A stretch of DNA of 24,258 nt from a virus. Lineage: Duplodnaviria; Caudoviricetes. The first letter of the stretch is position 1. Every line of letters begins with the position of its first letter. The notes beneath the pieces are model-generated. The model had not been told where the DNA came from. It saw only the letters and a program-made list of their open reading frames with translations, and did no database searches. The position numbers and the translations under genes were made by a program. Below are positions 1 to 24,258 of the stretch, one piece after another. The DNA lies in IMG/VR virus record IMGVR_UViG_3300009155_000255, positions 1-24,258 of that record. One strand, written 5' to 3'.

Positions 1-34
1 CAGGAAATTCAGATATCTGCATTTCTTCACTCAT
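1..34 (-). CDS. 5' end of a gene running off the left edge (MSEEMQISEFP...)
   Basis: ATG at 34-32 overlaps the TGA of the metallophosphoesterase (ATGA overlap); frame is open to the window edge. Confidence 0.5.
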   Translation of the reverse strand, partial: MSEEMQISEFP

Positions 35-1014
35 AGGACTTTACCTTTATAGATTCTGTAATTACGGACATGAAAGTCTTTTAAGTTGTCTGATAAGTCA
101 ACTATTGCGAAGCCATGTGACCATTTATTTAAAGGCATATAAGCCGGATTTAACTCACACAAGCATCCTAATGACCACGTAGTCACTATCTCACCATTCA
201 TATCTGTCTCAGTGTGTTCTGAAGTCTGATGATTATGGCCTTGCATGGCAGAAACTTTACCCTTCATGTAAAGACCTCTTGCAATGTTTACTGGACTGAA
301 GACTGAAGGATATTCGTGACCGTGAATAATGTTGAGCTTATTAGCCTTTATTATGCGCTTTTCACCGATCACTTCCATTCCCCTATCATTTGCTTTTAGC
401 AAATTCTCAAATTTAAAATCCGGAATGCCTAAAAGTTCAGGGGCTTTGTGCATAAGGTAGTGTTCGTACCGCTCATCATGATTCCCTAACTTATAGTAAA
501 TCTTTGCTCCGAATTGCGACAATACGTCTAATAACTCATTACAGGCCTGTAGTTCGTGTGCAACCGATCTTTTACGTGGATCTTTCATAAACCGAGAAAG
601 GCCGTAGAAATCGATTGTATCGCCGTTTAAAAGGATTGCATCTGGCTTCTCTTTGCTAATCATATCAAAAGCCGCTGTAAGTGCCTCTATTGAATGGTAA
701 GGTACATGGATGTCAGACAGCACAGCCAACCGCTTAGCTTTTATTACAAATGGCAGATATTTGCTTTCCTCTGATTCAGGTAGCTTGTAAGGATTCATAG
801 GTCTGTGTTCCTCTTTGTAGAACTCGCTCGATTTTACAGATTTGTATCTCCTTGTTGATCCCATTTTACCCTCAATATATCTAAGTGACTTCCTTGCATC
901 TTCATAATCTTGAAATGCAGATTTGTTCTCTTCGTACATGATCCTGGCAAGCTGTCTTGTCGGCATTTCCATACCATGTTTCTTCCTGTATTCCCTTGCG
1001 ATTTGTGCTTTCAT
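31..1014 (-). CDS. Calcineurin-like metallophosphoesterase with N-terminal extension
   Basis: Ordered motifs LSDIH, GDTID, GNHD, HGH, GHNH; about 95-aa basic, helical N-terminal region. Confidence 0.88.
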   Translation of the reverse strand: MKAQIAREYRKKHGMEMPTRQLARIMYEENKSAFQDYEDARKSLRYIEGKMGSTRRYKSVKSSEFYKEEHRPMNPYKLPESEESKYLPFVIKAKRLAVLSDIHVPYHSIEALTAAFDMISKEKPDAILLNGDTIDFYGLSRFMKDPRKRSVAHELQACNELLDVLSQFGAKIYYKLGNHDERYEHYLMHKAPELLGIPDFKFENLLKANDRGMEVIGEKRIIKANKLNIIHGHEYPSVFSPVNIARGLYMKGKVSAMQGHNHQTSEHTETDMNGEIVTTWSLGCLCELNPAYMPLNKWSHGFAIVDLSDNLKDFHVRNYRIYKGKVL

Positions 1015-1241
1015 TCGATGATGTTGTCAATGTTTATGTTATGGTTTTCGAGTTGTTTGTGTATGTATTCCCATATCTGCTCTATAGTAGGTTCTTCGCC
1101 ATAAATAGACTCGCACTTCTTTCTGCCATTATAGATAACCTCAAAAATGAAAGAAGCCATGTCTAATGAGTACATGGCACGCTGAAATGACATACGATCA
1201 TCTCTATCTGATATATCGTATTTTATGTTGACTATTGGCAT
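1011..1241 (-). CDS. Hypothetical protein, 76 aa
   Basis: Translationally coupled to both neighbours (TAATG at 1241, ATGA at 1011-1014). Confidence 0.7.
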   Translation of the reverse strand: MPIVNIKYDISDRDDRMSFQRAMYSLDMASFIFEVIYNGRKKCESIYGEEPTIEQIWEYIHKQLENHNINIDNIIE

Positions 1242-1792
1242 TATCTTTTAATATGCTTAGTTATGATTTTAAGAATAGGCTTTCTGAAAATAAATACTAC
1301 TAACATGACTATCCACCAAAAATTGATATTCCTTTGCTTTTTGTACTTCTCTGCTATCGCTTTTTCCTTCAGGTATTCATCTGTAATCTTTGAGTAATTG
1401 TCATTCAGATCATTGATTTGAGCAGTCAAGGAATCCTTTACAACCTGAATTTTGGCAGTATTCTCAACAGTCCTCGTGATGTACTTATATTTAATGACCG
1501 GCACTTTGTTCTCCTGAAATACTGTAATTATCTCACGCTTTACTGAATCCGATACCTGATGACCTAACAAAGAATCGAGCATTAAATAAAGATGCACAAA
1601 CTCTAATTCATATGCCTGCAAAGTAGCTGAATCGACCACTATAATCGTATCAATAGTTTCTTTAATAGGAAACTTTTCAGCACACTTTTGAGCCACTAAA
1701 ACAGGCTTTTTATCAAAAAATTTATCCAACTTTTTAGGAAATAAGCATGACTGAAATAATACCGCAAATATAAAAATATAGTTAATCTTCAT
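1241..1792 (-). CDS. Unimolecular spanin (u-spanin)-like lipoprotein, 183 aa
   Basis: Start reassigned to ATG 1792, giving MKINYIFIFAVLFQS-C (lipoprotein signal). Coiled-coil region, C-terminal TM helix (FWWIVMLVVFIF) and basic tail; lies next to holin-like genes. Confidence 0.75.
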   Translation of the reverse strand: MKINYIFIFAVLFQSCLFPKKLDKFFDKKPVLVAQKCAEKFPIKETIDTIIVVDSATLQAYELEFVHLYLMLDSLLGHQVSDSVKREIITVFQENKVPVIKYKYITRTVENTAKIQVVKDSLTAQINDLNDNYSKITDEYLKEKAIAEKYKKQRNINFWWIVMLVVFIFRKPILKIITKHIKR

Positions 1793-2018
1793 TTTTATGG
1801 TTTTTATCCTGTTTTGTACTTCCAAAATAAAAGCCTACCACACCAGCAAGCGCACCACCATATATAAACCCTGCAACGATGTTAACTATATCGTGATTCT
1901 GTTCAGGAATAGGGCTCACTTGCAAAAGGTACACTAAGCCAAAACAACCTAAAACAATGATAATAGCAAGGCTGTTTCTAATATCTGTCTTCGTTAATCG
2001 TTTTAACCATTCTGGCAT
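1782..2018 (-). CDS. Holin-like membrane protein, 2 TM helices
   Basis: Two hydrophobic segments, GFYFGS motif, charged C-terminus; upstream of the spanin. Confidence 0.65.
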   Translation of the reverse strand: MPEWLKRLTKTDIRNSLAIIIVLGCFGLVYLLQVSPIPEQNHDIVNIVAGFIYGGALAGVVGFYFGSTKQDKNHKNED

Positions 2019-2019
2019 A

Positions 2020-2184
2020 TTACTTCTTTTTAATTGATTTAATTACTTTAATGGCGGCTGGCAAATTGCGCAAAATCCAAACCGAATAACCAGTAATAGT
2101 AAAAATAAAAACTATATCATTTTTTGTTATAAATGCCATAATGCTCAGCAATGACATCATTAACGGTTCAATCTTTGCGCTCAT
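2020..2184 (-). CDS. Small holin-like membrane protein, 54 aa (missing from the ORF track)
   Basis: Hand translation: MSAKIEPLMMSLLSIMAFITKNDIVFIFTITGYSVWILRNLPAAIKVIKSIKKK*. Fills the gap between neighbours; hydrophobic with a Lys-rich tail. Confidence 0.65.
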   Translation of the reverse strand: MSAKIEPLMMSLLSIMAFITKNDIVFIFTITGYSVWILRNLPAAIKVIKSIKKK

Positions 2185-2524
2185 ATTCTATTGCTTTTTC
2201 TACGTGATCTTTTTCTATTGTATTTAATAACCATGCTAATGCTTTGCCTGTATAAGTCAAATTGTTAAACCGTTTATTAACGCCCAAAACGTGAGAGATT
2301 GTCACGTCTTCATTACCAAACTTGTAACCGTTCTTTTTAATCATTGTGTAATTAAACAGATCTGCGCAAATGACATTGCCTAATTGATCAATTGACTTTG
2401 CAATGGTGAAAAGGTAGCTGTTAAGTGATCGGGATGATGTAACTATTAACTGAAATGCGAAGCCTACAGGCAATAAAATTATTGACAGACACAAAGCAAT
2501 TAATAGTAATATAAATCCTCTCAT
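2168..2524 (-). CDS. Membrane-anchored phage protein of unknown function
   Basis: Long N-terminal hydrophobic segment, then SIDQLGN...FGNEDVTIS, a motif I recall from phage lysis regions; ATGA overlap upstream. Confidence 0.7.
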   Translation of the reverse strand: MRGFILLLIALCLSIILLPVGFAFQLIVTSSRSLNSYLFTIAKSIDQLGNVICADLFNYTMIKKNGYKFGNEDVTISHVLGVNKRFNNLTYTGKALAWLLNTIEKDHVEKAIEYERKD

Positions 2525-2940
2525 ATCAATTCTATATCAGGAAACCATCCTGCATCTTTCATTTGTTGGTAAGTAAATACAGTAGTATCCTGTGGTATTA
2601 TATACTGAAACGGAAAACTTTGTTGTGATTCAATAAACGCTGTAAGTCCGTCTTTTTCCGCTTGAGATAACTCAGGAAACAAAGCGATAAGATTAGTAAG
2701 ATTATTTTCGGGATGTACAATTATGTTATAATCTAATTGCACACGCAAAGCCGTATCTACTAACTCCGCATAAGCGGGGTCTTGTGTAGGGTGCTTCACC
2801 CATCCAAACATATAAGCCGTAACATCATTCGGGTTACGGATTGCTGGCGGCCTGCTAATTGCCCATAATTCGTAACTTATAGCCTCAGCCCTTTGGGCGC
2901 TTGTTAATCCTCCCTGCGGAAGCACTTTAATAAATGACAT
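2521..2940 (-). CDS. Hypothetical protein, possible fibre-associated or assembly factor
   Basis: 139-aa ORF overlapping both neighbours, directly after the lectin-like gene; no signal peptide. Confidence 0.65.
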   Translation of the reverse strand: MSFIKVLPQGGLTSAQRAEAISYELWAISRPPAIRNPNDVTAYMFGWVKHPTQDPAYAELVDTALRVQLDYNIIVHPENNLTNLIALFPELSQAEKDGLTAFIESQQSFPFQYIIPQDTTVFTYQQMKDAGWFPDIELI

Positions 2941-3796
2941 AATAAGAATTTATGTTTGTTTGTATTCCATTTCGGTTTGATGATTGATCTGAATTCCATG
3001 CGACAACCTCCTGAACTTCGCCCTGAAAATCAATTGCGGACGCATTTTGTCTGCCGCCTAATCTATCTACTGTTATAGACGAAGCAAAAGCACCGGTATT
3101 TGTTTCCGAACTGCCATCCTTAGCTACAAATAAACTACTGCTTCTTTGTGAAAACCACCCTAAATGCTGATTTAAATCTTCGCCTGTAATGCTTCTTACA
3201 TTTGTTCCGTCAAATCCTCCTAACCCATTAACCCCTGCAAAGCTACCGTTCCAAAAAAATCCATTATTTGCATTTGCATAACTATAATTAATTGTTTGCT
3301 GAACATTTACTTTTGCTACCATTACGTGATGTGTTATGGTATATGTTGAAGCAGAAGTTAAAACATTCACACTTTGAAAATTTACACAAGGTTTACCGTT
3401 AGTTCTTTTTACTGTACCATTAAATACTATTTCTGGCTGTGTTGCCGCCGTTGCGTTTGATTTATTTCTACCATTTCCTGATTGATCATACCAAATTGTC
3501 ACTCTCCCATTATTAACACCAACAAAAGTTTTTAACGAAGCAGTATCTAAATCACCGCTTGAAGTAAAACCAATATCCTGTTCGCTATTATCGTTTGACC
3601 TCCTTACTCTTATTGCGCTTCCTGTGTATGCAGTTCTAAGTTTACGCAAAGAATAAGCGGCCACCGCTCCTGTGTAAGTATCTAACAATAAATTAGTAGC
3701 AACGGGAAAAGGCCGGTAATTAGGATGCGCCTTTATAATCATTTGAGCATCCGCACGTAAACTGAAAAAAAGTAATATTACAAAAGTAAATCTCAT
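2927..3796 (-). CDS. Signal-peptide-bearing concanavalin A/LamG-like lectin protein (arabinofuranosidase-B-catalytic-domain-like N-terminus); candidate receptor-binding protein
   Basis: AAYSLRKLRTAYTGSAIRVRRSNDN..DIGF and VTIWYDQSGNGR motifs; LamG-like ending FQGEVQEVVAWN; signal peptide MRFTFVILLFFSLRADA|Q. Confidence 0.75.
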   Translation of the reverse strand: MRFTFVILLFFSLRADAQMIIKAHPNYRPFPVATNLLLDTYTGAVAAYSLRKLRTAYTGSAIRVRRSNDNSEQDIGFTSSGDLDTASLKTFVGVNNGRVTIWYDQSGNGRNKSNATAATQPEIVFNGTVKRTNGKPCVNFQSVNVLTSASTYTITHHVMVAKVNVQQTINYSYANANNGFFWNGSFAGVNGLGGFDGTNVRSITGEDLNQHLGWFSQRSSSLFVAKDGSSETNTGAFASSITVDRLGGRQNASAIDFQGEVQEVVAWNSDQSSNRNGIQTNINSYYVIY

Positions 3797-5160
3797 ATTC
3801 TTTTTTTATAACCTAATAATGTCAAAGTAAAATAAGTTGGCTTTGTTGCCACCGCTGATGTGCGAACAAATACCCATACATTCGGCGGAATTTTATTATT
3901 AGTAAACGATGTTACGTTTGTAGCACCTATGGTTCCTGTCACACTTGTACCGCCACTCACCAAAATAGTAGCACCGGCTGTAATATTTAAACTATCGTTC
4001 CAATAAACCTCTGTTGTAATGCTTGGCGAAGTACCTAACACACCAGCCCTCATTTGCGTTATTATCAAAGTATCGCTCCCTGCATTGTAAAAGCTACCAT
4101 ACACAGCCGATGTGCTAAATGCAAGTGTATCCCCTGCCGCACCGCTACCCGCACCAAAAACAGCGATAGGAACAGTATCGAGCTGAAGCTGATAAGTAGC
4201 ATTTGCGACATTAGACCTCAAATAAGGACTAAGCATAGTCGCTGTATCACTGATATTCACCTTTGCATTATTCTGAGAAATAGTAGCATAAGTAGCAGTT
4301 GCTATATTTGATCGCAAATAAGGACTTAACATAGCAGATGTATCAATTACATTTAATGGAGTATAACCCAACGCAGTCGCTACACTTTTATTTTCCCAAA
4401 CTTGAGAAGATGCCGTATAAGCTAATATTTGATTATTTGTTTCAGATGTTATCTTGACATTATGTAACTCATCTAATTCTACCCCGTTTTGTGGCTTTAC
4501 ATATATTAATCCATTACCTGCGTTTGCTCTTTCTACAACACCTACAAATACACTATGGTAAGGGGCTTGTGGCTTATTTTTAGTAAAGCCTCCAGCAACA
4601 CTATCTAACCATAGAATATCCCCCGCTGTATATGCGCTTAAATTTATACCGCTAACCTGACCCTGCGTTGTAATCCATCCCTTTTGACCCGCCGCAATAT
4701 TTGCCCTTACTATACCCAATGTTTTAGAACTAAAAGTATCAGATGTATTTTTTGCTAATTTTACCGATGCCCTGTCACCCTGCGCGCCAAAAATATAAAC
4801 CACCTGACCTTTTGTAATCGTAAATGCCTCTGCATTTGTTACATAAGCCGTTACTACTGTTGCCGTATCGCTACCGCCACCAATTGCACCCACTACATAA
4901 ACACTTGCGCCTTTGCTATATTTTAAGGTATCAGATTGAATATAAATACTGTCCAATGCCCCATCTACCGCAATGCTATCTAATAACTGTAATGTCCCAT
5001 AAACAGTATTCTGCATCCTATAATTAGTAAATGATTCAACCGCACTATTTTTTACGTATCTTAAAACGTAATTTTTAGCAGAATCTACAGACGGGAATCT
5101 ATTTTGTGCAAATGATGTGAAAGCTAATAAAACAAAGATAATTATTAAAAAATGCTTCAT
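3793..5160 (-). CDS. Signal-peptide-bearing tail-fibre/adhesin-like protein rich in D-(S/T)-x sequons
   Basis: Signal peptide MKHFLIIIFVLLAFTSFA|Q; central beta-rich module (ITKGQVVYI...TLGIV...) followed by LDELHNVKI...QILAY...WENK and TALGYTP fibre-like motifs; tandem repeat; Gly/Thr/Ser/Ala-rich. Confidence 0.72.
   Translation of the reverse strand: MKHFLIIIFVLLAFTSFAQNRFPSVDSAKNYVLRYVKNSAVESFTNYRMQNTVYGTLQLLDSIAVDGALDSIYIQSDTLKYSKGASVYVVGAIGGGSDTATVVTAYVTNAEAFTITKGQVVYIFGAQGDRASVKLAKNTSDTFSSKTLGIVRANIAAGQKGWITTQGQVSGINLSAYTAGDILWLDSVAGGFTKNKPQAPYHSVFVGVVERANAGNGLIYVKPQNGVELDELHNVKITSETNNQILAYTASSQVWENKSVATALGYTPLNVIDTSAMLSPYLRSNIATATYATISQNNAKVNISDTATMLSPYLRSNVANATYQLQLDTVPIAVFGAGSGAAGDTLAFSTSAVYGSFYNAGSDTLIITQMRAGVLGTSPSITTEVYWNDSLNITAGATILVSGGTSVTGTIGATNVTSFTNNKIPPNVWVFVRTSAVATKPTYFTLTLLGYKKRI
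4192..4350 (-). repeat. Two-copy 96-bp (32-aa) period repeat encoding DT(S/A)xMLSPYLRSNxAxATY
   Basis: AAATAAGGACT occurs at 4220-4230 and 4316-4326; peptides IDTSAMLSPYLRSNIATATY and SDTATMLSPYLRSNVANATY. Confidence 0.85.
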
Positions 5161-5209
5161 ATTTCAAAATTAATGCCCAAAATAGGGCTTATTTTTTTAA
5201 ATGTCAACT
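5161..5209 (-). promoter_or_regulatory. Putative late promoter for the fibre/lysis operon
   Basis: AGTTGACA (5209-5202), 29 bp, TAATTTTG (5172-5165), 4 bp, ATG. TAnnTTTG is the Bacteroidota -7 element. Confidence 0.65.
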
Positions 5210-5845
5210 CTAAGGAATATAATATATTTTAACAGTTTTCCCAGATGCAAATGCTGAATCGAAAGTAATAACCCCTAATCCATACCCATTGTTTGGTATA
5301 AATTCATAAGTATCTGGGGCGTAATATTCACCGTCAACAAATACCATTAAAATAGTAGCGTTTAAAAGGCTTGCAGATGAATATGTTATGGAAAAATTAG
5401 TAGTGCTATACTCTAAATATGTCGGCTCATTTTCTGTATTTTTTAGGTCGTTTGTGCTATACAACGGCCCATCTGCATTTATCGTAATATCATATTTAGC
5501 CAACTCCCCCGATGTGCCGGTATTAGTTGCACTTGAAACGATGCCAATACCGAAATAAAAATCAGATCCGTAAACTGCTTTAACCGCTACCTTTTTACCT
5601 TTTATCAGATTATCGTTAAAATGCAATGGATTGACCTTTGTAGCTTCGTCAACTGTAATAACCCCGCTTGCCTGTATTTTCCAGTCATAACTGCCATATT
5701 CCCTATTTGTAGCCCTGCCGCTTCCCTTTGTTGTAGTTATTATCTCATTAGACGTCAGATTAAGGGTAAATGTTTCCTCACATCCTATTGGATATAAATT
5801 TTCATAAGCGTATAAAACAAGTTCGTTTCCGTTAAGATTTGCCAT
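5210..5845 (-). CDS. Second tail-tube-like protein with extra C-terminal beta domain
   Basis: N-terminus LNGNELVL...IGCEETFTLNLTSNEIITTTKGSG...GSYDWKIQASG...YFGIGIVSS...GELAKYDITINADGPL fits the siphophage tail tube pattern; about 70-aa C-terminal extension. Confidence 0.6.
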   Translation of the reverse strand: MANLNGNELVLYAYENLYPIGCEETFTLNLTSNEIITTTKGSGRATNREYGSYDWKIQASGVITVDEATKVNPLHFNDNLIKGKKVAVKAVYGSDFYFGIGIVSSATNTGTSGELAKYDITINADGPLYSTNDLKNTENEPTYLEYSTTNFSITYSSASLLNATILMVFVDGEYYAPDTYEFIPNNGYGLGVITFDSAFASGKTVKIYYIP

Positions 5846-5847
5846 AA

Positions 5848-6189
5848 TTATGGATATTCAAATGATTGATCAAATTCACTACCGAATAATTGAAAAGAAA
5901 TATATTGAGAAGATGCGTAAATGCTAACAATATCCCCCTGAGCCATTGTAACCCCTTTCAACCTTTGAGCCGAACAGTTACCATAAACTGTCATGTTATA
6001 TTCTAAATAATCAGCAGTTGCAGGCGTTTCAGTACGATAAATTGCTATTCTAATGGTAGCGTCTAATGTATCTCTATTGCAAATATTTAAAAAAGATACT
6101 ACCGTCCCTTTATCTGTAGGTACTGTGTACAAAGTGGTTAATATGGTTGCACTTGGCGAAACCTTACCTAAAACTTTAATCACCTCCAT
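5848..6189 (-). CDS. Small beta-rich putative structural protein
   Basis: TTLYTVP...VVSFLNICN...TIRIAI...GDIVSI pattern resembles small phage tail-region proteins; position in the tail module. Confidence 0.6.
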   Translation of the reverse strand: MEVIKVLGKVSPSATILTTLYTVPTDKGTVVSFLNICNRDTLDATIRIAIYRTETPATADYLEYNMTVYGNCSAQRLKGVTMAQGDIVSIYASSQYISFQLFGSEFDQSFEYP

Positions 6190-6361
6190 AGAAAAATATT
6201 TTTGCCCATTTATTGGATTTGTCTGTAGTTATTTCAACAAGTAAGTTGCTACCATCACCTATGTAATATTTTCCGTCCACAAGATCACGAACTATAAACT
6301 GATCTTCTGTTTCGGTTAATTCCGTAATATCTACAGTCCTTATAATTTTAACTACTTGCAT
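6176..6361 (-). CDS. Hypothetical tail-region protein, 61 aa
   Basis: TAATG coupling with the upstream gene; GKYYIGDG motif reminiscent of fibre N-terminal attachment modules. Confidence 0.55.
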   Translation of the reverse strand: MQVVKIIRTVDITELTETEDQFIVRDLVDGKYYIGDGSNLLVEITTDKSNKWAKIFFYGGD

Positions 6362-8493
6362 TACGAATAATTATTAAATCTTCTCCTTTTGTTTCTTTTT
6401 AATAAACTCATTATAATACCCATAGTGCCATATTTCCAGTCTATTGGCGTTCGTGGCTCTTTAATCACATCATCATAATTTTGCGCCTTTACATTTAAAT
6501 ATCTAAATGCTTCATTTCCTAATTGGGTAAAATCGTTATTATTAGATGTGTTTCTAAGTTCAACCATTGTAAATTCTGCCGATTCATTTCGTACATCAAT
6601 ATTTAATGTAGTAATCATAAACTCTTTATCTGAAATAGCAGAAAACTCAACTGTATTTAACGGTGAAATTAATCTACTTCCCTGATATAAATCATATAAT
6701 CTACCCTCCATTCTTTGAAAATTACGATACATCGCCCGCCAATATCCCCTTGCATTATACTTAGCAAAGTTTACGGCTGTATTGTCGTTTGCGCTGTAAT
6801 ATTTCCAGTTATTTAATTGCGTATAATTGCTTGCAAGTATTGCGCCCTGTGTGCCTATATTATCTGATTTGCTTAAAAATATCTCATTATCGTATAAGTT
6901 TTTTAATTCGCTAACCTGACTATTTTTATATTCGTACCCGTCAACCTCAAGCATTTCGTTAAAATATGTCCTAATATCTATAGACATATCTTTATAATGC
7001 ACTTCATTATTAGCCGTTCTGCTATGCCCTATACTTGTAAACTCAATTGTTAATTTACCATTTTCTGGGAAAGGCTGTGCCTGTATTTCATAGTCTTTCC
7101 AAAACCTACGATCTTCAGCACTTGACCATGCAACCCCTACCCTACGCCACAAATTATACGACCATGTTCCTGTAGAAGATAAAGTATAAAAATTACCGTC
7201 TGCCAATTCTAATTTGACATATACAAACTGATTTGTATTAACAAAGCCTGTATTTTTCTCCCTTGTAGAATAAGATAAATTTAATACATCATTTGCATTT
7301 ACCCAATATTCTGTAGTTTGTTTTGCATTATCATTATTTGGGTTAGTATCTTCATAAAACAATAGATACCTTGTTAGCTCTGCATTAGTTGTATTATCTA
7401 CCTCTACTCCTACATATGCTGTACTTCCTGTGGATGTTGGATTTTCTCCGTTTTGCCAATATAAAATGCTATAAACTTGCCTTTGTAGTGTTATGGCTGT
7501 AATTACATTATTAACTATTATAAACCTTGTAATGTTTCCAGACAAAGGACTGCTAAATGTACCGTCTAATAAATCCCAATTCCTAAAAAATATGGGAGGC
7601 ATTTTAAAACTATACTTTATTACAGTTTCTTTAAATTCCTTTTCCCAACTTGTTAAGGCATCCGCATTTATTAGCTTAGTAACCTTATCCAAACCAATAT
7701 CTATGCTGAAATCCTGATTTGTGACCGTTTGCTGAAATGTTCCTGATGAATTACGCCTATTTCCGTCAAGATCCGCCGCTATTCTGTCATTAGTCTGTAA
7801 AATATACCATGCCCCCCTTGCCTGAAACAAAGTACATCCATATGCCTGCATGATCTTTGACAATACGGTATAGCAGTCGTCAAATTCACGTGGGCCACGA
7901 ATGAATGTATGTGAAGTTACATGAGAATAATAGAAAGCGTCAAAATCGCCGTTTGTAGCCCTCTGAGATGCGCTAGCAGGGTACATATTGATATAACTCC
8001 AATAATCTAACCCCAATTCTGTTTTATCTAAGGCATAAGCTATAAAATCCTTAACCCTATAAATGCCCCATACCTCATTACCTGATAAATCCGCTAATTC
8101 TATGGATTTGATAAGAGATAAGCCATCCGATGCGGATAATTCTATTTCGTTTGTAGTATCTAAAAATTGCTCAGTAATATAATCATTATCCAGCCACCCT
8201 ACCCACTCAACATTATTATTTACATACACTTTTACCTTGTATTGTGTATCGGATGTAATCAGTAAATCGTCCGTATTGATATTATTAGATATAACCTTTA
8301 TCCTTAGCCTGCTTTCTCTGATACCACACATTTTGTCAAATTCCCCGTCTGGGTAGGATATTTCCAACGGCATATCACCCGATGCTGTTAGGTTAGTTAT
8401 GCTACCGGCAAAGGCATCTTCTTCTATATCTATTTTAATAGATCTACCCTTTACAGTATCAAACTCTATTCTATATTTTGTGTTATATGCCAT
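6361..8493 (-). CDS. Tail tip/hub protein (putative), 710 aa
   Basis: Immediately follows the tape measure gene (TAATG overlap); W.GWL and IELSASDGLSLIK motifs typical of post-TMP proteins; beta-rich. Confidence 0.65.
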   Translation of the reverse strand: MAYNTKYRIEFDTVKGRSIKIDIEEDAFAGSITNLTASGDMPLEISYPDGEFDKMCGIRESRLRIKVISNNINTDDLLITSDTQYKVKVYVNNNVEWVGWLDNDYITEQFLDTTNEIELSASDGLSLIKSIELADLSGNEVWGIYRVKDFIAYALDKTELGLDYWSYINMYPASASQRATNGDFDAFYYSHVTSHTFIRGPREFDDCYTVLSKIMQAYGCTLFQARGAWYILQTNDRIAADLDGNRRNSSGTFQQTVTNQDFSIDIGLDKVTKLINADALTSWEKEFKETVIKYSFKMPPIFFRNWDLLDGTFSSPLSGNITRFIIVNNVITAITLQRQVYSILYWQNGENPTSTGSTAYVGVEVDNTTNAELTRYLLFYEDTNPNNDNAKQTTEYWVNANDVLNLSYSTREKNTGFVNTNQFVYVKLELADGNFYTLSSTGTWSYNLWRRVGVAWSSAEDRRFWKDYEIQAQPFPENGKLTIEFTSIGHSRTANNEVHYKDMSIDIRTYFNEMLEVDGYEYKNSQVSELKNLYDNEIFLSKSDNIGTQGAILASNYTQLNNWKYYSANDNTAVNFAKYNARGYWRAMYRNFQRMEGRLYDLYQGSRLISPLNTVEFSAISDKEFMITTLNIDVRNESAEFTMVELRNTSNNNDFTQLGNEAFRYLNVKAQNYDDVIKEPRTPIDWKYGTMGIIMSLLKRNKRRRFNNYS

Positions 8494-10361
8494 TATCTAC
8501 CCCTACTTAGTAAAAAAGAAAATACATCACCACGCATAGTTGCAAGACCCGTACCGCTTACCGCTGCCCCTGCCGCTGGGCCACCTATTGCAGATGTAAC
8601 CGCCTTTAAAATTAAGGATTTTATTACGGCTTTTCCTAATTCTATAACTAATTGTTTTACGCTATTTTGCAATACCTCAAAAGGATCTTCGCCTTTGACT
8701 ACCGCTTCAAATACGCTTTCCAATGCAGGACTTAAAAATCCAGATATAGTATTTGCTAACTCTTCATTTTTTTTCTGCAAATCAGATAAAGCCTTTTGTT
8801 GCGCTTTGTAGTTTTCTAAAAATAGCTTGCCTGTTTCATTAAGAGCCTTTATTACTTTCTTTTGTGTTTCGCCTAATGCTTTTTCTGTATAGCTTCCGAT
8901 ATTGTTAGTATATTCCTGTACGCCTGCATTTATTTCGGCTAATCTTTTATCTCTTACAAACTTATCAAATGCACTTTGGAACTGATCAAAATCGGCTTTA
9001 ACTCTTATCCATGCGGCACTTGTTTCTTTTACTCCAGCTAAATAAAGGGTTTTTAATGTTTCGCCCGCTAACTCTAATCTTTTCTTTGTTCCGTCTATTT
9101 GCCTGTTTTGCTCATCCCAATTAATGCCTTTTAATTGCTCATTATATTGCTTTAATAAATCAACAATTTCATTTGTGGCTTTTGAAGCAGACTTTTGCGC
9201 CTTTTCATTACCCAACGCTAAGGCATTTGTAGCTGGCAATTGCCTTTCATATTCGGCTCTTAACTTTTGATTATCTGCTAAAATCTGAGATGCTATATCC
9301 CTACCCTCTTTTTGTATCTGATTCCTTCTGCTTTCATTATTTTCTATTTCTGCGGAAAATGCTTCAATAACTTGGTAGTTAGGAATTGTAGCCGTTAATG
9401 CCTTATTATACTTAGCCCTAAGTTCTACTAACTTATTTTCTATTTCTGAAGACTTTTGCAGGGCATTATTTCTATTATCAAATAGCTTTACGTTATTTTC
9501 CGCAATTCTATTTATAAGTAACTCCGCTGTAGCCCTTCCCTCTATCGCTTTAATGTATTCCCTTGTAATGCGTGCGCCTTCCTGTGTGGCTATATTTTGA
9601 GCCGTTAATTTACCAATGGTATCGGGAAGTATTTTGTTAAGTCTTTCTAATGCCTGCGCCCTTTCATTTTCGGTATTATTAGCACTTTTTGCAATATTTA
9701 CTAATGCCTCAAATTCTACCCTTTGCTTAGTTATTGTAGTAACTAACTGATCTGTCCCCTGTTTTAATTTATCTTGATCTTCTTTAACTTTTTGCGCACT
9801 TGCACCCCATCTACTAAAACCTAATTGTGCAAATTGCAAAGCAGATGTAATTAACGAAACGGCAATTATTAAACCTCCCCCACCTGTTAATGATGCTGTT
9901 AATGCAGATAATGCCGCTTTACCAGATCCTGTTTCTTTTCTTAATGCTATAAATGATTGTACTAACGGATCTATGTTATTGGCAATACCTATTAATCCAA
10001 AAGGCGCATCCGATGCAACCCTACTAAAATTTGTTAAGGCTACAGTAGCTTGGTTTGTGCCTTGTGTTGTATTACTATTATTTCTGTTTAATATTAATAA
10101 TGAATTATTTAAGACATTTACTTCTTTTGATGTCTTACTAATTAACGACCCTAATCTCTGATATTGTTCTGTAGATAAATTTGGGTTTGCGGCTAACCTT
10201 TGTAACCTTTCCAGTTGGTTATTTAAAATATTAATGCTCTTTAACCCTAATGTTTCTGTGGCATTACTTGCATTAATTAATTCACTATTGAATTTATTTA
10301 TGTTAGTAATCGCTTGCTGTACGTCAGCAGATATTTTAATTTGTAATCCTTCCGCCGCCAT
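8493..10361 (-). CDS. Tape measure protein, 622 aa
   Basis: Follows the chaperone pair; starts LQIKISAD; Ala/Leu/Gln-rich helical sequence; SDAPFGLIGIANNI motif and hydrophobic segments. Confidence 0.85.
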   Translation of the reverse strand: MAAEGLQIKISADVQQAITNINKFNSELINASNATETLGLKSINILNNQLERLQRLAANPNLSTEQYQRLGSLISKTSKEVNVLNNSLLILNRNNSNTTQGTNQATVALTNFSRVASDAPFGLIGIANNIDPLVQSFIALRKETGSGKAALSALTASLTGGGGLIIAVSLITSALQFAQLGFSRWGASAQKVKEDQDKLKQGTDQLVTTITKQRVEFEALVNIAKSANNTENERAQALERLNKILPDTIGKLTAQNIATQEGARITREYIKAIEGRATAELLINRIAENNVKLFDNRNNALQKSSEIENKLVELRAKYNKALTATIPNYQVIEAFSAEIENNESRRNQIQKEGRDIASQILADNQKLRAEYERQLPATNALALGNEKAQKSASKATNEIVDLLKQYNEQLKGINWDEQNRQIDGTKKRLELAGETLKTLYLAGVKETSAAWIRVKADFDQFQSAFDKFVRDKRLAEINAGVQEYTNNIGSYTEKALGETQKKVIKALNETGKLFLENYKAQQKALSDLQKKNEELANTISGFLSPALESVFEAVVKGEDPFEVLQNSVKQLVIELGKAVIKSLILKAVTSAIGGPAAGAAVSGTGLATMRGDVFSFLLSRGR

Positions 10362-10653
10362 TTTCTTTTAACCTTTTTAACTTATCCATTAATCTTTTTT
10401 CCCTGCTGTTTTCCTCTATCTTATCATCAGGCAATGGCCAATAGTTTTTATAAAATTGGCTCATATTCAACTGTTTGCTAAGGTGAGGGGCGATTGTAAA
10501 ATACGCTTGCCGCCTTGCTATTTCATGTTGATCTATGAGCCTTTTATTATACCCTTCGATAAATTGATAAAAATCGCTGGGCTTCATCCACATATACTCT
10601 TCAGGCCTTAATCCGGCTGCATAGGCTGTGATTCTTGTATTATGCCAATCTGC
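10336..10653 (-). CDS. Tail assembly chaperone -1 frameshift extension (lambda gpT analogue)
   Basis: The -1 frame is open from the slippery site: KKADWHNTRITAYAAGLRPEEYMWMKPSDFY..., in frame with the listed ORF 10336..10593. Confidence 0.8.
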   Translation of the reverse strand, partial: ADWHNTRITAYAAGLRPEEYMWMKPSDFYQFIEGYNKRLIDQHEIARRQAYFTIAPHLSKQLNMSQFYKNYWPLPDDKIEENSREKRLMDKLKRLKENGGGRITN

Positions 10654-10994
10654 TTTTTTTTTATCTCTTCTACCTCTTCATTTGCCTCTATTAAAGCATC
10701 CTTTTTTTTCTGTATGGCTTGACAGTTATTAAAATCATTAATTACCTCAATCAACTCACTATTATCTTCACTTGACATCATTCGGCTTTCTACAAAATCG
10801 TAAATCTCTTCAAAAGTGATCGGGTACTTTTGCTGTTTGACTTCGTAATAATTGACCATGCCGGCATAAATAATTCGTGCCATTTGCAAAGAACTATAAT
10901 AAGAAAGGCCGTTATCTTTAGCGGCCTCTCCTAAAAAAATCTCAACTGAAAGCATCCCAAAACGGAGGCTTATTTGTTTATCGTTTATCTTCAT
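10608..10994 (-). CDS. Tail assembly chaperone (lambda gpG analogue)
   Basis: Lies between tail tube and TMP; LRFGM motif; acidic C-terminus ending in KKK at the slippery site. Confidence 0.8.
   Translation of the reverse strand: MKINDKQISLRFGMLSVEIFLGEAAKDNGLSYYSSLQMARIIYAGMVNYYEVKQQKYPITFEEIYDFVESRMMSSEDNSELIEVINDFNNCQAIQKKKDALIEANEEVEEIKKKQIGIIQESQPMQPD
10653..10662 (-). other. Programmed -1 ribosomal frameshift site (A9G, containing A AAA AAG)
   Basis: ATA AAA AAA AAG near the 3' end of the chaperone gene; a -1 slip joins the downstream ORF (10653-10593 = 60 nt, in frame). Confidence 0.8.
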
Positions 10995-10995
10995 A

Positions 10996-11418
10996 TTATG
11001 GGGTTATATCTACTGTTCCTGTTAATTGGAAAGAAGCAGTAAAAGTTACAGCACCTTCCGCAGGCGAAGTTATACCAAACTCAGTAATATATCCACTACC
11101 TTGAACATAAAAATTTGTTCCTGAACCTTCAGGATCTTCATATTTAATATCTAACAAACTGTTTCCCTTAAACCATGAAAGCATATTTTCAACACTAACT
11201 TGCCCTGCACTTGGGGCTGTTTCAGCTACACCATCAATCGCAAAAGTGATCGTTGGGGCGGCTACAGATGTGATTGTGTTACATTTTGTTACCGCTGTAG
11301 TTACAGAAGCAGATCCTGACAGGCTACTTGTTGTTTCACAAACTACGTTTAAATATGCGCCTGTAGTTCCGCTTTCTCTTAATTGTAAAGTGACCGATGT
11401 ACCTTGAATTGTTGCCAT
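10996..11418 (-). CDS. Major tail tube protein
   Basis: IQGTSVTL...VCETTSSLS...TKC...YVQGSGYITEFGITSPAEGAVTFTASFQLTG pattern; canonical position. Confidence 0.8.
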   Translation of the reverse strand: MATIQGTSVTLQLRESGTTGAYLNVVCETTSSLSGSASVTTAVTKCNTITSVAAPTITFAIDGVAETAPSAGQVSVENMLSWFKGNSLLDIKYEDPEGSGTNFYVQGSGYITEFGITSPAEGAVTFTASFQLTGTVDITP

Positions 11419-11419
11419 T

Positions 11420-11863
11420 TTATTTTTCTATTATTAATTGTGTGAATGTTGTTAATCTCCTAACTATCTTTTTAGTTCCTGTATCAATAATCGGCACGTG
11501 CTGACTTCCGCTTTTCCTTACATCTATAATCTGAAAATCCGTATTATCTGACAAGGAACTATTACCTACCGAAGGTATAATCACATTTAAAACCTTTTCC
11601 GTTATGCTGTCAACTATCTTTTTTACCAGATCTACCCTAAAATTGTTTTGGCTAACCACATCAATCAGCACTTGCACATCATTCATAAACTTAGCCTTAT
11701 TAGGGGCATCCGCATCTGTAATGGTAGAAATTAAAATATAGTAATCCCCGCCCGTTTCGTCCGCCTCTTCGTCATATACGTACACTTCGCTACCATTGTA
11801 CGTTACAGCCCCATTTAAGGCGTTAAAATATGCGTCTTTAATAAACTTAATTGGATCTTTCAT
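11420..11863 (-). CDS. Tail terminator/completion protein
   Basis: Position before the tail tube; size; VYVYDE...YYILI...VLIDVVS pattern. Confidence 0.7.
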   Translation of the reverse strand: MKDPIKFIKDAYFNALNGAVTYNGSEVYVYDEEADETGGDYYILISTITDADAPNKAKFMNDVQVLIDVVSQNNFRVDLVKKIVDSITEKVLNVIIPSVGNSSLSDNTDFQIIDVRKSGSQHVPIIDTGTKKIVRRLTTFTQLIIEK

Positions 11864-12384
11864 AAATCAGATATTACCTTGTTAATGCGTTCTATTAATT
11901 TCTTTCTATTTTTTAGGTAAGGATCGAAAAAGTACGGTCTTGGCTCTGATCCATTTTTAATCTTATTTAATGCCGCAATAAATGCTAATTTCTCATTATA
12001 TCCGTTCCGTTTAAGCCATGCCCTCATTTTAGCCACAAACTCCTTAAAGGTACCTTGTTTTTTACCTCTAAATTGCGCCGCATAAGCCGTAACCTCAGAA
12101 GGTATTTTAACCTTTGCACCCGTACCAAACTCTATGAATGGGGCATAATAAACATTGCTAATAAGTTCTACCCCGTCCTTTGTTGGCATTGCCTTTGTGT
12201 TCTGTTGTAATGCCCCTAAATCCTGTATCTTTTGCTGGCTTATTAATGCAAGTTGTTGGCCGTTTACCTCATAACCCCATGCTTGTATTTCCCCTACAAC
12301 CTCTTCCTGTACATCTTTTGGCAAAGTTTTGATTTTTGCCTGTAGCTTATCCAAACCTTGTATTTCAAAAGTAAACTTAGACAT
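11860..12384 (-). CDS. HK97 gp10-like neck/tail component
   Basis: Start at 12384 (MSKFTFEIQGLDKL, TAATG overlap); DLGALQ, YAPFIEFGT and PRPYFF motifs. Confidence 0.8.
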   Translation of the reverse strand: MSKFTFEIQGLDKLQAKIKTLPKDVQEEVVGEIQAWGYEVNGQQLALISQQKIQDLGALQQNTKAMPTKDGVELISNVYYAPFIEFGTGAKVKIPSEVTAYAAQFRGKKQGTFKEFVAKMRAWLKRNGYNEKLAFIAALNKIKNGSEPRPYFFDPYLKNRKKLIERINKVISDL

Positions 12385-12752
12385 TAGGCTATATCTTGGG
12401 ATGTGGCAATAATTCGCCAATATCTACCTTCAGGATTATTTTGCAATTGGCTTGCAAATTTATCCTCCGCCCTTACCCTATCTACCCTGTCAATGCTTTG
12501 TATAGAATAAAATCTATTGCTGTATTCAATCATACAGCGGATAGATATTTCTATGGCAGAATCGTACCTTATTAAAAATTCATAAGATGTTTTAAAGTTA
12601 GCTTTGCCGGCATCAAATCCCCTTGACTGACTAATGGTATTAATTTGCGCCCATAGGTTAGCTACTTCGTCCGATGTCACATCTGGGCCGTCTACCCCCT
12701 CAGTTTGACCCACTACAACAATTTTCACCTTTCTGGCAACACCTATACCCAT
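12384..12752 (-). CDS. Head closure / head-tail adaptor (SPP1 gp16-like)
   Basis: LWAQI...YEFLIRY...MIEYSNRFYSIQSI pattern; position. Confidence 0.75.
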   Translation of the reverse strand: MGIGVARKVKIVVVGQTEGVDGPDVTSDEVANLWAQINTISQSRGFDAGKANFKTSYEFLIRYDSAIEISIRCMIEYSNRFYSIQSIDRVDRVRAEDKFASQLQNNPEGRYWRIIATSQDIA

Positions 12753-13276
12753 GTCAGTACTTTTAATGTTTTGGCATTGCTCATTAATTCGTCTGGCATA
12801 TTATCGCTATCATCCCCTCTATTTTCGTACAACCATAACAAAATTCGTTTTAAGTCCGTTTTAAGCCCTGAATCTGCATTTGCAGTAGTTGTATAGGTAA
12901 TTTCATAAATAGCGGCAAAATGCGGCCTAAATTGCCTGTCATTGTATCCTATAACCTGATATTCATCTGGATCTAATGTCTCCCATTCATTAACGCCTGT
13001 GTCTACCGTTTGCCCGTCCAGATATTTGACCGCAGATAGCGCAGAAATAGGCGCATAAGGTAGCATAAAAGCAGTGTCAACATATCCTGTTAAGGTTATA
13101 GATTTAGCGACTAAGGAACGCAAAGTATATGCTTCTATTCTTTTACGGGCTACCGTAATAAGATCCGTTATTATTGTATCATCATCTTCTGTGCTAACCC
13201 TTAACCAGTCTTTTGCAGTTGCAAGATTAACAGGCTCTGCACCGTCCGATACCTTTATTTCGTAAATATTATTCAT
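12743..13276 (-). CDS. Head-tail connector protein (HK97 gp6/SPP1 gp15-like, long form)
   Basis: EPVNLATAKDWLRV..DDDTIITDLITVARKRIE and LWLYENRG motifs. Confidence 0.85.
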   Translation of the reverse strand: MNNIYEIKVSDGAEPVNLATAKDWLRVSTEDDDTIITDLITVARKRIEAYTLRSLVAKSITLTGYVDTAFMLPYAPISALSAVKYLDGQTVDTGVNEWETLDPDEYQVIGYNDRQFRPHFAAIYEITYTTTANADSGLKTDLKRILLWLYENRGDDSDNMPDELMSNAKTLKVLTWV

Positions 13277-13326
13277 TTTATCAAAATTAATCTTACAATA
13301 AGGCTAAAAAATATAGTTTGTCAACT
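13277..13326 (-). promoter_or_regulatory. Putative late promoter for the neck/tail operon
   Basis: AGTTGACA (13326-13319), 29 bp, TAATTTTG (13289-13282), 5 bp, ATG. Confidence 0.65.
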
Positions 13327-13347
13327 AACATTTTTCTAATTTTGGCT

Positions 13348-13402
13348 TTCTCATATAGTTTAGGTTTTATGTTCCCCGCTTGTTTCTACAGGCGGGTTTT
13401 TT
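13348..13402 (+). ncRNA. Candidate small RNA (~55 nt) transcribed opposite to the late genes
   Basis: Plus-strand TAATTTTG at 13337-13344, followed within about 30 nt by a plus-oriented terminator. The 5' end is approximate. Confidence 0.35.
13375..13402 (+). terminator. Intrinsic terminator oriented on the plus strand
   Basis: CCCGCTTGT-TTCT-ACAGGCGGG-TTTTTT. The U-tract and the U.G wobble pair only work in plus-strand RNA. Confidence 0.7.
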
Positions 13403-14339
13403 ATTTACAGATAAAATCTTCTAATTCCTTAAACTTAGGTTTTAACTGATCTGCCCGCTTTAATCCCTTTTTGCTCCATTTTTTATAATAGACATCATCC
13501 GTCATTAACTTATTTATTTCAGATGCCCATTTTTCGGTATCTTTTCTATTTATACAAATACCCGCATCCCCTACGTTTTCAAGTAATCCCGCTGTAGGAT
13601 TATATATTACAGGGATGCCGTTTATCATCCCTTCACCTGCAACCATGCCCCAAGATTCGTAATGGCTTGGCACTAATAACACCTTTGTCACTTTATATAT
13701 TTCACGAATATCTGGCGTATTTGGTAATATTTTAACGTTTGGCAGATTTTCAATATGCTGGCCATCATAACTACCCCTTACCCCTAAAAATTGAAATTGT
13801 GGCAACCTTTTTGCCATTGCATAAAAATATCTTGAGCCCTTGTTTTGGTTTAAATTAATCAAAGTAATATATTTCCTTTCCTTATCATCTGTTTTGACCC
13901 ATTCATCAATCGGAGGTGGAAAAACAATAGAAGGCCATTTATAGCCCAATGATAATTTGCACCATTCAGAATTATAAATAACATTAACAGGAATAGGCGA
14001 ATCTTTTACACTTGGGTAGGATGTATCGTTATGTACTATATGAACAAATGGTTTATTATACTTTTGGCAAGTATGGGTAGTCCATTTATTGTAATCTAAA
14101 TGTGAAATAACGACATCCGCCCATGTAAATAGTTTATCTATAATGTATTCATCTGGGGGGAATACATCTACCCCCTCATATGTGTACATCTCAGTAATTT
14201 TATACTGATTAGCTTGATGAAGCAATATTTTAACTTCATGGCCTTGACTTATTAAATGCCTATTAATATTGCGTGCCATTGCCTCCGCCCCACTTCCATG
14301 TTTTGGGAAGTACAAATGTATAGACCATAGAATTTTCAT
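13401..14339 (-). CDS. Glycosyltransferase, GT4 family (GT-B fold)
   Basis: Start at 14339 (MKILWSIH, ATGA overlap); GSGAE, GHEVKI, NKG and LVPSHYESWGMVAGEGMINGIPVI (E-x7-E). Confidence 0.88.
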   Translation of the reverse strand: MKILWSIHLYFPKHGSGAEAMARNINRHLISQGHEVKILLHQANQYKITEMYTYEGVDVFPPDEYIIDKLFTWADVVISHLDYNKWTTHTCQKYNKPFVHIVHNDTSYPSVKDSPIPVNVIYNSEWCKLSLGYKWPSIVFPPPIDEWVKTDDKERKYITLINLNQNKGSRYFYAMAKRLPQFQFLGVRGSYDGQHIENLPNVKILPNTPDIREIYKVTKVLLVPSHYESWGMVAGEGMINGIPVIYNPTAGLLENVGDAGICINRKDTEKWASEINKLMTDDVYYKKWSKKGLKRADQLKPKFKELEDFICK

Positions 14340-15091
14340 ATAACTATCCAATTTTGGTGATAAATGTCTTTTGCTGAAATATCTACATGAGGCCCAAACC
14401 ATTTAGATGGGGCAATTACTTTCTTATCGGGATGATCTGCTAATATAGCCGCCATTGCCGAAAAGCTACTATTTGCTATTATAAAATGTTTGCATCGTTT
14501 CATTAGCCTAAAATCGTCTATGTAATTACCAGATAAGTATAAAGCCTCAATCCCTACCCTCTTTTTTGCAAACTCTAAATCATCTGAAAAAACGATATAC
14601 TGTGTATCTGCCGGCATTAATTTAAATGCCTCTTTGTAATATTCCTCTGAGCATCTGGGATGATAAGCATTTGGATCGTCTAAATAATCACCCGCCCTAA
14701 CATGAATAGCACAAAAGTTATTTTGCTTAGGCTCATTTACCATAGTAAAATAATGCCTTATTTCATCCATGCAATGTTCAAAGAATTTAGGGCTTTGTAG
14801 ATGGGCATCTATATTCCAATCACAATTTGACAGATCGACATCTTTATATCCCCAAAAATACCCGTAACTATTTATATGTCTGCCGTCTGGCAAAATAGGT
14901 AACTTATTTACAAAAAACCTATCCATAGTATCTGCAAAATCCCCAAACAAGGCGTTATCTCTATTCACCCATTTAGGAAAGGCAAATGATGTATTATTAC
15001 GCTTTGCAATACCTATAACGCCTGCAATTGTCCATAACTGATTTCCAAACCTACCTAACCCGCCGTTTCCTATGCTTAAAGCCGTTACCAT
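14336..15091 (-). CDS. Alpha-1,2-fucosyltransferase-like glycosyltransferase, GT11
   Basis: GRFGNQL, QSPKFF, AIHVRAGDY, VFSDD, CKHFIIANSSFS and VIAPSKWF motifs. Confidence 0.9.
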   Translation of the reverse strand: MVTALSIGNGGLGRFGNQLWTIAGVIGIAKRNNTSFAFPKWVNRDNALFGDFADTMDRFFVNKLPILPDGRHINSYGYFWGYKDVDLSNCDWNIDAHLQSPKFFEHCMDEIRHYFTMVNEPKQNNFCAIHVRAGDYLDDPNAYHPRCSEEYYKEAFKLMPADTQYIVFSDDLEFAKKRVGIEALYLSGNYIDDFRLMKRCKHFIIANSSFSAMAAILADHPDKKVIAPSKWFGPHVDISAKDIYHQNWIVI

Positions 15092-15819
15092 TCGTTATTA
15101 CGTTTTCTATGATGATTAAATATTACAGGGTAATTATCTTCAGCAAATTGCGGATGCTTATCATAAATAAATTGACCGCCGTTATAATGCGCCGCCCACC
15201 AATGTAATTTAATTGCGTATTTATAAGCCAAACAGGTTAAGATAGCCTGATCATGCCTATGCTCTATAAAATGTAAATAATTTTGTGTATTGCTTTGACT
15301 GTCATCTATAAACCCGTTTACTTGGCATAATTTAAGCCATTCCCTAACAAACATTCTTGCCTGTAAAGTGTTTTTAATTATAATAACAGATGCCTGCACT
15401 TGCCTTGCCTCCATGTCGTACGAAAGTTCCCAATTCGGTAAAATAAAATCCATTACATCCATTTTACACCAATCTAAATGCCTGTAGTTATTACCGAATA
15501 GCCATACATCAGAATCCATCCGCTCTATTATCAGTTTTAGACTATTTACAAACTCCACCCCCGCATCGCTATAAACAAATATGTCATTTTCAGGTAGTTC
15601 GCTTAATTTCCTTTCTATAATGTACGGCTTCCATAGCCAATAACCCGCACCCCTTTCTTTGCTTAACACATCATGATTCATCCGTTTAAATTCCTCAGAA
15701 TAGCATGATTGATTATACATAATAGATATGTCCGCCCCGTTATTTAACGCACTATTGCGGCATACAATTCCGCTTTGTGACATATTTTGGTCGCTAAATG
15801 TGATATGGGTAATATTCAT
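15085..15819 (-). CDS. Putative GT-A-fold nucleotide-sugar transferase
   Basis: GAGYWLWKPYII, VYSDAG and EHRHDQAIL motifs; sits within the GT cluster. Exact family uncertain. Confidence 0.65.
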   Translation of the reverse strand: MNITHITFSDQNMSQSGIVCRNSALNNGADISIMYNQSCYSEEFKRMNHDVLSKERGAGYWLWKPYIIERKLSELPENDIFVYSDAGVEFVNSLKLIIERMDSDVWLFGNNYRHLDWCKMDVMDFILPNWELSYDMEARQVQASVIIIKNTLQARMFVREWLKLCQVNGFIDDSQSNTQNYLHFIEHRHDQAILTCLAYKYAIKLHWWAAHYNGGQFIYDKHPQFAEDNYPVIFNHHRKRNNEW

Positions 15820-16376
15820 ATTAACTTACTTTGTGTATGCAATATCCCGTAATCGGTATCCGTCTGCCATAAATCACTATACCCCGCCCTTTGAGTAGTA
15901 ATGAAAGGCTTACAAATATAACACTTTAATTCAGGCTGTATTTTGCGCAAAAGATAATCATCATAAATCCCGTCTTTATATGGATCGTATCTATCGTAAA
16001 TATACTGTGCCGCCTTTTCGGTATAAATAACAGAATGTGTCGTGTGCGTTTGTTTACACCTCCACCAATGATCTTGAATATGTTTTAATGGGGCTAATAC
16101 GTGACCCGATAAATACAATATATCGTAATCATCTGGGGCTGTTTCTAATACGTATTTAAGCATATTATTTACAAACAATACATCATCTTCAAATACCAAT
16201 GTATTTTCTGTTATTGATTTTAAAATAGCCTTTTGCGATAAATTAAAAGATGTAAAACGATCTTCATGCTTAATCGCTAAAAATCTATCTACTTCTAAAT
16301 TCTGTTCTTTAAATTGCTTTTGTGCAAGTTCCCATCTATCGTTTCGGCTTGCAAGGCTTAGGCAAATGGCTTTCAT
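15816..16376 (-). CDS. Glycosyltransferase, GT25-like
   Basis: ICLSLASRNDRW, RFLAI, LVFEDDV, YDILYL and Q..GYSD motifs. Confidence 0.8.
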   Translation of the reverse strand: MKAICLSLASRNDRWELAQKQFKEQNLEVDRFLAIKHEDRFTSFNLSQKAILKSITENTLVFEDDVLFVNNMLKYVLETAPDDYDILYLSGHVLAPLKHIQDHWWRCKQTHTTHSVIYTEKAAQYIYDRYDPYKDGIYDDYLLRKIQPELKCYICKPFITTQRAGYSDLWQTDTDYGILHTQSKLI

Positions 16377-16388
16377 ATTTCAAATATA
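16377..16388 (-). promoter_or_regulatory. Putative -7 promoter element for the glycosyltransferase cassette
   Basis: TATATTTG-AAAT-ATG directly after the capsid terminator; no AGTTGACA box upstream. Confidence 0.5.
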
Positions 16389-16389
16389 C

Positions 16390-16417
16390 AAAAAAGCCCC
16401 CCAAAAATGGAGGGCCT
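16390..16417 (-). terminator. Intrinsic terminator after the major capsid gene
   Basis: Minus-strand hairpin GGCCCTCCA-TTTT-TGGGGGGCT running into a T6 tract. Confidence 0.8.
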
Positions 16418-16448
16418 CTAATTGCAACCTAACAAAACAAACAGGATA

Positions 16449-17585
16449 TTATGCTGTTCCGCTTGTACCGTAAACGGCGGCAGTTGGCTGGAAGCTAAGC
16501 AGTTCGATACGGGCTTCAGCACGATAAGTGATAAGATTCTTTTGGAAATCTGTATCATCAAATTCTGTGCTACGTACGCTAAGTGCAGACGCTTGAGCGA
16601 TTCCGAATGCTTCTGTATTGATAACATAGAAACGTGAAGGGGTTACCTGAGCATGAGGAACTACAGGGATACCAACGATACGTGTTTCACCGTTTGCACC
16701 GATAGTTACACCACCCGGCACGCTGTAATCAGCAGGCTTAGTTTTCATCAGATTAGCCCATGAAGCATGGGTAGTAAGAATAAGATTAGGCATACCCAAA
16801 CCTAATGCCATGTGCTGTGCAACGCCATCGATCATTTTCTCAGCATTAACAGTAGCAGAAGATGAAAGTGCAGTAGAACCAGAAGCGATAGTGTTCAGGA
16901 AACGTGTATTAACCGCTCTGTTCCAGTCTTCAACAAGTGACTGAGAAAGATAGGCCTGTAAGAAAGGTAGATCCTGTAGCATTTGACGGCTAACCTTAGC
17001 AAAACCAGCGATAAAAGGAACAGCAACGTTTACCATTGTTACATCGTAATCTACTTGTGCTTTACTTTGGCCTTCTGTTTGCGCCCCGAAAGATCCTTCA
17101 CCTACAGGGTTATTTCCACGAGGGAAAGTTACGCTTCCTGTAGCAGTAGGGATGATGCGGAAAACATCGTAAAGGTGAGGATTATAGAAAGAACGAAGTA
17201 AGTTAGAAGGAACATAACTAATTTGTGAACTTCCTGTAAGGTTGTTACCCAATGTCATGTCACCTACTACCTTAGTAGATTGAAAAGATGTTTCATTCTT
17301 AATTTTATCGAAATTCTCAGCTACGATATCATAAATAGCAGATTTGAATTTGTCGGAATTAGACCAGTCTTTTTTTGCAGAACTTTCAAGTCCAGACTTC
17401 AAACGGTTAGCGGATGCAGACATTTCTTTTACTTTTGCTGACAGTTCGCCGATTGATTCATTTTTCTTTTGCGCATCTTCATTGAGTTGAGCGATATCTG
17501 CGGCTAATTTAGCATCTACAGATTTAATTTCAGATTTGATGCCATCCACAAGGGGATTCAAGGCATCTAAAATTTCATTTGCCAT
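16449..17585 (-). CDS. Major capsid protein, HK97 fold
   Basis: N-terminal coiled-coil (delta) domain; EGQSKAQ, IAGFAKVSRQMLQD and FQKNLITYRAEARI motifs. Confidence 0.93.
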   Translation of the reverse strand: MANEILDALNPLVDGIKSEIKSVDAKLAADIAQLNEDAQKKNESIGELSAKVKEMSASANRLKSGLESSAKKDWSNSDKFKSAIYDIVAENFDKIKNETSFQSTKVVGDMTLGNNLTGSSQISYVPSNLLRSFYNPHLYDVFRIIPTATGSVTFPRGNNPVGEGSFGAQTEGQSKAQVDYDVTMVNVAVPFIAGFAKVSRQMLQDLPFLQAYLSQSLVEDWNRAVNTRFLNTIASGSTALSSSATVNAEKMIDGVAQHMALGLGMPNLILTTHASWANLMKTKPADYSVPGGVTIGANGETRIVGIPVVPHAQVTPSRFYVINTEAFGIAQASALSVRSTEFDDTDFQKNLITYRAEARIELLSFQPTAAVYGTSGTA

Positions 17586-17591
17586 TTTGTG

Positions 17592-18449
17592 TTATTTGTA
17601 AAATTTTAATGTTAATATATCTATTGCAGATTTTAGCTGTTTCAAGTCTTGTGCAGTTTCCTGCGGCTTGACCTCTTCGTGTGCAATTTCTTGCGGCACA
17701 AATAAAGCCGAAACTTCTTGCAATTCGTTTATAAGTAAAGATTCGTTTTCGCCTGTGTATTTACCCTCTTTTAGCTTTTTAATAACCCATGCCATATAAT
17801 CTACGGCTGTTTCTTTCTTTTGCTCTAAAAAGGATTTAACTACTTCAAATGTCGGCGTATTAGGATTAGCACCCCATAGAACTGCGCTACCTTCCCATAA
17901 AGCCACCTGAGTAATAACATTGTGATTAACGCCTTTTTGCTGATTGAGAACAGAGAACCCAACGCTATGTTGTGTAATATCGCCACGTTCATATAAAGGC
18001 CATGCAACCTCTTTCCATAGGAACATATCCCTATAACTGTTTTCACCTACGATATATTTCCCCTCTTTATATAGCTTTTGAAATTTACCTAATGAAGATT
18101 CAAGTTTGCGCTCATGGTTTACTAGATGCCATATCTCATTAGATCCATTAGGGCCACGCTCTGCTATTGTTTTATCAAATGCAGATTTTTCGAATACATC
18201 ACCGTCTCTATCTACGCTTTCCATTTCAGCAATGGCAACCTTTACGCTACGATTAGATGTGTCAACATCCAATGCTTTCAGATCGTATACTTTGTGCTGT
18301 ATCGTATTCATACTTTTCTTATTCTGCCAATAAGAAATGCAAACGGCATACCTTTGATCGTTTTCGCCATATTCTCCCACCATTTCATTATCCCCCATAC
18401 AACGCTCTAAAAACTGATCTCTATTTTCGCTTGCTCTCGGACTTGGCAT
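17592..18449 (-). CDS. HK97-type prohead protease with extra N-terminal 46-aa domain
   Basis: VDRDGDVFEKSAF, HLVNH, HSVGF and LWEGSAVLWGANP motifs. Confidence 0.9.
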   Translation of the reverse strand: MPSPRASENRDQFLERCMGDNEMVGEYGENDQRYAVCISYWQNKKSMNTIQHKVYDLKALDVDTSNRSVKVAIAEMESVDRDGDVFEKSAFDKTIAERGPNGSNEIWHLVNHERKLESSLGKFQKLYKEGKYIVGENSYRDMFLWKEVAWPLYERGDITQHSVGFSVLNQQKGVNHNVITQVALWEGSAVLWGANPNTPTFEVVKSFLEQKKETAVDYMAWVIKKLKEGKYTGENESLLINELQEVSALFVPQEIAHEEVKPQETAQDLKQLKSAIDILTLKFYK

Positions 18450-18500
18450 ATTAACAAAATTGAATTGATATATTGTATTTTTTATCTTAATCTGTCAACT
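18450..18500 (-). promoter_or_regulatory. Putative late promoter for protease and capsid
   Basis: AGTTGACA (18500-18493), 30 bp, CAATTTTG (18462-18455), 5 bp, ATG. Confidence 0.6.
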
Positions 18501-19318
18501 ATAGGATTTTTTCTCATTAACCTTCCGTTTGCATCCCTTTTATTTGTAATGGCAAAAGTACAACGGCATCGGATCACATCTACCGCTTGCGCTTGTGGAT
18601 CGTGTGGATGATCTAACTCACTACCCGATTTGCTATCTATAAACTTATCATTAAAATCTACCGTTTGCCCATCTAAATGCCAATGGTCGGCTTTATCTTT
18701 TTGCCCCTTAAAAGGGTTACCCCTTGTCCTATTATCCTTTGCGGCTATCCAAATCTTTTGCTTTTGAAACAATGACTTATCCGCCCCAACGTATGCGCCG
18801 GCATGTATAGCCCTGCCTACCTCAGTACGAGCGATCATTTCCGCCCTATTCCTATTTAACTCAGGTACGGCCTCTGAAATGTATTTTGCATAATCCATAT
18901 AACCCCACCCTTCCCGATTGCCACGCTCTAATATGTCAAGCATCATTTTTCTACTTGTCTTTACTATCTGCAAAACCCCCTGATTGTAAAAGTTAGTGCC
19001 TAAATAGTCAAGTATCATTTGCACCCATTCCTCAGATGTGTTAAACTGCTTTTCTTTGCGTAAAGTATCGTAATTCTGCCTTGCATACCTTACCCCTATT
19101 TCACGTATTAGCTGATCTAATGTACGGCTTATCCTATCGCTAAAAAGTAAACTATTAGTAAACTTTCTGGCAGATTGTTCGCCGTCCCTTAACGCATCTT
19201 TAAAATCTGACATATCAGACTGTAAGGCATTGTAAAACCTCTTTTGATACTTTGTGATGTATTTAACGGCTTTATTCCTTTCCCTGTTCCAATATATTCG
19301 CCTCTGTCTTGCCGTCAT
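18482..19318 (-). CDS. Head morphogenesis protein (Mu gpF/SPP1 gp7-like)
   Basis: RAEMIARTE, KIWIAAKDNRTR, HWHLDGQ and IRCRC motifs. Confidence 0.88.
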   Translation of the reverse strand: MTARQRRIYWNRERNKAVKYITKYQKRFYNALQSDMSDFKDALRDGEQSARKFTNSLLFSDRISRTLDQLIREIGVRYARQNYDTLRKEKQFNTSEEWVQMILDYLGTNFYNQGVLQIVKTSRKMMLDILERGNREGWGYMDYAKYISEAVPELNRNRAEMIARTEVGRAIHAGAYVGADKSLFQKQKIWIAAKDNRTRGNPFKGQKDKADHWHLDGQTVDFNDKFIDSKSGSELDHPHDPQAQAVDVIRCRCTFAITNKRDANGRLMRKNPIVDRLR

Positions 19319-19475
19319 ATTCTGTAATAAAGTTAATTAATTGCTTACTAAATTGGCCTCTTTTAATTACCATCTTGCCATATTCGTTAATGCAGTTTTT
19401 CTCTTTTTCTGTTTCAGGATACTTACGTTTGGCGATACTGTCACAATACTTTTTAATTTCTGTTATTTCTGACAT
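19272..19475 (-). CDS. Hypothetical protein, 67 aa
   Basis: Fills the space between portal and the gpF-like gene on the coding strand. Confidence 0.55.
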   Translation of the reverse strand: MSEITEIKKYCDSIAKRKYPETEKEKNCINEYGKMVIKRGQFSKQLINFITEYDGKTEANILEQGKE

Positions 19476-19602
19476 TGTACTCTATAAACTTGTAAAACTC
19501 TATTGCCGGCACGTTAATAAAAGCCTTAAATATATCTGCATTCACAAACTGCCACCCGTAATCCTTAGCCCAAATAATCGTTATATTTCTCGCTTTGTTC
19601 AT
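19453..19602 (-). CDS. Possible small hypothetical protein (MNKARNITIIWAKDYGWQ..., 49 aa)
   Basis: Overlaps the portal stop and the next start, filling an otherwise empty 90-bp gap; start uncertain. Confidence 0.35.
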   Translation of the reverse strand: MNKARNITIIWAKDYGWQFVNADIFKAFINVPAIEFYKFIEYNVRNNRN

Positions 19603-20920
19603 CTGCCACCGATTCATTAGGTACGTCAACATCCTCAATTAAACTGTATTGCCCAGTAATTAAATACTTACTATGCATATCCTCATTTGTAGGCTCAAAA
19701 CCTAACAATTGCCTGTATTCATTGCCTGTAATTGCGCCTCTGTCAAACATGCCGTTATAGACTGTTGACATCTTACTGTAATCATCCTGTAATTCAGGTA
19801 TGGCAGAAAAATCGTAATCTAAATATTCCTTTCCCTTAAAAAACGGTACTAATTGCCTGTTAAGTTCATCCCTTAGACTATTGCACAAAGGCATAATTAG
19901 GTCGGTAACAAATTTCTTTTGCGCCCATTCCTTATTACTAAAAGATTGACCAGATACTAAAATATCGGGATCTACACCGAAAGCCATTGCAATGCGCTCC
20001 ATTGTCTTATCCTGACTATCTAAAAGTTGCATATCTACAGAATCCTTACCAATATCTAAATAGCCCCATTTGCCCTGCAAAGTAGCTACAGCCGATTTCA
20101 TTGCCGTATTATTGATCTTATTATCAATAACAGATTTTAGCTGACCCGATTGCTCAGGGGTTAAATTATCCAATGTTTCGTTAAACATAACGCCCTTTGC
20201 CCCGCCATTTTGAAACATAGCTACCGCCGCCTCCATTGCATCATTATCCTGTTGTAATCTACGTTTAAGGGGAAGCAATGGGTTAAATCCACGTAAATGC
20301 TCACGATCTACCGCATCAAAGTTTGGATTAAATGTTTTCCAATGGATAATCTCTGACTTGCTAATCGGTATAAACTTACCGCCTATATTTAGCAGATATC
20401 CCGTAACGCCGTATAAATCCTGAGGATCTGGCACTAACTCAACCTTTGATGGCGGCAATACATACATTTCCAACACTTCGCCGTTTTCTATCCCGCCACG
20501 ATTAAGCCATATAAAAACCTCACCATAAAGTGTATAAAAAGAAAATATAGCCTCAAAAAAACTATCCGATCCCTGCGATGGGTTAGGGTTATTTATAAGC
20601 ATTGATAAAGGCGTATTAACCGCCATTTCATCCAATGCCTTAATCTTATTAATCTGATACTTAGATATGTTATTTAGTGGTGAATTTTTGTATCTTTTTA
20701 ATGCTGTTTCGTTTTTTGGCAGATAGGTATAAATAGGCACATTCGACGCTTTCTTTGCTATTTTCTTAACTACCGTATAGATAGTATCGTTATTGCTGTA
20801 TGCGTTTGAATCTTTATCCCATTTAAAAAAATTAGCTTGATGGCCAATGTAAACGCTGGGAAAAGTCATTGCCTTAGTTTTGATCTTTTCCATGCCTAAA
20901 AGTTTCGTAATCCAACTCAT
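19565..20920 (-). CDS. Portal protein, HK97 family
   Basis: Start at 20920 (TAATG overlap with terL); NPNP.Q, LYGEVFI, EIIHWK, FQNGG, IAMAFGVDP and ITGNEYR motifs. Confidence 0.93.
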   Translation of the reverse strand: MSWITKLLGMEKIKTKAMTFPSVYIGHQANFFKWDKDSNAYSNNDTIYTVVKKIAKKASNVPIYTYLPKNETALKRYKNSPLNNISKYQINKIKALDEMAVNTPLSMLINNPNPSQGSDSFFEAIFSFYTLYGEVFIWLNRGGIENGEVLEMYVLPPSKVELVPDPQDLYGVTGYLLNIGGKFIPISKSEIIHWKTFNPNFDAVDREHLRGFNPLLPLKRRLQQDNDAMEAAVAMFQNGGAKGVMFNETLDNLTPEQSGQLKSVIDNKINNTAMKSAVATLQGKWGYLDIGKDSVDMQLLDSQDKTMERIAMAFGVDPDILVSGQSFSNKEWAQKKFVTDLIMPLCNSLRDELNRQLVPFFKGKEYLDYDFSAIPELQDDYSKMSTVYNGMFDRGAITGNEYRQLLGFEPTNEDMHSKYLITGQYSLIEDVDVPNESVADEQSEKYNDYLG

Positions 20921-22089
20921 TAGAAAGCTACCCAACTGGGCGATTTAGTGGTTAATTTTGTAAAGATAGCGTAACGCATGGCATCTAATAAGTGATCGTT
21001 TTCTTTGACCGGTGACTCATCCGCCGCTATTTCCCCGTTTTTATCTGTTTTCCATTTGTACGATTGCAATTCAGATTTCAGATTATTGCTATTTTGTACA
21101 ATATGCAAAGGATATGATTTAACTTTCATGATGCCCGCCCATACATCTTTATTCGCTGGCTTACAATTAAAACCCGCCCTTGTAAGTTCCTCTATTGTTT
21201 TAGGCTCTGCGGCATCACAAAAGATTTCCTCACTTCTTGACAAATTTAATTCCTTTAATTTGCTTATGATGTCCGAAATTGTCAACTTAGGGCTGTAAAG
21301 CAATTCCTTTACATAATTAGCCGATTCGTAATGCTCTACCTTTACTAATGCTGTGGGTACTGTATAACCAAAATCTAAGCCGTAAAATGTCTGCCCCTTG
21401 TTTGGAAATTCATCCGCTATTTTCCATGCAGTATATATCAGTTCCTTAGATGCACCCCTTTGCCCTAACCCGTACACTTTCCACATAAAATCATCTGGCA
21501 AATCTTTGTAGCTTTCTATGTAATCTATTTGCTGTTGGGATAGGTTATAGATATTGTCTAAATAGGTAGAATGGATCTTTTTATTTTTGGTATTGTCTGC
21601 AATGTCGTAAACCCACGATCTAAATTCGGCAGGGTTCCAGTCCATAAAAATAGTGCATGTAGTACGCATGGCTAATTGGTCAAATAGTATTTTATTGATT
21701 AGGTTAGCTTCATTGATAAAAAGGATGTCACGACTCGGCCCTCTTGCTTTGCCTTCGTCCTCAAGTCCGAAAAGTTCGATATAGCTACCGTTTGGGAATG
21801 TATAATAAAAATCTGTGGCTCTCCACCTATCTTCTCGCCATTTGCCACATTTTTGTAATATTTGTTTAAAATCCCTAAAAGCACCTCTTTTAATATGAGG
21901 CAATGAATGGCTAACTATGGAGATACGTATATTTGGTTTTGAATCTGCAATACCTATTAAAAGCTGAATAATACTGTAAGATTTAGAACTTCTACTTCCG
22001 CCCTCATTACATATTATAGACCAGCCTTCATTATATGCTTCAAAATTGCGCTCAAATATTTCTGTTACTATTATCGGGATTGCTTCCAT
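20920..22089 (-). CDS. terL: Terminase large subunit (PBSX/SPP1-like)
   Basis: Walker A EGGSRSSKS, Walker B ILFINEA, DWNP, STYLDN; nuclease motifs GLDFGY, DAAEP and DHLLDAMRY. Start at 22089 preferred for smaller overlap; 22128 is the alternative. Confidence 0.95.
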   Translation of the reverse strand: MEAIPIIVTEIFERNFEAYNEGWSIICNEGGSRSSKSYSIIQLLIGIADSKPNIRISIVSHSLPHIKRGAFRDFKQILQKCGKWREDRWRATDFYYTFPNGSYIELFGLEDEGKARGPSRDILFINEANLINKILFDQLAMRTTCTIFMDWNPAEFRSWVYDIADNTKNKKIHSTYLDNIYNLSQQQIDYIESYKDLPDDFMWKVYGLGQRGASKELIYTAWKIADEFPNKGQTFYGLDFGYTVPTALVKVEHYESANYVKELLYSPKLTISDIISKLKELNLSRSEEIFCDAAEPKTIEELTRAGFNCKPANKDVWAGIMKVKSYPLHIVQNSNNLKSELQSYKWKTDKNGEIAADESPVKENDHLLDAMRYAIFTKLTTKSPSWVAF

Positions 22090-22411
22090 GTTTAAGAAAT
22101 AATAAAGGTTTTTCTTCGTTACCTTCATGTATTAATGGCTGAGTTAATTTGCCGTATGCAGAATCCATAAGTTCTTTAAACGCATTTACATCTCCCTCTC
22201 TGGCCTTTTTTATTAATGCCAGCGTCATAATATCTTGTTGTTGCAAAACCTCTTCTTTGCCTGTAATAGGATTTCTAAATGATTGTTCTACTTCTAACCA
22301 TTCTTTTGCAATAGTTGCTCTATTACGTACTCCCTTCGGTCTACCTTCTTTATTTATACGTTCTGGGTTAGTATGAAAGCCTTGATTTAATATGTTTTCA
22401 GGATTTGGCAT
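22052..22411 (-). CDS. terS: Terminase small subunit (putative)
   Basis: Directly upstream of terL; N..GRPKG and KAREGDVNAFKELMDSAYGK motifs. Confidence 0.75.
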   Translation of the reverse strand: MPNPENILNQGFHTNPERINKEGRPKGVRNRATIAKEWLEVEQSFRNPITGKEEVLQQQDIMTLALIKKAREGDVNAFKELMDSAYGKLTQPLIHEGNEEKPLLFLKHGSNPDNSNRNI

Positions 22412-22417
22412 TCGTTG

Positions 22418-23605
22418 TTAGTTCGTTGTTTTATAAGGCTTTCCGTTTCTTTTGATTTGCAGCGTTGGATCAAGTTTAAGCATCCTGTCTATAATGACCT
22501 GACAGTATTTAGGATCGAGTTCCATACCGTAACACTTGCGTTTCAGTTGGTGAGAAGCGACCATTGTTGATCCGCTGCCTGTAAATAAATCCACAACTAT
22601 TTGATTTATCTTACTGCTATTTTTAATTGCTCTTTCTGGTAACTCTACTGGTTTTTGTGTAGGATGGTAATCATTTTTATTTTCCTTTTTAAGCTCCCAT
22701 ACAGTCTTTTCATCAGTTGGCCCAAACCATTGCGGCGCATGACCATCTTTAAAAGCATATATACAAGGTTCGTAGTTTGGAATGTATTGGCTCATAAATG
22801 CCCCTAATCCACTTTTAATCTTGTACCAACATATAACTGCCCTAACCTTTAATGATAACTGATCAAATGATTTAAATGTTTCAACAGCCTTTCCATTTGC
22901 ATACCAGATATAAAATGCTGCGTGTTCCCATGAAAATAATTCGGCATTTACTAAAGAATCGTAGAAAAGGTCTGTAAGATTATCGCCTTCCAATGTATCA
23001 TTCTCAATACCTTTCCGCTTCTTTTTATTATGACCTCCTTCATAACTTACACCATAAGGAGGATCAGTAAATACCATATCCGCCTTTTGTCCGTTCATTA
23101 ACTTTGCGACCTGATCGCTATCCGTACTATCCCCACAAAGCAAACGATGCTCACCTATCTCGAACAAGTCACCGAGCACTATATCTGTTTCAATTCCACC
23201 TTCAGGAGCTTCATAATCATCTTCTTCTGCTTCAAGTACTTCCGCTTTAAAGTCAGGTACATCCAACCCCCATTCATTAAGCTTTTCAGCATCCCATTCG
23301 TTGGCAAGCATATCCCAATCCCACTCACCGTAACCTACGTTATCTTTAATCGTGAAAGCTCTTTGCTTCTCCTCTGACCAATCGACTATCTCGCATGGTA
23401 TCTCTTTCCAGCCTAACTCCTTTGCAGCCTTTAGTCGCATATTGCCACCGAGAACGATCATGTCTTTATTTACTACAACAGGTCGCACATTACAGAAGTC
23501 AGGGTCTTCCTCAAGTGACTTAACAAGCTTGTAAAATTTGTCATCCTTAATCAATCTTGGGTTATTAGGATTGCTTTTGATTTGGTTTATTTTTATTAAA
23601 GCCAT
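22418..23605 (-). CDS. ParB-like domain fused to an N6-adenine/N4-cytosine DNA methyltransferase
   Basis: N-terminal NPNNPR...GGNMRLKAA...DN; MTase motifs HRLLCGDS, TDPPY, HPTQKP, DLFTGSGST and GMELDPKY (catalytic motif before the SAM-binding motif). Confidence 0.9.
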   Translation of the reverse strand: MALIKINQIKSNPNNPRLIKDDKFYKLVKSLEEDPDFCNVRPVVVNKDMIVLGGNMRLKAAKELGWKEIPCEIVDWSEEKQRAFTIKDNVGYGEWDWDMLANEWDAEKLNEWGLDVPDFKAEVLEAEEDDYEAPEGGIETDIVLGDLFEIGEHRLLCGDSTDSDQVAKLMNGQKADMVFTDPPYGVSYEGGHNKKKRKGIENDTLEGDNLTDLFYDSLVNAELFSWEHAAFYIWYANGKAVETFKSFDQLSLKVRAVICWYKIKSGLGAFMSQYIPNYEPCIYAFKDGHAPQWFGPTDEKTVWELKKENKNDYHPTQKPVELPERAIKNSSKINQIVVDLFTGSGSTMVASHQLKRKCYGMELDPKYCQVIIDRMLKLDPTLQIKRNGKPYKTTN

Positions 23606-23621
23606 AATAATTTATTCGTCT

Positions 23622-23933
23622 TTAATGATTATAAAGTATTCCTAAACAATCAGTTAACTCATTTATTTTATCTATTTGCTCAGGATTATTATCGTAATGA
23701 ACCGTTATATTTAATCTTTTAATGGTTTTCCATTTATCTTGGCCGTTTGTAAAATGTACCTTATCTCTATTAATGCCTAAATCTTTTGCAGTAGAATATA
23801 CCGATTCGCTGTTTTCCTGTTGCCTTGCCGTTATAATATAGACTTGGTCGCCTTCGCTAATCTTTTCTTTTGCTAATTTTTTACCCTTAGCAGTAGAAAG
23901 CACCCCGTCGTAATCAAAACTTATTTTGGCCAT
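23622..23933 (-). CDS. Small capless HAD-superfamily phosphatase-like protein
   Basis: ISFDYDGVL (DxD), YIITAR, conserved Lys, HYDNN. Confidence 0.75.
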   Translation of the reverse strand: MAKISFDYDGVLSTAKGKKLAKEKISEGDQVYIITARQQENSESVYSTAKDLGINRDKVHFTNGQDKWKTIKRLNITVHYDNNPEQIDKINELTDCLGILYNH

Positions 23934-23934
23934 A

Positions 23935-24231
23935 TTATTTTAGCATTTGTTTTACAGCGTAAATATCCGCTAATAGTTCTGGATTCTTTCTACGAAGGTA
24001 CATCCTTCTAATTACTTGGTAAATGGTCTTTTTATATTTATAGCATATTAGCGTATCCCTTATAATTGATCTTGGGGCGTTATATTCGTTAAAGGCATAC
24101 CAGATATAAATGTATCTGGCTTTATCGAAATTCTTTGTTTTCAGGTCGGATTCTCTAAATTTAGGGGCGTCGTATTCTATCTCTAATATAGAGGCTATTT
24201 TATCAAGGGATGATAATATAGGGTTTCCCAT
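23935..24231 (-). CDS. Putative DNA-binding protein resembling the DnaA C-terminal (domain IV) HTH
   Basis: KARYIYIWYA...RSIIRDTL...YKKTIYQVIRRM parallels the DnaA pattern RQIAMYL...SLPEIG...DHTTVLHA.RKI; judged by eye only. Confidence 0.45.
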   Translation of the reverse strand: MGNPILSSLDKIASILEIEYDAPKFRESDLKTKNFDKARYIYIWYAFNEYNAPRSIIRDTLICYKYKKTIYQVIRRMYLRRKNPELLADIYAVKQMLK

Positions 24232-24258
24232 TTAAATATAAAAATATAAAAAAATATA

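Follow-up and report, generated by a model that had tools for sequence, protein, structure and literature searches.

Tailed phages normally finish their particles in the cytoplasm, and their fibres are normally made there without a signal peptide. Ordinary leaderless fibres of this kind that share the central domain of the protein described below are found in Pseudomonas phage Rollin, Nitrincola 1M3-16 (orf113), Acinetobacter phage phiAC-1 (gp44) and thousands of uncultured clusters. Glycosylated viral proteins are reported in the accessible text on two other systems: the capsid and tail tube of mycobacteriophages are modified by phage enzymes, with no export step mentioned there (PMC11600133), and proteins of haloarchaeal HRPV-1, a lipid-enveloped and not a tailed virus, carry the host surface glycan (PMC10384203). 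In Bacteroidota, O-glycosylation acts on a D-S/T-hydrophobic motif of non-cytoplasmic proteins, with S common and F uncommon as the third residue (PMC12871550), and Gln follows the signal peptidase I (SPI) site, the so-called Q-rule (PMC5837995; PMC10653852). In the accessible parts of these sources, both features are described for bacterial proteins. Another parallel comes from the MAT fibres of Bdellovibrio bacteriovorus, in which a signal peptide precedes a trimeric fibre that is mosaic and phage-like and has variable tips, some carrying S74 (PMC10769870, in its accessible part). These are, however, chromosomal adhesins on the predator cell and not virion parts, and the main text of that paper does not contain "glycosyl". 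The likeness is one of description: MAT fibres have a beta-rich, conserved domain about 130 aa long behind the signal peptide, against a module of about 75 aa here. A search of the open-licence literature, including the accessible parts of PMC5723332, PMC8776804 and PMC13288928, yielded no account of a tailed-phage fibre that is exported or glycosylated by the host.

Cultured Cellulophaga phages offer the nearest phage counterparts. Cassettes of genes with Sec-type leaders, mostly ending in A/G/S|Q, precede lysis-type genes in phi10:1 (gp091-095; KC821618), phi19:1 (gp101-104; KC821607), phi13:2 (gp084/086/087) and Ingeline (gp31-34). Among these, gp091-094 of phi10:1, all with A/G|Q leaders, and likewise gp101-104 of phi19:1 are virion proteins by MS/MS according to the GenBank notes. 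The leaders are unmentioned in the GenBank record notes examined, and "signal peptide" is absent from the main text of PMC8776804.

The locus analysed here lies in a 24,258-nt stretch of Caudoviricetes DNA (IMG/VR record IMGVR_UViG_3300009155_000255, positions 1 to 24,258), called the window. Its minus strand carries a leader-bearing, motif-rich mosaic fibre gene at 3793..5160 (455 aa), located after the tape measure and hub genes and before the lysis block. The late gene order is the same as in phi10:1, and the tape measure is homologous to that of phi10:1. On the other hand, the leader-bearing Cellulophaga proteins have no detectable homology to this fibre, one segment only of Ingeline gp31 matching three distant relatives. 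They are also poor in the glycosylation motif (sequon), with an observed/expected ratio (O/E) of 0.47 (17 vs 35.8 in 12 partly related proteins).

The fibre protein as a whole gave no Pfam, PHROGs or NCBIfam match, and the ESM Atlas returned leads below 0.9 only, including one cluster with PF09956 in 12% of members. The full-length model is poor (pLDDT 48.7), and a viral fold search with it was uninformative. Nevertheless, a mosaic of five parts can be recognized, all on the minus strand. The leader is followed by an N-module of a helix and beta hairpins (residues 19–92; 4885..5106) that contains four sequons and is a candidate virion anchor. Next is a capsid-cement-like beta-tulip domain (about residues 99–226; 4483..4866), modelled with pLDDT 88. 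It is common to leaderless phage fibres, to which it is related at 30–60% identity, and these resemble the present protein also in their mosaic architecture and structural-module position; they differ in having N-terminal modules such as Mtd_N and, as a group, no sequon excess outside this domain. The best fold matches of the cement domain are HFTV1 (8qsy; Z 11.1, rmsd 3.1, 112 aligned) and Pam3 (8hdt; Z 10.9), followed by the head-fibre base of phi29, gp8.5 (6qyy; Z 6.9), while the central-domain alignment found no match among PDB sequences. When isolated, the domain resembles PF09956 (E 3.2e-4) at 21.5 bits, below the cut-off of 24. Unlike in capsid cement and decoration proteins of that family, which share the beta-tulip fold, the domain here is internal and dispensable: of 92 relatives sharing the N-module, 13 lack it. 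The fourth part is a fibre repeat and length-variable stalk (residues 227–326; 4183..4482), recognized from alignment and a low-confidence model, with a duplicated DT(S/A)xMLSPYLRSN repeat. Finally, a C-terminal jelly-roll domain with four sequons (residues 327–455; 3796..4182) is a candidate adhesive tip. Its matches are to a common fold (tail fibres of Agrobacterium phage 7-7-1, Z 9.3; PBSX XepA, Z 9.2), and relatives have other tips in its place. From the cement fold and the S74 domains of relatives, including the leader-bearing P0190 and P0191, we infer that the fibre is probably homotrimeric. Cement fold, position in the structural module and leaderless homologues annotated as tail fibres or tail proteins, some with Mtd_N, S74 or collagen domains, together bear out its identification as a fibre in the earlier note.

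By inspection, the leader of the fibre consists of MK, a hydrophobic core and SFA|Q, and is predicted to be a Sec/SPI signal peptide (residues 1–18; 5107..5160, minus strand) with cleavage before Q19, A18|Q19 fitting the Q-rule of Bacteroidetes. Relatives were scored by a purpose-made heuristic, not SignalP, that takes a basic n-region, a hydrophobic core and a small residue then Q. This rule is positive in 67 of the 69 fibre ORFs from 79 IMG/VR loci, the two failing ORFs beginning inside the gene, and in 90 of 92 relatives with the same N-module. Among these 92 matches (250–797 aa), no leaderless protein has the N-module, apart from two exceptions, one a truncated record and the other carrying a hydrophobic, non-Q leader. 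Alignments of 41 and 30 sequences show Q19 without exception even though the leader letters diverge, and the leader accompanies two or more distinct N-modules. A Met between the cleavage site and the cement domain is missing in 10 of 44 loci (ATG starts only; GTG and TTG uncounted). The signal peptide of the earlier note is therefore upheld as a conserved feature with a predicted cleavage, and the fibre, departing from the textbook leaderless synthesis in the cytoplasm, is almost certainly exported by Sec.

The fibre does not stand alone but is the first member of a cassette in which two or three genes carry leaders. The second gene (2927..3796, minus strand) overlaps the stop codon of the fibre gene and encodes an ArabFuran-catal or lectin-like domain (PF09206, E 6.9e-9; phrog_10356, virion structural protein) after a leader ending in ADA|Q. 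All of its 37 relatives have a leader, and its sequons are few (O/E 1.4). The third gene (2521..2940, minus strand; 139 aa) lacks a leader here, although 21 of 36 relatives have one of the Q type, and its sequon enrichment is borderline (p 0.049). It has no family match in Pfam, PHROGs or NCBIfam and nothing in the ESM Atlas. Export and glycosylation, which the earlier note linked, are separable, as seen in the little-enriched second gene and the sequon-poor leader-bearing Cellulophaga proteins. Export thus appears to be wider than glycosylation.

The sequon list of the earlier note was reproduced exactly. Of 17 Asp residues, 13 are followed by S/T, and 11 of these fit the strict motif D-[ST]-[AILVMT] (DSA26, DSI61, DSI70, DTL77, DTA98, DSV186, DTA305, DTV328, DTL344, DTL363 and DSL389); DTF141 and DTS273 are near-matches, so that a broadened motif fits all 13 sites. 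The comparison with composition-shuffled sequences that had been asked for gives 1.62 expected, about one-seventh of the observed number, and none of 20,000 shuffles reaches 11. Clear enrichment is found in two of the 34 ORFs tested, the fibre and a lipoprotein-type, spanin-like ORF in the lysis block (1241..1825, minus strand), which has sequons at 5 of 10 Asp with 0.39 expected and serves as an internal positive control. The count for this control, called u-spanin in the earlier note, was correct, but its identity as a spanin comes from its features (lipobox, coil and C-terminal hydrophobic segment), with no spanin family match in Pfam, PHROGs or NCBIfam. Its relatives keep the lipobox in 43 of 43 cases and have an O/E of 8.3. 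As for the capsid, the absence of matches among 20 Asp also stands, but it is a weak negative control because only 1.4 are expected there. In a host sample, 75 leader-bearing proteins encoded on stretches of 40 genomes of the Bacteroidota-phylum sample, none is as dense as the fibre (O/E 1.2 and 1.85). With an enriched motif and a heuristically predicted signal peptide, the fibre has two of the features of a Bacteroidota O-glycoprotein, and, given export, it is very likely O-glycosylated.

On balance we lean towards an explanation in which the fibre is exported by Sec, O-glycosylated by the host and docked on virions at lysis. The leader would be cut before Q19, as the Q-rule suggests, probably leaving pyroglutamate, and a host transferase, to judge from host biology, may then modify up to 11–13 D-S/T sites on the N-module, stalk and tip. 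The chain would trimerise with the cement-fold domain as a knob and would wait in the periplasm, since no lipobox (the protein contains no Cys), later membrane segment or T9SS sorting domain (Pfam, NCBIfam) was found. After holin and endolysin action, the type-specific N-module would bind a tail or neck part. The weakest step is the last, in which the jelly-roll tip and the co-exported lectin-like protein might take part in adsorption and glycans might stiffen or shield the stalk. If true, a periplasm-matured fibre added at lysis would mean an extra compartment in the assembly pathway of tailed phages, the poorly understood O-glycosylation of Bacteroidota would gain a viral client and a selectable readout, and annotation and expression of receptor-binding proteins of such phages would be affected.

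The earlier note had left two endpoints, the virion and a free or cell-surface factor, and the former is now better supported, by N-module tracking, a fused homologue and the MS/MS of the Cellulophaga analogues. The N-module is present in 11 of 11 loci with a 211-aa upstream gene, which encodes a tail-tube-like protein with an extra C-terminal beta domain (5210..5845, minus strand; PF06199; phrog_1407), and a different N-module is present in 66 of 66 loci with a 233-aa upstream gene. This association with virion type might reflect nothing more than linkage at a single recombination breakpoint. The leaderless protein P0207 is the N-domain of the 233-aa protein fused to a cement fibre (E 2e-15), and in one phage (G004) a leaderless phrog_10356 homologue stands in place of the second gene. 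A complex prediction for three N-modules (residues 19–95) and the 211-aa protein scored 0.00 and is evidence neither way, and no common docking domain was detected at the C-termini of the 211-aa and 233-aa proteins by HMM match or hhalign (probability 4.7%). An alternative adaptor candidate is a leaderless 113-aa protein (5848..6189, minus strand), residues 6–70 of which weakly resemble the N-terminus of the tail-fibre family phrog_693 (E 8e-4). Altogether, comparison of sequences and analogy suggest that the fibre probably attaches to virions.

It is rather unlikely, but must be weighed, that the exported and glycosylated fibre never joins the virion and acts as a periplasmic or released binder of receptor glycans, e.g., in superinfection block or against adsorption to debris. 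The fibre gene lies next to the lysis genes and possibly has an upstream element to itself, and a free protein, if abundant, could be carried along with the virions in the Cellulophaga MS/MS. Moreover, bacteria export phage-like fibres as adhesins, as in the Bdellovibrio MAT case (PMC10769870, accessible part), and proteins with a leader and a cement domain are likewise encoded in two bacterial genomes (G1167 and G1232), in clusters that do not look like phage. Because of these bacterial clusters the cement domain is no proof of virion binding, and some close relatives lack it. Against a free factor, however, no membrane anchor or T9SS domain was found, the N-module follows the virion type, and fused and leaderless forms occupy the same slot. 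The ORF lists of two complete relatives (G001 and G003) show no further long fibre gene, yet their hub proteins of 670–710 aa could hold a binding domain. In addition, a tyrosine integrase, the sole integration system searched for, was found in none of five records, four of them at least 90% complete.

Docking on the virion aside, the glycosylation part of the preferred explanation has a competitor: export takes place, but structure (helix caps, repeat turns) or descent from one ancestor accounts for the D-S/T excess, and most sites are glycan-free. Homologues of the central domain allow a comparison of leader and sequon density. The best 150 of 17,265 clusters and the query made a set of 151, of which 133 were scored after 18 truncated or ambiguous members were dropped. 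Outside the shared domain, the 51 leader-bearing homologues have an O/E of 4.2 (509 vs 121) and the 82 leaderless ones 0.91 (222 vs 244), so the co-variation proposed in the earlier note is borne out. In the leader-bearing set, control motifs (E-, N-, D[AG] and reversed) give 0.7–1.1, [ST]D-hydrophobic gives 1.5, and D[ST]-polar is depleted (0.48); the fibre family itself has 4.0–4.4. The structural reading can point to the stalk repeats, which multiply the same motif, and to the shared domain, where O/E is 2.1 even in leaderless proteins. Furthermore, one origin of the two main leader-bearing groups is not rejected by an AU test (p-AU 0.39; 54 hand-picked rows); therefore, the contrast is not phylogenetically independent and may rest on only one to three lineages. 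Nevertheless, the enrichment lies outside the shared domain and spans unrelated N-modules, stalks and tips, it is absent from leaderless fibres of similar S+T content (0.23 vs 0.25), the third position follows the host preference, and the spanin-like control is enriched as well. Motifs of exported proteins are generally nearly fully substituted, according to the accessible text of PMC12871550. This competing reading is improbable. Eleven sequons are also present in the leaderless fibre of Pseudomonas phage Rollin, but that protein has 836 aa and 60 Asp. In an unrelated prophage (G048), leader-bearing structural-module genes are likewise sequon-rich (7 vs 2.1 and 18 vs 3.7). An 830-aa protein of this prophage was considered as a P22 gp10-like nozzle, but searches gave no support; since the nozzle identity is unsupported, the podovirus reading of the prophage rests on gene sizes and order.

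Could phage enzymes supply or re-tailor the glycan, on a host lipid-linked precursor or directly on virion proteins? Four leaderless genes follow the capsid gene in the late operon (13401..16376, minus strand), and three of them are glycosyltransferase-like by family matches (GT4, GT11 and a weak GT25) and are conserved in G001; the fourth received no assignment. Tandem glycosyltransferase genes modify both the capsid and the tail tube of cluster O mycobacteriophages (PMC11600133, accessible part, citing Freeman 2023). The genes here are, however, leaderless and away from the fibre, and capsid and tube would be simpler targets. The second phage type has one glycosyltransferase-like gene, and the number thus differs between the two types at the same sequon density. 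Such a source of the glycan is quite improbable. More tentatively, and with some doubt, many Bacteroidota tailed phages may build virions in two compartments, heads and tails in the cytoplasm and fibres in the periplasm, some lineages saturating the fibres with the species-specific O-glycan of the host, perhaps re-tailored by phage glycosyltransferases, and others, such as the Cellulophaga phages, exporting them but avoiding the motif. If so, each virion would be dressed in the glycan of the host it came from, and this imprint, which is not genetic, would bear on stability, adsorption or host range.

Another reading, in which the hydrophobic N-terminus is vestigial or an anchor that stays uncleaved and the fibre is assembled in the cytoplasm or membrane-bound, is very improbable: the leader call is heuristic, the third gene has a leader in only some relatives, and the upstream gene of the second phage type ends within the leader, but leaders that otherwise diverge retain a small residue and Q at the cleavage position, the fibre ATG is preceded by an in-frame TGA two codons upstream, and selection for sequons implies that the protein meets a periplasmic enzyme.

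The host is inferred from sequence matches to be a member of Bacteroidota. Searches of bacterial genomes gave two loci in a species collection, two in 401 genomes of the phylum of G006, one in 401 of its class, and none in 401 of the phylum of G007, a search that had no positive control. A close locus of 4 kb (L080) sits in a bin titled Proteobacteria. The best cultured portal matches are 11b and phi18:x, at low identity, and the tape-measure matches, six of six records, are to Cellulophaga and Flavobacterium phages only, also at low identity. Just upstream of the fibre gene, a TAnnTTTG element (5165..5172, minus strand) ends 4 nt before the ATG in six of six distinct window-type loci; it presumably resembles the -7 element of Bacteroidetes and is possibly a host-type promoter or initiation signal.

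The fibre gene (3793–5160, minus strand) encodes 455 residues, in which a leader (residues 1–18) is followed by an N-module (19–92), a central domain (about 99–226), a stalk of variable length and a C-terminal domain (327–455). Of its 17 Asp residues 13 precede Ser or Thr and 11 form the strict Bacteroidota O-glycosylation sequon, D-[ST]-[AILVMT], exactly as counted in the earlier note, and the shuffle test proposed there bears out the enrichment: composition shuffles give 1.62 on average and reach 11 in 0 of 20,000 trials. Among the 34 ORFs, clear enrichment is found elsewhere only in a lipoprotein-type ORF (1241–1825). An ad hoc rule (basic n-region, hydrophobic core, small residue then Gln) finds the leader in 67 of the 69 fibre ORFs that 79 IMG/VR loci supply, as well as in 90 of 92 relatives sharing the window N-module. 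In alignments the leader letters vary and the Gln following the predicted cleavage site is invariant, in agreement with the Bacteroidetes Q-rule as given in an excerpt of PMC5837995.

Sequon density covaries with the signal peptide among homologues of the central domain, a test that the same note had proposed. The best 150 of 17,265 clusters in this family, with the query, gave 51 leader-bearing and 82 leaderless sequences once 18 truncated or ambiguous ones had been set aside. When the shared domain is left out of the count, the former carry 4.2 times as many strict motifs as expected (509 vs. 121) and the latter 0.91 times (222 vs. 244). Half of the Asp residues precede S/T in leader-bearing proteins versus a fifth in leaderless ones, with S+T content alike; in the leader-bearing set, control motifs with E or N or in reversed order are flat, and D-S/T ahead of a polar residue is depleted. 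In a host baseline of 40 genome stretches sampled from the phylum, observed/expected is 1.2 for 57 SPI-Q proteins and 1.85 for 18 lipoproteins, and not one of these 75 exported proteins attains 2.4 sites per 100 residues. D-S/T motifs on non-cytoplasmic proteins are generally almost fully substituted, according to a portion of PMC12871550. In the tree, leader-bearing rows fall into two main groups nested among the leaderless fibres, with one outlier far from both; an AU test on 54 hand-picked rows does not reject a common origin of the two groups (p-AU 0.39), so the significance of the contrast overstates independence. The outlier is a prophage in a bacterial genome (G048), whose 35%-identical leader-bearing cement fibre (7 sequons vs. 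2.1) and 941-aa leader-bearing neighbour (18 vs. 3.7) are placed in the module of structural genes, downstream of the terminase and portal genes. This prophage (L100:185-15290, contig C14) has five Q-type leader genes within that module or following it; of these five, two are rich in sequons and one has a LamG domain.

The fibre gene does not stand alone but belongs to a cassette. Gene 2 (2927–3796, minus strand) has an ArabFuran-catal domain, lectin-like in character, and its PHROG hit is a virion structural protein; it carries a leader in 37/37 loci with little sequon enrichment. Gene 3 (2521–2940, minus strand) had no match in family searches; of its 36 relatives, 21 carry a Q-type leader and the other 15, otherwise alike, carry none, and in the window it is leaderless. 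In one related phage (G004) the slot of gene 2 is filled by a leaderless phrog_10356 homologue. The fibre cassette occurs in two different phage types, which have the cement (central) domain and tip in common. The window-type N-module pairs with the 211-aa upstream gene (5210–5845, minus strand) in 11/11 loci, and the other N-module with a 233-aa upstream gene in 66/66, two further loci being cut. An N-module that follows the virion type in this way is what a receptor-binding fibre with an anchor would show, and linkage alone could give the same. In a leaderless relative, the N-domain of the 233-aa protein is fused to the cement fibre, and no further long fibre gene was seen in the ORF lists of the complete related phages G001 and G003.

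Probably, with somewhat better than even confidence, the fibre would be exported by Sec, cleaved at Q19, O-glycosylated by the host, trimerised in the periplasm and docked onto virions at lysis. The main rival, that the fibre is a free or periplasmic factor, is rather unlikely. No description of an exported or host-glycosylated fibre of a tailed phage was found in open-licence literature; the nearest precedents, as excerpted, are HRPV-1 proteins, glycosylated by the host (PMC10384203), and mycobacteriophage virions, glycosylated by phage enzymes (PMC11600133). In the second phage type (L013:7055-7756, 7683-9056 and similar loci), the leader start of the fibre overlaps the 3′ end of the 233-aa gene in another frame, and the small C-terminal domain of that gene also seems to be encoded separately, by an ORF of about 94 aa next to a glycosyltransferase (GT)-like gene.

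The central domain, confidently modelled (pLDDT 88), has the beta-tulip fold of capsid cement proteins (HFTV1, Z 11.1; Pam3, Z 10.9; phi29 head-fibre base, Z 6.9), with a weak match to PF09956. Among the members of its family are tail fibres without a leader from Pseudomonas and Nitrincola phages, and one gene of Acinetobacter phage phiAC-1. Because the domain also occurs in non-phage-looking bacterial clusters and is missing in 13 of 92 close relatives that share the window-type N-module, the modelled fold more plausibly marks a trimer knob and does not by itself prove binding to the capsid. The C-terminal domain adopts the jelly-roll fold, which is common, with the 7-7-1 tail fibre (Z 9.3) and XepA (Z 9.2) tied as best matches; some leader-bearing relatives terminate in an S74 chaperone domain.

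Cultured Cellulophaga phages provide analogues. The siphophage phi10:1 shares the late gene order of the window phage and has a homologous tape measure, and its gp091-094, structural proteins by MS/MS according to GenBank notes, start, like gp095, with leaders ending in A, G or S before Q. phi19:1 gp101-104 likewise have MS/MS notes and leaders (gp104 without Q), and leaders are also present in late proteins of phi13:2 and Ingeline. The body of gp093 lacks a leader in phi14:2 and phi17:2, as do the fibres of 11b, P12024S and phi18:1. Unlike the window fibre, the leader-bearing proteins of cultured phages have few sequons (12 partly related proteins, 17 vs. 35.8; leaderless ones, 29 vs. 36.7), so predicted export extends to more late structural proteins than glycosylation would, and heavy sequon loading is lineage-specific. 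Export and glycosylation, tied together in the earlier note, are separable. The cassettes of these cultured phages (L109:31848-38879, L113:5455-11592, L112:7336-13315, L116:4041-10449) seem to shun the sequon, possibly a strategy opposite to that of the window phage.

The window is the minus-strand late region of an HK97-type siphophage, ordered as terminase, portal, protease, capsid, four genes (three GT-like), connectors, tail tube, tape measure, a 710-aa hub-like protein, two small genes, a second tube-like gene, the fibre gene, two followers and a lysis-type block. For the tape measure, matches are confined to Cellulophaga and Flavobacterium phages (six records), and the portal finds its best cultured counterparts in Flavobacterium 11b and Cellulophaga phi18:x (24–26%), which makes Bacteroidota the likely host. 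One close 4-kb locus sits in a bin titled Proteobacteria, tentatively read as mis-binning. A search of five related records, four of them at least 90% complete, revealed no tyrosine integrase. The four tandem leaderless genes between capsid and head-tail adaptor (13401–16376, minus strand; GT4, GT11, unassigned, weak GT25) are kept in G001, and in the second phage type a single GT-like gene precedes the capsid genes; by analogy with mycobacteriophages, they are candidates for virion glycosylation. TAnnTTTG ends 4–5 nt ahead of ATG in three intergenic gaps, at 5165–5172 (fibre; 6/6 distinct window-type loci), 13282–13289 (adaptor) and 16381–16388 (GT cassette), all on the minus strand. Presumably matching the host-type promoter consensus, these may act as late promoters of the host type whose transcripts have very short leaders. 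Two tail-tube-like paralogues (PF06199) lie at 5210–5845 and 10996–11418 (minus strand), the former, which is the second tube-like gene in the order above, having an additional beta domain at its C-terminus; phi10:1 likewise carries a pair. Both phage types keep a metallophosphoesterase (31–1014 in the window, minus strand) within their lysis block.

Two bacterial genomes, G1167 and G1232, also encode leader-bearing cement-domain proteins, with sequons not in excess, among genes of housekeeping appearance. These chromosomal clusters of phage-fibre-like genes (L162:10900-15187, L163:6367-18544, L164, L165) resemble in layout the Bdellovibrio MAT fibres, as outlined in part of PMC10769870, and possibly represent an akin bacterial adhesin system; clusters of this type are a possible source of the fibre leader.
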